Part shown: positions 1-64,000 of the stretch, one piece after another
Position numbering within the stretch: position 1 is the first letter of the stretch
Layout: each line of letters begins with the position of its first letter
Assembly: GCA_013115145.1 (NCBI GenBank)
Contig: JAAPAO010000052.1
Span: 1 to 64,000, forward strand
DNA from: Perkinsus chesapeaki ATCC PRA-425
Lineage: Eukaryota; Protista; Perkinsozoa
Reading direction: 5' to 3'
Length of the DNA stretch: 64,000 nt
The notes under the pieces: model-generated
Databases searched by the model: none
What the model saw: only the letters and a program-made list of their open reading frames with translations
What the model was told of the DNA's origin: nothing
Translations under genes and position numbers: made by a program

Positions 1-1450
1 ATTAACAGCTTTAGCTCAGATTTTCCGGGATTGCTTGTAATATACTTCTTTGCTTGGGTTTGACCATCCACACGATGAATCTGACGCACGCTGGCCCCCC
101 TACTGCTTGTTGCAAGCTAGACTCCCTGCTTCATTCTATCGATGATATACATGAAATCTCTAATGTTTGGTTACTTGACCCAGTTAGTTCATCTTTCGGA
201 TTAGGGGAGAATGTCAGGTGGAAGACTCTGCTCCACAACCTACTGTCCCCAGGCTACCTAAATCAACCCCACATATCATACAGTCTAAACGTTTTGAGAG
301 GACTTGCTAGCTGAAAGAGTTTGGAGCTCTACGTAAAGGCTCGGTATTACCGCTTACTTCACAATGTGAAGTTCACACTAGTTACAGTTCCCCACGGGGG
401 AACGGTACATTCTTACAGTACGAGTGTGTGTACTGCCACATTACTTGCAGTTTAACTTGTCTGTGAAGCTAACGGAAGTAGCTGGTTATACTCACGGCTG
501 ATTACACATAAAAGGTTCGGCTTTTGTGCTACAACTCGGATGGAATCTACTGCTGCTTGAAATAACTTGTAAGGGTGAGAAATTCTCATTGAGAATACTC
601 GTGGGGGAGACGCAATGCTGGTGCTACGCGTGGAGCAGGGGAGCTCCACGGACAGCGCGTTCTCTCGTACAAGCCAGTATGTTTATCATGAACAGGGACT
701 AGGGTGGAACATTTGAAGACTTTTTTCAGGGCCCCACCGGCCGGAGGCCGGAGGGGAGCCCGAACAGTGTGAACAGCGTGAATCGGTGGGAACACTAATA
801 GTTGCCAACTAGCGACTCGAACGGTATGGTGGATCATCCACCATATCGTTCGAGACTCGAACGTCGAGTCATACACGGTGGATGGTTCTGTTTCCCCAAT
901 ATGGAGGTTTATCAATCGTAAAAAAACGTTATTGGCAATTACCTCGCTACGCAGACATACGCTTCTTTTAACAGCTTACTCGGAAAAGTGACCTAGTTCG
1001 TTCAACATTGCCGGAGTAGAATCATTTCGCAACGGGCTTTATTGGAGTCTGACACAGCTGATATCATTGAGACACTGGTTTTGTCGCAGAAAATTTCCCC
1101 TGTCGTGACCCATCAGCGGCTTTCCATGGGAAGGTTTCCAAGAGGCCGAAGGTATTCAGGTCATGGACGCCACTGGGCTGGTGAGAGACAGGAAGTTCGT
1201 TCCGAGCGATGATCTGTCTCACTGGGTATTACTCGATTATAGTCCCACCAACTCTGAACTCGGCCACATTCGATTACCAGTGGGTTCCGTAACGAGTTGA
1301 GGGTCCGTTCCGTATTCAATCCACAACGCGCGATACCGGTATGGTTCTCTTGCTTGCTCGAGATCACGTCTACCTCCAGACCACTGATAGAGTCACTATG
1401 CCAGAGTGTTGGTGTCATACCGATGAGCTTCTAGGCATTGTGGATATTCC
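1..1450 (-). mobile_element. Degenerate Ty3/gypsy-like pol (reverse transcriptase) relic
   Basis: Stop- and frameshift-riddled minus-strand translation keeps faint RT-like order: DLNTFGLLETFPW (cf. LN..t..d.yPlP), FTLFGLPSGLRP (cf. f.vMPFGL..aP), FMINILAC (cf. YxDDIL). No intact ORF. Confidence 0.35.
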
Positions 1451-1569
1451 GGCTCTCGATAACCTCGAAGATGTCCTAGGCTAGGACTCCTAGCCATCGA
1501 AGATGCAGATGCCCCTAGAGGCGATAGGTTGTTTGATCGCGATCGAGGAGACTTCCTGTTGCAGGAATC

Positions 1570-1865
1570 CTGCATGGAGGCTCTGATGTGGCGCTACGTC
1601 TGTACAAATCAGAGGACGGCGCTACTCGCGGAGTTGATCTCGCCGGCGCAGTAATCAGCGCCTCGCTGATACCGAGAACGTCTATCGCTGTGGTTCACGG
1701 CAATATCCCACACGAGTATTTCGGTTTCACTATGGTAGATATGGACCATAAGCAGGTACTGTATCCAGGGCAACCGTCATGGCTGTCTTTCTTGGTCAAG
1801 CTCTCTGTGAATGACTCTCGCTAGTTGGTCTTCCTAAGGCGTAATGGTGGGTCTGACCTGCAGTG
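1570..1865 (+). pseudogene. Fragment of a lineage-specific multigene family, copy A
   Basis: GGSDVALRL...IAVVHGNIPH...VDMDHKQVLYPGQPSWLSFLVKLSVNDSR* has an in-frame stop and aligns by eye with 2181-2660. Confidence 0.5.
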
Positions 1866-2069
1866 TGTCAGACCCACTAGCCTAGCGACACTAGTGGGAG
1901 CATCTTTCACCGATCCATTCAACTTCTCAAACCTTGCAAGCTGAAGGGACACTTCCATTTGGTGAGGCTGACTCCCGCAAGCGTGTGAATGTACTGGCTG
2001 CAGAGATTGCCCGTGAACAACCTACTTATTTCTACACGCATAGTCGCGATCAGTCACCGCACTTTAAAG

Positions 2070-2661
2070 CACAGCCCTCCTTCAATTGTATTGCACAACA
2101 TTTAATGTTGAACAATATTGTAAGACAAACGACAACGATGTCATCAATAAATGATGATCAATTAGAATTCCAGACGAACCGGAGGCTCTGATGTGGCATT
2201 ACGTCTTCACAATTCGGGGGATGACACTACTCGCGAAGTTCCGGAGCAGTACTCGGCGCCCCGCTGACACCGATTTCGTCTAATAGACGTCGTCTATCGC
2301 TGTGGTCCACGGCAGTATCCCGCACAACTATTATTTTGATGTCCAGGATGACCGATCGTGTAATGCGGTGTCCCAGTGGGGACAGTGCAGCTATTACAAA
2401 GCTCATTGATCTGTAGCGTAATTGTATTCGTCCCTACAGTTAGATTTATCCATTAATCTCCCTCTTGAGTTAACGAGATTTGCTACACCAACGGGCGACA
2501 ACATATTTCAGTTTCACTATGGTGGTCCACCATTGGTGGATATGGAACATAAGGAGGTACTGTATTCAGGTCAACCGTCATGGTTGTCTTCCTTGGTCAA
2601 GCTCTCTGTGAGTGACTCTCGGCAGTTGGCCTTCTTAGGGAGTGATGGTGGGTCAAATTGA
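2070..2661 (+). pseudogene. Fragment of the same family, copy B
   Basis: Shares ggaggctctgatgtggc...tctatcgctgtggt...caaccgtcatgg...ggtcaagctctctgtga with copy A. It has indels and stops, and a possible decayed F-box-like start (PPSIVLHNI*). Confidence 0.5.
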
Positions 2662-2899
2662 CCCGGTCAATGTATCATATATATAACGTGTTATTGCCAC
2701 TCAATTTCATGATAGACTATCACTGATGGTACTACACACGATCGCAGCACCACCTTCAGTTGCCCATCTGATGGGCCCATCATAATAACAGTATCTCGAG
2801 TATCAGTGATGATTAATAATTAATCTGATTAAACTGATCAATAATTTAATCAAATTACATCTCGGTCGAATTTGAGACCTGAAATGAACATGACTTTCA

Positions 2900-3668
2900 C
2901 ATGAACTTCAAAGTAAAAGTCTCAGTTGCTCTCAATGAATAAGGTGCAGTGCACCCGGTGCACCAATGAGCTCATCGGATGCAGATACTTCAATCCAGGT
3001 ATCCTTCGGTCAGGACTTGCGGAACTCCCATGAAGACAGTAACACTGTGATTCTGACGAGTCGAGCGCTCTGTGGCAAACCCTGAAACTACAGACACGGT
3101 CAGAGAGGCATGGTGACGACTCGTAGTAGGGGTCGTTACGACTCCTACTACGAGTACTTACTCCTACTTACGCACAACACGCCTTTTGTGAGCTGCAGAA
3201 AGCTTCGGCTTGGCCCCCCTTCTGTCCCGTGTATCTTTCGGGCCTTCTTTGATGATCTTACTTATCACACTTTGGCTGATTTGGAATGCGGCTGCCAAGT
3301 CTTTCTGGGTAAACTTCTTGCGCCCATCTGGGCGGGTCTTGGCGGACATGCGTTTGATCTTTTCGCGGTCCTCGGAGGAGACGTGAGTAGAGCGCCCCGT
3401 GGTGGAGAAACAATTGAGTAACTTGGAAATTTCGTTTCGTGATGCGTGTTTTTCAAAAGTATTCTATTTCAGTGAGGCAGTTCTGCGCGCGCTGATAATT
3501 TCGCGCGCCGGTATCTTTGCCCCGAGGCATGAAACGGTTGATCGATTCAGACGTGCCAACTCACTATGTGTTCTAGTACTATGATACAAAGTTTTAGACT
3601 CTTACGTTTATTAATCAACGAGAAATCGTAATAATACGGAATATTCTATTTCATTGGGGAGGGCTGTA
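2900..3668 (-). mobile_element. Truncated Tc1/mariner-type DNA transposon with intron-containing transposase N-terminus
   Basis: Paired-like HTH (KKFTQKDLAAAFQISQSVISKII...RGAKPKLSAAHKRRVVR). A GT-AG intron at 3171-3082 splices in frame (VVR|FATER). TA|CAGCCCTCCCCAATGAAATAGAATA at 3668 looks like a Tc1 TIR with TA target site. No DDE domain or clear second TIR. Confidence 0.7.
3119..3155. repeat. 18-bp-arm palindrome with 1-nt centre and one G-T pair
   Basis: actcgtagtaggggtcgt-t-acgactcctactacgagt, read directly from the sequence. Confidence 0.9.
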
Positions 3669-3688
3669 CTTACGACTCAGTCGTAAGT
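3668..3688. repeat. Perfect 10-bp-arm palindrome abutting the putative Tc1 TIR
   Basis: acttacgact-c-agtcgtaagt. Confidence 0.9.
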
Positions 3689-4149
3689 GCGAAAGCAACT
3701 TCATCCTCTCTCCGATCGCATTTACCTTTAGTTCCGAGTCGCAGGGTGAAGTACGTGTTCGGTACTGCGCGTGGAGCAGGATAGCTCTACAAGTGTGCTT
3801 GTATATGTAACGCCCGATATCACTCTTGCGTATCGGCTCCTTCTGAATTCCGATAATTCTTGTGTTCTAGTTGTGCGCGTGTTACTTCGAATTCCGAGTT
3901 TTGAGTTCAAACTTTGAACGCGAAGCATTCTGAAGAGCATAACGAGCCCTCTAGCTTGTATGGCCTCCAGACTAGAACAGAATAACTCAATACAATTGAA
4001 CTCATCATTAGGCCGTGGCTAACGCGAGTGATTCATCCTGTCTGCTCTGAGCAACCTGATGACAATGTAAACTACTTTATGTAATCGAATTCTCTTTAGT
4101 TGATTTCGTCTCACTTTGTTGGCTGCATAAACAGACTCCAATAGGGGCG

Positions 4150-5900
4150 GATCAGACACCTTGCCATCTTCTATATATCTGCAGTACCCTTATAATATGT
4201 GTATCAACGACACCGAGCTACTTCACGCAAGCTGCGACTATCTCATTCCTTGCCACTTCGTTATCCCACAGTAAGCCTATCGCCGTCTGAAGTTCCAGTA
4301 CTCCCCGTTGGATCATCCCTTGTTCGCAGAGAGCGCATCCATACAGCCAGTGGGCAGAACCTGCTATCGACGCAGTTAGTAAAATGCTCTGAGCATTGGG
4401 TACACGGTGAGTCACCGTGTGCCTAACCATCACCGCTAGCTTCGATCTCCAGAGCTCTCGAAGCTGCCGCTTCCGCTAGAGTTGGAATTTTGTTGGATAG
4501 CCAGGCAAATCCCAGTTCGGCCAGCAGTTTAACCTGAGGTGATGGAGCTTGCTACCATCAGTTTGATGGCATCAGAGGGTAACCACCCTACATTCACCGG
4601 TTCATTAATCATATACAGATCAAAACATCGACGGGGCTGTCTCAGACCTTCCTCGAAGGGCCCTCCACGGAGGAGAACCTAATGTAGTAGTAGAGATTGC
4701 ATGAACGAAAAAGATTGTGGTAACTTTACCAGAGACATCAAGCCCCAGCAATCAGCGTGCAACATGGGATGACTGCCGTCCAATTGGCCACTATCACTAG
4801 GGATTCTAGAAGTGTCAGCTAAAGACAATGCCATAGATATAGCCTTCTTCGCCTGAAACGGTGATATTCACTGGTGCAAATATCTTGCCTGAGTCAGCCT
4901 GACCTCCACCCATCTCTCTTGATGAACATAAGTAGTAGATATGTAAAGCCATGCCGTAGCTGTTGGCTGGGATGCCAAAACCTACACGAATTATCGAACG
5001 AAGCTCAGTAACTTCCATACATCCTTTTGACTAACCATCAGAAAGTCTCGAGCTTGGGACCATTTCTTCTTCGCTAGCAGCAATCTAGCGTATTGCAGTA
5101 TTGCCAATAGGCGAAGCTGTCTAGATTCTATCAGATGTGTCCCGTTACTAGGCGTCGAGGGTTATCTACCTGTGGTACTCTCCCTCTGCAAGCCAGGAGG
5201 GGTTGCCTTCAGTAATGCCTCACTGACTTTGCTGTCACCTGCCCCACTACGTGCTAAGCACTCGCCCAACAGGGCCCACGATGAGCAACCTGCAAATATA
5301 ATTGAGGCACCGGGAGAGTTCGTCCTTTTGTGGTGAACTGTTTACGATGAGGTTCCGTAGCAACTATTCGTTCAAGTACTTCAACAGCTCTATCCCACTG
5401 CCTATGCTGTGTAAGACTAACAGCTACCAAATGATGGAACTCACACCACTGCCTACAGATCTGGCTCAGAAATGATGTTGCCCCTGAGAGAACGAGAGTC
5501 CAGTGTCACAGAGCAACCGGGGATCAGCGGAGATCGAGATCAACGGATACATACCTATTTGCTTTCTGATGTCTCTCAATGCCAAGCCAATAAGATCAGC
5601 AAATTGATGAAAACTGTTGTCTACAACAAGCTCCTTGAGCAACGCTAGAGTAGTATGGTCAGACTGTGTCAAATGAAGCTTAGGTGTTGGGACTAAGCTA
5701 TCAATATAAGGGGGCTGCAGAGACTTCTGTGTTACTTGGTGGTAAAAGGTTCATGTATAGCCCAGCCCCAGGGCCACATGCATCTTCATTCCCACTAGTC
5801 CCGATTGATCTAGGGGAATCTTCAGAGAGTGCTTGACTATCATTTTTATTGTCTTCATCTTCATGATGGCCAGCGTCAGCACCATCGAATAGCCTGGATG
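4150..5900 (-). mobile_element. Decayed non-LTR/Penelope-like reverse transcriptase relic
   Basis: One frame with stops gives ASFDTV*PYYSSV (cf. SFDVxSLYTS) and then HWTLVLSGATSFLSQICRQWC (cf. LvL..nyF.f....YrQ..G). YxDD could not be recovered. Confidence 0.4.
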
Positions 5901-8436
5901 TAGCCGCCAGTGGTTATTGGAATAAGCAAGCTAACCTCAGTTTGTCAAATATTTGTTGTTCTGTTTTCATTCCCCGAAAGAATGACTTTTCTCGTGTGGA
6001 TAGCCCAATGTAGCGAGCACAGCCCTCCAGATCACCCTAGGAAGTGACTACTATGAGGAGTTGCATGGAGTTTACCTGCTTATGAAGGTTGATTCCTTTG
6101 ATGAGATTAACAAGCGAATCTGTCATGCCTTCAGCTTCCGTTAACTGAGAAATATATCTTCACCGTAATTTTCACGAGAGCAACCTTTTCAAGGGCTCCA
6201 CCAGCTTCGTTGTACCTATCTCTACTAACCAAGCTACAAGCTAGATAGCACATTGCCTGACAATGGGACTATGCCGATACGGCCGCAATGCGGCCGCCGC
6301 GTTGTCACCTCGCGGTTATAGCCGAGCATGGTGGCTTCCTTCAAGGCATGCTCTGCCATTCTGTTCTGACCTCCTAACCTCCTTAAGAATGCTGAGTATC
6401 TCATCCAAGCCATTTGCCTCATTCCTATTGATGCTTTATGGCCCTCGAGAGTGACTCGATTACCCGCTAGAGACTCTTTGTCTGAAGTGTAGGTAGAGTT
6501 GATGACGATTTGGCGCTTATACTCCCAGGCCGCTGCCTCGTAACTGAGAGGGTTGTCGCGGAAACGCGCCTGGGAGGTAAGCGTACTTGTGGCATATGAA
6601 TTCAGCTTCCCAGGCCAGTCTAATGGACGTGGTGAATGCATCTTCGGAATCGCTTAGAACGAGCGGAATCTGCATAAAGAAGCGAGATGTTATGATGATA
6701 CTATCTGCCAAATCGAACCATCAGACCATAGGCGAGATGGAGTTTGCCGTTGTAATTTACATCATCGGGTGTTCTAGGCGTCCTCAATAGTGCTGATAAG
6801 TGACTAGAGAGTATGGCAAAAGCTTCGCTCTTCAACTCCTCTAGATGTTCCTGAGGGGCTGTGGCCTTTGGAGTTCAGCAGCTGGCTCTCGTACGTCACT
6901 CATGTTGTGGTAAAACTGACTTCCTTTATCCACCATCTCGGATATAACTCTGCATAAAGGAAGAAGCTCCATAGCAGTTTCTATTTAGCATTTGGTACCT
7001 TATGATAGCTGGCCTTAGCATATTCGCTTTCATATCCATCAAGATGTCCTTTATATCCTCCCCTAAGACAGGTACGTTAGAAACTGTCAAGCCATATCCT
7101 CTAACCCCCTTGTTGAAGCACATCGACTATCTGCAACACCGCAACTCTGAAAGCCTCTACAGCATCTTCCTTTTCTCTCTGCACAGGGTGCTTTTTCACG
7201 ACCTGAACGTCGCGTCGTTCGGCCTCCTTGCCTATCTACACCAACTCACATTCTTCTCTACAGCCATTAGGGCAGGTGTGATCGATGGCTCAACAGTGAC
7301 AGCAAGTTTGATTAACCCGGAGCTTGGTCCCTCATCTGCGCTCTGCTCCGTTTTAAGTGGAAACCGAACCGACGCCTGAAAATGGCGTCGAAAGTCATGA
7401 CGACTCCAACGGGCGGACAGTGGAATGCCGAGGTCTGTTATGGCCTTGCTTGAGGAATTGCTTCGAGTCCAGAAGGACTGTCCGAGAGCACCTAGCGTTA
7501 ATGATAATCGGCGGAATCTTCGGCAACGCACTTTTCTATCATATCTTCGACGCGCTTTGCCATTTCCTCGACTTCTATGGCACCCTTATTCCCTGTATGA
7601 GGGAGATCCAAACAGATATGACTGTAACCTGTCTCAACAGTCACCTGCCATAGCCTTCACTTCTTCCTCAAAGTCATCAGTCATCATTAGCTTTAAGAAC
7701 ACTGGTATATAACCAGTGCTATCTATACTCATCAATAACCTCTTGCCTACGTGAGCAGTACTGTTTGATTGATGTTCAAAGAGCACTACGAAAGCTAGGG
7801 TCCTTAACAAGGTAAACTGTATTGTTTGGTTGCCAGATTATCTCGTGATACCTGCTGCTTGCATTGTGGCAGGTCACCGATGATAACAAGTTACGTCCGT
7901 GGAGCAGTCTCGGGGTTAGTATTATCGTTCTCTCTTTCTGGATTCTCCTCTTCATCATCACTAACAGTCTCCTCCTCTTCTTGGCTTTCAACAATTGTCC
8001 CATCAAACGATGTACCCAGTACTTCTACACTAAGCTTTATCTTTCCGCGTAAAGACTAAAGCGCACACTGCTCTGAAGGTGTTAAATCTAGGTCGGGCGT
8101 ACGATGAGCTCTTCGTCGGTCACTATAGCATTATTAAGTGTTATGGCAAGGCGGGTTTGCCCTTCCTTAAAAACAGGCACCACGGGCGTGCTTATATCTG
8201 AATTCAGTTTGTTGATACAACGGACAGTCTAGGAATCGCCACCTTCCATGGTAGATGGTTCAGTGAGAGCATTCTCATCGGGTATAATGTCCGCTGTCGT
8301 CATCCCAGCGCTTAAGCGGGTGATCAGCTGATGGAGGTGTAAATAACCACACAACAGAGGTAGAGCACAGAAAAGGAGTTTGAGCCATTTCTTGATATCT
8401 ATTTATCCGATGAATGATAGACAATAATAATAGTAA

Positions 8437-9504
8437 TTAATCCTTCTTATCGGCTTCACCACTGGCGCTGCCATGCTGGGCCTTAGATGGCTGCTGTCCG
8501 TCCTCATCAGAGTCATCAGCATCCTCTCCACTGGTCCCCATTGACTGGAACCATATAGCAGCGGATGAAGCGCTCTACAACAGGAATGCAGACTAGTCCC
8601 GAAGAATGTCGGTTTTACCTTAGCCGCAGAGCTCATCCAAGAGTATGCGCTTTCCTTAGCCTGGGCAATCGTCGGTGACCAATCCTCCTTCATCTCTGTT
8701 GCCTTGGCCTTTGCTGCATCTAGCATCCCACCTTACTAGGCCCGCATGCCACCCTAGGCTGCCTACCTGCCGCATGAGCTGCTTGTTGACCTAGCTCACT
8801 CTGTTGTAGGCTCTCCAAGTTCTGTGTTGCACCTGTAAGATCCTTCTATGATTCCCGTGTGATGGGTACATACTTGTTCGTAGATTATTATATGTATCCG
8901 ATTCCTGGACATGCTGGATATTCTCGGATCCAATCTCCTTGGCCTATCACAGGGATAATATAACCATTCCTGTACAGGAAAGCCCAACCTTATTAAAGGC
9001 AGAGTAGAAGAAATCACCAGCCTGCTGTAGACCGTTATTAATCTTATCCATTGGTATAGCCTCTGAGATATAACACCCTATCCTTTTCGGGATAGAGTTT
9101 AACCATCTACTGATACTACCTGCTAGCTGCGTGTAAAGGTCGGGGCCGTCGTCATCCTCATCAGCTTGGGAATCCACGTCGTTAGCAGTAGTGGTTTGCT
9201 GTTGTTGCTGTTGTGTGTTCCCCGAACCCTGCGCCCAAATCCCTCATGCCAGCCAACGGTTGAGTTATGTTATTCACCTGACTTTGGGTTGACGGCCTAT
9301 TGACCATATCAGCAAAGGTAGTGTCATCATCAAAGAAGCTATCTACTCCAGAATTCCCCGCTGCCGCGGTTGTTGCCGATGCAGCCTGCATCTCAGGACT
9401 GCGATAGAATGGTGTGCTGCTGAGGCTCGGATGAGGTATTACCTTTGTCCAGATTGGTGCTGCTGATTGGTGGGTTTAGCGATTGATTGTTGATTGATAC
9501 TCAT
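8437..9504 (-). CDS. Multi-exon hypothetical protein (Gln- and acidic-rich)
   Basis: Hand-spliced MSINQQ...SPEMQAAS...DEDDDGPDLY...AKESAYSWMSSAAK|SASSAAIW...DKKD* with GT-AG introns in compatible phase where checked. Confidence 0.6.
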
Positions 9505-9724
9505 ATGAAAAAGTCACTGCAGCGGTGGCCTTTAATAGACTTAACACTGCACATAGGTATTAGACCGTGAATTATTACTGGTCATGAAGAAGTGGCCGTG
9601 AGGGAGGAAGATAAACGTACGGCAAAATGGTAGAAGATTTTGACTAGTACATTCGGCACTAGGATAAAACATGTAGAAGGAAGTTCACTAGAGGAACAGA
9701 ACTGAGGTAGTAATAATGGTAAAG

Positions 9725-11382
9725 TCACTGCTGGCAAGTACTTCGATGGTGACTGAAGGGCTCTGGTCGTGGGCGATGGACCGCTCCAATAGAGTTGTGG
9801 AGATGTCGGCAACATGCCTCAGTGAAGGTAAGTGTTCGCCATAGTGCAGAGCTGTCTGATGCACCACTACAGCATCCAATAACAACACCTAATCCATTAT
9901 AACGGCATTAAGCACTGTTATGTACTTTACATGTAGTCGAGAGCTGCCAGACATGCCTTAGTCTTCGAGTAAGAGGGCTAAGATGATAAGGAACGTGCTT
10001 AACATCAGATCGCTGTAGAGCAGCTAGACATTGCTTCACAGCAAACATATCTATATTAACCGAATACCCTCATAGATGGTTACTACCAACATCACTACCT
10101 GCTAGTACAGTGGACTTTGGATGATCATCCGACAAGTCAGTAGTACCGGCTGTAGTTAGACATACGATGCTGAGGCAGCAACCAAATCATACAACAAGGA
10201 TACATAAGCCTACCAAAGCCGACTTAGCACCCTGCCTTCATCCTGAGTTAAATTGAACTCTATTAAGTGTTGATCAGAAAGTCTGAAAGTCTCTACTTCA
10301 TCGAAGTAGGGCACAGAAGCTTCCAGGGACGTCCATGGTGAAGACTACGATTAACAATGGTTACACCGAGCCCGATTGTTCATTCAATCCACCTCAGGTT
10401 GACGGCTACCATCACTTAGTGATGTGATGCGGTACTCGACATGCCGTCGATTGGTGCTTCTCGGAGATATAATCCCTGTAGCCCGATACCACTCCCTCGT
10501 CATGTTGGCAAGAATCTCACCTAGAGCCTGTCGACACCCAGTATGACCTTATGGCATCGCGCCAACGCCTACCGCATGCCTGCCATCCCCGTGTAGGATT
10601 ATACTGCCCGATTTACCGTTGATGAAGTCTATAGTGATACGGCGAACAGGGCTCTTAGGGCTGACGTAACTACCACTACACACTACCCTATATGTTAGCA
10701 CAGAGACATGCCCTACAGATCATCAATAGAAGCATGCCCATCCATTGTAATGCGACGACACCTTCCACCGGACAACAGGAACCTACCGACTATCTTACGT
10801 TTTGTTGTTGAGTGGAAGCCTAATGCAACAACCTAAACCAGGACAGCAGCCTGTAGGAAACGTGTCCCTTTATGAAGGCGACTGACGTTAGGTGAAGTGA
10901 TAAGAGATGTACAGTCGGTTAATGAGGAACTTTTGGTGCATAGCCAACCCTTAACAATCATTCGAGTTGAGGTGTTCTGAGCTCCTTTTAGAGCTGCATT
11001 GCGGTCAGGGAAGTACCTATTGCCATTCTACCCTACTACACGGCGGCCATTAGTGCTGCCCCACCTTATTAACCGTTCCCGACACGAGGGTACTGGATTT
11101 GTCAATGGTTGAGGTACATACAGACAGCATTCGACTGCCAGACGATGGATTAGCCAATGATAGAACTGAGGGATATAGGGATTATCAAACCCACTTCGAA
11201 TGAGATGTCATGTTTATTCGATATATGGCTGGAGTTATTACTGTCTCCTTGCTTCCAAATTCTTGACATGCTTGGGATAACCCCCGGCATGTAGATGATG
11301 CTAGAAGCACTCTAGACCTCCAATCAAGAAACACCAGAATTGAATATATAGGAATGTTATCTATCAGTGCTTTGGCAGACAT
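9725..11382 (-). CDS. F-box plus degenerate kinesin-motor-like protein
   Basis: N-terminal IDNIPIYSILVFLDWRSRVLLASSTCRGL is F-box-like. C-terminal exons splice in phase to DMFAVKQCLAALQRSDVKHVPYHLSPLTRRLRHVW...TCVVIGCCSGASDSSALWRTLTF (cf. kinesin SL.aL..cI.AL...HIPYRDSKLTRLL...TxMIACxSP...ETLSTLxFA). Confidence 0.7.
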
Positions 11383-11824
11383 AATAAGGAACAGAAACTA
11401 AATCGATCGAATGGGCGCACGAGACTTACATTATGCGCCGAATGGTCTGGGATTGAGGTGTCTCTTGATGTCCCGGGAACTTGACTTGGTTGGATTTGTG
11501 GTTTCTAGGGGTCTGCTGGACACTTTGTAGGGCAAGTAGGAAGTACTGTCCTGTGTCAGGAATAGTTGAACGCGGCTGTAGGGTCGGGGATGGTATCGGC
11601 GGTAGTGGATGCCGTAGAGTATCTTAACCGTTTCAACTAAGATACACTTCTGTAAAGGTACCATTTGATTGACTACGAGTAGAATGATACAGCCGACTTA
11701 AGACGGGATGGAAAGGTGGTGGTTTAGAGATGTTTTATGAGGATATGTTGTTGTAGTTTGTATAATTGTAGTGACCACCTCCGCCGTCGTCCCCTAGTCC
11801 CTCCTAAAGGCCACCGTCTACTAC

Positions 11825-13714
11825 ATGTTCGGAGAAATAGTTATAGAAGAAGGCTCATTCCAGCCGACCAAAACACGCAAACAAAAGTTATTGGATAAAC
11901 GAAAGAAGCGAGGGACTGCACCATCACCACCACCTGCTGCCGTTGCTACTACTGATGATAAATCAAAGCAACACCACCACGACAAGGAGCCAGTACGTCA
12001 GCAGCATGTTACTACTAAGGTGGAAACCGAAGCAACTGCGATACCTTCAACATCGCCTACAGCGACTAGTGGTGTTCCAGTATCAAAGCAGGATAATGTC
12101 CCTAAGGCTGCTGAGATTCCTTCTATTAACAATACCCCTGTCTCCCAGGCAAGCATGCCGCCTCCAGCGCCCCCAGGTGGCCGAGGTCCTCGTAAGGTTG
12201 TTCTACCGACTCCATGTGTTGGTGCTGGTCATACTACTAAGTGCACTGGTAAGGTTGCTCATACTGCACCATCCACTCCACCGAGGACTCATCACCGTCC
12301 AAAGCCAACTCCTCCAGTGGGTGAAGTCTGGCCTAATGTTTGGGATAATGCTCGGATTGCTCCATCTTATTATCGTCAACCTGAGAAGCAGCAGCATACC
12401 ACTCCTGTCATTAGTAAAGAGGTTGATACCCCTACTACTGGTAAGGATGTTGATGATGCTGAAAGGATAAGGGAATTATCTGAAAGTCCCAAGTACAAGC
12501 CGAAGGATGACATCAAGGATGTTCCCGAGGTTGATAAGCAAGAAAAGCATGCTGCTGCTGTTGACGACACTACGACTAAATTACCGGCTAAGAGCATACC
12601 TCCATCAACAAAGCCCGCTGCTCCTGCTCCTCCGTTGGCCATGCCTCCTCCTCCGCCACCACCACCAGTGGCACCTGCGAAGGTATCTACAGTACAGGCT
12701 GGTACAAGCCCGATGAATAGTATCTTGAAGCAGCCTCAAGCCCATCTGGTTGATGCCTCTGTGCAGACAGAGGCCCCGCGTCGGCCGGTTAGTAGAAGCA
12801 TCGAGACTCAGACGGATGCTGTAACTACGACGGAGTCTAGTACTGATATGCCTCCTACACCTCTGGTATATCAATCAGCAGCAGCAGCTGCTACCAGCAC
12901 CTCTACGATGAACCCATTCGGTGCTACTGTTGCTGCAGCAGCTCCACTGGGTATGGAGGGTTTATCGTCACTACTTCCTGATTTCCCCACGATTGCTGGC
13001 CCACCACCTGGTCTCTCTGGGCATGCTGATTCTGCTTATCCTCAGTCCGCAGCCGTCCAGCACCAGATGGGCGCCGCCGGTGGCTCATCCATTAGTGGTG
13101 CTGGTTCAGCGAATGCCAATACTGTTGGAACTGGAGGTATGGCCTACTATGATCCAATGAGGGTTTATAGTACCATGATTTCACTCCAGCAACAGCAACT
13201 ACAACAACAACAGCATACGTCATCGGTTACCCAGCAACAACAGCAACATCAGGGTAATCCAGCAGCGGCATTCTGGGCAGCAGCCAACGCCCCATCAACT
13301 ACACCTCCACTAACCTCGGTTAATATATTCGGTGGTCCTTCTTCGACTCCTAATGATCAACAACAGATGCTACTGCAGCAGCAGCAACAGCAGTCCTCCT
13401 CTGGTGATGGGTATCATGGACAACAACGTTATGAGACTAGTGGAAGCAACAGCAGCAACAACCGCCAATACCAACAATATGAACTTCACAATAGTTCTCA
13501 GCGTGATACTGGCTATGGTGGTCAGCAGCCCCGTGATGGTGGTTATGGTGGTCAGCAGCCCCGTGATGGTGGTTATGGTGGTCAGCAGTCCCGTGATGGT
13601 GGTTATGGTGGTCAGCAGTCCCGTGATGGTGGTTATGGTGTTCAGCAACAGCATTACCAGAGACATCAGAGTGGTCAGTATAGGAGTGGCAATAATAGTG
13701 GAAGAAGATATTAG
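11825..13714 (+). CDS. Intronless 629-aa Pro/Gln-rich disordered protein with C-terminal GGYGGQQ repeats
   Basis: 1.9-kb open frame with ATG; basic N-terminus, poly-P and poly-Q tracts, decapeptide repeats. Confidence 0.8.
   Translation: MFGEIVIEEGSFQPTKTRKQKLLDKRKKRGTAPSPPPAAVATTDDKSKQHHHDKEPVRQQHVTTKVETEATAIPSTSPTATSGVPVSKQDNVPKAAEIPSINNTPVSQASMPPPAPPGGRGPRKVVLPTPCVGAGHTTKCTGKVAHTAPSTPPRTHHRPKPTPPVGEVWPNVWDNARIAPSYYRQPEKQQHTTPVISKEVDTPTTGKDVDDAERIRELSESPKYKPKDDIKDVPEVDKQEKHAAAVDDTTTKLPAKSIPPSTKPAAPAPPLAMPPPPPPPPVAPAKVSTVQAGTSPMNSILKQPQAHLVDASVQTEAPRRPVSRSIETQTDAVTTTESSTDMPPTPLVYQSAAAAATSTSTMNPFGATVAAAAPLGMEGLSSLLPDFPTIAGPPPGLSGHADSAYPQSAAVQHQMGAAGGSSISGAGSANANTVGTGGMAYYDPMRVYSTMISLQQQQLQQQQHTSSVTQQQQQHQGNPAAAFWAAANAPSTTPPLTSVNIFGGPSSTPNDQQQMLLQQQQQQSSSGDGYHGQQRYETSGSNSSNNRQYQQYELHNSSQRDTGYGGQQPRDGGYGGQQPRDGGYGGQQSRDGGYGGQQSRDGGYGVQQQHYQRHQSGQYRSGNNSGRRY
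13501..13650 (+). repeat. 30-bp tandem repeat, 5 copies (RDGGYGGQQP/S)
   Basis: ccgtgatggtggttatggtggtcagcagc/tc units start at 13501, 13531, 13561, 13591 and 13621. Confidence 0.95.
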
Positions 13715-14276
13715 CAGAAATATTAGGAGGATGGGTTATGCTAATGAATAGAAGCTATTAGCTCCTTTGTTGTTGTTAAAGTACTATTTTTGAACCATTA
13801 AGATGATGATATAAAAGTATGGTGCTCTCTCTACTATTACTATTGATGATGTTGGTATTGTCTATCATGGCCAGTTCATCATCAAAGCTGATGTAGGTTA
13901 TCATTGATTGCCTTGCTCTGTCATTGACCGGGCTGCTGCTGCTACTGCTGCTGAGTACCCGTACTGAAGTCCGCCGACAGGTGTTATCGAGGGCTGTTAT
14001 AGTTTATGACTCGATTCATCATGACGACAGTGACTTCTGCTGCTGCATTATCACTCTCTATCTCGCTCCTGCCATATCAATAACATCTCCTCCTCTTCCT
14101 CCTGCTGCTGCTGTTTTTATTAGTCACCATTACATAGTATGATCCACTTGTAGCCATTTCGGCAACAATATCTATTTCTATCATACCATTCGATATTGTT
14201 AAGTCATCAGTCAATTAGCCATAGATACCCCAACCCAACTTAATGGCGTTCATCATTTAGGTTTAATAACTTAACA

Positions 14277-16750
14277 ATGCGTGGTGGTTATGGAGAGCCC
14301 ATGGACGGTTATGGTGACAATGACGCTGAAGATCTTCTCGAGGTTGATATGATCCCCTATAAGAATGACCGACGGAGAAGGCACCACCTGGGATGGTTGA
14401 GGTAAAGTGAATCTTGGCTTCACCAGCGCTGATAACACTGTTAGTGCCATCTACGAGGAGACAGGCTTGCACGAATTCGCCAGAACAATTCGAGATGAAA
14501 AACAGCGCAGGTTGGCAGAATCTTATAGGCCACGGTGAGCCATTAGCCGCTCCTAGAGACATTGTTGCTTAGGTAGATACCCTTGGCTTGATAGTATGGT
14601 TAAATCTATGGCATTTGAGGCGGTATTCGGTATTCTAATCATCATTAATTGTGTATACATAGGCCTTGCTGCTAACAACAACAACAGTGGTGGTTCCCCC
14701 TCAACTACTCAGTAGGCCTTTCACAGCCTTTACTGCTGGCAACTGCTGCTGCTGCTGTTTGAGGTCTGACTATTCCACTGCCGAACATTTCTTCACTGCT
14801 GTATTTTTTATTGAATGGATACTGAGAGTTACAGCTGGTGGATGGGTTTGGATGTTCGACTGTAAGCTACTACCACCACAAAGTCCTGCCTAAGTTTCCC
14901 TTTTCAGTGGCCAACTTTGCTGATTTCCTGTTGGTCTTTGTAACCGGTGTTATGGCAAATTGGTTTCTTGAGCCTCTTGGTGCAGATGTATCCCTCCTCA
15001 GAAAGCTTACTGTTCTTCGAGCCCTACGTCTGGTAAGGTTGCCATCTGAAAGTTACTGTCATCTAACTTATCCACCTCCACGGTTAGGTACGACTAGCAC
15101 GAGCTGTCAGATTGCTACCTGTCTTCAAGGAGATGTGGTTATTATTAAAAGGCCTTTTAGACAGTGTTTTATTGATGCTTTGGACCCTCATTATTGTTAC
15201 TGTGCTACTCTTTATGTTTGCTGTATGGGGGTAGGTCACTTGATTCACATCGATTGCTTGTTAATTCATTATCATTAGTGTTGAGATTATCGGCCGTAAC
15301 CCTGAGGTTGCTGCTGATCCTTTGACATCATCACTCTTTCCTACCCTCCATGAAGGCATGTTCACATTATTCCAGGTCAGCAGCACCAGCAGCAGCAGCC
15401 CTGCCTGTCACTGTTCTCTGTCCTAGGTTCTCACCCTGGACACATGGGCTGATACCGTCGCCCGACCGTTGATGGTACATTTACCCAGAATTGGTTTGTA
15501 TTTCGTGGCTTTTATAACAGTTGTGGTATTTGTAAGTCGTCCTCGCCGCCACCACCACCCAACACCTTCCCGCCACCAGTGCCCCCTCAGGTGCTCATGA
15601 ACCTTGTAACAGCAGTTGTGGTTGAGAATGCCTTTGCGATAGCTCAGACAGATGAGGAGCAGCAGGCACGAGTTAAGCAAGCCCAAAAGAGGAAGGTGCC
15701 CACGAGCTTCGCCTCCGCTGTGGACCTCAATAAAGCCTTAGGACATCCTTGACTTGAAGGATTTGTTCATGGAGCTGGATACTGACGGCAGCGGTGAACT
15801 AGACATCAAGGAGTTCAACGAGGCTCTTGGTAATCAGAAAGTAAGGAAGGTGAGGCTGTTGTGATGGGTTAGTATGACTCATTCAGATTGCTGATAAGAT
15901 AGCAAGTCTTGGTGTTGAACGGGAGGATATGCAAGATGTAGGAAGATAGTTAGCCTTCACTGGCATCTGACCTTATCAGATATGGGATCTTATGGATAAT
16001 GGTGATGGTCATCTAACCATTGAGGAGTTCACGGGAGGTCTACGTAAACTTAAAGGTGGAGCTAGACCGAAGGAGGTATGGAATATCTACTCTTACAGCT
16101 GTATGATATTCAAGTTAGGTGCTAGTACTCCTTAAAGGACTACGACAAGCTCTTGTTAATAGTACCGTACCGGTGTGTGACGACGAATATCATTATATTA
16201 GCCGTTGTCAGCTAATTCATTATCGGACCAAGTGTGGGACTTATGTGAGTCCATTGGAGATACAGTAGATGACTTGGATGATGTCCGGCATGATATCGGT
16301 GTAGCAGTGTCGGCCATTGCAGCTCTTAAGGGTCACTTCAAGGACACGTAGGCCTCACTTTGTTGTGGTTGTTACACTTGAGGTGGTGGCAACATCAGTC
16401 AGGGAATTCGTAGGAAGCAAACGACCAAGTCACCTGGCCAAGACGGTCCTTCAAACATCGAGGTGCGATTCAATCTGGACTGGATTATTCACGCTCCTCT
16501 CAGGCCTTCCCTCCGATCAACTCCCTGGCTGCGTCGTCATCATCATCATCACCTCTCAGAAGTAAGTCCGCCGTGTGCAGCACGGAGTCCTGTATTTGAT
16601 ACAGGCTCCATCAGACCGAGAGCTTCAAGTCATGCCGCGGCCAATACACCACCACTACATTTGCCTGGTCTTATTGAATCCCATACCTCCCCGTCCCTGC
16701 CCCGTCGTATGTCCTATTAGCTTTCCAGCTCTTCAGAGTTGCTAGTACCT
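14277..16750 (+). CDS. Single-domain (6TM) voltage-gated cation channel with C-terminal EF-hand pair (EukCat/CatSper/BacNav-like)
   Basis: S1 FEAVFGILIIINCVYIG; S4 RKLTVLRALRL|VRLARAVR; pore FQ|VLTLDTWAD; S6 LMNLVTAVVVE; EF-hands ELDTDGSGELDIKEF and MDNGDGHLTIEEF. The 3' end is approximate. Confidence 0.9.
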
Positions 16751-16866
16751 CAATTAATATCATATCAGTTCCATAATTCATTTCTGGTGTTGCCTTGTGT
16801 GACAGCAGCAGCCAGTCGTCACCATCATCATCTCCGTCGTTCTTCGCTATCGCCCTTTCGTAACCT

Positions 16867-18317
16867 ATGTTGAGAGAATCGTCCCCAAGAACAGCCTCTA
16901 ACTCAATCCCTCCTGTTCGTACTGCTCATCGTCATCATTCCCGTGCTGCGAATGACGGAGCCCTCGCTGATGAGCTGCAGCCAATAGCAGCTCTACAACC
17001 TGCAAATTTGGCACCCACTTCGAGGCTCAATATCGAAGGACCGAGAAATTCTGTGAGCTACTCGCTGCTGCAAGCTGCAATGGTTATCACTAACTATGTG
17101 TTGCCGCTTTCAGGTGAAACTCACAATCGAGAAACCTTCGTTCTGGCCTATTATCCGCCGCGTACTCATCCTCGCCTTTGGATTCAGTTCATGTATCTTT
17201 CTGGCTGCTACTTGGTATGGCATAATATCCAACAACTCTATTAATACGTTTTATCAAATATGATAGGTTCGCAGAAGGCATAACTTGGATTTATGATGCC
17301 AATCTTGATACCTGGCCTATTGCTGAGTGCCCTGGGTTCATCATTAACACTAGGGACTCCTATGTTGATGGCCCACGGTAGCTGCTCCTGCTGTTGCCAT
17401 GTCCACCATCAACGACCGTTATCCTTCCTGCTGTTGTAGGTGCTCTACGAGTATTGCATATGCCGACAGCTTAGCTCGATATATGAAAAGTATTGGTTTG
17501 GTGCCTTCTGATGGCCGACCTGATGAGTACAAGGGTAAGTGCATTATACCTGATGACTTTGAGGATGACATTGTATGCTATAATAGAAGGCCATGTGATG
17601 CTACATGTAGTGGATACCTTACTTATCATCATAGTAAGGATGATGATATCGTTCTAGGTACAACATTTCCTGTCCCTGGAAGATGTCCAGATCCTGATAC
17701 TCTACCTTATATGGAGACGGTATCCATCTACAAACAGGTAAAGCTGCACCTGTTCACCATCGCTGATGAGCCTGTTGTTGATTTAAGGACCAATGTATGG
17801 TAATTCTTGGTGACAACCCTCTTCCTATGCCATTGTTGTTCCCGTGCAAAGAGATATCTATTGGCTCATATTGTGATTCTTCCTTCAAGATAACACCGTC
17901 CAATATGACTGCTATACGAGGTTGGACGCGCTACTGAACAAGGAAGTTCCAGTGATGAAAATGAATCTCTTCAGGCCTTATCTTGGGTGCCTGCCTTATA
18001 CTGGTAGTCTGGCTCATTGGGGAGCTCATCCTCAGAAATGTCGATATCAAGTTACGCAAGCAGCATGCCGAGGTAGACTCGCTGCTGGTTACCTGAATTT
18101 CCAGTATTATCTTATTTAGGGTATGGCAAGACAAGCCATTATACTGCCACCTAAAAGACGAGAGCTTCGAGCTATGCTGGAGGAGGGCTGGGCACTTGAA
18201 GCCAGCATCGCGGTAAGCTTATGCTTAATGTTTATATATAATCTACCGCTCCATCATTGTCAGGGTAGTGATCAAGCGAGCACTAGGGCTGGCTCTGATA
18301 CTCCTATGACTAGATAG
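16867..18317 (+). CDS. Hypothetical type II membrane protein with Cys-rich ectodomain
   Basis: Spliced ...GPRNS|VKLTIEK...RRVLILAFGFSSCIFLAATWYGII (TM), followed by Cys-rich exons. The 3' exons are uncertain. Confidence 0.5.
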
Positions 18318-18383
18318 TAAGCCTTGAGCGCTGTTTGCCTGCAACAGGTCTATTCCTTTGTCAGTAGCAGCTCAGTTTATGGT

Positions 18384-21300
18384 ATGTATTACCCGGAGGC
18401 CTACCAGTCACCACAAATCATCGCACCACTGAGCACAGTTAATCAGCAACAACAGCAGTATATTACACCCCCACCAACTGTTGATAGAGCTCTCGGTGAA
18501 TCATATCGTTATTCGACACCATCGACTAGAATTGGATATTCCCCAAGAAGTATTTATTGCTTTATCCTTCAGCTTGGAGTTGGCTTTATCCAGGTTACTC
18601 TGTTCCAACTGGTGCTACCTCCAGCGCCTATGGAGCAGGGTATTCATCCTCTGCTTTCGGTGGGGTATCGTCATCAGCATCAAGGTTGTCTAAGAGCCAA
18701 ATGGAGTCAAGAGACCCAAGAAAGAGGCAAAGAGGCTATCGCTTGGTGTTACTATGCTACCGAAGTTCTCTTCAGATTCGAGTCCTGTGCATGGCGTCGT
18801 CGATTACGGCAATGGAAGGAACTTCAGAACCAAAAGAGATGGTCTTTTTCGAGCCGTCAGCTTATGAGAACTGTTCTCCTCAATACTTTCTACGTTGCTG
18901 TATGTCCTTTGTAACTTTGCTATATTATTAAGTATATATTATCAGATTCTTGTCTGTACAATGTATCTTATTATATATATGTCACCGCAGAACAGTGCTG
19001 GAGGGGCGGATGCTCTCGAAGTGCTAGAAGGTGAGTGAAGTTGGTCTTCCTCCTCCTATCCTTCTTCATGTATTGACCAATATAATATCAGGCAATGTAT
19101 CCATCTGGGAGATCCATACTTGGCTTGATTTTATCATATTCATTGATGTTCTGTTGGATACCGGATTATTCCTCGCAGCAGCGATAACTGTCAAGTGGCC
19201 TCGTGCACCGGTATTCAGTCGCCATCTCCAGGTGAGTCCATAACACTTACCATTGATGCGTAATTATATATTAGGGCGCTCTGGAAAGTGTGGCACGTCA
19301 AGGAGTAGAGGACGGTCAGAATGGAGAGCACGGTGTAGGTGATGACTGGTCGGAAAGTAAGATACTTTCCTACCTTCCCTGTTTACACTGCTTCAAGGCT
19401 CATCTTCATCTGGCTCGCGGTTGTACTCTGACGACAGTGCTTCATCTGGCAGCAGTACTGATACTCGTAGCCTCTCCTTTGTGAGTCGCTACCGCATTGT
19501 ATTTGGATGTCAAAGCCCCTCGTTCAGGTACTCAAGCAATCCCTTACCCACGACTGTTGCCTGATGATTGCCTGCCACGAGTCTACGATGACTAAGGAAC
19601 GCTATGAACTTTTCAGTGGAACTCTCAGAGCTGCCCTTATGGTGACCATCGCTGTTTACTACTTGAATTATTTTAAAAAAGGTGTTCCCTCCATCTCATA
19701 TTTTTGTATGTGATAATGGTAACAGTCCAGCTCCTGTAGATGATACTCAGATGGCTACTAGAGAGGCCCATCCTGATATTAATTATATGTAGTCATCATA
19801 TTACTCATTGATATACGTATAACAAGGGTCATTTCAGTTACGTCCCCGAGGGTAACAAGACTTTCGCATTCTACTGGTGTAACAAGTTCTGGATACCATT
19901 CCTTGCGCGCCATTCTAAGGTGGCAGATTTCAAGTAGGATAGAACTCCAGTATGTCTAACATGCATCCTTCAACATCAGATACGCTGTTATTATTGATGA
20001 TGATGTCCCATTACCAGCAGACTTACACATTCCTCATGAGCATCTTCGTAACCATCCCGAAATCAAAGCGGTGGGTGGGCAGGATCATCACAGCAGCTAT
20101 GCGGTTTAATTGAGTGCTTAGGTCCACTTTCCCATTACAGCAGTCTCATCTCATGGTACTGGCAATATGCTAGTGAAGTGTCAAGACATTGAATACAAGC
20201 TGGCAGCGGTTCATAAGTTATTCCAGTAGCAACTATTCTTAATACCTTCTCAAATAGGACTTGTAACAGGTCATCACTTTCACGATGTCTGTCGTGCCAT
20301 GGAGCTATCGCTTTGTGGGAGCGTCGTGCCCTCGAGGCTATACTTTATGAGCATGATACAGTGTTCCATGGCGAAGACATGTAATGAATAAGCCTCATCT
20401 CGTCGTCGTCGTCGATAACCATCTTTGTTTGACCACCCGCTCAGGTATATGGGTCTATGTTTACTTCACCGCAGAGATGACTCTAGAATCATATCCTGTG
20501 CACAATCGGTGGTACCCACGTGAGTTGCTGCCCTGCTTATGTAGTTCATTGCATCCTATAAAGCTGGTTAGGTACGCCCCCGACTCGTTCCCTATGCTCT
20601 TCCGACAAAGAGTTAAGAGTTGGGAGCTAACAAGTCATCGCAAAACATTCACTTATATAAAGTGGGAGGGGGTTTATCCTCGTCATGATTTTTATATTGA
20701 AGCATGCTATCTTTAGGGAAGTCCTATCTCCAGCATCATTTTGCCATGCGGCATCATTGATTCTTAAACCTTACTTCCTGCAAGAGGTTCTTACTATATT
20801 GTTGGACTGGCTAAGAACATTCTTGCTTACTGGTAACTTCAACCACCACATATTCGAGTTTTTTTTATCTTTGTCGTACTCAGGTCTGCTTCTCCGTGAC
20901 TGGGTTGGCCTTTTGCTCATGACATCAGTGTTCACTTGTCTACTGTAAATTTTGTATTATTACGCTTTCTATACTATGTGTTCACAGATACATTCAGATA
21001 ATAATATTTCAGTTGGTCGTTCTCCGTCAAAGGAAAGAGCTTCGCAGCTCCCTACTCACTATCATACTCTTCCCTTGGTACCCCCTCACGACACTTTAGC
21101 AGAATGTTTAGTTAGTATAACTTGCAGGTACCGTCTCATGGGGCTCATGTTCCGGCTTTGCGCACTCTGTCAGAACTTACTTGTTTACAGTCACGACAGG
21201 ACTTTCCTTAAGATTGGTAGCAGCCTTATTTTGGAATTTCCGACCATCACAGTGGTTTAGGTCAACGAGAGGATGAGATCCGAGACATACCACCGTGCCC

Positions 21301-21535
21301 TCCTCACCCGGATGTTGATTGGTTCTCGATTTGGATTGAAGATGATCTCATCAGCTCCACTGCACTCTCAGAAAAGAAAGTGAGCCCTCGAATGAAATGC
21401 TATAGGAGCTGGACTGTTTGTAGAGCAATCGGAGACGGAGCAAACACAGAGAGACGAGGGGCTTGGGCGACTCTGTTGGGTACAAAGCAAACACCCTCCT
21501 TTCGTTCGCTTCATAGCTTTCGTCGCCTGTTTTAG
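18384..21535 (+). CDS. Processive GT2-family glycosyltransferase (chitin/cellulose/hyaluronan synthase superfamily)
   Basis: Motifs in order: CDNG, YVPEGNKT, VIIDDD (DxD), HGED, FRQRVKSW (QxxRW-like), C-terminal TM segments and PPHPDVDWFSIW. The ends are approximate. Confidence 0.85.
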
Positions 21536-22946
21536 GTCAGTGCGGATGTATAACAACTCAGCTAACCCTATCGGAGCTCGACAACAGCTTTATTTTGACT
21601 GATGACAATCGTTTCAATGGCCTCTTTATCCCTCGCCGATGACGTGTATATTCCGGCCGAGGTCATTGTTACTGCAACAGCATCATCAATTGATTATTGC
21701 CCACGAGGTCCAAAGTTATTCTTTTTAAAGGCGAATTCGCCTAACGATTGTGCATGTTTCGTAAGACGATATAGACGAATGTCGCGTTAGTAAGTCGATA
21801 CTGTTGACGGGAGCAAAAGTAAGCTGAAAAGTGGAATAAGACGCTACCACCACACTGGAGCTACCCTATCCTTCCATACTAGCTCATCTACTGTAAGCCT
21901 AGGAATCCTAAGTACCGGAACAAAACACCTGAATCATGCAACGAACATGCAAGGCGAGAATAAGCGCAAGAGTACTTGGTAGCTCGCAGATTACTGTGCT
22001 TCAGTTTCCCTTAAACTCACTAGGTTCGTTTTTGCAGTTCGCTATCTGCCTTCGTTCCTGTCCGGACTCCAGAGATCTTGCTGGATATGGGCTGTTAGGC
22101 TTCCGTGCTATCTTACGGTAGTGAATTGGAACCAGAATGTACTGTAGTTTATAAGCATTTGAATCTAAAGTAACGCATATGCTTCTAGTTAACGGTGTTA
22201 CAAGTTACATAAGGTTGAACTTATTGACACCACTAGAGAGCTCAAGGGCAATATCGTGATGAAGCGGATGCGACACCTGAATGAGAATCATACACGATAA
22301 AAAGGGTTGAAGACTTCACTAGAATCACTTGAAGTGATTCACTTCAGCAATGCTAGCCTTGCATGCGCTGCTGAGTATCCATCAGCATCACACGTAGTGC
22401 GTACATGCTTGCAAGGAAAGCTAGTGGATTAGTAAGGGAAGGAAGATATCTGAGGTCATCACAAACTTTTCTGACAAACATGATCTAGAAGTATGAAGTG
22501 TTCCACATCTCACCGTATTAGGGGCATATCCTAGGATAGGACTTTTAACATACGATATCCTATACCAGGATAAAGCTTTCTCTAAGTTTACGGCCCGGTG
22601 GGTTACCGGCCCGGCGGTCACCGGCGGTGACGCTAGACTGTGACTATCGGGGTGGAGCGGGGCCAAGGTCGCGATCTTGACCGAGAAACGTCTCAGCTTG
22701 TCGTACATCGCTTAGGATTTAGACAAAACACGCAAACACGGGAAGTGGTAATAATTGTCTGATATTGGAGCTCAAAAATGCATCCCCATACCTCTGAGAA
22801 TTGGTATCTCAACTCGAACACCACCCGTGACTCAGGGCATCCGTGACCGCCGGGCGGTCACCGCCCTCAGGTGACTCATTCTAGGTGATCGAGGGGATAA
22901 TTAGATTACTTCAGCTGCCCAACTCAGTTTAAACCCTTCTTTTTAA

Positions 22947-24596
22947 ATGGGTCCTGAGATGGTTTTCTTTTTCCTAGTGTTGCAGACGTCAGTGGTCGAG
23001 ACTTCACGTATCCGCTTCATTGTTAATGTAACAACGTATCTTGATCTCGGTATTAAAGACCACAGGAAGGATGCAACGCCTTGTTGGTTGTCATCGGCCA
23101 GGAATACAGAAGGCCTCACTTTACCTGGAATGGACTATAAGACGATATCAATGATTCAGGAAGTGACTGTGGAAGACGGTGCTCGTTATACTGTCACTGC
23201 AATGCCAAACTATCCATATCAATACTTTATGACTACAGAGACTTCAAATCATACCCGCCTGGAGCAGCTCTTCGGAAATGAGGCAGTTTTGGTCTCCACC
23301 GGCGGCCCTGAAGCCGACGTGGTTAATATGAAAGCCGATTGGTCCAAGGAGGCCCTGCTCGGCGATGGCTGGGTGTATGACACCAATGTAACATTTGACA
23401 ACCGCAACCTCAAGCGTTGGACCAAAACTGTTGAGGAGTTCGACAACGAGTCAAGCTTTAATCATTCTGCTTTGTGTCATTCTGGTGTTGGTCCAAATCG
23501 TTGGTATCTCCTAACCGATGAGAATGACCATCCAGTTAGGTCTGATGCAATCAACACTTGTAAAGAGCAGCTCCACCAAACGGCGGAGTTTAGCAAGTTT
23601 GAGGTCGGTGTGTCACTTGCTAGCTCTGCCTTCACCACTAAAGAAGATATCTTCTATCGCTATGATATCTCCCCGGCAAGAAAATTACGAGACTCAGCAG
23701 AGAGGTTAGCACCGCCTGTCGGTCGACTGTATTTAAACAAAGCAGTGCCACACCCAACCTCTGAGACGCATCTTGGTTATGTTAAAGGCTGGGAAGGGTC
23801 TGATTGGTTATCCAATAAGCAACTGCGTGGGGAGAAGAAAGACAGAATCAACTATTTCACAGTTGAAGAGGGCACGGCATCATACAGTTACTTCTATGCC
23901 GACCACCAGAGGCAGCTGGTTGAACTGGTCAAATTTATGTTTCCAACTACTTGCCGAGATAAGCGGACGGGTTATTCCTTTTGCTTGTACATAGAGGTGA
24001 CTGATGTTATGAGAGGGATGCGTGACTTATCAGTCAACGCTGGCTTCAGCATTGTCGATGTCACAAAACCGAATATAGAGGTTACGCTGAGGCTCTTCTT
24101 CCAGGGAACTTTTGATTCGGAGAACCACTTGTTCGACGTCATTCTTGGTCTACAGGCTCAAGGATGTGCTATTGTGTGGCAGCTCGGTGAAGGTATCGCA
24201 CTCTATGCTGCTGTTTGTATAGATGGTCGAGCCAGAGTGGAACATCCCGAATCACCGAACCGTGTGATCGACGTCCGCATAGCTATGTCATTGACTTTTG
24301 GAGTTTCCATGCCAGTAATCGGGGACTTGGCCGACATCACGTTGCAAGGTGCTCTCACCGCCACCATAGACAAGAACATATCTGCAACTGCTTCCATCAT
24401 GTTAATCAAGTCTTTGCTGGTGGCGGGTGTCGGACTGGGAATAAGTGTGACTGGAATGACTAGTAACCTTGACATGAAGACCTGGGACTGGAGTATCGGA
24501 TTCGACCTACTGTGTTGGGTGAATGTTCTTTTCTGGAAGCATACTTGGAGTAAGACCTATAAAATATTTGACACTGGTCCGATCCACATGCGATGA
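22947..24596 (+). CDS. Intronless 549-aa lineage-specific protein with hydrophobic N-terminus, copy 1
   Basis: 1650-bp ORF; near-identical paralog at 26483; signal-peptide-like MVFFFLVLQTSVV. Confidence 0.85.
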   Translation: MGPEMVFFFLVLQTSVVETSRIRFIVNVTTYLDLGIKDHRKDATPCWLSSARNTEGLTLPGMDYKTISMIQEVTVEDGARYTVTAMPNYPYQYFMTTETSNHTRLEQLFGNEAVLVSTGGPEADVVNMKADWSKEALLGDGWVYDTNVTFDNRNLKRWTKTVEEFDNESSFNHSALCHSGVGPNRWYLLTDENDHPVRSDAINTCKEQLHQTAEFSKFEVGVSLASSAFTTKEDIFYRYDISPARKLRDSAERLAPPVGRLYLNKAVPHPTSETHLGYVKGWEGSDWLSNKQLRGEKKDRINYFTVEEGTASYSYFYADHQRQLVELVKFMFPTTCRDKRTGYSFCLYIEVTDVMRGMRDLSVNAGFSIVDVTKPNIEVTLRLFFQGTFDSENHLFDVILGLQAQGCAIVWQLGEGIALYAAVCIDGRARVEHPESPNRVIDVRIAMSLTFGVSMPVIGDLADITLQGALTATIDKNISATASIMLIKSLLVAGVGLGISVTGMTSNLDMKTWDWSIGFDLLCWVNVLFWKHTWSKTYKIFDTGPIHMR

Positions 24597-25519
24597 AGAT
24601 ACTCGGTACTGAGCCGCAGCACAACATTTAGTATGAATGTACCTGGGGTAGCGGTTCCCACTTGCCACTTATCTTCCATTTTTGCCCTTCTTGGTTCCCT
24701 ATCTATCACACAGATGTTAGTGTGTTTCTGGCATAGATGCATTGGCAATGAATCAAGATTTTGAACAGAGTACTACTATAATAGTTGCAGTATGACTATT
24801 CATCTATCGTAGACTCTGTAGGTCATGTCTTTACACCCGTTTACGGAGCTTTAAACTCTTCCCATTTAGTCCTGGATATTCTCAATTTATTCGAATCTCT
24901 TAAGTTCATAGTCAATGAGAGTTTGGGCCTGGGCCGGTATGCGGATCGTGATCCACGCGTGATCCTGAGAAAAAGATCATGCAAAAAGATTGACGCAATG
25001 ATTTTCTGGCGTGAACCTCATCTTTTAGCTCAGATCAATTAATTTGGGATCATGCATCGGGATCACAGATCATTCGGTTTGCAAAAGTGCTGTGAGGCTT
25101 TGGGAAGAATACACTTAACATCGGCACTGAGACGAGTATGTAGTTCATAGTCGTGGGGCCCCTACCCAAAGACCCTCCGCGGTTGTACCTGTAGTTCTGC
25201 TTCCGTGTAATGACTCGTGTTATTGGTCGTGATACTCAGGTCCGGATGGCATGATTGGCAAGCGGTAGAGGCTTGCTACAATTTCGTACCTCAACTTCGT
25301 TGTGCTTCGGCCCAGCTCCTATGGTCAGACCTGCGTATTCAACACGGATAGCAACTGTAATAATGACCAGAACAGGTCATTTTTGACTGGGCGAGAAGAG
25401 TATTGGCTGGACTGCTCTGCCCAAGAGAAAGCTGTTTCATGTGATATAACACTACTGTGGGTTCTAGATGTTGATAGCTCACCAGTGATAAGGCACCAAT
25501 AGTTAAGTCCCGCACATAC

Positions 25520-25560
25520 GGTATATGACTCTGGTATATGATATACCCGAGTCATATGCC
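25520..25560. repeat. Intergenic hairpin
   Basis: atatgactc-t-ggtata-tga-tatacc-c-gagtcatat: 9+6-bp stem with a 3-nt loop. Confidence 0.8.
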
Positions 25561-26482
25561 TCATTTGGTATACCTCATCTGTCCATACCAGAAGGGCATT
25601 TTCGACATAGATCTACCGTTCTCGGTGAGAAGTTCGAGCGTCTATGGTCTTCCGACTATATTTCAGTAGGGGCTTGTAACAAGCCGCTTGTTTCGGCATG
25701 CAAAGTGCACAACGTCATGAGGCTCTATGATTCACGGCATGGATGAGGTCTTGGGGGGCCTCGACAGCCACAAGATAATGAATCCAGAATCACAACGAAG
25801 AGCTTAAGCTTCGCTTAATCGGGAGATCGATTAATCGAATGCTCAATCAGCAGAGCTGAGGGTTATTCCGCTGTCCAGTCCTCATCCGCGTTCTCGAAGA
25901 CCGGAGCCGATTCCGTAAATGGGATTCTAGGATCAATTTCGGGCTTGAAAGTTTAGCACGGGCGCGGGGCTCGAATCGAACGGTCTACATTGTTCGTTAC
26001 CGCCGGAATGTGACTGTTGAGATGGAGCAACCTGGCTAGGCCAAGGTCGCAAGCTTGACCGGAAAAGATCCCGGGTAGTCGTAAGCTGCTTATATTTTGG
26101 GGTGGAGAAAGTAGGTGTAACGCATCGACTTGGCTATTAGGGTGCTTGAGCCAAGCACTCCCCCTCTAAGATCTCTAGCGAAGACAGATTCTCACCGTCC
26201 TCAGTTTACAGCTAAATTCGGGCTGCAGCCCGCCACGTTGTTGGATCTGTGACCTCCGCAGGGTTTGTAGCCGAAACACGCGAATAGTGTAAGCGGGGGA
26301 AGAGCCGTATGGTGTTGTAAGTCGGGTAACGCATACCTAGATCCCTCAGAATTGTTATCTGTACTCAATCGCCTACGTGCCAAGGAGCATGCGTGACTGT
26401 CTCCGGATATGTCCTTCGAGGCGAGCGAGGGGATAATTGGATTACTACAGCTGCCCAACTCAGTTTAAACCCTTCTTTTTAG

Positions 26483-28132
26483 ATGGGTTCTGAAATGATT
26501 TTCTTTTTCCTAGTGTTGCAGACGTCAGTGGTCGAGAGTTCACGTATTCGCTTCATTGTTAATGTAACAACGTATCTTGATCTCGGTATTAAAGACCACA
26601 GGAAGGATGCAACGCCTTGTTGGTTGTCATCGGCCAGGAATACAGAAGGCCTCACTTTACCTGGAATGGACTATAAGACGATATCAATGATTCAGGAAGT
26701 GACTGTGGAAGACGGTGCTCGTTATACTGTCACTGCAATGCCAAACTATCCATATCAATACTTTATGACTACAGAGACTTCAAATCATACCCGCCTGGAG
26801 CAGCTCTTCGGAAACGAGGCAATTTTAGTCTCCACCGGCGGCCCTGAAGCCGACGTGGTTAATATGAAAGCCGATTGGTCCAAGGAGGCCCTGCTCGGTG
26901 ATGGCTGGGTGTATGAGACCAATGTAACATTTGACAACCGCAACCTCAAGCGTTGGACCAAAACTGTTGAGGAGTTCGACAACGAGTCAGGCTTTAATCA
27001 TTCTGCTTTATGTCATTCTGGTGTTGGTCCAAATCGTTGGTATCTCCTAACCGATGAGAATGACCATCCAGTTAGGTCTGATGCAATCAACACTTGTAAA
27101 GAGCAGCTCCACCAAACGGCGGAGTTTAGCAAGTTTGAGGTCGGCGTGTCACTTGCTAGCTCTGCCTTCACCACTAAAGAAGATATCTTCTATCGCTATG
27201 ATATCTCCCCGGCAAGAAAATTACGAGACTCAGCAGAGAGGTTAGCACCGCCTGTCGGTCGACTGTATTTAAACAAAGCAGTGCCACACCCAACCTCTGA
27301 GACGCATCTTGGTTATGTTAAAGGCTGGGAAGGGTCTGATTGGTTATCCAATAGGCAACTGCGTGGGGAGAAGAAAGACAGGATCAACTATTTCACAGTT
27401 GAAGAGGGCACGGCATCCTACAGTTACTTCTATGCCGACCACCAGAGGCAACTGGTTGAACTGGTCAAATTTATGTTTCCAACTACTTGCCGAGATAAGC
27501 CGACGGGTTATTCCTTTTGCTTGTACATAGAGGTGACTGATGTTATACGAGGAATGCGTGACTTATCAGTGAACGCTGGCTTCAGCATTGTCGATGTCGC
27601 AAAACCGAATATAGAGGTTACGCTGAGGCTCTTCTTCCAGGGAGCTTTCGACTCGGAGAACCACTTGTTCGACCTCGTTCTTGGTCTACAGGCTCAAGGA
27701 TGTGCTATTGTGTGGCAGCTCGGTGAAGGTATCGCACTCTATGCTGCTGTTTGTATAGATGGTCGGGCCAGAGTGGAACATCCCGAATCACCGAACCGTG
27801 TGATCGACGTCCGCATAGCTATGTCATTGACTGTTGGAGTTTCCATGCCAGTAATCGGGGACTTGGCCGACATCACGTTGCAAGGTGCTCTCACCGCCAC
27901 CATAGACAAGAACATATCTGCAACTGCTTCCGTCATGTTAATCAAGTCTTTGCTGGTGGCGGGTGTCGGACTGGGAATAAGTGTGACTGGAATGACTAGT
28001 AACCTTGACATGAAGACCTGGGACTGGAGTATGGGATTCGACCTACTGTGTTGGGTGAATGTTCTTTTCTGGAAGCATACTTGGAGTAAGACCTATAAAA
28101 TATTCGACACTGGTCCGATCCACATGCGATGA
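26483..28132 (+). CDS. Intronless 549-aa lineage-specific protein, copy 2
   Basis: Same length as copy 1. I count 16 aa differences (about 97% identity). Confidence 0.85.
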   Translation: MGSEMIFFFLVLQTSVVESSRIRFIVNVTTYLDLGIKDHRKDATPCWLSSARNTEGLTLPGMDYKTISMIQEVTVEDGARYTVTAMPNYPYQYFMTTETSNHTRLEQLFGNEAILVSTGGPEADVVNMKADWSKEALLGDGWVYETNVTFDNRNLKRWTKTVEEFDNESGFNHSALCHSGVGPNRWYLLTDENDHPVRSDAINTCKEQLHQTAEFSKFEVGVSLASSAFTTKEDIFYRYDISPARKLRDSAERLAPPVGRLYLNKAVPHPTSETHLGYVKGWEGSDWLSNRQLRGEKKDRINYFTVEEGTASYSYFYADHQRQLVELVKFMFPTTCRDKPTGYSFCLYIEVTDVIRGMRDLSVNAGFSIVDVAKPNIEVTLRLFFQGAFDSENHLFDLVLGLQAQGCAIVWQLGEGIALYAAVCIDGRARVEHPESPNRVIDVRIAMSLTVGVSMPVIGDLADITLQGALTATIDKNISATASVMLIKSLLVAGVGLGISVTGMTSNLDMKTWDWSMGFDLLCWVNVLFWKHTWSKTYKIFDTGPIHMR

Positions 28133-29257
28133 AGATACTCGGTACTGAGCCGCAGCACAACATTTAGTAGACGATATCTCGGGTAGAGGTTTCCGCCTCA
28201 CACGAATTGTCCCTTTGTACCCTTCTTGACTCCCTATCTACCACACAAGTGTCAGTGTGTTTCTGACGTAGATGTATGGTTCTTTACATAATACTACTAT
28301 AAATGTAGCCGTATGACTACTTACCGTAGATTGTTCATGTTGTTCGCATCTACAGACATCAGTATACGAAGTTTCGCCCTGTTCCCATCTGTTGGTTGTT
28401 TATCCAACGTCCAATGTATCCAAAGCCCTCGAGTTAATGTGAGTTCTGAGGGCTTGGGCCTGCTAGGCATAACAATCACGCTCTTTCATCCTGTCTTAGA
28501 AATCCGTCCGAAGACGGGGGTGTTGGATTAACTCGAGATTCGATGGACGAACCTTTGGCTTGTGCCTCCGTAGCGAAGCTTCCTACTTGATTTGCTTTAT
28601 CTTGAAGATTAGCATCAGGCATTGTTCGAGTATTCTCGGGTTCCTCGACAAGTGCAGAGTGTGCTTGCTCACACACGCGCCAACGGGTGTAGCCACTCCG
28701 TGCAGTTTGCACGACACCTCCTGTCCCTTCGACTATGATGTGTATGTACCATTGGCTGTCCGCAACCTAAAGCGGTTGTTTTTTTCTGTTTGGCATGTGG
28801 GGGAGGTCGAGTGCGAGTGTGTTTTGCTCCATGAACCCTTTAACTGTCGCGTGCAGGAGTGATAGCGGATAAGTCATGCTCACATGGGAAAAATAAAGTT
28901 CGGTTCTTTTGCTTTTCATCTCATTAGACTCGATACCTTTGACAGCACACATCTCCTTGTAAGACTTCTGATCGTAAAGTAATACTGAATCTTATGTTGT
29001 GTCAATATTAGTTTGATACCTCTGCTGTGGTGTATATCGCGAGCATGTCGACACCAAACTCAACGGCATTTCTTGTTTTTCTCCGTAATTGGGCATAGGT
29101 GTACTGGTAATTTTATCAAGTCAGTCTTTACTTGGGGACGCCATAAGATATTGTTCATGTGGTTTGACACTACAGAACCCAGAATTGCATCATCGGACTG
29201 AGACCCGTGATCAAATGGCACGTATACATATCAAAAGGAATAAACGACTAGGAAGTA

Positions 29258-30321
29258 CTATTCTTTCTTCTCGCCACTGGGTACTAGTTCACTCGTACGC
29301 ATTTGATACGTACCTGATATAAAAGGTGTTTGAAGAGGGAGGGAGGCCGAAGGAATCACCATGAAGATAGTCAAGAATACCAAGCACCCCATAGTTGCAC
29401 GTAAACCGCTCATGATGAAGATCATGCATTTCTGCGTTCATAACCTGACATGCAATTATCCAAACCCGAGCAAGTTGGTACCGAAGTGAAGCTGTAGCCT
29501 GAGTGTGATACCAACGTATTCACGTATGCAAGGCACTGCCACAACATGAAGGTGAGTATCTGTTGCAAAGTCGGGAATGAACAAAAAGAGATGGTTTCCT
29601 GTTTACATGGGACTGCATCATAATGGGCCCGGCGAGTATCGGTGTTATATTAACTAGTAGGTGTTCAACTGGATGAGCGTAAATAGCTTGAAAAGGGACA
29701 GGGGCGGTGAACCTGCTTAAGTAGTATGAAGTTGGTATTGTGTTGGATTATTTAATTGCCTATGATGCATCTTATGTATGGCCTTATAAGCCGCCTTCCA
29801 TTCATGAAACAGCCTATGTAAGTAGTAGAACAGTATCTCTTCTATTATCATAAACACAACGAAGTCTCGACATACTGTCTGGTACTCTGGTAATTTCCCC
29901 CTTATAAAACCTAAAAATGAAAAACACCATCAGTCCATCAAAAGCACACATGTTGATAGTAGCCTACTATCATCGGTTAAGTACATTAAAGTGGCGTATC
30001 TGAATAACACGGGCTGAAGAGAATAGTCAGTAATGGTGGTAGTGATGCTACGCAAATATATTTCCATAAAGCCACGCCATGATGACAACCGACATTCCGG
30101 CGAATATGGAAGGATGTCCTTTTTTAGGCTGCAACTTCCCTTGCTTCCAATGAAGAATCTAAACACCAGCAAGTAGTTAGCTCACTGGTAGTAGCGCTAG
30201 CAGTCTGATTGATTACTGTAGGTATCGATAACAGGAATCCTGTACCGAAGAACATGATATGGCTCCAAGGGCCCAGCAGAACCATGATTATAGTTGCTTT
30301 AGTCCACATGTCGTTATCCAT
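29258..30321 (-). CDS. Fatty-acid hydroxylase superfamily protein (FAXDC2/ERG25-like), paralog 1
   Basis: Three His boxes after splicing: FYYLHRLFH, IHKMHH|RFTAP...YAHPVEH, HSGY...[14 protein letters not shown]. Includes a GC-AG intron. Confidence 0.9.
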
Positions 30322-30672
30322 AAACGTTTTAGTATACCATGGATAAATGTTTCTAAAACGAGTTAGATACCAATTATATCGAACTGGGGCGCCGCCGCCG
30401 CCTCACCTCTCGGCAATGTGGACAACTAGCTTTAGCGAGAATAAGAATATCGCTACATGTGATAGGTTATACCCAACCTTAGTTCGTATCTAATCGACTG
30501 GTTAAATGGGGATATATAGGACAAGTTACTAATGCTGGAGATGTATGTGTAGTGACCACGGTAGACATGATCAAATACTATTAATACTATATTGCATCAC
30601 CCTTTGCATATGCACATATGGAAGTAACACAACTGAGCAGATGGACGTAACAGAATCAAGAAATGGCCGCTT

Positions 30673-32100
30673 CTATTTAGACTCGTTCTCATCATGTCTC
30701 AGACAAGTACCGTCTGCTGCTGCTGCTATAGATGATCCATCATCAAGCTTTATATCATATGTTCCTAGGGAGCACCACAGTGGCTGTTGCTTCTTGGTTA
30801 AGTTGAATGATCTCACCGTGAATGTAGTCCATTAGACCTATCTCTCCATAATTGCAATTAAAGCGTTCGTGGTGTAGATCATGTAAGGCAGAGTTGAAGG
30901 ACTAAAAATACCTTACTGCAGCAAATGGCTTGGCTACAGGCATCTCCATACACAAGACGACAGCCGATATTTGGTTTCTAGATTGGGAGGCCAAGTTGGC
31001 CTCCTAATCCGGCCTAGTATAGCTGGCCTGGCCAACTTATCAAAGGCAAGTGATACTACCATCTTGAAGCACACAAGACTGGTACTTGTGGTATACTAAT
31101 ATGCTATAACTGTTCTATAGCACACAAAGGGTGGTGGCAGTAGTTACTATATGGGTTACCTGAAGATATGCATATCCAGAGTGAGCCACCAGTGTGCTAA
31201 GCAAGGCACTTTGTAACCAGAAGCCCGTTATCAGAACCTGACTATGCTACAAAACCCGAAACATATTCATTATTAACCTACGTGGCTCTTTAAGAGCAAT
31301 GGGCCTGCTATGAGAGGAAGGAGGTTCGAGAATATGTGTTCTATGGGATGAGCGTATGTTGATTGAAACGGCACTGGATTAGTATATCTAAGATGGTGAC
31401 GGTAGATTACGGTGGGGGGGACGGGCATCTGAGGTTACCTGTGATGTATCTTATGGATATGTTTATAAAGTATACCAGTATGAAACAGTCGATGGGTGTA
31501 GAAGAATGCTATCTCGGTAATTAGGATGCATATAAACATATGCCACACTAGCTCATCGGATGTTGGTAGACGTTCTACGAATCCTGACAATGTAGTAATT
31601 CAAACAAGCAGGTTGTTTCTAACCTACTCTCTCTATCCATAATCCTTGTGAAGGCAAAGTAGCTGAACGGAAGTTAAAAGCACGTACGGCTACCATTCAG
31701 TGATACCTTAACACGTTGGCCATGCCCCAATTGAGAAGGACTCTCTTGAACCCGGCAAAGATAGATGGGAATGGTTTAGTCTTTTGAAACCTTCCTTTTT
31801 GAACATGGAATACCTAGAACAACATTGGAGATAGTAAGGGGGTAGACTTACTGTAGGTAAGGATATCATAAGCCCCATTCCGAAATAGGTTATAAGAGCC
31901 CATGGAGCAAGAAGGAATAATAAACAATCATCCACACTCCAAGCCGCATCAATCACTCTTGACTGGAAGGTAGGATATAGGTAACTAGTATACTAAGGGT
32001 AGATGGTAACAAGGATACGGGTTCACATCTCTGCAAATTGCTGGACAAATCTTACACCAAATAACGCTATAATAAGGTGCGATAGATTATAACCGACCGT
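30673..32100 (-). CDS. Fatty-acid hydroxylase superfamily protein (FAXDC2/ERG25-like), paralog 2
   Basis: [15 protein letters not shown]|RYTNP...YAHPIEH, HSGY...[14 protein letters not shown]. The start codon is uncertain (upstream exon near 32050-32250). Confidence 0.85.
30981..31009. repeat. 14-bp-arm palindrome with 1-nt centre inside a 258-nt intron
   Basis: gattgggaggccaa-g-ttggcctcctaatc. Confidence 0.85.
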
Positions 32101-32469
32101 GGTACGGATCTGAAAAACACGCTCTTGCCGATGAATCTTGCGCTGCTGTGGAAACGATCCTGTGGTCAAAGCAATGGTTACCAGCCGATTCGAAGGCCTC
32201 TGTGTGATGTTGCTCGGAATCACCCCCATATTATAAATAAACTGAACGGATCTCATCCAGTCGTAAAGAAAAGAAGCATCTCGTTACAAAAGGTACAGTA
32301 CGCAAAGGCGAAAATAGAGGTTGGAAATGGCACAGGTTCAGACCCCGGGGCGTCTATTTTTATCAATTTTGTTATTTTCGACTTTAATTCCACTTTCGGG
32401 ACGGGACATGGCAGTATAGTATTATATATAGTTTGCTGGTGCTGCTGCTGCCGCTGCTGATCTTACTGT

Positions 32470-35461
32470 ATGGCTCCTCCTCCTCCTTTACCTGAAGAGT
32501 CGGCCCCTGTTGCTGTAGCATCATCCAATACCTCCTATGATACCTTACAAACCTCTATAGCTACCGATATGGAGCTTTTGCTTCCTAGACGGATAGACTT
32601 TGTAAGATCCAGTGAACAGGTATCAGCTAAGGTAGGATGTTTATGAGGGAAGTGTGGTATGGTCCATGGATTATGTGCTTAGGGTCTATCTGGCCTTGAT
32701 AAAAAGGATGCCGATAATGCACCACAAAGGCCTAATAAATGGGTATTTAGGGAAGGGGCGTTGAATGAATATCAAGGATGGAGGACATCTAAGTCGTAGG
32801 GATAGTAGTAACCATAGATATAATGGAAATGTATTAGTTATGGTGCTGGATTAAGGAATCAAGGGAACACTTGTTATCTCAACTCTGTATTACAATGCCT
32901 ATCTTATGTGAGCACCTTTGCTCAAGCTAGTGAGGCTAGGATACATGAGAAGACATGTGCTAGGAAGAGAGCGGTACTATATATAAATATGCATAATACA
33001 ATATAACGACGTGGCTTCATTAGGGTGTCTGGTGTGGGTTATGTAATCTAAGTAGACTAATATGTCGAATACATCAATCACATGGTGGTGGTGGATCATG
33101 CATAATCCCTACAGAGGTTATTATATAACGTATATTAACATTATAATACCCTCATCAGATATTACGTCATTTAAATATATACTTTGCTCGATTCCGTCCA
33201 GGTCGGCAAGAGGATGCCCATGATGCCTTAAGGCAGCTCATTGATACGTGTATTAGGAGTGAGGCCCTTCCACCAAAGATATCTGCCTCGGCTCAAAATA
33301 AGAAGGTGACACTTCCCCATTAATCTGTGCCTTGGAACCGCCTCTCATTAGGCTCCTTTCGTAGCACCATTGGTATCACAAACTACCATGCTAGGGCAGA
33401 TGTTTGGCTATCATACTGCTCAACGTATAACATGTGCCAATTGCGGCCACGTCTCTAGTACATTCCACTTTGATTTGGATATAAGCCTCCCTATTAATGT
33501 AAGGGTGGTGCTCTCGTATCAACCTATATTGTATCTTTCAGAGATGCCGTACACTAGATGAATGCCTCAGTCGTTATTTTGCTCCTGAAATTTTCAAAGG
33601 TAATGGCGGTGAGTGGAGTTGATGGGTAATACTATTTCGATCAGAGCAAAATGCATATAAGTGCAGTAAATGCAAACGTAACGTTACTGCTAAGAAGACT
33701 ACACGATTATATGATGCTCCTATGAATCTTACGCTTAGCTTCAAAAGATACGGATATGGTCGATTCGGTGGTCACAGGCAAAAGGTAGTTAGTAGAGATA
33801 TCGGATTAGGATTGACTGTGATGTGATAGGATGGTCATTTCGTAAAGTACGATAAAGAGCTTGACCTCACTAAGTTCATTACTAATAAAGAGGATGGCTC
33901 TAATACAGCATGTAAATATCTATTGTAAGGATGCTAATACCACCATTCGTGGGAGGGTATATAGTAGGTGGTGTTAGGTCTGGTGTACTGGTGCATTCTG
34001 GAGCTACTCCCAATCTTGGACATTATTATGCCTTTGTACGTAATCCCGCTGGCTTTTGGTACTGTTGTGATGATGAATCTGTTACACCGGTAGTAATAGT
34101 GATAAGGGTAAGGTATTAGAATGATGCTATATATAGGCAAAGGAGCATACTGTATTATCACAACAAGCTTATATACTATTTTATGAGAGAAAAAGGCAGC
34201 AACAACAACAACAGCCAACAGTAGCACCGGCTAAGGTAGCGGTGGTAGCTGAACTAATGGATAGTGGATGTTTATAGGTCTCAGTGGAGAGTGTTAAGAA
34301 TAGGAAGGCAGCAGTTCCTCCTCCTCCTCCTCCTAGTCCTTTACACCATACTTCACTCTTCTATACTACCATCACACCTGACACTCCCTCTACTACAGCA
34401 TCACGAGGTGACGTTGAGGATATGGCATCCTCCTCATCATCATCACAGGACAAGGATAAAGAGGATAAGGTGGTGATGAATTTGTGAAGTGGAGGTGGCA
34501 ATTAGTGGGCTTTCAGGACTCACCAAATAGTCGGTTAAAGCGTAGTGCATTGGAGGAGCCCGGTCATGAGGAGGAGGAGAGTAGATCACCTAAGAAGGCT
34601 AAGAAGGAGGAAGCTGGTGGAGATAAAGGTATCGGCACCGTTACATCATTATGATTATACCCAACGTGCAGTACAACGTACCCCTTGTATTGACGGTGTG
34701 CAAGAGTCTGTACTGGTCCGATTGCATCCACCTAAGTTTGAAGCTGTTGCTACTGAGGATGACTCGGATGATGATGATATGGTTGCTCCTAAGGATGACG
34801 TTATAGAGGCAGAGGAGCCCACCAAGCCCCTCAGTGAGGTAGTAATCATCATGGGTTTGGAGATTAGTTGGTGTGTAAGGTGGTGAAGCGATCGGTGATG
34901 TCGGCAAATGTTGGTATGAAAGCGAAGGAGAGAGCTAGTCTTGCTAGGAGTGTACGGTCACAGTATGGAGCTAATAAGGTGAGGGAGAGGTAGGGATGGT
35001 AGGGGTTATAGGGCCGGTGGGTTAGATATCATCATGGGATAGTGATGATGACGATGATGAGACAGAGGAGAGGAAGACTGAGAGAGAACAAGCTCGTAAC
35101 GATGCTATTATACAAGCACAGAGGAAGCTACAGCCTAAGATAGCAATGAGGGATGCACATGATAGGGAATATGACAAGGGGAAGAATAGGCATAAGGTGC
35201 ATAAGCATCAGGTTGATCGAGCTAAGGTTAGTTTTATTACCACTAATTAATATTCAAGGTGATGATGATACCCCTTTTCAGAGTAACGACTTCGCTGCTG
35301 CATACAAGCGTGCAAAGGCTAGGCTACATGGTCCAAGGAATAAACAACAGATGTTGAGAGATAGGCGAATGCAGCAAAGATGCCGACGAGGCGGCGGAGG
35401 GGGGATTGGGCATAGCCAGAAGAAGAAGACTGCTGCCGGCCCACCACCTGAGAAGAGCTGA
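32470..35461 (+). CDS. Ubiquitin-specific protease, USP36/USP42-like
   Basis: Cys box GLRNQGNTCYLNSVLQCL, QEDAHD, zinc-binding CANC and CSKC, His box LVHSGATPNLGHYYAFVR...DD, charged C-terminal tail. Confidence 0.92.
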
Positions 35462-35794
35462 GTTAATCTACACTGCTGCTGTTGCTGCTGCCATATCAGT
35501 AATTGAGTGCCTGTTGTGTCCACTACTATCACCATTGTCCATTATTATCATATTCCCTGCTCCGCCTCCTTCAGCTGCTGCTGCTGCTTGCTAACATAAT
35601 AACCATGTTGATAAGTTGTTGTTACTATTCCTTATTATTATTATTACCAACGTAAACCGACCCTGTCTTGTTGTATTTATCATTACCACTGCCCCCCTCC
35701 CTTCGATCCATCTACTGATAATACTACTACTACCTCTACGCTTGTGTTATATTGTCAATGCTTACGTAGTAGTTATGTCCCTTGTAATTGACTA

Positions 35795-37486
35795 ATGTCA
35801 GCCGGTTTTGTATCCTGTCTGACATGCTGCTGTTGTTGCTGTTGTTGGTAAGTACTCGAGCTATCTAATCACTTACTGAGCTTTATCTTAGCAGCCCAAC
35901 AAGACATAAGGAGGTGTTACCATGCCGTACCCCAGTCTACACTACAGCAGCCTGTATATTAACATCTAGTACTATCAAACACTTACACAACACCACCCCT
36001 ATATTAACTGCTCTATTATTAGTTGGTTTCATACTAGCCTTCACTGCCCTCTACTTGGGTGATTGGTACACTTGTATTTGGAATAGGATGGATTTGACCA
36101 CCAGCTGGGCAGGTAAGTTGATACCATTACTCTCTACTAACATCTCTAATGTAGGTGAAGTCCTTTTGAGGTTTGGCCTTACTGGTATGAAGCTAAGCCG
36201 TGATGATGGTCCATTTGTACAGTACAAGTCTATGAGCATAGTCGACGCATGTCATCATATGGTCAGCTGCAGCAGCAGCCACACCACTATTATCATCATT
36301 AGTGTATTCTTCTCGTAGGTTGCTACCCAACAAAATGGTGGTGTTGCCAAGTCAGATTGTGAGGCTGCTGATACATTGCTCGTTACCGATGCTGTAACAG
36401 GGACGGTGAGTCCCCCCCACACTCTGTTCCCCTTGTCTATCTTGCTCCTTTGCCAGTGCTTCATCATCTTTACTTCCCTTACGGCCCTATGTACAGCAGC
36501 CACCTTCTTAGTAACCGGCACCTCTCGGTTCGGGTGAGCAGCCTCCTGTACCTGTCTTATCTCAACTACCATTCAGTTACCGTAGGCGGCTGAGCGCCAT
36601 GACCGTCGAACCTAATAGAGCAGATAAAGCCATGGTTCATGTCAAACGATCCACGGCTATAGTTGCAGTCTTTATTGCATTAATCCTTGTAAGCTGCCCC
36701 CCCACAACCATTATAGTGTGTAACCTACCTTTATCAGAGCTCCATTATCTCACTGTTTCCTGCTAAAGTGTTCGGGAAGTATGTCTGCCCAGTAGCAGGG
36801 CATGTAGGATGCTCTGCCCGCCACGTACCTTATGCCGTCCTTTTGTAGGCATTACCCTTTGTAGTAAACACTAGTGCAGCTAACACTTTACCATCTGCTA
36901 CGGGAGAATCCCATCATGCTGGTGCTAGGTGAACCAGAGGCTATCTGTTGCTGTTGTTGTTTGTAATACTATAACCCTTTCAGTGCATATTTGGCCTTAG
37001 TGGCTTGCCTATTCTTCTTGTGTGCATGTGTATTTATACTATCAAGAATGGCTATAGTAGCATGGTGAGCCATGGTGATAATAGTTATTGCTATAGTCTC
37101 ATGAGTAGGTGTATGGAGCTATGTGGTGAGGTGGAGTTTGAAATGGAGTATGAAAGTGAAGATGAAGTGAATGCCTTTGATGACGGCCATAATGGTGGAA
37201 AGGTAAGCTTTAGCTATCCCTAGCTACGATAATGGTCTTATTAGAGTGATCCTTCTAAAGTTGATGGTAATGAAGGTGATGAAGGCCCTGGTGGACGTAG
37301 GGCCAGACTGGAAGGAGTTGTTGTATATGATCCTGTTGGGATGAAGTCACGTAACATCATTACCCACTTCCCCCTATTCTCCACTATATCCTTCTTTTAG
37401 ATAAGGGACGGGTATTTGATAGTGCAGCAGCTGCAGCTACAGCGGTAGATGACATAGTGGTAGACAGTGATACACAATCTGCGTGA
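35795..37486 (+). CDS. Four-TM membrane protein (claudin/PMP22-like topology) with N-terminal Cys8 tract and acidic tail
   Basis: All exons splice in phase: MSAGFVSCLTCCCCCCC|CSPT..., hydrophobic segments ILTALLLVGFILAFTALYL, CFIIFTSLTALCTAATFLV, AIVAVFIALIL and AYLALVACLFFLCACVFIL, ending TQSA*. Confidence 0.65.
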
Positions 37487-37698
37487 TGTTGGTTATTTTA
37501 ATAATACCACACTTACTTTTCATAATCATGCATTCACATGCCTTCTTCCTGGCATGCCCATCTTCTATGATAATGTTATAATTAGGAATATGTAACCCCA
37601 ATAATCTTGTTGTTACCCTATTTAACATGCTCTACCTTGTGTTGCACTAGTTACAAGGGGTTCACCTCTAGACATACCACCAGTAGCACTATACAAGT

Positions 37699-38990
37699 AT
37701 GCTCTTCCAAGCACACTATGGCCTAGCATCCTCTGATGGTATGGGTCAACCGCCTGCCAAGCCTGAAGGGAGCTATCTTTCAAACCACTGTGAGATAAAG
37801 CGGCTACTGGCAGTGACTCACTGCCAGTGAGTTGATACTGGCTTAGGCTCCTGTGCTGTACTTGCTGACTTTATTCGTGAGAGAGCACTAGATGATATTG
37901 AATTTAATATACATAGAAGAAAGGCTGATGAGAGGGTTGAATTAGGAAGGTTACATAGGTTACACGCACAACAGAAGGATATGGTAACAGATGGGGATCC
38001 CGCATATCACTTATAAGTAGCATGAGTCGAGTAGCATGATACTAATATACATAATGAGGACAGGAGTGCAATGTGTGTAGATGGCTCAGCTGGAGAGGCA
38101 GCTCGTGGTACTACGTGAAAGAAGGGAAGCTAAGAAGAATAAAAAGAAGGATACTAAAGGGCATGCCGTGGTGAGAGCTGTAGTTAAGTGGATGCTGCTG
38201 CAGATATGTACGGTAGATAGAGGGTGAAGATAATGGTGATGATGGCCCTACCAAACAGGAGATGGACTGTGAGACATCATTACAGGAATCCAAGGAGCTA
38301 ATTGCACTTATAGCAAAGGAGATTGAATGTCGAGATGAGGTAGGTTATGAATGTGTTTCGCCTGACAGGGGTACCTTAATAAGGTATTTATGTATGCTCC
38401 CCAGGCTGATAGTCGCGGGATGCATTCGACCTTATAGGACTGTGCTTGTTGAGGACTCTAGTGCGTTGGTACAATAGAGAGTTTAGTGAGGAAGGTGTTG
38501 GTGATTATGCAATTCAATGGAGGGGGGATTCCTTATCATCCCTTCACATCCTCTGTGTCTCTATCATTTCTGGTCTAGGTAATAGAGCAGCTAACACAGT
38601 ATGAGGAGAAACTGAAAACAGTTGATACAATAGAGTTAGCTCTTAATGCGCCTCCTGCTGTGGCGACCAAAGGGGGTGCTCAACAACAACAGCAGCCTAC
38701 TACCATTGATCTCTATGCCGATCCCCTTCGAGTAGCTTCCTCTGTGGTAGGCATCATCATGCCACCACATCCGCTATCTTATCAATCAGGTACCAGTCCG
38801 CAGTGAAGTGTCAGTTATTGCCAAGCCTCGTGCCGTCGACGGAGGAGGGGACCAAGGTGTACCCCAAGCCGAGCCGTTCTCATTGGTAGTGCCTCCATGG
38901 TGCAGTGCTGCTACTTGAGTGTTAGATACTACCAACTCATGATGCTGAGCGAGATGAGAAGGTTAGGATAGCTTTAAGGAGCTGTAGATA
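37699..38990 (+). CDS. Multi-exon hypothetical coiled-coil protein
   Basis: Exons such as LADFIRERALDDIEF and IEQLTQYEEKLKTVDTIELAL are flanked by GT-AG. The structure is approximate. Confidence 0.45.
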
Positions 38991-39096
38991 GATAGTTTGT
39001 ATGATCATGTCATCATATAAAGCTTGTTAGTCGATAAGGAATGTCTTGTGTTATCCCTTCTACTATAACAACACATTGTAGAGGTGTCCTGTTGTG

Positions 39097-42000
39097 ATGG
39101 CGTATTATAATCGGTATGGTTCTGATGATAGAAGTGAAGCCGAGACTAGACTACGAGAACGTCTCTTTGAGCCAAGTGCTGGGTCAAGGGGCCTATTAGC
39201 TGGTTGCGAGGAGGACTTTGATAACTTCTTAGACATGTATAAGCATAGGGTAATTGGAGTTCTACTACTAACTCCACTACAGAGCAGCTCTTTATATCAT
39301 CAGATAAAGACGACATCATCATCCGATCGCCATGCAGACCGTAGTAGGACAACATCATCATCAAGTTCGGCTTTTGATAGGAAGTACACCCTCAACTTCT
39401 CTATACCAGTATGAGGCACTATACCGCAATTGCGGTACATATCCTTACTCAGTTGCTACAGAGTACCCGACAACACTCCAATGAGGTGTTCCAAGATGCA
39501 GTACGGTTTTACTGTGATATGAGATTGAAACAGAGTAATCAGAAGTTGAGGAATCTTATGAGCTCCAGAGAGGCATTACCAATAGCCAAGCATCGTGATC
39601 AGATAGTAAGCAGTTTAGAGGATGTTAGTCTATCTTAGATCTCTTAGTCTTCAGTTGGATGCTCTGGAGACAAGCCGTGTCATCCTCATTGCTGGTGATA
39701 CTGGTTGCGGTAAGTCTACCCAAGTCCCTCAGTAGGATACCATTACTCTATCCGCTGTTATCGAGCTCTCCTCCAGATACTTACTAGAGGCTGACCGCGA
39801 CACCTCTATTATATGTAACCTTATTCTTATAAATATATTGTAGATGTTACGAGTGTAGGTACACAACCACGTAGATTAGCAGCAATGTCATTGTGTAGAA
39901 GAGTCCAGACGGAGCAGCTACAGGCCTGGGGTGAGTCTATCATTGACCATTGTTCAATAGCTTCATCTTATATACGGCGATTGCTTGATAAAGCTCATTC
40001 ATCTTAGATAGGTTAGTTCTTTCTGTCAGGTAGCAGAGTCGCCTATCAGATGAGATTTGATAATACCAGGACACGTCACACTAGAATACTATTTGTAACA
40101 CATGTTGACTCGACTCGACACAAGAATTGTCCCTATAGGTTACTGAAGGCTTACTATTAAGGTTGCTAGAGTCCGATGGTGAACTATCTGATTTTAATAT
40201 CCTTCTACTAGATGAAGTAGGCCTCATTCTTCTTCTTCTTCTACTCCCTCCTTTACTTTATCAATGTCCAGGTTCATGAACGGCATGCTCCAATGGATGT
40301 GATACTAACGTATATACCAGAACTGCTAAAGAAGAGGAGTGACTTGAAAATAGTAAGACGATACTTCAGAGATAAGTTGGTTGATGAGCCTTTAGATATT
40401 AATGAGTGCCACCTTCGATACAGAGCACTTCCGAGAGCTCTTCGATCTGCCAGAGTCTGCTGTTATTAGTGTTAGTGGTAGAACATATCCTGTCACTACT
40501 GAGTAAGGATGGGTACGTTTAGTGTTGTTGTTATTGCCGTATTAGGTTTATACAAATGAGAGGTGAGCCCCCACCACAGGCAGCTGCTAACATGCATAGG
40601 CATGTACCTAAGAGAAGGAGAAAAGGGGATGATAGTGAAGAAGGGAAGAATGAGAGTGCACTTGGTGAGCTGGGATAGAAGATAGCAAAATATATCTGAT
40701 GGTATTCTTTAGAGTGCGCACCGTATCTTGCGTTGCTTAAGAAGATACAGACTGAGACGCCAAAGCATCAAGCTGGTGATGCTTTAGTGTTCCTTAGTGG
40801 AGCACAGGAGATTGAATGCCTTTGTAACGCTATAAGAGATGACAATGAAGTATCTCGTACGTGGATACCTGTAACATGGAACATTGCCACACTATTCCCT
40901 ATACGACCCCTTCTCTACAGTTACCGTTACATGCCCAACTCCCTGTAGAGGAACAGGACAAGGCATTTGATATAGCACCTAGAGGTTAGTCGCTTTTGTC
41001 CTAATATCAATCTATCCTTACCTAGGTATGCGTAAATGTGTGATAGCTACCAATGTAGCAGAGACTAGTATTACTATTGATGGTATAAGGTTTGTTATTG
41101 ATAGTGGCAAAGTAAAGGAAATGAGTGTTGAAGCTGGTAGCAGTACCAGACGTTTAGCTGAACAATGGGTATCGAGGGCTAGTGCTGATCAAAGGAAGGG
41201 TAGGGCTGGTAGGACAGGCCCTGGTCAATGCTATAGGATGTAGGAATGTCTCTTTAAGAGTTATGGTATATAATCATGGCAGGTACTCTGAGAAACTATT
41301 CCAACACATGCTAGCCTACACTCTACCTGAAGTAATACCTCCCGCTGCCCCTCCTGTTATATACCATTCTGCAGATAACTCGTAATTTCCACTCACTGGT
41401 CCATAGCTTACTGCAGCTACTAGCATTGGAGGTAGATGTATCAGAGGAAGGCTTTAGGCTACCAACAGGTGGGGGTGGGTAGGTTGTTGAATATAAGGTA
41501 TTTCATTAGATATACCAGAAGAGTCAATAAGGCTAGCAAGGAAGTATCTTTGTTTAGCAAGGGCAGCTACTAAGGATAAGGATTCGGATACTTTACGCTT
41601 GACACCAACAGGAAGGGTGAGGCGCTAACCCTATGAGAGCATGCATATATGAGTTAGCAGGTTTTATCCCGTTTGCCTGTACCTATACCTGTGGGGAATA
41701 TGCTGCTCATGTCCATGGTAAGTACGATCCTTCTGAATGCTTTGGACTACGGTTGTATAGATACTAGGCTCGGCAGCAATGAGCGTGGCCACTATTATAG
41801 CTGCATCACTTAACTTCCACTCACCCTTTCGATACGGTGAGTTTAGTATAGATGACAGTTCAGAGATACTCAGTGAAAGTGGTGATCTCTTCACCTGTTA
41901 TAATGTGTAAACATCTATAGCTATACTGTCATCGCTCTGAATATTTAGTAGGTACACTGCATGGCTTAGACGACGAGTCCAGAGCAGAGATGGAGCTAGA

Positions 42001-45000
42001 AGATGGGCGAGGGAAAGGGGAGTTGATGAATCCAAAATGTAAGGGGTGTCGATGAAGCTGGGATGATATAGCTGTTATAAGGTACGAGATGAGTAAGTCG
42101 GCACAACAACTACAGAATCAGTTAAGGGAGGGAAGGGGAGGCAGAGGGGCTACTACGGGTAGGTTGTACTAATAAGATATAGCTTGATATCGATGATGCA
42201 GATAGACAAAAGAAGATGCAAGTGGATGCAATGGCTTTACTAGAGGGTCGAGGGTCAGATCCTGAGGATGGCTCAACTACTGATCCTACTGTTGACAAAG
42301 ATAAACAGGTGAGCTGTTGGCACCTCCAATTTTTCAATGGTATCTCAGAGGCTACGCTCGGAACTGGCTAAACTTAAGGCACAACAGCTGCATAGAGGTA
42401 GGAAGATCCTTGACGTTGATATGATAACTGGTGGAAGAGAGGAAATAGAAAAGGTAGAGACGTTCCACATGCAGGCTTGGGTGATTGAATTCTCAAATAC
42501 CATCGTTTGAAAGAGGTTGCTACATTATAAAATAAACTTCGCTGATGCAAAATCAGTGATAGTTAGCTTTCAGCCGGCTAGACTTAGACGGCTTCTTAAT
42601 GGCCACGTAACTCAAGCCCAGCCTTGCGAGGTGCTGACCCTCCGCTCTAAGAGGTTTGATCCCGCCAAAGTCGCGATTCACGGTAATGGCATTACTGTGA
42701 TGTCGCTTGTATAACAGTATTACAAGCGCCAGCTACTTCTGAAACGCTTTCCATGTCTCGTATGCATCGATACCAACTCGGCGTGGTACCAGTTTGGTGA
42801 GCTGCCAATGGTAATGACTTGCTATTTGCAAGTCCTAGCAGAGTTAATGCCACATGGCAGAGGACCCCTCCGAGAGGTGTGAAGAAGAAGATACGTGCCA
42901 TCACGTATTTGAATATCCCATTCAAGCAAACCCGTCGATGGAGCGGTACAAATACGTTCATGCGCTTACCGCGACCACCCAGTGATGATCACGGACCCTA
43001 CGTTGAAATACCACCAAGCAGGGGAGGTGGTTGGGGAGAAGGAGAGAAGGGGTCTACCGGCCGATACGGCAGTGGTTATCGATCTAACGAATCGATCGAA
43101 GTCATTCCACGAGATGGTTCCAGTGTGAGCACGTCAATTTGATTGGCTCAATCATCCACTGGACTACCGCGGGTGGTGCTGTCATAACGTTACATGTGAC
43201 TCAGCCACCCACGACCGCTACTGTACCTAAAACATGTGATCACCTGTGAAAATATGATGGGCGAGATATTGACGATCGATCCAGTGTAATGGATCCCCCA
43301 AGTGTGGTTCAGTAAACAGTCTTCGTGATGTGAAAAATACTCGGGACAGTGGCGAGTGTGTTACGGTATGGTAACCGTACAACTGCTTCGGCACACCCTA
43401 AAAATCCTATTGGGAGGTCAAATCTCAACTGACGGGGCTAATACTGATGGTCTTTAGTTCTCTGGTGTACAAGAAGATTCGGATGATGATGTTGATAGCG
43501 ATGATAGCTGCGGAGGAAGAAGAAGGTTTACAGGGCGTCAACCGGTATCATTTAACTTCCCTTCTTAACTTATCCCCAGTCATAGGTTAAGAAGGCTCGC
43601 AAGCTACGGGCATCAGATGTTGGAGATAGAAGCCTCAGGCTAAGACAGCTTGATATAGAGTTTGACCTACGACTGGTTAATGGCTTAGGAGGAGGGGAGA
43701 GGTCAGTCATACCGACTCAGTGTATGTCTTTTTGATAAAACTGAATGCCATGTCAGGTTGTTTACTATGGCTGATAAGCTGCCTTCCTCTAAGTTGCGCC
43801 TCCTCTCCATGTGTATAGGTAAAGCTCTCTATCCTAATATAGCATATCCATCTAAGAGTAACAGAACGGAAGGCACCGCCAAGGACTGTAGGCTATATCC
43901 CTCTGTGTAGTGTTATCTTCGTCTCTGTAGGTCTATTTACCGTACTGGCTGGCAGTCTAGTAGCTGATAGATTTGCATCCATCCACCCTCAAAGTGTCCT
44001 CTATCCCATGGCTAATGATATATCACCTGAGACGGAATGTGTTGGCTTCTCTTCCCTCCTATTAACGTATTCACTCATCATTACCTTACCTGGAGACTTC
44101 CTCTTTGTAGTTACCGTCCCTTCATAGTTCACTGCATTCGCCTGCCGCTTCTATGTACTCTACTATTTGCTGCAGCAGATGTCAATACCAATGCCCATTG
44201 TGATGCCTTAGTCATTGATCAACGCATATATATTACAACAAGGAAGTCTATAGAAAAGTTAATTAGTAAGTGAACACGCGTAGATGTACGAAACACTCCA
44301 TCCCTCCTTCAGGTATAGCTGTAGTTGTACGTAAGTGGCTGGAGGGTCGAACCGACTTGGAGATTGCGGCGCTTTTTGAGGCCTTCGACTGGGGAGATGA
44401 GAAAGAAGAACCCGCTGCTGCCGAAGCTGGCCTCGACAACTCTAGTGCCAGTCAGCGTGTACCTGAGGCTTTGCGGCGAGCTGTTGATGAAGATAGTCGG
44501 AACCCTGGAGAATTGGACGAGCTTGAAGCGCGCATGTTGGACCTGCAAGATATGTCTAGTGATGTCGAGTTTACATGGCAAATCATTAGTGAAGGGGATG
44601 CTGGCGTACTAGCCCCCCCGCCACTCTGTGATGATGGTCGAGGGAGAGGTGTGAGGCTGACACCATGGTTGACATGGGGGAATGTTGATGACACTAATAT
44701 AGATGTCACGTCAGGACAGGTCTCTGACTCATTGAGAGTAACAGTATAATGGACACCTTCTGTCTTACTATCAATCAGGTTAATTGGCGATGTCCGGACT
44801 GTGGGTTTGAGAGTAGGATGAATAGAAAGGAAATCAGCGACCATAAGCGACGAACATGCAGCAGCTGCCTCTCGACTGATGGTCATCGATTCAACATGGC
44901 CTCCGCGTTGGTGAATGGCATGTCAGGTCCATCAGCAAACAAGGCAGACGACACTACTACAGTAGCTGAGTCACGTGATGAGGTTAAGTGTGAAGATTGT

Positions 45001-45069
45001 GGTATAGACCTATCATCATTGGATGCTATAGAAGCTCTTGAACATATGAGGTCCCACGGACGAGCGTAA
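39097..45069 (+). CDS. DHX34: DEAH-box RNA helicase DHX34-like
   Basis: [23 protein letters not shown]|[35 protein letters not shown]34-like flanks: [24 protein letters not shown] and a C-terminal WRCPDCG...H...C zinc motif. Confidence 0.88.
42517..43140 (+). mobile_element. Decayed LTR-retrotransposon integrase-like relic inside a ~1-kb DHX34 intron
   Basis: One frame with few stops: AQPCE...AKVAIHGNG...[10 protein letters not shown]...RRYVPSRI...[15 protein letters not shown] follows rve order (CxxC, vaiD..G, lv.iD.fS, GvP..I, YHPq.NG.vER). Confidence 0.45.
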
Positions 45070-45159
45070 CACTTCGTATCAGTTTGAGGTTCCTTCACTG
45101 TCCTGGTTGTTTGTGTTGTTATCCGCTAGTGTCCAAGGTATATTACATCATTCACTCAA

Positions 45160-46320
45160 ATGTCAATATCATCAACTGAGCTTCACGTGCGTCGACGTGC
45201 CAGACAGAGAGTTGTGGCAGTACTCCTTTGGATGAAGCAATCGTTACACCATGGTGAACGCTCACCATTATTAGATTGCTTGTCTATCTTGTGGGAGTTT
45301 GCCCTACCAGTAGTGGTAGCATATGAGCGTGCACCAGGCATAGACCTTGGCAGTACAACAGCTCGAGTGCTATTTGGTAAACTATCATCTGGTCGATGCC
45401 TTATGTTGAGTGATAAAGTAGGTCAGACAAACAACTACTTACTCACTGAAGTTGACCTTAATAATGGTACTCTATTCACAAGGACAATTCTTAACCCGTT
45501 GAATGGTGCCCGTGTCAGAGAATTCTGTCCTGATACCAATACTGGTAGACTTTATTTTGTCGGTTATCACTCTACTGGATCTGCTATCGATCATCATCCA
45601 GAACGTGTAGGCTACACTAATGAAAGCTGGTACGGAGACACACAAGGAGTTAGTCACTCAAACGATGTCACTATGACTGCAGTGTCAGCTCCTCTTACTG
45701 ACTGCCGATTTGATCATAGCCTATCTTATTGTTGCTGCCAAAGTGGCAATGGCTCACTGGCTGATTTGTATTGTATATCGAGCCCACTCTATCACACTGA
45801 TAAACGCTTCATCACAAGAATACATTTACAACCATCTTCAATGTTTGGTAGATCAGAAAATCTATTAGAGGTCACAGAATCCGTCCGTGAGATGAAGGTT
45901 TCTTCTCTATCGGGTGTGCTCACAATTCTGCTGCTGGCTCGTGGTGATGACCGTGACGGAAGTCCTGTTATATTATCATGGCAACCTGGTGGTGAACTTA
46001 TTAAAGTTGCTGTAATGGATAGCTTCCATGTACGCTTTGACATCGGTGGTCTTTACAATACTAGTATACCGGAGGCATTGCTCCTGCTTGATGGTCACTT
46101 CCCAGGTCGTAAGCTCCGAGCTCTCAACCCAATTACTGGTGAGTGGGTCTATGAGGTTGACGCCCCTAAAGGTTCAGACTTCTCCGCATGGTTTTTCCTT
46201 GATAGTTCAGCCTCTGGATCTGTTGTTGGTGGTAGCCGTATAAGCGTTGGGCTGCTATGGGGTACCGCTAAGCTTAGGAATTCATGCCAGCTATTGTGCT
46301 GGGCTCCCAGGCATCAGTGA
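45160..46320 (+). CDS. Intronless 386-aa lineage-specific protein (possible F-box-like N-terminus, beta-rich body)
   Basis: 1161-bp ORF with ATG; PLLDCLSILWEFALP near the N-terminus. Confidence 0.7.
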   Translation: MSISSTELHVRRRARQRVVAVLLWMKQSLHHGERSPLLDCLSILWEFALPVVVAYERAPGIDLGSTTARVLFGKLSSGRCLMLSDKVGQTNNYLLTEVDLNNGTLFTRTILNPLNGARVREFCPDTNTGRLYFVGYHSTGSAIDHHPERVGYTNESWYGDTQGVSHSNDVTMTAVSAPLTDCRFDHSLSYCCCQSGNGSLADLYCISSPLYHTDKRFITRIHLQPSSMFGRSENLLEVTESVREMKVSSLSGVLTILLLARGDDRDGSPVILSWQPGGELIKVAVMDSFHVRFDIGGLYNTSIPEALLLLDGHFPGRKLRALNPITGEWVYEVDAPKGSDFSAWFFLDSSASGSVVGGSRISVGLLWGTAKLRNSCQLLCWAPRHQ

Positions 46321-46609
46321 GATATCCGCCGCAACTTCAGTCTGCATACTTCATTTCTGATCTTTTTTATAATAATTCATTTATGTCACAAGCAGATCAC
46401 TTCTGCTGATTCTGACCCACTAATCCCTCCGGTCTTCCGTGTCACTACTGCTCCCTACCACTACCGTTACCTCACTATTTTTATCTGCTGTTAGGGCCGC
46501 CCGTGCCGGCTCTGACACTGCGCGTGCTTTCTTGCATGTAGTCCACTGTAAAAGCTGTTGCGTACTCCCCAGTTAAAATGGCTTTACCGTTACTAGTCTG
46601 AATCTCTTA

Positions 46610-48745
46610 ATGGATGCATTCCTTCTCTTATTATTGCCAATCTTCACTCTAATTGCAGCCTGCGTATCGCTACAAGTACTGGTCTACTTCCAGATGCCAG
46701 AAGATGATGGCTTCAAGAATGGCTGGGTTTGCAAAGTATATCACACGCTTTGTACCACAGTATTATGTGCTCATCAGCTCTTCTTCATATTGTCCCTCAC
46801 GTTGTCTGGTGTCGTCACTATGTTGCTGCCGATTGATGTTAAGAATGCGGCGGAGGATGGCGGTAGTTTGCCCACCGTATCAAGAGTACAACTCTTCGCC
46901 GTTGAGCAGGCCTGAACATGAAGGGTGTATGGCCAGTAGCGTTCATCCTTATGATGATATTTGCTTTTATTATAAATCCAGTGGCGATGCTCTTTTATGA
47001 GGTAACTTACTCTCGTACGGTTATTATTATTGATTCTATTAGACTGAAGGCGATCTTGCTATTAAAGCCAGTCAAAGGCTCCGCTCTATGGTCATTCAAG
47101 GCAGTATCTTCACACTTGTCTTGGTAACTATAATTAAGTGTAGACATATACTGAGCTACCTCTCAGATCTCCATTATTGGTATAACATATCTCATGTTCT
47201 CAAAAGCGAGTGTTCCGTGCAGTGTGCTTGCTGTAAATGCCTTGCCAGACTCTTGTGTGGCTGATCCATCGGGGACAACAAGGATTAGAAGTACTTCCCA
47301 GTAGCCAACCAGCAGTCAGTTCGATGTCTGCTCTAGCGGCTTTCCATGTGTACATGATGGCAGCGCTGAGCTTCGTGGGGTGGTTCCTCTTTACAGTTTT
47401 TGGAGGTAAGTACCTCAGTGATTCCCCTCTGAGTAGTGAGTTATCTTTCAAGGATCTGGGCTTGCGGCTATGCCGTACAAGCTTATTATTGCCTATGTAC
47501 AGAGACCTCGGTCAGCGATACGAAATGTGGAGTATAAGTGACATACTCTTATTGTGAGTAGAGCTTATGTCACTCCTCAGCAACCATCGAGATATCCTGG
47601 CTAAAGCAGCTGGGAGACTTCAAGCTAGAGCTGGGGAGTTGAAGAACGAGGAAGCTGGTCTTGAAGGCTACAGTGAAATTGATCGTCAACCTGCTACCTT
47701 TAGTTACAGCTCAGGTGACTTCAGGAGGAAACGCAAGGAGGCATCCCTTAGATTGGAATTCAACAAGTTCAAAGCGGATGTGTACATGCTTGAAGAAGCG
47801 TAAGGCGAAGAAGCCCTTACGTCGTAGTCGGCCTACAGAGCCCAGGTTTCGACACGCGGGCGGCATGATGGATCAAAGCAAGAAAGAAAATAGGCAATGG
47901 CTGCTTGTTGGAAGACTAGCCCTCGGAATTGTGTGTGCTATCATATCATTCTTATGGTTCCTTCATATCATATTGTTTATGCTGGCTAGGAAGTCTGGAA
48001 CCAAGTATGAATATATGATAATAACACCGCATGCAACCGTGACTTGTTCAGCACTCCAGTGGCGCCAATGCTCAATTGGTTTCTCACAGACTTCATCAAC
48101 AACGATTCCTTCTTCATAATAACGTTCCTAATATTTGGTATATTGGTACTCTATTTGCAAGCGGCTACAATAACTGGTATCGACCTTCGAGGACTGCTCT
48201 TATCATGCACCTCATCGGTCAGGTTGCATCACCTTCGGCACGCGGTTATTCTTCATCGTGCCAGTTCACTTCCTTCATCATCGAGATACCCCATTAAACT
48301 CGCTTCTGTTCAATGCGTCACTCATACTCCTCTCCACTGCAGCGACCGTCCACTTCTCTACACTGGCCCTTGCCAACTATGCCCAGTATGCTTGTTACGG
48401 TCTGTTGCTGGCGACACAATCCATCTGTTAGGCAATCGGAGGCTTGGCACACGTTCGGAACTGAGATCCACTATTTGGACTTCTACCGATTCTTCTTCAA
48501 GCATAAGGTGAATTCATCTCTAACCAGACATGTATCCTGCTATCGAGGTGTTCCTCTATATCATGATAATATCAACAATTGCGGGCCTTATAATATTGGG
48601 GATAAACACTCGATTGACAAAGGCGGCATCCCTTTATGTAGACAAAGAGGCAGAAAAGTGAGCTGTTATGCTTTTATTTGAATGGTCTAAACTTTGATTT
48701 AGGCGCATTAGAGAGCTAGCAGCCGCGGCCACCGATGCTAAATGA
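46610..48745 (+). CDS. LMBR1-domain multi-pass membrane protein
   Basis: LVYFQMPEDD, TMLLPIDVKN, NPVAMLFYE, SFVGWFLFTVFG|G, coiled middle region, LGIVCAIISFLWFLHIILFML. Confidence 0.85.
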
Positions 48746-48877
48746 CTCTATTATTGTAAATGATGCATGTATATCATAACAGTTGTCTCAAACTTGATGA
48801 AGTTAGTTTGTTGTTCAGTCACCGTTCGATGCACTAACTCATAACACAAAACATCTTAAACTTAAATGTTGATATCG

Positions 48878-51204
48878 TTAGTCACCACCCGAGGCCCCTG
48901 ACATTTGTAGTTTCATCATCTTCGATCGCCGCTCACCTGAATAACAATGGCAAAGCATAACATTACAAGCATTAGCTAACCTTCATGCTGCTGTTGCATC
49001 CGAGAATGCATCATCATATGCCTTTGTCGTTTGGCATCCTTTAATTTCATACCATGACAGCAAATGCTATTATTAAGCTGAACATCCTGGGGTTTGCAGG
49101 GGAGAGGGTGTTCAGTGGTTAAAAATGGATGCTCGAGACATTGAGGTGTCTGAATGGTACACGCTGTTGTCTACTTACATTAGTCACACTCACCCTAACC
49201 CGCTTCAATGGCTCCTTATGCAGCATTTGTAACACTAAGTCAGCTCCACCAATCGTTATGACGTTACGTAGGAGCTAATATAGGTACGCAAATGATATCA
49301 GACTTATAGCCGTACAGTGAGAAGTTTGCACTGTTGTTGATCGTCACCGGCAGATGCTCCAAGCTGCATCATACCTGGGGTGCTGGGGTCTGGTAAAGAT
49401 CGGATCTCTGGAGACGTTATCGGATCCTAGGAGAAGTGATATGAAACACTTACAAGACGGTACACTCACCAGTGGAGTTAACGTCTTAAATGCTGGATTG
49501 CCTGGGTCGCCCGTTGGCTCTGCGCTCGGGGATGTCGGGGAGTCTGGTCTAGGCGGGGCCTTACCCTGATAATAAAAATGACTAATACCCGTGTTGATCA
49601 TAACGCGTACCGTGAACTCGTTGTAGAGCGGTAAATCCTCCCAGAATGGTGGGAAAGGTTCCCCAAGATGCTCGACTATTAAGTTAAAAACCTACATTGA
49701 TGTATTATGAAATAACAACGCTATATTTGAACACCGACGCCCTTCTCTTTATCTGCTGCAAAAATGGGTTTCTGCAAGAGTAACTCAGCCAGTATGGCGC
49801 CAACTGACCATATATCCACTTCTGGGCCATACGTCGTACCTAATGATGATAGTATCAACTAATAGGTGGATAATAGGCTGTTACTTCCAAGTAGTAGCTC
49901 TGGCGGTCGATACCAGAGAGTGATGACTTTATTAGTGTAGATATGAGGTAGGCCATCTCCTGCGTTACTATCCTCACTAGAACACTGCCCTTTATCGGCC
50001 TAATCAAAAAAGGGTGAGTTCCTGTAAGAGGTGAAACACGTGTTACCTTCCGTTGGCGTTCCTCTACTCGCAAGACATCCTCCTCATCTGGGTCTGCTAC
50101 TGACATACACTCTCTTGCTAGACCAAAGTCAGCTAGTTTGAGAACTCCACTGAAGAAAGCCTATAAAGCATTGGACTCTTGGCAGCAGGGTTGCTACTTC
50201 CTATCCACTAGCAGATTGGCACACTTTAAATCTCTGTGTACTATACCATTTAGGTGGCAATAATCTAGGGCCCTCAGCGTCTGAATTATCATGCACTTTA
50301 CTTCTGGTATCTGATATACCGTAATAAAGGAAGATAACTCTACAGCTTACAGTTAGCATTCTTTTCCGTTCCTCTAGTATGCCGCTTAAATCATGTTGTG
50401 CAAACTCCTCCACCATATAGAGACTTCCTCTAAATAACAGGGCAGTCAATTAATGATAAGAAAAAATCACAAATGATATATTCCACTTCAAAGGAGCCAA
50501 CCAGTAGTACATATATACTGAGCTATATACTGTATGTGCATGATCTATTGTACGTCATCGCTGAGAATCATAATACTATGTATAGTACAGAGGCAAGGGT
50601 AATGCTCCCCCTTACCTATTCCTATTATGTGCTGTGGCTGCACTACTGCATAACCCATATAATCTAACAATATTGGGGCCATTAGCTAACTGACTTAGGA
50701 TACGTATCTCTCTCACTACCTAACAATGAGGCAGATGAATAATATACATCATAATAGTAGTAGCTTACAGATTTAGGTAGACCATCTTTACATACATCTC
50801 CTTCACCTAATCGTAACTTCTTTAAAGCAACAAGTATACCCGTTTTCTTATGGCGAGCCTTGAACACAGCACCATATGTACCTGTTAACTTTGAGTATTA
50901 ATTAATAATAAGATATCTTTACTATACCTTGACCAACTTGCTCGAGCTTCTCAAATCCAGATATACCATCCTTACATATCTCATCGGCTGTATAACCACT
51001 ACTGCCAGCGTTGGTATATGCATCCCCCCTGCATGATGTATTATCATGCTGTTGCTTATCGTGTGATGCTTACCTATTATCGTTATTCCAGTTAGTTGAT
51101 GAGGATGAAGACGAGGATTGAACGGTAAATTCCTGAGCATAGTAGGAGGTCCCAGCAGGGGGAGGCATCACTGTAGATGATGATGAAGATGAACGGCCAT
51201 ACAT
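48878..51204 (-). CDS. Cyclin-dependent kinase, CDK9/CDK12-like
   Basis: GTYGAVFKAR, VALKKL, cyclin helix DGLPKS|VVREIRIL, HRDLK, LKLADFGLAR, VTLWYRPPELLLG, VDIWSVG, HPFLTTEHPLPC. Confidence 0.92.
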
Positions 51205-51756
51205 TTTTAAAGAGTAGGCCGTCAAGATAACAGTCACATTGAGGTAACTCAAGTTGGGAAAGGAGAGGGAACCAGAAACGCAAGATGTAACATAGGCAAT
51301 AGTCGGTTATGATAGTTATGATAGCATAGGACAGAGGACTCCTCTGAGAGGAGGATAGCCAAACAAGAGGACTTATAGGTTACACACAGAGAGCCTCAAG
51401 CAACAATTATTAGACACAATCGAATGAGCTACAATAGATTATGGGATCTTGCTAAAGACCCATTATACTGAATCCACAAAGGTCACCCGAACACAAAGGT
51501 ATGAGCTAATAGTAGATCAGACAAAAATTCAACAGTTAGTCTGCACCACTTCCTATATACGTTATATAATGAAGTAGTAGTAGTATTATAGATAGAATAA
51601 AGGTAGTATACGAGTAGTAGGCATTATGTACACAAACTTAAATAGATTATAAGGTCAGCATCACCAACAGCAGCAGCAGCCTCAGACTAAGAAGAGGCCT
51701 AGCCTCCACTTCGTATACGTTATATAGTAATTCTTCTTCCTCTTTATTAGTAATAT

Positions 51757-54700
51757 TTACTCACAAGAGCTCATGTGTCGTCTAGCATACTGTCGTTGGT
51801 CGTTGAGGCCTCTATAAAGTCCTCGCCAACCACTATCTCCAACACCAGCATTATCCTCTGTTACATCATCTCTACGGTTACCATTCATACTACTGCTATT
51901 ATTATGATGGCTACCTCGGGACTTTGTACTTCCTCGTCGATCCCCACCACGACGAGACTTCCTTTTTATCTTTAAAGCGATAACTTCACGCGATAACCTT
52001 GTAGCCATAATAGCATGAAATTGCATAGCCGACTTTGGATGTTCATGTTCTAACCTCAATAAGCTATCTCTTGGTAATAATAATATGGTGGAATAAGAAT
52101 CAGCTACCATCGTATTCGAATGTGGGTATACACCATATACTGCACTATCACATAAGAAGTCACCAGACCCAACAACTCTTATACGATGGTTTTGACGTCT
52201 TGTTCTTGGTATATCCATAGCTGGACCAACCCTTGCTGCAGTAAGAGGGCTAAAGTCACCACCCATATGAGTATGTACCCTCACTGGCCCTGTGTATAAG
52301 CTTAATTCTCCAGAGACTATCAAATACGCTCCTTTTGCTATCTGTCCTTCTTCATATACAACATCACCAAGTGATACCTCCATACGTTGCATTTTGGATA
52401 GTAATGGTTCCACTAGGGAGTCCCCGAATATCTTTGCAACCAATCGGCGACATAAACTGTTTATCATAGTAGCTCTATCTTCTTCTGACTCATATACTGG
52501 TTGTTGCTCATACATATCATAAGATAGATTAGCAAGATCCTCATAGCTCTCTAGGCTCGGTAGACCGGAATAGTGACTGAGATTAACACTAGATAGGCCA
52601 AAGTTATCTGAGGCAAGAACTCCTTCGTGTTCATCCTCAGCACCAATCAGTGATGATGTGGATGTATGGGAGGAGCTTCTACCAGGGAGCATGCCAGACT
52701 CCAACATCTCAAACTGTGATAGTTTAGTAACAATACATTTATCTTCTACATATTCTAAAGCTGTATCAATATCATCAAACACCTTAGCTTGCTTAACAAA
52801 CTTTTTTACTTGATTCACTAAATTATCTCGGGTGAGATTTGCAATGACAAATCTAGCACCATCGGCCATGGGTAGAAGGCTAGGTATCTTATTAAGGGAG
52901 ACTAATGCACTAGAGTCGATAGAGGTTAGGGATTCAAAGTCCAAGACTAGATAACGAGTATTCTTAAAATCATTCGTATAACTAGTAAGGGCTTGAGAGA
53001 ATCTAGCACCAGAACCAAAGAATAGACTATTAATGATTGTCTTTGCGACAACTATAGTCTTATCTTGAAAGGAGTCATCAAGTATATTCATCTCTTCTAT
53101 TGTCCTAAAAGACATGTATCATAATAAGGAGAAGGAGGAAGGGTACGTGTTCATACCTAGCTTTGGTGCTCCTCACGTCAGTTTCAAATGTTACCACTGG
53201 AGCAGAGGATTCACGAAGTGTGAAATAACTAAAGATGGTATAATAAATGATAATATGTATAATGCCTCTTACATGCAGCATAAAGCTAGGCCTGCACAGA
53301 TAGCCCATACCACTCCTTTGAATAAATACGTAACCTAAGTCAGTTATGGATGCTAAGCCAATAGATATGATGTCGGCTGTTGTAAGGGGCCGGGAAAAGC
53401 ACGAGCACACCTTACTGCAATCAGTGCCACGACGAACTTCTCTGAACCATTAACTAGATGTCTGGGATCCCAAACCCCATCGAGTAGGTAACCAAAGGCT
53501 ATATGATACAGCATACCTGAATAACAGGAATGTTATTATGATATTCAACACCACCTTTAGAGCCCCCCATACCAGCAACCCATGGTTTAGGGACGAACTG
53601 GAGCAAGCTTTGACCAACAAGTAACCATACAAAACAGCTAACAGCATAAAAGAAGCCAGACCATCTTGTAGTGCCACCCCCAGCATCTTGATTAATACGG
53701 GTATTGGAATAGGACACATAAGAAGCGGAACCTGAATGGTTACTAGCAGGAAAGGTAAGGATGAATTAGCAGTTGTTGTTACCTCCCATAAGCCCACATA
53801 CAGTATTTGAGACAGCAGCACGCTCTATCTCAGACTTCATGTTTAATTCTACATGGGATGCAGCTTCCAATGGGACCTGAAAGGGAGGGGTTATAGTATT
53901 GGAGCATAGAGTGAAGACGATGATGTACTTACAACTGCACCTGCACTCATATCAACAAAGTATACAACAAACATAGAAAAGATAGCCACTGCATACTCAG
54001 AGAATAGGTAGCCGTAATCAAAGGTGAGAGGGTTACCATAGTCTTCAACAAGAGCAGTTAATGGTTGGTAAGGGAGAGAAGCAAACAACCATTTATTATC
54101 ACGTGCTTCACTAAGTGATAAACCTAGTATACCGCAGATAAGACCATAGAGTAGAAAGAGTTCAATTATGAATATACAAGGTAGTATAAGAGGGTTAGGG
54201 AACCATCGACTACCGAATCTATTCATAAGACCGCATAGACAACCAGCTATAGATTGAAGTAAAAGTGTTTCATCCGTCATAGTATGACTGAAATCAGCAA
54301 ATGTTTTAATGGTGAATCCAACAGCAGTATCATTAGATGATTTACACATAGCTAAACCAACAGCCGTGAAGAAGCCATAGATGACTGGTTGAGGGAAACC
54401 AGACTTAATAGTATTAAGATAGTCTCTACCAATAAGTACTATGACAAATAGGAATAATCCAAATGCTAGAGTAGTTGCACCAAATATTGTTAGTACTTGC
54501 GATACAGCTAATTTAGCATTGCTACCAGCAGCTTCAACATAGGCAGCTGTGATGGTGGATAGGAATGGTAAACCAACACTTGAAGGGGCTGCTATTAAAC
54601 CCTTTATCTTATGATTACAATGAAATAACTGACTAACCATAGCTGATATTAATATAGAGTTCTGGCATACACCAATCCATGGTGCAATAAGAGGATCAGA

Positions 54701-55233
54701 GAAGTATACTGAAGCCAAGGAGACGATACGAAACACAATAACCAAACCAGATATAACACCACCAGCCACAGGCTTGGCCTAAGATAACAATGTGTATTGT
54801 GGTAGTGTAATAAATCCTACCATTGCCGATAATGATATGATCCTCCTTTTCTCATTGTGTCCACCATTATTCTTATGCTCTGATGATCCATCGTCCGTCT
54901 CTAAAGGCTGCTGTTGCTGCTGAAGTTGATTGATGTTACGTTGTGGCACTAATAGGTTAGGAGCTGATGCTGTACGGGTCAACTAAAGGAGGACTATCAT
55001 GAAATGAAGGAAGTATTGCTTACTCCCACACCACCACTGGGTGAGCGATGAAGGGTTCGAGCTGGCCTGGTCGAGCTCCCTACAGTAGAGCCACTGCCAC
55101 CAGCACGACCATCTTCGAGACTTTCTTCAACTGATATAGCACGAGCAACACTGTTTGACTTAATAATATCTTCCTCCTCTTTTTTATGTGGCCTTTGATA
55201 TCCTGAGTCTGATGATAAGAGCGGTACGTCCAT
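51757..55233 (-). CDS. SulP/SLC26 transporter with STAS and cyclic-nucleotide-binding domains (Vsb1-like architecture)
   Basis: TM core (IKSGFPQPVIYGFFTAVG), STAS (SLFFGSG...YLVLDFESLTSIDSSA...FDDIDTALEYVED) and cNMP domain (VYEEGQIAKGAYLIVSGEL...VGSGDFL). Confidence 0.9.
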
Positions 55234-55543
55234 CTTCAAGGTTAGTAGAAGTAGGGTGGTCGGGGGTAGGAGAAGAAGGAGAAGGGGACAATAACAAACT
55301 TTACAGTGCACCAATCAAAGCTAGAAAAGAACAGCAGATATGCGTACCCTGGAATATATATAACACTGATACATCATAAAGAAACACACGAGAAGTGATG
55401 ATGACGGTAGTGGTAGTGAAGAGGTGTTGATAAGAAGAAGATGATTAATGCAAGTCTACCTCTTCTTCTTCATCATCATCACTGCTATTTAACAGATCAT
55501 CCCATTCCGAATCATCTGAAACCAAGCCATTATAATTGCATAA

Positions 55544-57717
55544 TTACAATTGTAAGGTCGGACCATCATTACCATAGCCACCAGTCTCCTCCTCCTCATA
55601 ATCATCAACATCTGTTATTATAGGTGGTTCCTGTTCATTTAATGTCTCACGTCCCTCCTTCTGCTTCCTCTTTTCATGGAACTCCTCTCGAAGTCTTTGC
55701 TTCTCATCCTTCTCATTCGATCTCTTTCCCTCTTCCCTCGTCTGGGACTTAGCCTTTGGCTGTTTAGGTGGTCGGATGGCTGTATAAGGAGGAGGAGTAT
55801 AACGATGGTAGCGGAGTAGTAGCTTACATATAGATGGTAGTTGAAGCATTTCACGCATATTAGGGGAGTTACCAGCATCACACTCACTTAAGAATGATAC
55901 TGAAATATAACATGTTACGAGTTGTTGAGGGGTCCCGCATGGGGGGGGCACTCCTTCAAGCTCTTGCTCACCTGCATCATAGTCCCTTTCTAGCTCCTTA
56001 CCCTTACTTGTTAAAGGTAATACTTCAACCATACCTAGTATAATACTATGCCTTATAATAGAGCAGAATACATACCTTTAGTTAAGCCATCTAAGTCAAC
56101 CTTCCTATCGGGTGTGTTAAGGCACATAAAGGACAGGTTCTTCTTCTTCTTATTAGACTGTTGCTGATTATCATCCCCTTCTCTTTTAGCGGCCACCACT
56201 GCTGGGTCTAGTTTCAACTGTAAGGTGGAGGATGTTAACTATGACCTAGTTGCTGCTGCTGCTGTTTAATACCCTATATTTAGCAGTATCAAGTGCCACA
56301 ACACGCATCCCTCTATGAGATTTCATAGCTTCTCTAACAACCTTTTTAACAGCATCGGGGAACTTGGATCGATACCTTTGAAGAATAAGAAGAAATAACT
56401 GTATGACTGTAAGAGGTGGTAGTGTCATCACCCTATAAGCAAGCATTTCTGTCGACTAAGGCACATACTGTCTAATTGCTTAGCGTTCTTAGCAAACCTA
56501 AAATACACCAAGATAGTAGCAAAGGTAGTCTCCATTTCACTACGCCTACCTTACAATAGGTCTTGTATTGGCTTTAGTGAACTCAACTACAGTCTGAGAG
56601 TTAGCCATAGAGTTGGCGTTCAACTGGATAGGACGATCACCATTAGCAACTACGAATGCTGGCATGAGGTTGTTAGAGAACTTATATCTATAAGGTAAAT
56701 GAGTGTAATGGTAGTAGTAGTACGGCGTAATGTAGTACTTCTGATAGATGCTTTTGCCTGTATCAGGTAAAGGCTGATGACAGTCCATAGTATAGGTTGA
56801 TGCTATACCACGAAGGTCTCTATCAGCTTCTTTTAATACCTATATCAATAATACTATCGGGATAATCGTATTATGCCGGTGGCGACTGCCAATATCTTAC
56901 AGGAGGTATCTTATTGACCTTGAGGCTTTTATCAAAACAGTAGACGAGAGCAGGCTCTCCAGATAGCAACACCTTAGTAATGTGATGCGTTGTTGAGAGT
57001 GATGTGATTAACTGCTGCCTACCTGTCTTAAGGCTGTACTATCCTGGATATCGATATGCTTGAAACCAGCAGCGAAAAAGTCGTAAATTGTGAATACCTA
57101 TTAGGTAGAATAAGTAACAGGTGGAGCAGGATGTAGTGGACTTACAGTAGATAGGGCGCCAGCACTGAACAGTGATAAAAATAGTAAGCCTATGGATGCT
57201 TTCTTCCATGTAAACTAAAAAACATTAAGTCGATATGAGTTATCCTCCTCCTCCTTCTCAGTAAGGTTAATACCCCTTCAGAATCTCTGGATCGTTTAGT
57301 AGATGCAGCCTTCTGTGCAGCAGCTAATGCCCTCTCTTGCTTCCTGATAATAAACCATACCAACGAAAATACCGTTAACAATCATACTCATCAACATTGG
57401 CATAATACACCTTCCCTCCTCCTCCTCCATTAGCTTGCTGCTGCTTACGATGGCGTGGTTGATTATGATGATGTTTGGTATCCTCGTTAGTAGCACCTTC
57501 GGCTTTGAAGGACTCGAAGAGCGCTTTCTAAAAAACGCGCGAGTCAATATTATGAATTAAGAATAGTAGTAAGAATCTTCACCACCTTATCACTTCCAAC
57601 TGCATATCTATCTACGTCATCATCCCCAAAAAGCTTAGCCATATCCTCCTTCTTAGGGGCATCACCACCGACACCATCACCGGCACCATCTGCTTTATTA
57701 CGAGATCGAGGGGCCAT
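55544..57717 (-). CDS. Multi-exon hypothetical protein with a probable TM segment, possible thioredoxin-like folds and a charged C-terminus
   Basis: MAPRSRNK start, GT-AG-flanked exons, ends ...GPTLQL*. No diagnostic motif recognised. Confidence 0.55.
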
Positions 57718-57984
57718 ATTATAATAGACCCAAAACTAAGTATGGTAATGGTTAGATTAGGTAATAAGAATACAACAGAGCACTATGGTTGGAGAAACTC
57801 TATTTAGAAAGTCACATTAGGTAGTAGACTAGGATAAATCAAGTACTGATAAGAATCAGTGTTAATATCCTATTCATTATCATCATCATTATTACAATTA
57901 CCACATAGCAATAGTAATATGAGAGGGTACGTTATCATACAAGATGAAGAAGAAGAACAGCAGTAATAAAGAAGAGTATCATCA

Positions 57985-60900
57985 TTATACTAATAATGCA
58001 TCATGGACAAATGTACGGTATGATACTATATCGCTAAGTAAACCATCCACCTCAGCCTCAACACCAGCAGCAGCATCATCATCATCATCATCGGTTGTAT
58101 GGTAGCCCTGCTGCTCTATGGTAGAATGAGGCACTGCCGGCGAGGGCATCATCATCATCCAGCTAAGGCATTATAATATAACTGTTATTAAAGTATATCT
58201 TACCTTAAATTAAGATGCAAATAGCGTTGATGGAATCTATTAATATAATCAGATAAGGTAAGGTATTGGGATATACGCTCCTGATAATAAAATATATAGG
58301 AAAGAGTAAACAACAAAGTAGTAGCAATAATAATAATAGTACAGCATCGAAGGTTAGTATTAATGTAGCTGGATTCTTAAGTAGCAATGATACTGTATCT
58401 TGTAATGCTCTAAAATCACCTAATAATGGAGGTTTATGATAATAACGAGTGCCTAATAGAGTAACACCTTCACCCCCATCATGGTCCATATCATCAACCT
58501 TCCTTCTAACATATGATAGTATATCCAATACAGTTCCTCTAGGATCTCCTCTATTAAGACTCAGAGGTACCTACATCATCATTATTATTATTATGAGTAT
58601 AATAAGTGTTATTGTTGTTGTATCATCCCCATACCTGGCATATATGGCAGAATACTCTAGCATCACCATGATACTGGCTTGGGGTTCTAGACAAGTCATC
58701 TAAAGTGGGGCTCTTGTTATGGGGGTCATTACGGGTAATGGTACTATTATACCGTGGATGATGATGCTCTAACTGAATAAGATAATGAGTAAAATATATT
58801 ACACATGATGATGATGATGACATACGTGGAAAGGTGTATCATACATACGAACGGTGCTGGGTGGCCTCTCAGTAGCGCAAGATGTCGGCGGTGATGGTGC
58901 TCTGTTAGTAGTCGTAGGGATAGGCAATCTCCTTATCGAGTCAAGTATAGACTGAGGATCCCTAAAGTATAAGGCTGCTGCTGTTGCTGTTGCTTCTTAT
59001 GTAGCACTAAGAGTAACTCTTACCTTAATAATGGATGACATGCTGTAGTCGCTAATGGTTCTCTATAGCATGGTCGACGTCTGACCATACGAGAGAGGTA
59101 GTCCTAATAAGAAACAGAGGATAGGAGGGAGAGTGTACTAGGCAGCAGCAGCAGGCTACTAAGAATAGTGGATCAAGATGACGACCAAATAGCTGCTTGC
59201 AAGTAGTGGTGGTCTGGTGAGCATCGGCTGTTGCTGTTGCTGGATCAGGTAGCCTGTCCTCCCATTGTTTGGGGCGTACACCAGTAATAGCAAATAATAT
59301 AACAGCACCAAGTCCCCATACATCAACCTATTAGTAGGTAATAATTATATTATGATAATAAGGTATATGGTTATTATTACTAAAGACCAGTCTATATCAC
59401 TCAATAGGGATTCAATACTATGTACATCATAATCATCCTCATCACTTAACATCTGGAGTATATGCGCCACCTGAAAGGGTATAATGGTAAATGGCAGTAG
59501 GAGCAGAGTATAGGGTATTACTACCTCTGGTGGATACCACCCTTCTTTAGCATGCCCCTCTGACAGTATCTCCTTAGCTTTCTTCTTGACTATCATCCTC
59601 ATTGTGGTATCATCATATTGCCTTCCACCTCCTTGGCCTGCTGCTGTTGTAGTATGACCCTCAGTCAGCTCGCTGCTGCTTGTCGAGCATGGTCTTATTT
59701 TATTAATTATATCCAACAGCTTAACTTTACCAATCTGACACATATTAACAGGCATACCAAAGCAGCAGCAGCAGCAGCAGCAGCTCGTAGACGTACATGA
59801 TCGCCAATTCTAAAAATGACTCTAGATCCCGATGGTCGTGATCCTGATGGTAGATCGACTAATACATTATTAGCTGATAATCGGCCATGATATATATTAA
59901 AGAACTGATAACAATAATACAAGTAAGGATGTTGTTATTGACGTATAACATGAGGCGTACATGCATACGCTGTAGGCCTGCGGTCAAGTCTCTAGCTAAT
60001 ATCTGTACCATATCACCAGATAGTGCAGTACTAGATGGATCTGATAATATTAATAATAATAATATGATGAAGGGTAATGTAAGTAGTAGTACCAGTAGTA
60101 TCTATAGATGCACCAAAGCCTGCTAACATCTCATTCAATGACATATCACATTCTGTTATAGTAACCACAATCTTACCAGTCGACTAAGAGAGCAGGCGTA
60201 ATGCTATATTTGTAGTGCTAGTATTGGTGGATAATGATTAATACCTCCTCATATATATGAGATATATTAACAATATTAGTATGTGGTGATCGGGCCAATA
60301 ATGCTAATTCACGGACTATCTGTCGTATACCCCCTACTCTTGACAAACATCTATTATGGTATATCTGAAGAAGAAGAAACCTTTAAGGATGATGATGATG
60401 ACGATGCTAGTTACTGGCTCCTCGAAGGGTCCACTTGTTGAAGGTGATGATGTTGATGATGCTTTATTATTAGATAATAGTATCTATCACTATTACTTAT
60501 ATCATTATTGTTATATATTACTACTACTACCTGATCTGGGAATACTCTTTGTAGGTTATGTAGGAATGCAGTAACATCTCTCTGTTGCTCCTCCCCTTCA
60601 TCCTTTATCGGTATTATCTTAGCCAGGCATTGCTTACCCTGAGTATAACATAGTCGTACGCATAGTCAGTACATTATCATACGTCATCATCATCAATCGA
60701 CTTGTTGCCATTTGTAGACAGCCTTCCTCCTCCTCTTTTTGTTCTTGTATCCTTCTCTTTAGCTCTATGCACACCCTTCGCTCCATGGGCTATATTAGAG
60801 TATACCATCACTCTACCATCGCCCTAATACCCCATCATATTCTTTACCCAGTAGTAGTATTACCATAATATCCCATACTCCTTCTCCTTGTTGTTCCTCT

Positions 60901-63900
60901 GTCTCGCTAAGCTCCCTACTAGATACCCCACTGGCCTCATTTGTAGTACTGGCTATAGACGGTGACACCAATGCCATACCCCTCCTATCTCTAGCCGTTG
61001 CTCCTGCTACTGCCCCCGACTGCTGCTGCTGCTGCTGTCTGACCTAGAATATAATGATCTAACAAACGAGCATTGAGAATGATGGAGAGAGACCCCTATA
61101 ATAGTAGTTGAATACATCCTGTTACTGTTTCCCATTATTAACTGTTTCAGTATACACTGTAGCTGCTATGTCATCGACTATACTATTAATACTGTCATCT
61201 CCACTACTACCACCATCCTCATCATCATCATTAACAGCAAATGATGGTTCTCCTGCTACTAGCCCTCCTGATAGCTCTTGTTGATGCTGTTGTTGAGCTT
61301 GCCTATGTTGTGCACCACTACGGAGGAATGGTGCTAGACATTGACGTAGCTCATCTTGACCTAAGATAGTGTATATAATAATAGTAAGGTATATTAGTAA
61401 TACTACTTAATGGTGATGCTCTTACTTCCTCTGGGCAATGGGCAAATGGACAGTAGTATCTACTTATATACTATGTACTGTATTATTATAATAATATTAT
61501 ACCTAGTACAGCATACATCCTCACATAGGAGAGCTTTATATACCCATGGATGGAATAATACCTCCTCTTCAGAATGTGATAATCGGCAACTACGCCCAAG
61601 TGGACTGAAGGACTATAGGTATAAGGTATTGTTATATACAATAGTTTCTCACCATCTACATCTCATCCTTCTAGGCGGATGATGATGTGTAGTGTTATTA
61701 TTATCAGTTGGATCAGTATCCATCATTATATAACACAATGCTTGGGAATAATGGTCACAGAGTCTCGGCTCATAACTATCAACAACAACAATACTATAAC
61801 ACGTGCTATTATTATATAGTATATCATTATTACCGATACTTTAATGGAGACCTCCTCCTCCATTCTATATTATGACTATATTGGCATCTACCTATACCAT
61901 ACTTACTGCTATATTATATTTATTATTATTACTAGAGAATAGGCATTCCCCAGTAGCAGCAAACCTCTCACAGGTACTGGTACGGAACTTAGCAATATCA
62001 TCATTTGATAGTATCGCTGGTAAAGCCATTATTATTATAACTCTCGGTGGCGTGTTACATTATAATAATACTACTAATAACACAACACTCATACCTTTAT
62101 CATGTATACAACAACCCCAACCTCTATATCATAATCATGGTAAGATGGTGATAATAACATCAACTGCTGCTACTACCCCGAACACCACCACCACCTTGTT
62201 GTTGACCACGTAGTTGTTCTATAGCCTTCTCAGCTTTCTCCCGATATGCCTATACTACTACAGTATATTATTGTATTAGAATGTTGTTGTTACCTTTTCC
62301 TCCTTTAATGCTGTCTCTAGTGGTACTATAGCACGCTTGATCTCATCTTGTACTAACCTCTCTACATCAGCTGATGTCATGGATAAACATGATGATGGTG
62401 AACCCAATACTGATGATGACTTTGCTCTATGACTTGATGATGATGATGATAAAGTAGCAGTATAAGATGTACCCCTACTAGATGCAGTACTACTATGACA
62501 AGAATAACAACCTAATAAAAGTCATGTTAAATACAACCATGCATACCTTACTTGAGCAGATGTCTCGAGACCCAGTAAGATACGAACAAGATGATGCTAG
62601 ACTACTTGCTGATGATGGATAATTATAAGATGATGATGATGACGCTGTACTGGTATGATCGGTTACTGTATTCCCTATATATAACAACAATACTACTACA
62701 GTAATCAAATATACCAAGTATTACCTCTACGTGGAGTAGTTGTTATTGTTTTTATTGGCCTTGGTGGTGGTAATGATGATATACGTCTATTAGACGGTAT
62801 ATTCCTCTTCCTTATACCATTAGACAGCACAGCCTATTATTATATTACCATACCTTATACCTTTATTATTACCTTATCCCCTCCTTGCTGTTGTTTTCTT
62901 TTCATTGACTCTATTGCTGCAGCCACTCTTGAGGCTGCTATGGATGATCTTTTAGATGCTATCTTTTCCCATTGTATACGTTGCTGCCAGAATTGATGAT
63001 CTTCATTAGGACGTCTCATATCTATTATTACTAATAACTATTCCCACTACTACTACTATCACCACCACTCCCATCTAACCCAAGTATTAGGTATAACATG
63101 ATGAAACAGCAACAATAACAACCGTAGTACTGGATAATGCAGTAATGAAGCAGTTAATGGAGGCGATATAACACTAATAGTATTATCATCGATGTGAGCG
63201 TTGTTGCTGTTGTTGCCTTGTTGTTCTCGGTGATCCTTCCCTCGCTCCCCCTCCTTGCGGCTGCTTTCTTCTCCTACTATCTTTTCTATTACGTCTAGGT
63301 GATAATGTTGTATTATCAATATATGGCGTACCATAATAATATTCACTATCTGAGCAGTATGTAGTATCATCATCATCATGCTCTATATACCTAAGTAGCT
63401 ACAGTAATAACAACCCTACTACTTCCTATCCCCCCCTACTCTTGTGGCACTATCCATGTAACATTAGTATCCCGTTCAATAGATGGACTCCTCCTATCTG
63501 ATGATGATGATGCCCCAGACCTATTACTCTATATCACCCGCAACCAACATTATTATATATTACTACCCATAACGATAATGTCGTTGTTGTTGTTGTTGCT
63601 GTTTAGCAGGACTAGTACTATATAGATTACCATAGGTATTATCACTGTCTGGTGGTGGGGGTGGAGGGGGTGGTGGTTGCTGCTGCTGTTGGCCTGGTGT
63701 ATATATCTAATAATCCTATCTTATACCCCGTTATATTATATATTACTACTACCCCTGTACCATATCCTCCTCCTAATAGCTGTGGTTGTTGACCTATACC
63801 CATCCCTCGACCCTAACCCACCATAACAATAGTAATGATCATCCGACCTACTACTACTACCTCCCCTGGTGGTTGATGCTGTCTTCTAGGCTCAAGTAAC

Positions 63901-64000
63901 TTAGCAAAATCAGCACGTATTGATGAGTTTGCTATTCGTCTGAGATATGTCATTATTATGCCTAGTAATAGTAGTAGTATTACATCTTAGCTATATCATC
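57985..64000 (-). CDS. 5'-truncated gene: CCCH zinc-finger array, IRE1/RNase L-like pseudokinase and KEN-like domain
   Basis: Spliced in phase: KFRTSTCERFAATGECLFSSRCQYSH (C-x8-C-x5-C-x3-H), CPLGRSCRLSHSEEEVLFHPWVYKALLC...CPFAH, then AHGAKG, LAKII, VRELALL, YHGRLSANNVLV, IGDH, EGWYPPE, VDVWGLG, HPLL and TVLDILSYVRRK. The reading frame continues to the window edge. Confidence 0.75.

Follow-up and report, generated by a model that had tools for sequence, protein, structure and literature searches.

A putative lineage-restricted gene of Perkinsus chesapeaki for an eroded, ATP-blind kinesin-13-like domain, with an F-box-like frame upstream

We analyzed a 64,000-nt stretch of DNA from Perkinsus chesapeaki ATCC PRA-425 (assembly GCA_013115145.1, contig JAAPAO010000052.1, positions 1 to 64,000; called the window below) and found that KAF4675083.1, a 248-aa product encoded on the minus strand at 10745-9725 and publicly annotated as hypothetical protein FOL47_008258, carries what is left of a kinesin motor. 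On a modest balance of the evidence, this is a real gene restricted to its lineage, which encodes an eroded, kinesin-13-like domain blind to ATP and may begin further 5' than annotated. Kinesin descent and the kinesin fold are established at the level of prediction, and ATPase or motor function is excluded as far as the sequence can tell: KAF4675083.1 should neither hydrolyze ATP nor walk, because the P-loop, switch I, and switch II are destroyed. The encoded protein would thus be a shrunken, catalytically dead kinesin-motor-like domain, probably derived from a kinesin-13-type motor, in which the beta-sheet core and the tubulin-facing alpha4-L12-alpha5 elements appear still recognizable and the nucleotide pocket is predicted to be destroyed. 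If the protein is made, it could act as a binding module or scaffold that works independently of nucleotide, with tubulin or microtubules as possible partners, and the F-box-like frame upstream is a candidate for its first exon.

KAF4675083.1 was recovered by a profile search with the exon at 9911-10069, and the protein is identical to the spliced window sequence. Threading it back onto the DNA reproduced the annotated 248-aa product exactly from seven in-frame exons, separated by six introns that are all GT-AG (47, 45, 48, 44, 48, and 42 nt in order), with the stop codon at 9725-9727 on the minus strand. The public gene model starts at the ATG at 10745 and leaves the F-box-like region outside. 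The features of the locus are as follows:

11242..11382, minus strand: candidate exon 1, a 47-codon F-box-like frame with an ATG start, LIDNIPIYSILVFLD...TCRGL
10746..11241, minus strand: sequence separating the F-box-like frame from the annotated start, where exons or one long intron are possible
10717..10745, minus strand: annotated exon 1, MDGHASIDD-, aligning to the kinesin FD..F / ..LY segment
10573..10669, minus strand: annotated exon 2, beta3 and the P-loop relic GKSGSIIL (10594-10617), without GK[ST]
10393..10527, minus strand: annotated exon 3, alpha2 and beta4 region
10214..10344, minus strand: annotated exon 4, shortened alpha3, switch I relic RLSDQH (10267-10284), and beta6-beta7
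10099..10169, minus strand: annotated exon 5, switch II relic CLTTAGTT (10139-10162) replacing DLAGxE
9931..10050, minus strand: annotated exon 6, alpha4 AVKQCLAAL and L12/alpha5 HVPYHLSPLTRRL (9959-9997)
9725..9888, minus strand: annotated exon 7, beta8 CVVIGCCS, alpha6 ALWRTLTFTEACC, a short tail, and the stop codon

We then asked how readily such a structure arises by chance, allowing introns of 40-50 nt with ends GT[AG]...[CT]AG. Over the 1,021 nt of the annotated gene, the real sequence gave one stop-free spliced path and shuffled sequence did so once in 300 shuffles; such a path is also open in about 10% of the 1,021-nt pieces drawn at random from the gene-dense window. Tiny introns suit this genome: when the neighbouring gene is compared with a related lineage, its conserved blocks lie roughly 36-67 nt apart. 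Given the rarity of the shuffled path and the fitting intron size, the annotated part behaves like a real gene structure, current or very recent. The initial annotation had reported exons that splice in frame with canonical introns, which holds for the seven exons from 10745 to 9725; the joints it had proposed in the C-terminal part agree with this model. No stop or frameshift interrupts the 248 codons of the annotated part, and in a second, independent P. chesapeaki DNA sample the locus is identical save at position 10731 (GCT to GCC, synonymous). Two small P. chesapeaki RNA runs yielded no contig covering the locus, and no RNA run was listed as containing this stretch. At its N-terminus KAF4675083.1 is probably incomplete: everything N-terminal to the FD..F segment (beta1, beta2, and loop 2) is missing from the annotated protein. 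The public model thus has its first residues within the motor fold, so that a truncated or unstable product is possible.

The kinesin assignment was evaluated through predicted structure and through sequence. The ESM Atlas model of the exact KAF4675083.1 sequence (pTM 0.70, pLDDT 0.65) contains the alpha-beta-alpha fold of the kinesin/myosin type, and the ten structural neighbours listed for it all belong to clusters of kinesin motors (query-normalised TM 0.71-0.75, 213-221 of 248 residues aligned). AF2 run on the protein without an alignment gave a poor model (pLDDT 40); kinesin chains nevertheless filled the top 32 ranks when this weak model was compared with the PDB by Foldseek, but at a best E of 0.013 and TM of 0.24-0.29. 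At the sequence level, the Pfam Kinesin profile (PF00225) did match in a search with the whole protein (E=5.9e-4), but its 19.4 bits lie below the 29.3-bit gathering threshold, and the match is confined to residues 156-218 (profile positions 259-322). Detectable sequence similarity to kinesin is accordingly below threshold and limited to alpha4-L12-alpha5-beta8-alpha6. Among all stop-to-stop minus-strand fragments searched against Pfam, none scored except the alpha4-alpha5 exon; exon 6 alone reached E=0.0019 with the Kinesin profile. When exon 6 was searched against the PDB with phmmer, 17 of 17 matches were kinesins, with kinesin-13 leading, and the whole protein likewise retrieved almost exclusively kinesins (E from ~0.01), with kinesin-2 (OSM-3) ranked first. 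An hhalign comparison with a KIF2C alignment spanned 72 columns with 24% identity (E=1.5e-4); the KIF2C set, used here and in the motif mapping below, consists of fish sequences only and is highly uniform. A kinesin-13 ancestry is hinted at by K.C in alpha4, by S.TC before beta8, and by the PDB ranking of exon 6, and we treat this assignment as tentative because the whole-protein PDB search ranks kinesin-2 first.

Residue-level losses were mapped in a MAFFT alignment with KIF2C motor domains, read together with secondary-structure order. The elements, all on the minus strand, compare with typical kinesins as follows:

10717-10745, minus strand: segment at the annotated start, typically FD..F / ..LY, here MDGH...DDLY
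10594-10617, minus strand: P-loop, typically F-A-Y-GQTGSGKT-H-TMGG, here F-I-N-GKSGSIIL-H-GDG
10267-10284, minus strand: switch I, typically NxxSSRSH, here a 10-residue deletion, RLSDQ-H
within exons 4-5, minus strand: beta6 and beta7, present in typical kinesin, here HLIEFNLT and RVLSRLCIVCL
10139-10162, minus strand: switch II, typically DLAGNE (DxxGxE), here CLTTAG(TT)
within exon 6, minus strand: alpha4, ALKECIRAL in kinesin-13, here AVKQCLAAL
9959-9997, minus strand: L12/alpha5, typically HIPYRDSKLTRLL, here HVPYHLSPLTRRL
within exon 7, minus strand: beta8, present in typical kinesin, here CVVIGCCS
within exon 7, minus strand: alpha6, present in typical kinesin, here ALWRTLTFTEACC

The P-loop position lacks GxxxxGK[ST]: GKSGSIIL aligns to GQTGSGKTHTMGG, and the phosphate-binding Gly-Lys-Thr is gone. 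Switch I keeps a His as its sole aligned residue, and the Asp and Glu residues of switch II have disappeared. Relative to a kinesin motor, ~45 internal residues are missing, and the domain is ~90 residues shorter than a normal motor. In solved kinesins the counterpart of the HVPYHLSPLTRRL element is the HIPYRDSKLT region, and in kinesin-1 numbering the residues matching the L12 Arg and Lys are replaced (PYRDSK to PYHLSP). All four motif readings of the initial annotation were recovered in this mapping, namely a recognizable L12/alpha5 element, a P-loop position without GxxxxGKT, an absent switch I SSRSH (deleted save for the His in our alignment), and a switch II that reads CLTTAGTT. The kinesin-like order that it had assigned to the C-terminal region also stands, with the predicted-structure neighbours and the motif mapping in agreement.

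Among 5.8 billion proteins we detected no homologue of KAF4675083.1 other than itself, and the protein is alone in its cluster. In 1.84 billion representatives, queries with the protein and with the alpha4-alpha5 exon recovered, besides KAF4675083.1, a single fish KIF2C and a single repetitive protein that is unrelated; KIF2C was the only kinesin to reach significance there, and the gene is not a young duplicate, since no close parent kinesin was detected in that set. No paralogue occurs within the window. We next used the adjacent 629-aa gene (11825-13714) as an anchor to related loci, namely a scaffold of P. marinus (L002) and, taken from a public run, a contig that represents a second Perkinsus lineage (L004). 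The latter is colinear with the window on both sides (window 4099-9183 = L004 3779-8807; window 11836-13183 = L004 10015-11281), with DNA anchors closer in at window 9118-9339 = L004 8742-8963 and window 11617-11900 = L004 9770-10079. Between these anchors lie 2,277 nt in the window versus 806 nt in L004, and the non-kinesin parts of the window interval total ~620 nt, from which it follows that the whole 1,658-nt gene, including the F-box-like frame, is missing in L004. Searches of the gene against L002-L004 with tblastn and blastn returned nothing significant; in P. marinus, no copy was detected in the vicinity of the neighbouring gene's orthologue. Two adjacent weak matches in P. marinus (L002 8744-8853) were discarded as chance, with a joint E of 2.3. 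Maintenance of the gene, as suggested in the initial annotation, is plausible rather than demonstrated, with no orthologue found for dN/dS and the gene absent at the syntenic site of the second Perkinsus lineage. The neighbouring protein shows identities of 40-42% between the window copy and the two other orthologues and 56% between those two, and judged by this one protein the outgroup among the three Perkinsus lineages seems to be P. chesapeaki. It would then be equally parsimonious for the gene to have been gained in P. chesapeaki or lost on the other branch. At the locus itself we saw no mobile-element-like flanking repeats, no B-box or tRNA relic, and no Rfam family.

The F-box-like frame lies 640 nt upstream of the kinesin-like gene on the same strand. 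Its initiation codon is the first ATG to follow a stop, and it runs up to a GTAATA donor at 11241. On visual inspection, LIDNIPIYSILVFLD...TCRGL is similar to the F-box pattern LPxE(I/L)...I...L(D)...V(C/S)(K/R)xW; set against the three-helix F-box pattern, it has two one-residue insertions and misses the Pro and the Trp. No Pfam family, PF00646 and PF12937 included, was found at E<=10 in exon 1 alone, in the read-through frame, or in a putative exon 2, and phmmer against the PDB with exon 1 gave nothing relevant. According to ESM Atlas language-model features, exon 1 has a recognition value of 2619 and a best score of 0.90, and ~88 of its 100 nearest named clusters are listed with F-box or F-box-like domains. 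Per the tool, a score of 0.9 is also reached by 4-10% of shuffled proteins, and we therefore take these clusters as a lead and not as proof. A control frame from the same locus (10836-11027, 64 aa) had a recognition value of 1237 and a best score of 0.62, with scattered junk families, and no Pfam match. A kinesin beta1 strand proposed by eye in this control frame (RMIVKGW...) was dropped, the language model reading the frame as non-protein. The AF2 model of the isolated 47-aa exon 1 is one long helix, which speaks neither for nor against an F-box. Of the F-box-like N-terminus noted earlier, the ATG frame at 11382-11242 and its language-model likeness are recovered, and Pfam and PDB searches gave no match.

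The sequence between this frame and the kinesin-like exons has an in-frame TAG at 10833-10835, a short way ahead of the annotated start, and every path that fuses the two parts must remove it; between the TAG and the annotated ATG at 10745 the frame is open for 29 codons. Starting from the ATG at 11382, 27 in-frame joins to the annotated exons exist with three or four introns, along with alternative short introns, and joins of exon 1 to the kinesin exons by two introns or by a single 409-nt intron are also in frame. The 409-nt join runs from the donor at 11241 to a TTTAG acceptor at 10833 (CTGGTTTAG|G), in phase 0 on both sides, and would thus explain the apparent stop at 10833-10835 as an acceptor. 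No fusion path was found with introns of 40-50 nt, the gene's own class, or of 36-80 nt. With introns of 36-100 nt, 35% of shuffles also give an in-frame path (10% with three introns or fewer), and the in-frame joins carry little weight because shuffles so often give equal paths. A codon score trained on the long ORFs of the window, stop codons excluded, was -0.007 per codon for the annotated exons, within the range of conserved exons in the window, compared with a mean of +0.047 for conserved exon blocks of neighbouring genes and -0.120 for chance antisense ORFs. The upstream exons of one three-intron path scored -0.149 and candidate exon 1 alone -0.156, in the range of chance ORFs. Codon usage thus leans against the upstream part being coding, in what is a weak test at 47-140 codons. 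The true start is probably further 5' than annotated, because the annotated protein begins inside the fold and the frame is open for 29 codons upstream. The AG of the TAG at 10833-10835 could, from its sequence, act as a 3' splice site or as a spliced-leader acceptor; in the case of spliced-leader addition, the annotated ATG would be the first AUG and the 248-aa protein would be made. A single in-frame gene comprising both the F-box and the motor exons, as claimed earlier, is not established, with the TAG in the way, 35% of shuffles matching, and the public annotation excluding the upstream frame.

These observations may also be read as a locus in decay or as an over-predicted model, in which a former kinesin paralogue has been stripped of its catalytic motifs, N-terminus, and internal segments, the 248 aa are an ab initio thread, and the F-box likeness is chance; we regard this as unlikely on the whole. 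Such an origin would fit an orphan in two very large protein libraries that a related lineage lacks at the syntenic site, has lost all three nucleotide-binding motifs and ~90 residues of a normal motor, carries an in-frame TAG just upstream of its annotated start, shows weak codon bias, and is not covered by the two small RNA runs. It fits less well with a sequence that, at ~24% identity in its best segment, has yet kept a 248-codon frame and six uniform canonical introns (1 of 300 shuffles), that a single-sequence language model still folds as a kinesin (pTM 0.70), and for which no close parent kinesin was detected among the 1.84 billion representatives. A neutral relic is disfavoured because the intact seven-exon frame and the foldable kinesin architecture persist despite deep divergence, and we accordingly prefer a real, lineage-restricted gene with a dead kinesin domain.

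A refinement of this preferred reading would take exon 1 as a true F-box spliced to the kinesin-like exons. The product would then be an SCF substrate adaptor, and its dead kinesin domain would either dock on microtubules or bring in tubulin or motors as targets of ubiquitylation. We find this distinctly doubtful. The F-box-like frame does lie directly upstream on the same strand with a good GTAATA donor, its language-model score exceeds that of the control frame (0.90 vs 0.62), in-frame joins such as the single 409-nt intron that removes the TAG exist, and the annotated protein starts inside the motor fold with 29 open codons ahead of it. However, exon 1 matches no Pfam F-box family at E<=10 and no PDB sequence, 35% of shuffles give a path, the real sequence offers none with 40-50 nt introns, and the upstream exons score -0.149 per codon versus -0.120 for chance and +0.047 for conserved exons. 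The region also lies outside the public annotation, neither of the two small RNA runs has a contig over the locus, and no orthologue with such an architecture was found. In a full-text literature search on F-box, kinesin, and Perkinsus we found no description of an F-box fused to a kinesin fold. Of the initial proposal of an SCF adaptor built on a non-motile kinesin fold, the fold without ATPase motifs was retained, and the F-box and its splicing were undemonstrated. It is more doubtful still, and in our estimate improbable, that the locus encodes a protist-specific SCF receptor combining an F-box with an ATP-blind, kinesin-13-derived domain as its substrate or location module. Perkinsus is a shellfish parasite, sister to dinoflagellates and close to apicomplexans, with a microtubule-based invasion apparatus. 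If true, the receptor would bring ubiquitylation to tubulin or microtubule ends, and a fusion of F-box and pseudo-kinesin would represent a novel means of directing ubiquitin ligases to the cytoskeleton. What is secure is modest: a single orphan kinesin relative, heavily eroded, in a single species.

Among known systems, the preferred reading is tentatively compared with kinesin-13. Members of this class (MCAK/KIF2C, KIF2A, KLP10A, and the Plasmodium 'internal kinesin' 1ry6) are the best matches of the alpha4-L12-alpha5 exon, and the likeness extends to alpha4 (AVKQCL vs ALKECI), S.TC ahead of beta8, and an internal or C-terminal motor. The kinesin-13 class motif KEC reads KQC here, and the loop-2 KVD is not recognizable upstream and is absent from the annotated protein. 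Unlike kinesin-13, the domain has no P-loop, switch I, or switch II and is ~90 residues shorter. F-box proteins have a standard layout of an N-terminal F-box followed by a C-terminal binding domain, and the same order would apply here if exon 1 is real. SCF-Fbxw5 targets kinesin-13 in trans (PMC8441365); in Fbxw5-type cases the kinesin is the substrate bound, whereas here the kinesin fold would be the receptor domain. Static use of a kinesin fold has parallels in KIF26A/B (kinesin-11) and KIF7/Costal2, which employ it as a microtubule-associated scaffold. KIF26B binds microtubules yet is without ATPase activity (PMC3387196), and KIF7 is called an atypical non-motile kinesin (PMC12919046). These are large, conserved metazoan proteins with near-complete motors and long tails, unlike the ~250-390 aa orphan of a single protist species described here, which is far more eroded. 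Pseudo-kinesins of this kind show how a fold built for mechanochemistry can be turned into a module that only binds, and KAF4675083.1 may represent a further such case.

The public model of the kinesin-like gene (KAF4675083.1, 248 aa), which encodes a predicted, catalytically dead kinesin-motor-like domain, is probably truncated at its N-terminus. The annotated N-terminus falls within the kinesin fold, and 29 open codons precede the annotated ATG in the same reading frame. The features concerned are as follows (window coordinates):

9505-9520 and 9716-9731, 16-nt direct repeat (14/16 identical)
9523-9534 and 11805-11816, perfect 12-nt inverted repeat
10745-9725 (-), kinesin-like gene
10746-10832 (-), open codons upstream of its annotated ATG
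11825-13714 (+), neighbouring 629-aa gene
22947-24596 (+) and 26483-28132 (+), pair of tandem 549-aa ORFs

Short repeats were also observed around the kinesin-like gene. The direct repeat has one copy overlapping the stop codon of this gene and a second copy at the annotated start of the next gene. Copies of the inverted repeat, TAAAGGCCACCG, are found 9-19 nt 5' of the start codons of both flanking genes, and its core, AAGGCCA, also occurs 5' of the ATG in orthologues of the 629-aa gene on L002 (a scaffold of the P. marinus reference) and L004 (a contig from a public run). This repeat, with its AAGGCCA core, may be a common 5'-UTR or promoter motif.

The 629-aa protein is of low complexity, and two homologues of it, 56% identical to each other, were present within one public run. 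Synteny with the left flank of the window is kept at the L004 homologue, and synteny with the right flank at the L002/L003 homologue (P. marinus). The two homologues reflect either two Perkinsus lineages in one sample or a duplication with its breakpoint at the 629-aa gene. On L002, a segment comprising the 5' part of the orthologue and the sequence upstream of it occurs twice (7397-7693 vs 9651-9947), around an assembly gap (100 N, near 7900-8000); this reflects either a segmental duplication or an artefact of assembly. The left flank on this scaffold shows no synteny with P. chesapeaki.

Elsewhere in the window, the tandem 549-aa ORFs look like a recent tandem duplication; a full-length match to Pfam DUF6740 (E=4e-104) was obtained for the first of them.

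Follow-up and report, generated by a model that had tools for sequence, protein, structure and literature searches.

A Perkinsus gene model linking CCCH zinc fingers to a probable pseudokinase, with no detectable KEN nuclease domain

The kinase-KEN proteins are typified by IRE1 and RNase L, in both of which the KEN domain directly follows the kinase. IRE1 proper carries a signal peptide, a lumenal sensor and one membrane span ahead of its kinase, while RNase L has a pseudokinase. The survey of HEPN proteins by Anantharaman et al. (2013) lists kinase-KEN proteins with CCCH fingers in its Table 1, and gives the HEPN nuclease motif, an R, a polar residue and then an H, as Rx4H in KEN and Rx4-6H across HEPN (PMC3710099). 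Hence a combination of CCCH fingers, kinase and KEN, which a first-pass annotation of this DNA had regarded as an unrecognised architecture, would not be new, because the 2013 survey already contains it. In the favoured model, the locus described here resembles these CCCH-bearing proteins, IRE1 and RNase L in placing a module that senses nucleic acids or ligands at the N-terminus, ahead of a kinase-like domain, and differs from them in what comes after it.

The locus lies within a window of 64,000 nucleotides, the whole stretch of DNA that was analysed, at one end of contig JAAPAO010000052.1 (assembly GCA_013115145.1). The source organism is Perkinsus, a parasite of shellfish, and not an apicomplexan. 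Splice modelling from the DNA identified a real multi-exon gene on the minus strand (57985-62029), running from an ATG at 62029 to a TAA at 57985-57987 through 23 exons, with an uninterrupted frame and, in almost all exons, codon scores resembling those of coding sequence. The frame previously spliced by hand was partly borne out: all 22 introns are GT-AG, with lengths of 41-166 nt, GTA donors in 19 of the 22 and YAG acceptors throughout; GC content is 0.32 in introns against 0.43 in exons; and codon log-odds are +0.15 in frame, the other two frames giving -0.30 and -0.62. Expression and splicing of exons 5-7 were demonstrated by a spliced 193-nt contig from a public RNA-labelled run, which joins exons 5, 6 and 7, matches two introns exactly (61460-61502 and 61361-61406), bears the same species label and is approximately 91% identical, with all four listed differences being synonymous. 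None of the RNA runs contains this stretch, and the two small runs provided this one informative contig, the remainder being low-complexity noise. The product is more likely to be 899 aa, with a long exon 21, than 882 aa with a short one: the long form reaches 58343, so that the following intron measures 62 nt and has GTACTA as its donor, and the added stretch scores as coding. With this extension, the putative KEN region reads differently.

The gene has close neighbours. Sequence at 62163-64000, which the span of the first-pass annotation included, is instead the 3' end of a separate conserved gene upstream; an extension of the model into 62030-64000 was rejected, as the upstream exons reach a stop in both species. 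A bona fide kinase gene is also a neighbour in the contig. Queries with SulP exons retrieved a single 16.6-kb contig from a further Perkinsus, together with two very small fragments from P. olseni. In the 16.6-kb contig, the syntenic site is without the gene, its sole remnant being a broken relic of exon 1. The gene has been lost in this relative, and at least one sister species can do without it.

The interpretation favoured here, with middling confidence, is of a cytosolic Perkinsus protein comprising tandem CCCH fingers, a linker, a probable pseudokinase, a disordered spacer, a small alpha/beta domain and an acidic tail. The N-terminal fingers, of the TZF/Unkempt kind, would bind RNA; the Gln/acidic linker would connect them to the dead kinase; and the dead kinase and tail may act as a scaffold regulated by a nucleotide or a partner, in a protein that would not itself cleave RNA. 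The profile, PDB and structure queries bearing on this interpretation comprised single exons and five domain-size joins (51-93 aa), and the single exons returned almost no matches in Pfam, PDB and atlas searches.

The CCCH array occupies exons 1-6 (61407-62029, minus strand; aa 1-123). Finger 1, a C-x8-C-x5-C-x3-H motif interrupted by intron 1, is a bona fide CCCH finger and a member of the zf-CCCH family: with exons 1 and 2 joined, it matched positions 1-26 of the 27 in PF00642 at 28.7 bits (E 1.2e-6), against a gathering cutoff of 20.5 bits. It is followed by an RRR motif, and a PF00642 finger 1 succeeded by an Arg-rich motif is a likeness to the plant RR-TZF, animal Unkempt and TTP families. 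Fingers 2 and 3 are non-canonical, and the piece joining exons 5 and 6 reached only E 1.2 against PF00642. Sixteen residues separate the His of finger 2 from the first Cys of finger 3, a spacing typical of plant TZF motifs and also resembling that of Unkempt, although fingers 2 and 3 themselves do not conform in this protein. To our knowledge, the plant RR-TZF, Unkempt and TTP families do not carry a kinase-like domain.

Whether the fingers belong to the same protein as the kinase-like domain depends on a single junction. Exons 7-8 (60848-61360, minus strand; aa 124-260) encode a Gln/Ser/Ala/acidic low-complexity linker, with a net charge of -13 and without a Pfam family, and are separated by a putative 99-nt intron 7 (61044-61142) that decides between one fused gene and two. 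The ambiguity that had been placed near 61050-61150, with two possible solutions, is real, but at least three pairs of donor and acceptor preserve the frame. The presence of CCCH fingers and kinase-like domain in one protein would follow from the most economical splice model. No transcript across exons 7-9 was found, the one informative RNA contig covering exons 5-7, and the fusion is unproven because of this. The alternative, which is possible if somewhat unlikely, is of two adjacent genes, with a CCCH protein of ~201 aa encoded by exons 1-7 and ending at the TAA at 61125, followed by a pseudokinase gene starting from the ATG at 60977. Consistent with such a division, intron 7 has the only GTT donor in the model, and is 99 nt long where 41-66 nt is usual; reading through from exon 7 gives six codons and then the TAA (61125-61127), with the in-frame ATG 148 nt further downstream. 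Two genes would fit equally well, as intergenic gaps here can be as short as about 90-270 nt: the gene is separated from its neighbours by 134 nt on the upstream side and 268 nt on the downstream side, and same-strand genes across the contig lie 91-290 nt apart. Against this, the 22 codons before the ATG are open and coding-like, beginning exactly at a YAG acceptor; these 66 nt of exon 8 score +0.22 in frame, compared with -0.45 and -0.41 in the other frames, which weakly supports fusion. Furthermore, several in-frame joins are available, and CCCH-kinase fusions are on record (PMC3710099, Table 1).

Downstream of the linker, exons 9-18 (59024-60789, minus strand; approximately aa 255-648) are supported as a very divergent protein-kinase-like domain, by signals that are individually weak but collinear and consistent. 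Firstly, the order of the motifs is canonical (AHGAKG, K303, E351, HGRLSANN, GDH, WYPPE, DVWGLG and RRRP), with insertions in the loops. Secondly, sub-threshold profile matches were found to Pkinase in exon 11 (E 0.06-0.1) and to the Kdo kinase family in exons 12-14 (E 0.045). Thirdly, all 40 PDB matches of the kinase core, likewise below threshold, were kinases (E 0.1-2). Fourthly, exon 17 has fragments of kinases as its language-model neighbours. A metagenome scan with this exon gave no match. Matches to TAL effectors were rejected as the sum of weak similarities between a low-complexity loop and repeats. The ATP site keeps its VAIK Lys and alphaC Glu. The domain is nevertheless probably an inactive pseudokinase, judging from its motifs, because HGR replaces HRD, exchanging the catalytic Asp for Arg, and GDH replaces DFG.

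After splicing of the minus strand, every string originally quoted was recovered: the AHGAKG Gly loop, CLAKII, VRELALL...PHTNIV, ECDMSL, EGWYPPE, GTVLDILSYVRRKV and DYINRFHQRYLHL. The domain in exons 9-18 is kinase-like, and IRE1 is the best PDB match of its core (E 0.1), but that match is weak, ULK1 ties with it (0.11) and the catalytic motifs are degenerate. The protein is not IRE1 proper, having neither signal peptide nor membrane span: hydropathy over 19-residue windows peaks at the alphaF helix of the kinase, there is no other hydrophobic span, and the N-terminus consists of the CCCH array. In being without a membrane span it resembles RNase L.

The remainder of the protein begins with a Pro/Thr/Ser/His-rich spacer in exons 19-20 (58635-58961, minus strand; aa 649-739), which has no Pfam family and is probably disordered. 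A small domain follows (58204-58570, minus strand), encoded by exon 21 (58343-58570 preferred, 58394-58570 the alternative) and exon 22 (58204-58280), and predicted to fold as a helix, hairpin, helix and strand; exon 23 (57985-58162, minus strand) then encodes an acidic C-terminal tail and the stop codon, as judged from its translation and codon scores. A low-confidence AlphaFold model of a 76-aa piece of the small domain has the order helix-strand-strand-helix-strand, and is not all-helical.

This topology, an extra helix followed by hairpin-helix-strand, raises the rather doubtful prospect that the tail is a ubiquitin-like beta-grasp domain placed after the kinase-like domain for protein-protein docking, comparable to the kinase-ULD arrangement of IKK and TBK1. 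The language-model neighbours of the 76-aa piece point the same way, comprising TDP-43_N, the GT-1 ubiquitin-like domain, Rad60-SLD, ubiquitin, CIDE-N and the Par3 N-terminus, but their atlas scores, 0.75-0.80, are no better than chance. Similarly, a local alignment with ubiquitin pairs TLSDY and LHL-L with a score of 36, equalled by 29 of 5000 shuffles, yet this used a segment picked post hoc, and was non-significant against the whole protein. Pfam and PDB sequence searches gave no ubiquitin-like match, and the Foldseek TM score to ubiquitin was just 0.26. The likeness to IKK/TBK1-type kinases is limited to the placing of a small domain, weakly ubiquitin-like in its signals, after a kinase-like one; there is no significant match in sequence or fold, and both the scaffold/dimerisation domain and the catalytic Asp are absent here.

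The original proposal was that CCCH fingers guide a member of the IRE1/RNase L kinase-KEN family, with the tail being a KEN/HEPN nuclease, possibly degenerate. This is improbable. In its favour are the weak and tied IRE1 match of the kinase core, the IRE1-like strings noticed by eye (HG in the Gly loop, ECDMSL, EGWYPPE and VPL...GTVLDIL...RRK), an R-x6-H on a predicted helix, and the occurrence of CCCH, kinase and KEN together elsewhere (PMC3710099). However, neither PF06479 nor any other Pfam family was found at E<=10 with exon 21, exon 22, the extended exon 21, a 72-aa join or the 86-aa join of the first-pass annotation, in tests that used pieces of the region and HMMER filters that hide very weak matches. 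The C-terminal region had no match in a PDB sequence search, and comparison of exon 21 with 1.84 billion representative proteins returned three spurious bacterial repeat proteins alone, with IRE1 and RNase L absent. Foldseek with the 76-aa model, itself of low confidence and containing strands, gave no KEN fold match. Hence the KEN-like region postulated at 58200-58570 was matched neither by family, sequence nor fold. The R-x6-H (RKVDDMDH, aa 762-769) has a spacing unlike that of KEN, in which R-N-x3-H would be expected, and the Rx4-6H pattern occurs ten times in the protein by chance. The 90-aa low-complexity, disordered spacer after the kinase is a further difference from IRE1, RNase L and the CCCH-bearing kinase-KEN proteins. 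A very degenerate KEN may still be present in the tail. A variant that is likewise hard to credit has the CCCH fingers recruiting RNA to a module descended from the kinase-KEN unit of IRE1/RNase L but degenerate in both parts, in which the kinase is dead and the nuclease is either remodelled beyond recognition or swapped for a ubiquitin-like domain.

It is very unlikely that the degenerate kinase and unrecognisable tail instead reflect relaxed selection on a dispensable gene decaying into a pseudogene, as the loss from a related Perkinsus, the missing catalytic motifs and the lack of any exon 21 homologue among 1.84 billion proteins might suggest, since the 899-codon frame is intact over 23 exons with good codon scores, and a diverged copy gives rise to spliced RNA, with its listed differences synonymous.

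The gene favoured here, encoding CCCH fingers and a probable pseudokinase, is therefore a lineage-specific one, not a new RNA-guided nuclease, and the present evidence reveals neither a new nuclease nor a new route for the unfolded-protein response. In practical terms it serves chiefly as a warning, in that short KEN-like motif resemblances failed profile, sequence and fold tests. Were the doubly degenerate descent from a kinase-KEN protein true, an ancient stress nuclease would have given rise to an RNA sensor or scaffold without catalytic activity. A real fusion would be a clear-cut case of a pseudokinase tethered to RNA-binding fingers, in a lineage that branched early among the relatives of apicomplexans and dinoflagellates, and could shed light on how kinase-KEN sensors diversified beyond animals and fungi.

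The CCCH/kinase-like gene is real, expressed and lineage-restricted, and combines a genuine CCCH finger with a degenerate kinase-like domain. In line with the GT-AG splicing proposed in the first-pass annotation, 23 exons could be joined on the minus strand into one open frame from the ATG at 62029 to the TAA at 57985. All 22 introns (41-166 nt) are GT-AG, with 19 GTA donors and a pyrimidine before every acceptor; G+C is 43% in exons versus 32% in introns, and the third codon position of the exons is the highest in A+T. Using long ORFs elsewhere within the window as the training set, the mean codon log-odds was +0.15 in frame, versus -0.30 and -0.62 in the other two frames, and the assigned frame scored best in nearly all exons, including those at the C-terminus. 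Exon 21 probably ends at 58343, judging from splice and codon signals: the alternative donor GTACTA replaces an atypical 113-nt intron with a typical 62-nt one, adding 17 codons that score +0.20 in frame and leaving an intron of 23% G+C. Hence the preferred product has 899 aa, rather than the 882 aa encoded with the short exon 21.

Joining exons 1 and 2 generates a C-x8-C-x5-C-x3-H finger that covers the whole PF00642 profile in Pfam (28.7 bits; cutoff 20.5; E 1.2e-6), thereby also supporting intron 1. Next come an RRR motif and two more Cys/His clusters 16 residues apart, a layout resembling that of plant TZF and Unkempt proteins. Pfam did not recognise these second and third clusters (E 1.2), and the splicing assigned within finger 2, with its 18-nt exon 4, is uncertain. 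No public RNA run contained the stretch. One of two small RNA runs with the same species label yielded a 193-nt contig ~91% identical to 61311-61592, which lacks introns 61460-61502 and 61361-61406 exactly as modelled, joining exons 5, 6 and 7, and in which all four tool-listed differences are synonymous. Expression, splicing that follows the model and purifying selection can thus be concluded for at least the finger region, or for a closely related allele or paralogue of it, with the RNA support confined to these two junctions and no transcript spanning the others. The ~9% divergence, with synonymous listed differences, points to a second expressed version of the finger region, be it an allele, a paralogue or a strain copy.

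That the fingers and kinase-like domain form a single gene is plausible, if unproven, with the sequence tilting slightly towards fusion. The weak point of the fusion model is the join between exons 7 and 8, where the linker junction already flagged as ambiguous offers intron 7 (61044-61142; 99 nt, with the only GTT donor in the gene) and two further in-frame donor/acceptor pairs. There may instead be two adjacent genes, as reading through exon 7 reaches a stop six codons on, and a new start could lie at the in-frame ATG 148 nt beyond, a spacing at least that of real local intergenic gaps (91-290 nt). However, the frame of exon 8 opens precisely at a YAG acceptor, the 22 codons ahead of this ATG are coding-like, and CCCH-kinase fusions are already on record (PMC3710099).

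Downstream of the linker, the translation contains kinase motifs in canonical order (AHGAKG, K303, E351, HGRLSANN, GDH, WYPPE, DVWGLG and RRRP), with insertions in several loops. Tool support is weak, though consistent across tests: Pfam matched exon 11 to Pkinase (E 0.06-0.1) and joined exons 12-14 to the Kdo kinase family (E 0.045), all 40 PDB sequences matched by the 93-aa core of exons 12-14 were protein kinases, and the language-model neighbours of exon 17 were nearly all kinase fragments. Human IRE1 ranked first for this core at E 0.1, with ULK1 at 0.11; the suggested affinity with IRE1 is a lead rather than a result. As the HRD catalytic Asp is replaced by Arg, and GDH occupies the DFG position, the domain is read as a pseudokinase, which may still bind nucleotide. 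Summed weak phmmer matches of the long activation-loop insert (59525-59734) to TAL-effector repeats were judged a low-complexity/repeat artefact.

A KEN nuclease domain in the gene's tail (exons 21 and 22; 58204-58570), as originally suggested, is not supported. A search of 1.84 billion representative proteins with the exon containing GTVLDILSYVRRKV retrieved neither IRE1 nor RNase L, nor any true homologue; neither PF06479 nor any Pfam family matched exon 21, exon 22, extended exon 21, the 72-aa join or the originally proposed 86-aa join at E<=10; a phmmer search of the entire PDB sequence set had no hits; and exon 21 was not recognised in the language-model atlas. From single-sequence input, AlphaFold predicted helix, beta hairpin, helix and strand for the 59- and 76-aa pieces (pLDDT 65, low confidence). 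Foldseek returned no significant match, and neither IRE1 nor RNase L. The KEN fold is all-helical, and in both IRE1 and RNase L it is packed right against the kinase, whereas here ~90 low-complexity residues intervene. The R-x6-H on a predicted helix conforms to a loose HEPN pattern occurring ten times in the whole protein. Hence 58200-58570 gave no KEN-fold match with the tests applied, which were piecewise and poorly sensitive to a highly degenerate domain. As far as testable, two of the three observations named beforehand as contradicting the original reading were made: no KEN match, and a recorded architecture. A ubiquitin-like fold is a competing weak lead for the tail: the predicted topology is compatible with it, the 76-aa piece had ubiquitin-like families as its atlas neighbours, at chance-level scores, and local alignment to ubiquitin pairs LTLSDY/RTLSDY and LHLNL/LHLVL (score reached by only 29/5000 shuffles). 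Against this lead, alignment of ubiquitin to the whole protein was not significant, and neither Pfam nor PDB searches found anything. The tail domain is left without an assignment here.

A neighbouring single-exon gene is recorded in GCA_013115145.1, JAAPAO010000052.1, at the same coordinates as in the window. Downstream on the minus strand is an annotated 1503-aa sulfate-transporter-family protein (51757 to ~57717), with a cyclic-nucleotide-binding domain annotated in its long last exon; it starts at 57717, 268 nt beyond the stop of the CCCH/kinase-like gene. Its exons share 76-82% identity with proteins of Perkinsus olseni, so the organism is a perkinsid rather than an apicomplexan, the group that lacks IRE1 (PMC3084755, Table 1). 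At least four same-strand genes are tightly packed, with gaps of 130-550 nt. Elsewhere, two tandem intron-less 549-aa ORFs were read on the plus strand (22947-24596 and 26483-28132), with 98% DNA and 97% protein identity, codon changes that are synonymous in 17 cases and non-synonymous in 16, and a hydrophobic N-terminus; the product of the second copy is not recorded as a called gene.

Upstream, a multi-exon minus-strand gene (62163-64000, continuing past the window end) has exons conserved in a third, related Perkinsus, whose 16.6-kb contig L002 carries it at 2538-4285, with 63941-62291 collinear with 2538-4187. In both species the gene's last exon terminates with a stop codon, which in the window lies only 134 nt ahead of the ATG at 62029; hence 62163-64000, originally included in a 57985-64000 span, belongs to a different gene, and the CCCH/kinase-like gene begins at this ATG. 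The final part of the upstream product is coiled-coil-like (ADVERLVQDEIKRA...). The transporter start corresponds to L002 5029, and the interval between both neighbours is 743 nt in L002 versus ~4,450 nt in the window. The sole similarity within it is 116 nt, 65% identical, to exon 1 (window 61915-62030; L002 4576-4686), in which the ATG has become AAG, and a 5-nt deletion, an in-frame stop and disrupted CCCH spacing are found; the remaining ~4 kb is missing. This relic constitutes a dated loss at the syntenic site. Hence the gene was present in the common ancestor and deleted in that relative, where it is dispensable. Were its tail a KEN domain, it would be a divergent member of an already recorded architecture (PMC3710099); if not, it is a CCCH protein fused to, or adjoining, a pseudokinase.

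Follow-up and report, generated by a model that had tools for sequence, protein, structure and literature searches.

In the window analysed here, a stretch of 64,000 nucleotides from Perkinsus chesapeaki, a gene for a kinase-like protein with a helical C-terminal tail lies on the minus strand. All the motifs quoted in the original prediction exist, and all of them are on this strand of the gene. Perkinsus is a major shellfish parasite. The closest point of comparison is IRE1, a kinase-endoribonuclease that acts as an ER stress sensor. To our knowledge, the kinase-KEN module has two known uses, IRE1 and RNase L, both of which cut RNA with their KEN domain. The gene consists of many small exons separated by introns of 41-64 nt with GT..AG ends. 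The exon model was built from splice signals, IRE1 spacing and, for the C-terminal half, the orthologs of P. olseni (KAF4725654.1, KAF4734119.1, and a third partial protein). Across the 13 modelled exons, the reading frame is open throughout, and AG/GT is present at every border. No transcripts over the kinase or KEN exons were found among the public RNA runs and contigs searched. Searches and structure models used the exons one at a time or took the P. olseni ortholog as a stand-in for the whole protein. The features are listed below from upstream to downstream, with the evidence for each.

61324..61592, minus strand: upstream exons with CCCH-like zinc-finger sequence; introns 61456-61498 and 61359-61404 are spliced out in a public contig.
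60414..61043, minus strand: putative N-lobe region (G-loop, beta1-beta3) with LAKII and two rival candidate beta3 lysines; no piece falls on the IRE1 G-loop or beta3 columns.
60245..60364, minus strand: alphaC exon (V-R-E, Glu kept) and beta4; Pfam, PDB and hhalign matches, AG/GT borders.
60093..60183, minus strand: beta5 and hinge exon with T-E-C-x-x-S-L (IRE1: E-L-C-x-x-S-L); hhalign columns 160-175, in an order that fits the neighbouring exons.
59961..60040, minus strand: alphaE exon; hhalign columns 193-203, gapless IRE1 spacing to the catalytic loop.
59797..59904, minus strand: catalytic loop H-G-R-L-S-A-N-N and DFG-equivalent Asp (R-I-G-D-H); hhalign columns 206-236.
59525..59734, minus strand: activation-segment exon; hhalign columns 257-267, IRE1 consensus, splice borders.
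59381..59470, minus strand: predicted exon of 30 codons that links the APE motif to alphaF, placed by splice signals and the APE-alphaF spacing of IRE1.
59160..59327, minus strand: alphaF exon (D-V-W-G-L-G); hhalign columns 306-321, E 5.6e-6.
59024..59103, minus strand: alphaH-alphaI exon with the kinase end H-P-L-L (IRE1: H-P-F-F-W); hhalign columns 357-382, E 1.8e-3.
58826..58961, minus strand: exon 1 of the KEN-like tail, with a conserved start followed by a low-complexity insert; splicing set by the P. olseni proteins.
58635..58772, minus strand: tail exon 2, variable and His-rich, with R-N-D-P-H in frame (58733) and the conserved block G-D-x-R-V-F.
58343..58570, minus strand: tail exon 3, with the helix G-T-V-L-D-I-L-S-Y-V-R-R-K-V-D-D-M and, after it, the most conserved block in the tail.
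58204..58280, minus strand: tail exon 4 with Y-I-N-R-F (compare IRE1 Y-F-T-x-R-F-P).
57985..58162, minus strand: last exon, an acidic low-complexity tail with the stop codon; its start S-W-M-M-M is kept in P. olseni.

The CCCH-like exons at the upstream end are joined by a 193-nt contig of public run X2, which lacks two intervals of 43 nt and 46 nt, each bounded by GT..AG on the minus strand, and connects an end reading C-P-F-A-H to a Cys-rich exon. A partial zf-CCCH (PF00642) Pfam match, amounting to a half-finger, lies further upstream (61895-62059, E 0.06), and no frame contains an unbroken C-x8-C-x5-C-x3-H finger. The CCCH-like exons may be in the same transcript as the kinase exons. Pfam found no ankyrin repeats in ten upstream pieces, an exon-level search of low sensitivity. 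Among 110 IRE1 loci compared, none has a CCCH finger and none is notably close to this gene.

For the kinase-like domain, a profile was built from 32 natural IRE1 proteins, and the exons were aligned to it singly with hhalign. In these alignments, the domain tracks IRE1 exon by exon from alphaC to alphaI. The top matches of eight successive exons fall at IRE1 columns 131, 160, 193, 206, 257, 306, 357, and 445, a strictly ascending order with a chance of 1 in 40320 under random order; the best single-exon E-values are 5.6e-6 (alphaF) and 2.2e-5 (catalytic loop). Between alphaE and the catalytic loop, the spacing is that of IRE1, with no gap. The activation-segment exon begins I-G-K-V-K-L-L (IRE1 F-G-L-C-K-K-L) and ends G-W-Y-P-P-E (IRE1 G-W-x-A-P-E), with a low-complexity insert inside it. 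A two-species profile of the C-terminal half matches IRE1 with an hhalign probability of 94% (E 1.5e-7), in an alignment that crosses the alphaH-alphaI exon and reaches the first KEN helix. Searches of other kinds returned less. Single exons are all under the Pfam gathering cut-off for Pkinase (PF00069), the one marginal match being that of the alphaC exon to model positions 43-69 (E 0.089). PDB kinases match the same exon at alphaC (E 0.16), and phmmer against the PDB with single exons gave otherwise nothing useful. Plain hmmsearch with the IRE1 model left the exons of this gene unscored. That search found a neighbouring kinase instead.

The catalytic loop was predicted to have changed from HRD-LKxxN to HGR-LSANN, and the alignment bears this out. 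In exon 59904-59797, H-G-R-L-S-A-N-N falls residue for residue on IRE1 H-R-D-[IL]-K-P-x-N (hhalign E 2.2e-5, probability 76%), with Asp replaced by Arg, Lys replaced by Ser, and His, Leu, and Asn kept. The alphaC Glu, read earlier from V-R-E, is likewise retained in exon 60364-60245, where R-E-L lies on IRE1 r-E-i (hhalign E 1.4e-3 and 5e-4) at the site of the Pfam and PDB matches. The metal-binding Asp of the DFG motif is also kept (R-I-G-D on IRE1 l-I-S-D), and its Phe and Gly are replaced or shifted. Of the proposed change from DFG to D-H-V, the Asp-His pair is present; the V is the first codon of the intron (gta), as a GT donor lies directly after D-H, and the predicted spliced reading is D-H-I-G. 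A separate H-R-D at 59834 was rejected, being out of frame, out of order and without kinase context. Since the catalytic-loop Asp and Lys are absent, the kinase-like domain is, as judged from its predicted sequence, a pseudokinase. The assignment of LAKII as the beta3 Lys could not be confirmed. No piece of 60.4-61.0 kb aligns by hhalign with the G-loop and beta3 columns of IRE1, and three rival candidate lysines can be picked by eye in three frames (LAKII at about 60625, the others at about 60765 and 60757). Nucleotide binding by the kinase-like domain is conjectural.

Beyond H-P-L-L, the helical tail probably represents a KEN (HEPN) domain that has diverged strongly and carries inserts. In the best hhalign alignment of tail exon 3 to the IRE1 KEN profile, RRKVDDM lies on R-N-K-x-H-H-[YF] (E 0.016, a score attained in 3 of 180 shuffles), which agrees with its earlier placement opposite RNKKHHY, and the P. 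olseni tail gives the same top alignment on the KEN helix. For tail exon 4, the top match keeps to the expected order in P. chesapeaki and P. olseni alike but is not significant, its score being attained in 86 of 180 shuffles. For three different segments of the gene, the best match is to one and the same KEN helix (E 0.016-0.075), so the residue-level mapping rests mainly on position. Pfam found no domain on the spliced P. olseni ortholog, six-frame searches with PF06479 and our own KEN profile gave no match, and phmmer and hmmsearch against the PDB did not recognise the tail as KEN. Alignment of the tail with KEN by hhalign reached E 0.08, on a segment other than the candidate helix.

Structure and language-model comparisons point more clearly to KEN. 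When the stored ESM Atlas model of the P. olseni ortholog is used as the query, four IRE1/PF06479 clusters rank first in the structure search (TM by query 0.39-0.50, with the three named IRE1 clusters at 0.46-0.50), with 130-177 residues aligned over ortholog residues 1-245, and plain kinases reach only TM 0.23-0.29. By language-model features, a PF06479 cluster shares 170/256 with the ortholog (at 0.90), and PF06479 is also on top with the tail alone (0.87). A structure search with the tail alone returned no KEN. An AlphaFold model of the ortholog from a five-row alignment had a pLDDT of 39 and was kept out of the fold search. KEN ancestry of the tail is thus probable, and the original assignment has moderate support from Atlas structures and features and no significant support from sequence.

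A serious, if rather unlikely, alternative is that the protein is a divergent pseudokinase whose helical tail is lineage-specific and not derived from KEN, the VRRKVDDM match being a chance amphipathic helix. The non-significant sequence and profile matches between the tail and KEN fit this alternative, as do the equally good fit of other gene segments to the same helix, the chance-level score of tail exon 4 (the 'last-exon' match), and the absence of KEN from the Atlas structure matches to the isolated tail. Such an origin is harder to reconcile with a kinase that is IRE1-like in detail (E-L-C-x-x-S-L, G-W-x-A-P-E, H-P-F-F), with whole-protein Atlas matches 1-4 that all bear KEN and have about twice the TM of plain kinases, and with the PF06479 clusters that lead the feature search.

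If the tail does derive from KEN, its canonical RNase residues are missing. In IRE1, H1061 and Y1043 form the acid/base pair, and N1057 and R1056 hold the phosphate (PMC3149027). The endoRNase motif of the HEPN superfamily is defined as R-x4-6-H (PMC3710099). Opposite R-N-K-x-H-H of IRE1 stand R-R-K-V-D-D in P. chesapeaki and K-R-Q/E-A-N-D(-Y) in P. olseni; [RK]-x4-D replaces the R-x4-6-H signature at the best-aligned place in both species. Only the Arg of R1056, N1057, H1061, and Y1043 (yeast numbering) is kept in the best alignment, as Lys in P. olseni, and no Tyr stands seven residues ahead of the helix Asp. The claim that the Asn/His pair is absent therefore extends to two species, provided that the tail is KEN-derived, and the ortholog check that had been suggested for the RNase-motif substitution agrees with it. 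MDHD, put forward as a shifted RNase site, is not conserved in P. olseni. Because the tail has no counterparts of the RNase His, Asn, and Tyr, IRE1-type cleavage is not expected.

That the KEN/HEPN tail still cuts RNA with a rearranged site, for example by pairing the conserved Asp in the His position with a His from Y-H-[KR] or from R-x-D-x-H in exon 58772-58635, is improbable. Both species share [RK]-x4-D and keep Y-H-[KR] downstream and R-x-D-x-H upstream of the candidate helix, and a survey of HEPN domains provides a precedent in one family with Asp for His and a conserved His elsewhere (PMC3710099). However, loss of H1061 in IRE1 lowers the rate by more than five orders of magnitude (PMC3149027), the Asn and Tyr are missing too, and the candidate histidines lie within variable or low-complexity stretches. 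R-N-D-P-H of tail exon 2 aligns with the RNK helix at an hhalign E of only 0.45.

Comparison within Perkinsus bears on whether the gene is real. Exon borders and motifs are equal in two independent P. olseni assemblies, the alphaH-alphaI exon is conserved, and one P. olseni ortholog begins at the same exon as the alphaF exon 59160..59327. Over 173 aligned codons between P. chesapeaki and P. olseni, pN is 0.275 and pS is 0.80, with silent changes saturated; by this comparison, the C-terminal half is under purifying selection. An exhaustive protein search with exon 58570-58343 recovered one true ortholog and two repeat-protein false positives. Word-index searches gave no match for the KEN-like exon piece, no kinase-region ortholog for the activation-segment piece, and only P. 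olseni fragments for the P. olseni ortholog. In its own genome, the gene is present in one copy, with no paralogs of two key exons and no match elsewhere to PF06479 or to our own KEN profile. Matches to the R-N-K-x-H-H-Y pattern in this genome equal the control count, and none is meaningful. A four-copy match to the pattern was rejected as a repeat.

A decaying pseudogene, or motifs created by an assembly or gene-model error, would account for the absence of transcripts covering the kinase and KEN exons and for N-terminal exons that resist modelling. Such an explanation is very improbable given the frame that is open over 13 modelled exons with canonical splice sites, the agreement of the two P. 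olseni assemblies, and replacement changes far below the saturated silent ones. An atypical active kinase that takes its catalytic base from another position, for which the retained alphaC Glu, loop Asn, and DFG Asp could speak, is hardly credible when the loop Asp and Lys are both replaced, no glycine-rich loop is found, and no conserved substitute acid is evident.

On balance, we lean towards a real, Perkinsus-conserved gene for a cytosolic protein related to the kinase-KEN module of IRE1/RNase L, with both enzyme centres degenerate. As the catalytic base is absent and the gene is under selection, the protein is best read as an IRE1/RNase L-type scaffold without phosphorylating activity, in line with the pseudokinase scaffold originally proposed. 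The protein would work as a non-enzymatic scaffold or adaptor. It might perhaps dimerise back to back, by analogy with IRE1 and RNase L, and may use its tail, together with the CCCH-type fingers encoded immediately upstream, to bind RNA.

With IRE1 (Ire1p / ERN1), this candidate scaffold shares the kinase order from alphaC to alphaI, a helical domain directly after it, and the motifs E-L-C-x-x-S-L, an insert before DFG, G-W-x-A-P-E, and H-P-F-F at the kinase end. Unlike IRE1, the Perkinsus protein lacks the catalytic-loop Asp and Lys as well as counterparts of N1057, H1061, and Y1043 in its tail, which is interrupted by long inserts and gives no match to PF06479. CCCH-like fingers lie upstream, and no lumenal sensor or membrane span was noticed in 61-64 kb; the gene may extend past the window at its 5' end. 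With RNase L, which is a pseudokinase scaffold that binds ATP (PMC4718504), the protein would share a non-phosphotransferring kinase-like domain ahead of a KEN-type domain, solubility, and a different type of ligand- or RNA-binding module at the N-terminus. However, RNase L has a canonical nucleotide pocket, an active R-x4-H site, and 2-5A-binding ankyrin repeats (PMC4718504), whereas the Perkinsus protein has no RNase signature, no ankyrin repeats were seen, and its nucleotide binding is putative.

The HEPN survey had already tabulated kinase-KEN-CCCH fusions and KEN domains without R-x4-6-H, and it takes motif-less HEPN domains for non-catalytic RNA binders (PMC3710099). Its main text makes no mention of Perkinsus, and it describes no member that combines a degenerate kinase with a degenerate KEN (PMC3710099). 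As the CCCH architecture and the motif-less KEN are on record, the advance is incremental. The finding bears on how Perkinsus handles ER stress, for which the failure to find a canonical KEN elsewhere in the assembly is weak evidence. A bolder and decidedly speculative extension is that Perkinsus has no competent IRE1, its sole kinase-KEN descendant being a cytosolic CCCH-pseudokinase-pseudoKEN protein (an RNA-binding scaffold or a rebuilt [RK]-x4-D RNase), with an IRE1/PERK-type lumenal sensor coupled to another output; if true, the unfolded-protein response would be rewired in this alveolate lineage. The reading that we favour would, if true, add a member of the kinase-KEN family that is kept by selection with its kinase and RNase centres both lost. 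The module could then persist purely as a scaffold or RNA binder, and this gene would be a natural test of which functions survive without catalysis, including dimerisation, nucleotide sensing, and RNA recognition.

The IRE1-like gene lies on the minus strand of the window (contig C2971 of the 41.7 Mb assembly searched) and is split into many small exons. The analysis used single exons or the Perkinsus olseni ortholog as a stand-in. When the KEN-like exon (58343-58570, minus) was searched exhaustively against proteins, it gave one true match, P0003 (KAF4725654.1, P. olseni); two further matches were repeat proteins and were set aside as noise. P0004 (260 aa) is a cluster mate of P0003, and P0005 was found by a word-index protein search queried with P0004. 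These partial P. olseni proteins are the sole relatives found in the protein searches, and they determine how the C-terminal half is spliced. The model comprises 13 exons from alphaC through the stop codon, with AG acceptors and GT donors throughout and introns of 41-64 nt.

Modelled exons, with the top hhalign match of each exon alone to A3, a profile of IRE1 kinase-KEN segments, for the eight exons placed
60364-60245, minus: exon 1, alphaC; A3 columns 131-146, E 1.4e-3
60183-60093, minus: exon 2, beta5/hinge; columns 160-175, E 0.033
60040-59961, minus: exon 3, alphaE; columns 193-203, E 0.23
59904-59797, minus: exon 4, catalytic loop; columns 206-236, E 2.2e-5
59734-59525, minus: exon 5, activation segment; columns 257-267, E 0.03
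59470-59381, minus: exon 6, 30 codons, inferred from splice signals and spacing only
59327-59160, minus: exon 7, alphaF; columns 306-321, E 5.6e-6
59103-59024, minus: exon 8, alphaH-I; columns 357-382, E 1.8e-3
58961-58826, minus: exon 9, first tail exon
58772-58635, minus: exon 10, second tail exon
58570-58343, minus: exon 11, third tail exon; columns 445-457, E 0.066
58280-58204, minus: exon 12, fourth tail exon
58162-57985, minus: exon 13, last exon and stop

Such small introns are real at this locus, since two GT..AG introns of 46 nt (61359-61404, minus) and 43 nt (61456-61498, minus) are documented just upstream by a public contig. This contig, from run X2, splices 61592-61499, 61455-61405, and 61358-61324 (minus) into a Cys-rich stretch ending in C-P-F-A-H. 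Its identity to the window of 90-95% suggests another strain or allele. A Pfam match to half a zf-CCCH finger (61895-62059) also lies upstream of the kinase exons; it and the spliced Cys-rich exons are candidate parts of the same transcript. A survey of HEPN domains describes KEN-kinase fusions with “CCCH in some” (PMC3710099).

For comparison with IRE1, a degenerate DNA pattern of the KEN helix was run over metagenome contigs and yielded 110 natural IRE1 loci, one of which is evidently yeast IRE1 because its residue numbering agrees with the literature. A3 was built from 32 diverse kinase-KEN segments. The top matches of the eight exons ascend strictly on A3 (chance expectation, 1 in 40320 orderings). 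Judged by this placement, the domain has the fold of a protein kinase, with its elements in IRE1 order, IRE1 being the one kinase family profiled and compared. The A3 consensus E-L-C-x-x-S-L, F-G-L-C-K-K-L, G-W-x-A-P-E, and kinase-end H-P-F-F correspond to T-E-C-x-x-S-L, I-G-K-V-K-L-L, G-W-Y-P-P-E, and H-P-L-L in the P. chesapeaki gene, and in both an insert separates the catalytic loop from DFG.

The kinase-like domain is very probably a pseudokinase. H-G-R-L-S-A-N-N, originally predicted to be an altered catalytic loop, falls unambiguously on H-R-D-[IL]-K-P-x-N in hhalign against A3; the catalytic Asp is replaced by Arg and the loop Lys by Ser, and the Mg-binding Asn is kept. In the same comparison, R-I-G-D aligns with IRE1 l-I-S-D, retaining the DFG Asp. 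The proposed change of DFG to DHV holds for D-H but not for V, which is the first intron codon (a GT donor directly follows D-H, and read-through meets a stop). The predicted junction reads D-H-I-G, possibly the DFG glycine shifted by one residue. Three independent alignments (Pfam, PDB kinases, A3) agree that the alphaC Glu is kept. The assignment of LAKII as the beta3 Lys found no support, as alignment placed nothing from 60.4-61.0 kb on the G-loop or beta3. Three rival lysines can be picked by eye, in three frames, upstream of the alphaC exon, and the beta3 position expected from IRE1 spacing, at the start of that exon, has no Lys. Because neither the beta3 Lys nor the G-loop is placed by alignment, nucleotide binding is at most possible. 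RNase L combines an ATP-binding pseudokinase scaffold with a KEN domain that is active (PMC4718504).

Between P. chesapeaki and P. olseni contig L003, pS is 0.80 (saturated) and pN is 0.275 over 173 aligned codons, alignable blocks only. A pN well under pS, together with common exon borders, a reading frame open in both species, and key exons present once each in the P. chesapeaki genome, points to a gene under purifying selection rather than a pseudogene.

Several neighbouring loci were also observed. The P0005 model (L004, P. olseni JABANN010001606.1) passes from the KEN-like tail into the next gene, with an acidic region and then a membrane span; blocks matching this part lie at 57040-57720 (minus), but in the window a stop codon at 57985-57987 comes first. 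P0005 is probably two genes merged. A second kinase gene (49100-51100, minus) has an intact H-R-D-type catalytic loop in exon 50197-50346, which scored 21 bits against the IRE1 model; its other small matches are out of order. A 452-aa ORF (51757-53115, minus) encodes a STAS domain and a cyclic-nucleotide-binding domain. Tandem intron-free 549-aa ORFs (22947-24596 and 26483-28132, plus), both full-length DUF6740 (PF20525, E about 4e-104), look like a recent duplication in a family of unknown function.

KEN ancestry of the tail is favoured, with fair rather than high confidence. A two-species profile of the C-terminal half matches A3 with 94% probability, and the alignment passes H-P-L-L into the first KEN helix. 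The ESM Atlas model of P0004 (pTM 0.55) has four nearest structures, all IRE1/PF06479 clusters, with TM by query of 0.39-0.50 (0.46-0.50 for three named IRE1 clusters) and 130-177 residues aligned across residues 1-245; plain kinases reach just 0.23-0.29. P0004 shares 170 of 256 features with a PF06479 cluster (0.90), and PF06479 is the top feature match of the tail alone (0.87). The Atlas structure search with the tail alone found no KEN. Pfam did not match the spliced ortholog, six-frame searches with PF06479 and A5 (our KEN profile) did not match the tail, and PDB sequence searches gave His-tag artefacts only. By hhalign, the tail matches A5 at E 0.08, on another segment. The AlphaFold model of the ortholog (pLDDT 39, all helices) was too poor for use.

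H1061 and Y1043 form the acid/base pair of yeast Ire1, in which the scissile phosphate is held by N1057 and R1056 (PMC3149027); R-x4-H is a HEPN signature seen in the Ire1 RNase site (PMC3710099). G-T-V-L-D-I-L-S-Y-V-R-R-K of the third tail exon aligns best with KEN s-V-r-D-L-L-R-a-i-R-N-K (hhalign, E 0.016; 3 of 180 shuffles reach the score), and the top alignment of P. olseni to the KEN profile places the same helix. In this alignment, R-R-K-V-D-D-M indeed stands opposite IRE1 R-N-K-x-H-H-[YF], without Asn or His; P. olseni has K-R-Q/E-A-N-D-Y. Thus, in both species the basic residue is kept, the Asn is gone, and the catalytic His is Asp; neither has a Tyr seven residues before that Asp. Two more exons match the same helix, namely the first tail exon at E 0.045 and the predicted one of 30 codons at E 0.075, so the score is unspecific and the residue mapping goes largely by order. 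The match of the fourth tail exon to IRE1 Y-F-T-x-R-F-P was at chance level in the shuffle control. An in-frame R-N-D-P-H at 58733, a rival for the RNase motif, reaches only E 0.45 against the KEN helix and is R-A-D-Y-H-H in P. olseni; the sequence around it is variable and rich in His. M-D-H-D, suggested as a shifted catalytic site, is not conserved in P. olseni. Y-H-[KR] (58400-58440, minus; P0004 residues about 210-216) is kept in both species within an otherwise variable stretch, which follows the RNase-like helix and precedes the tail block of highest conservation.

Searches of the rest of the assembly turned up no canonical KEN motif or domain, a weak negative given such short exons. A 21-mer encoding R-N-K-S-H-Y-Y occurs on four contigs (C854:56938, C2834:125, C3226:43966, C3416:2393); in L012 it lies directly behind a stop codon, without KEN context, and it is probably a dispersed repeat. 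The literature search returned no substantive link between Perkinsus and IRE1.

If KEN-derived, the tail is likely to lack canonical RNase activity. The HEPN survey puts conservation of the motif at about 95% of members and interprets HEPN domains without it as RNA binders (PMC3710099). The P. chesapeaki gene is of value chiefly as a natural member of the IRE1/RNase L family that is probably doubly dead.
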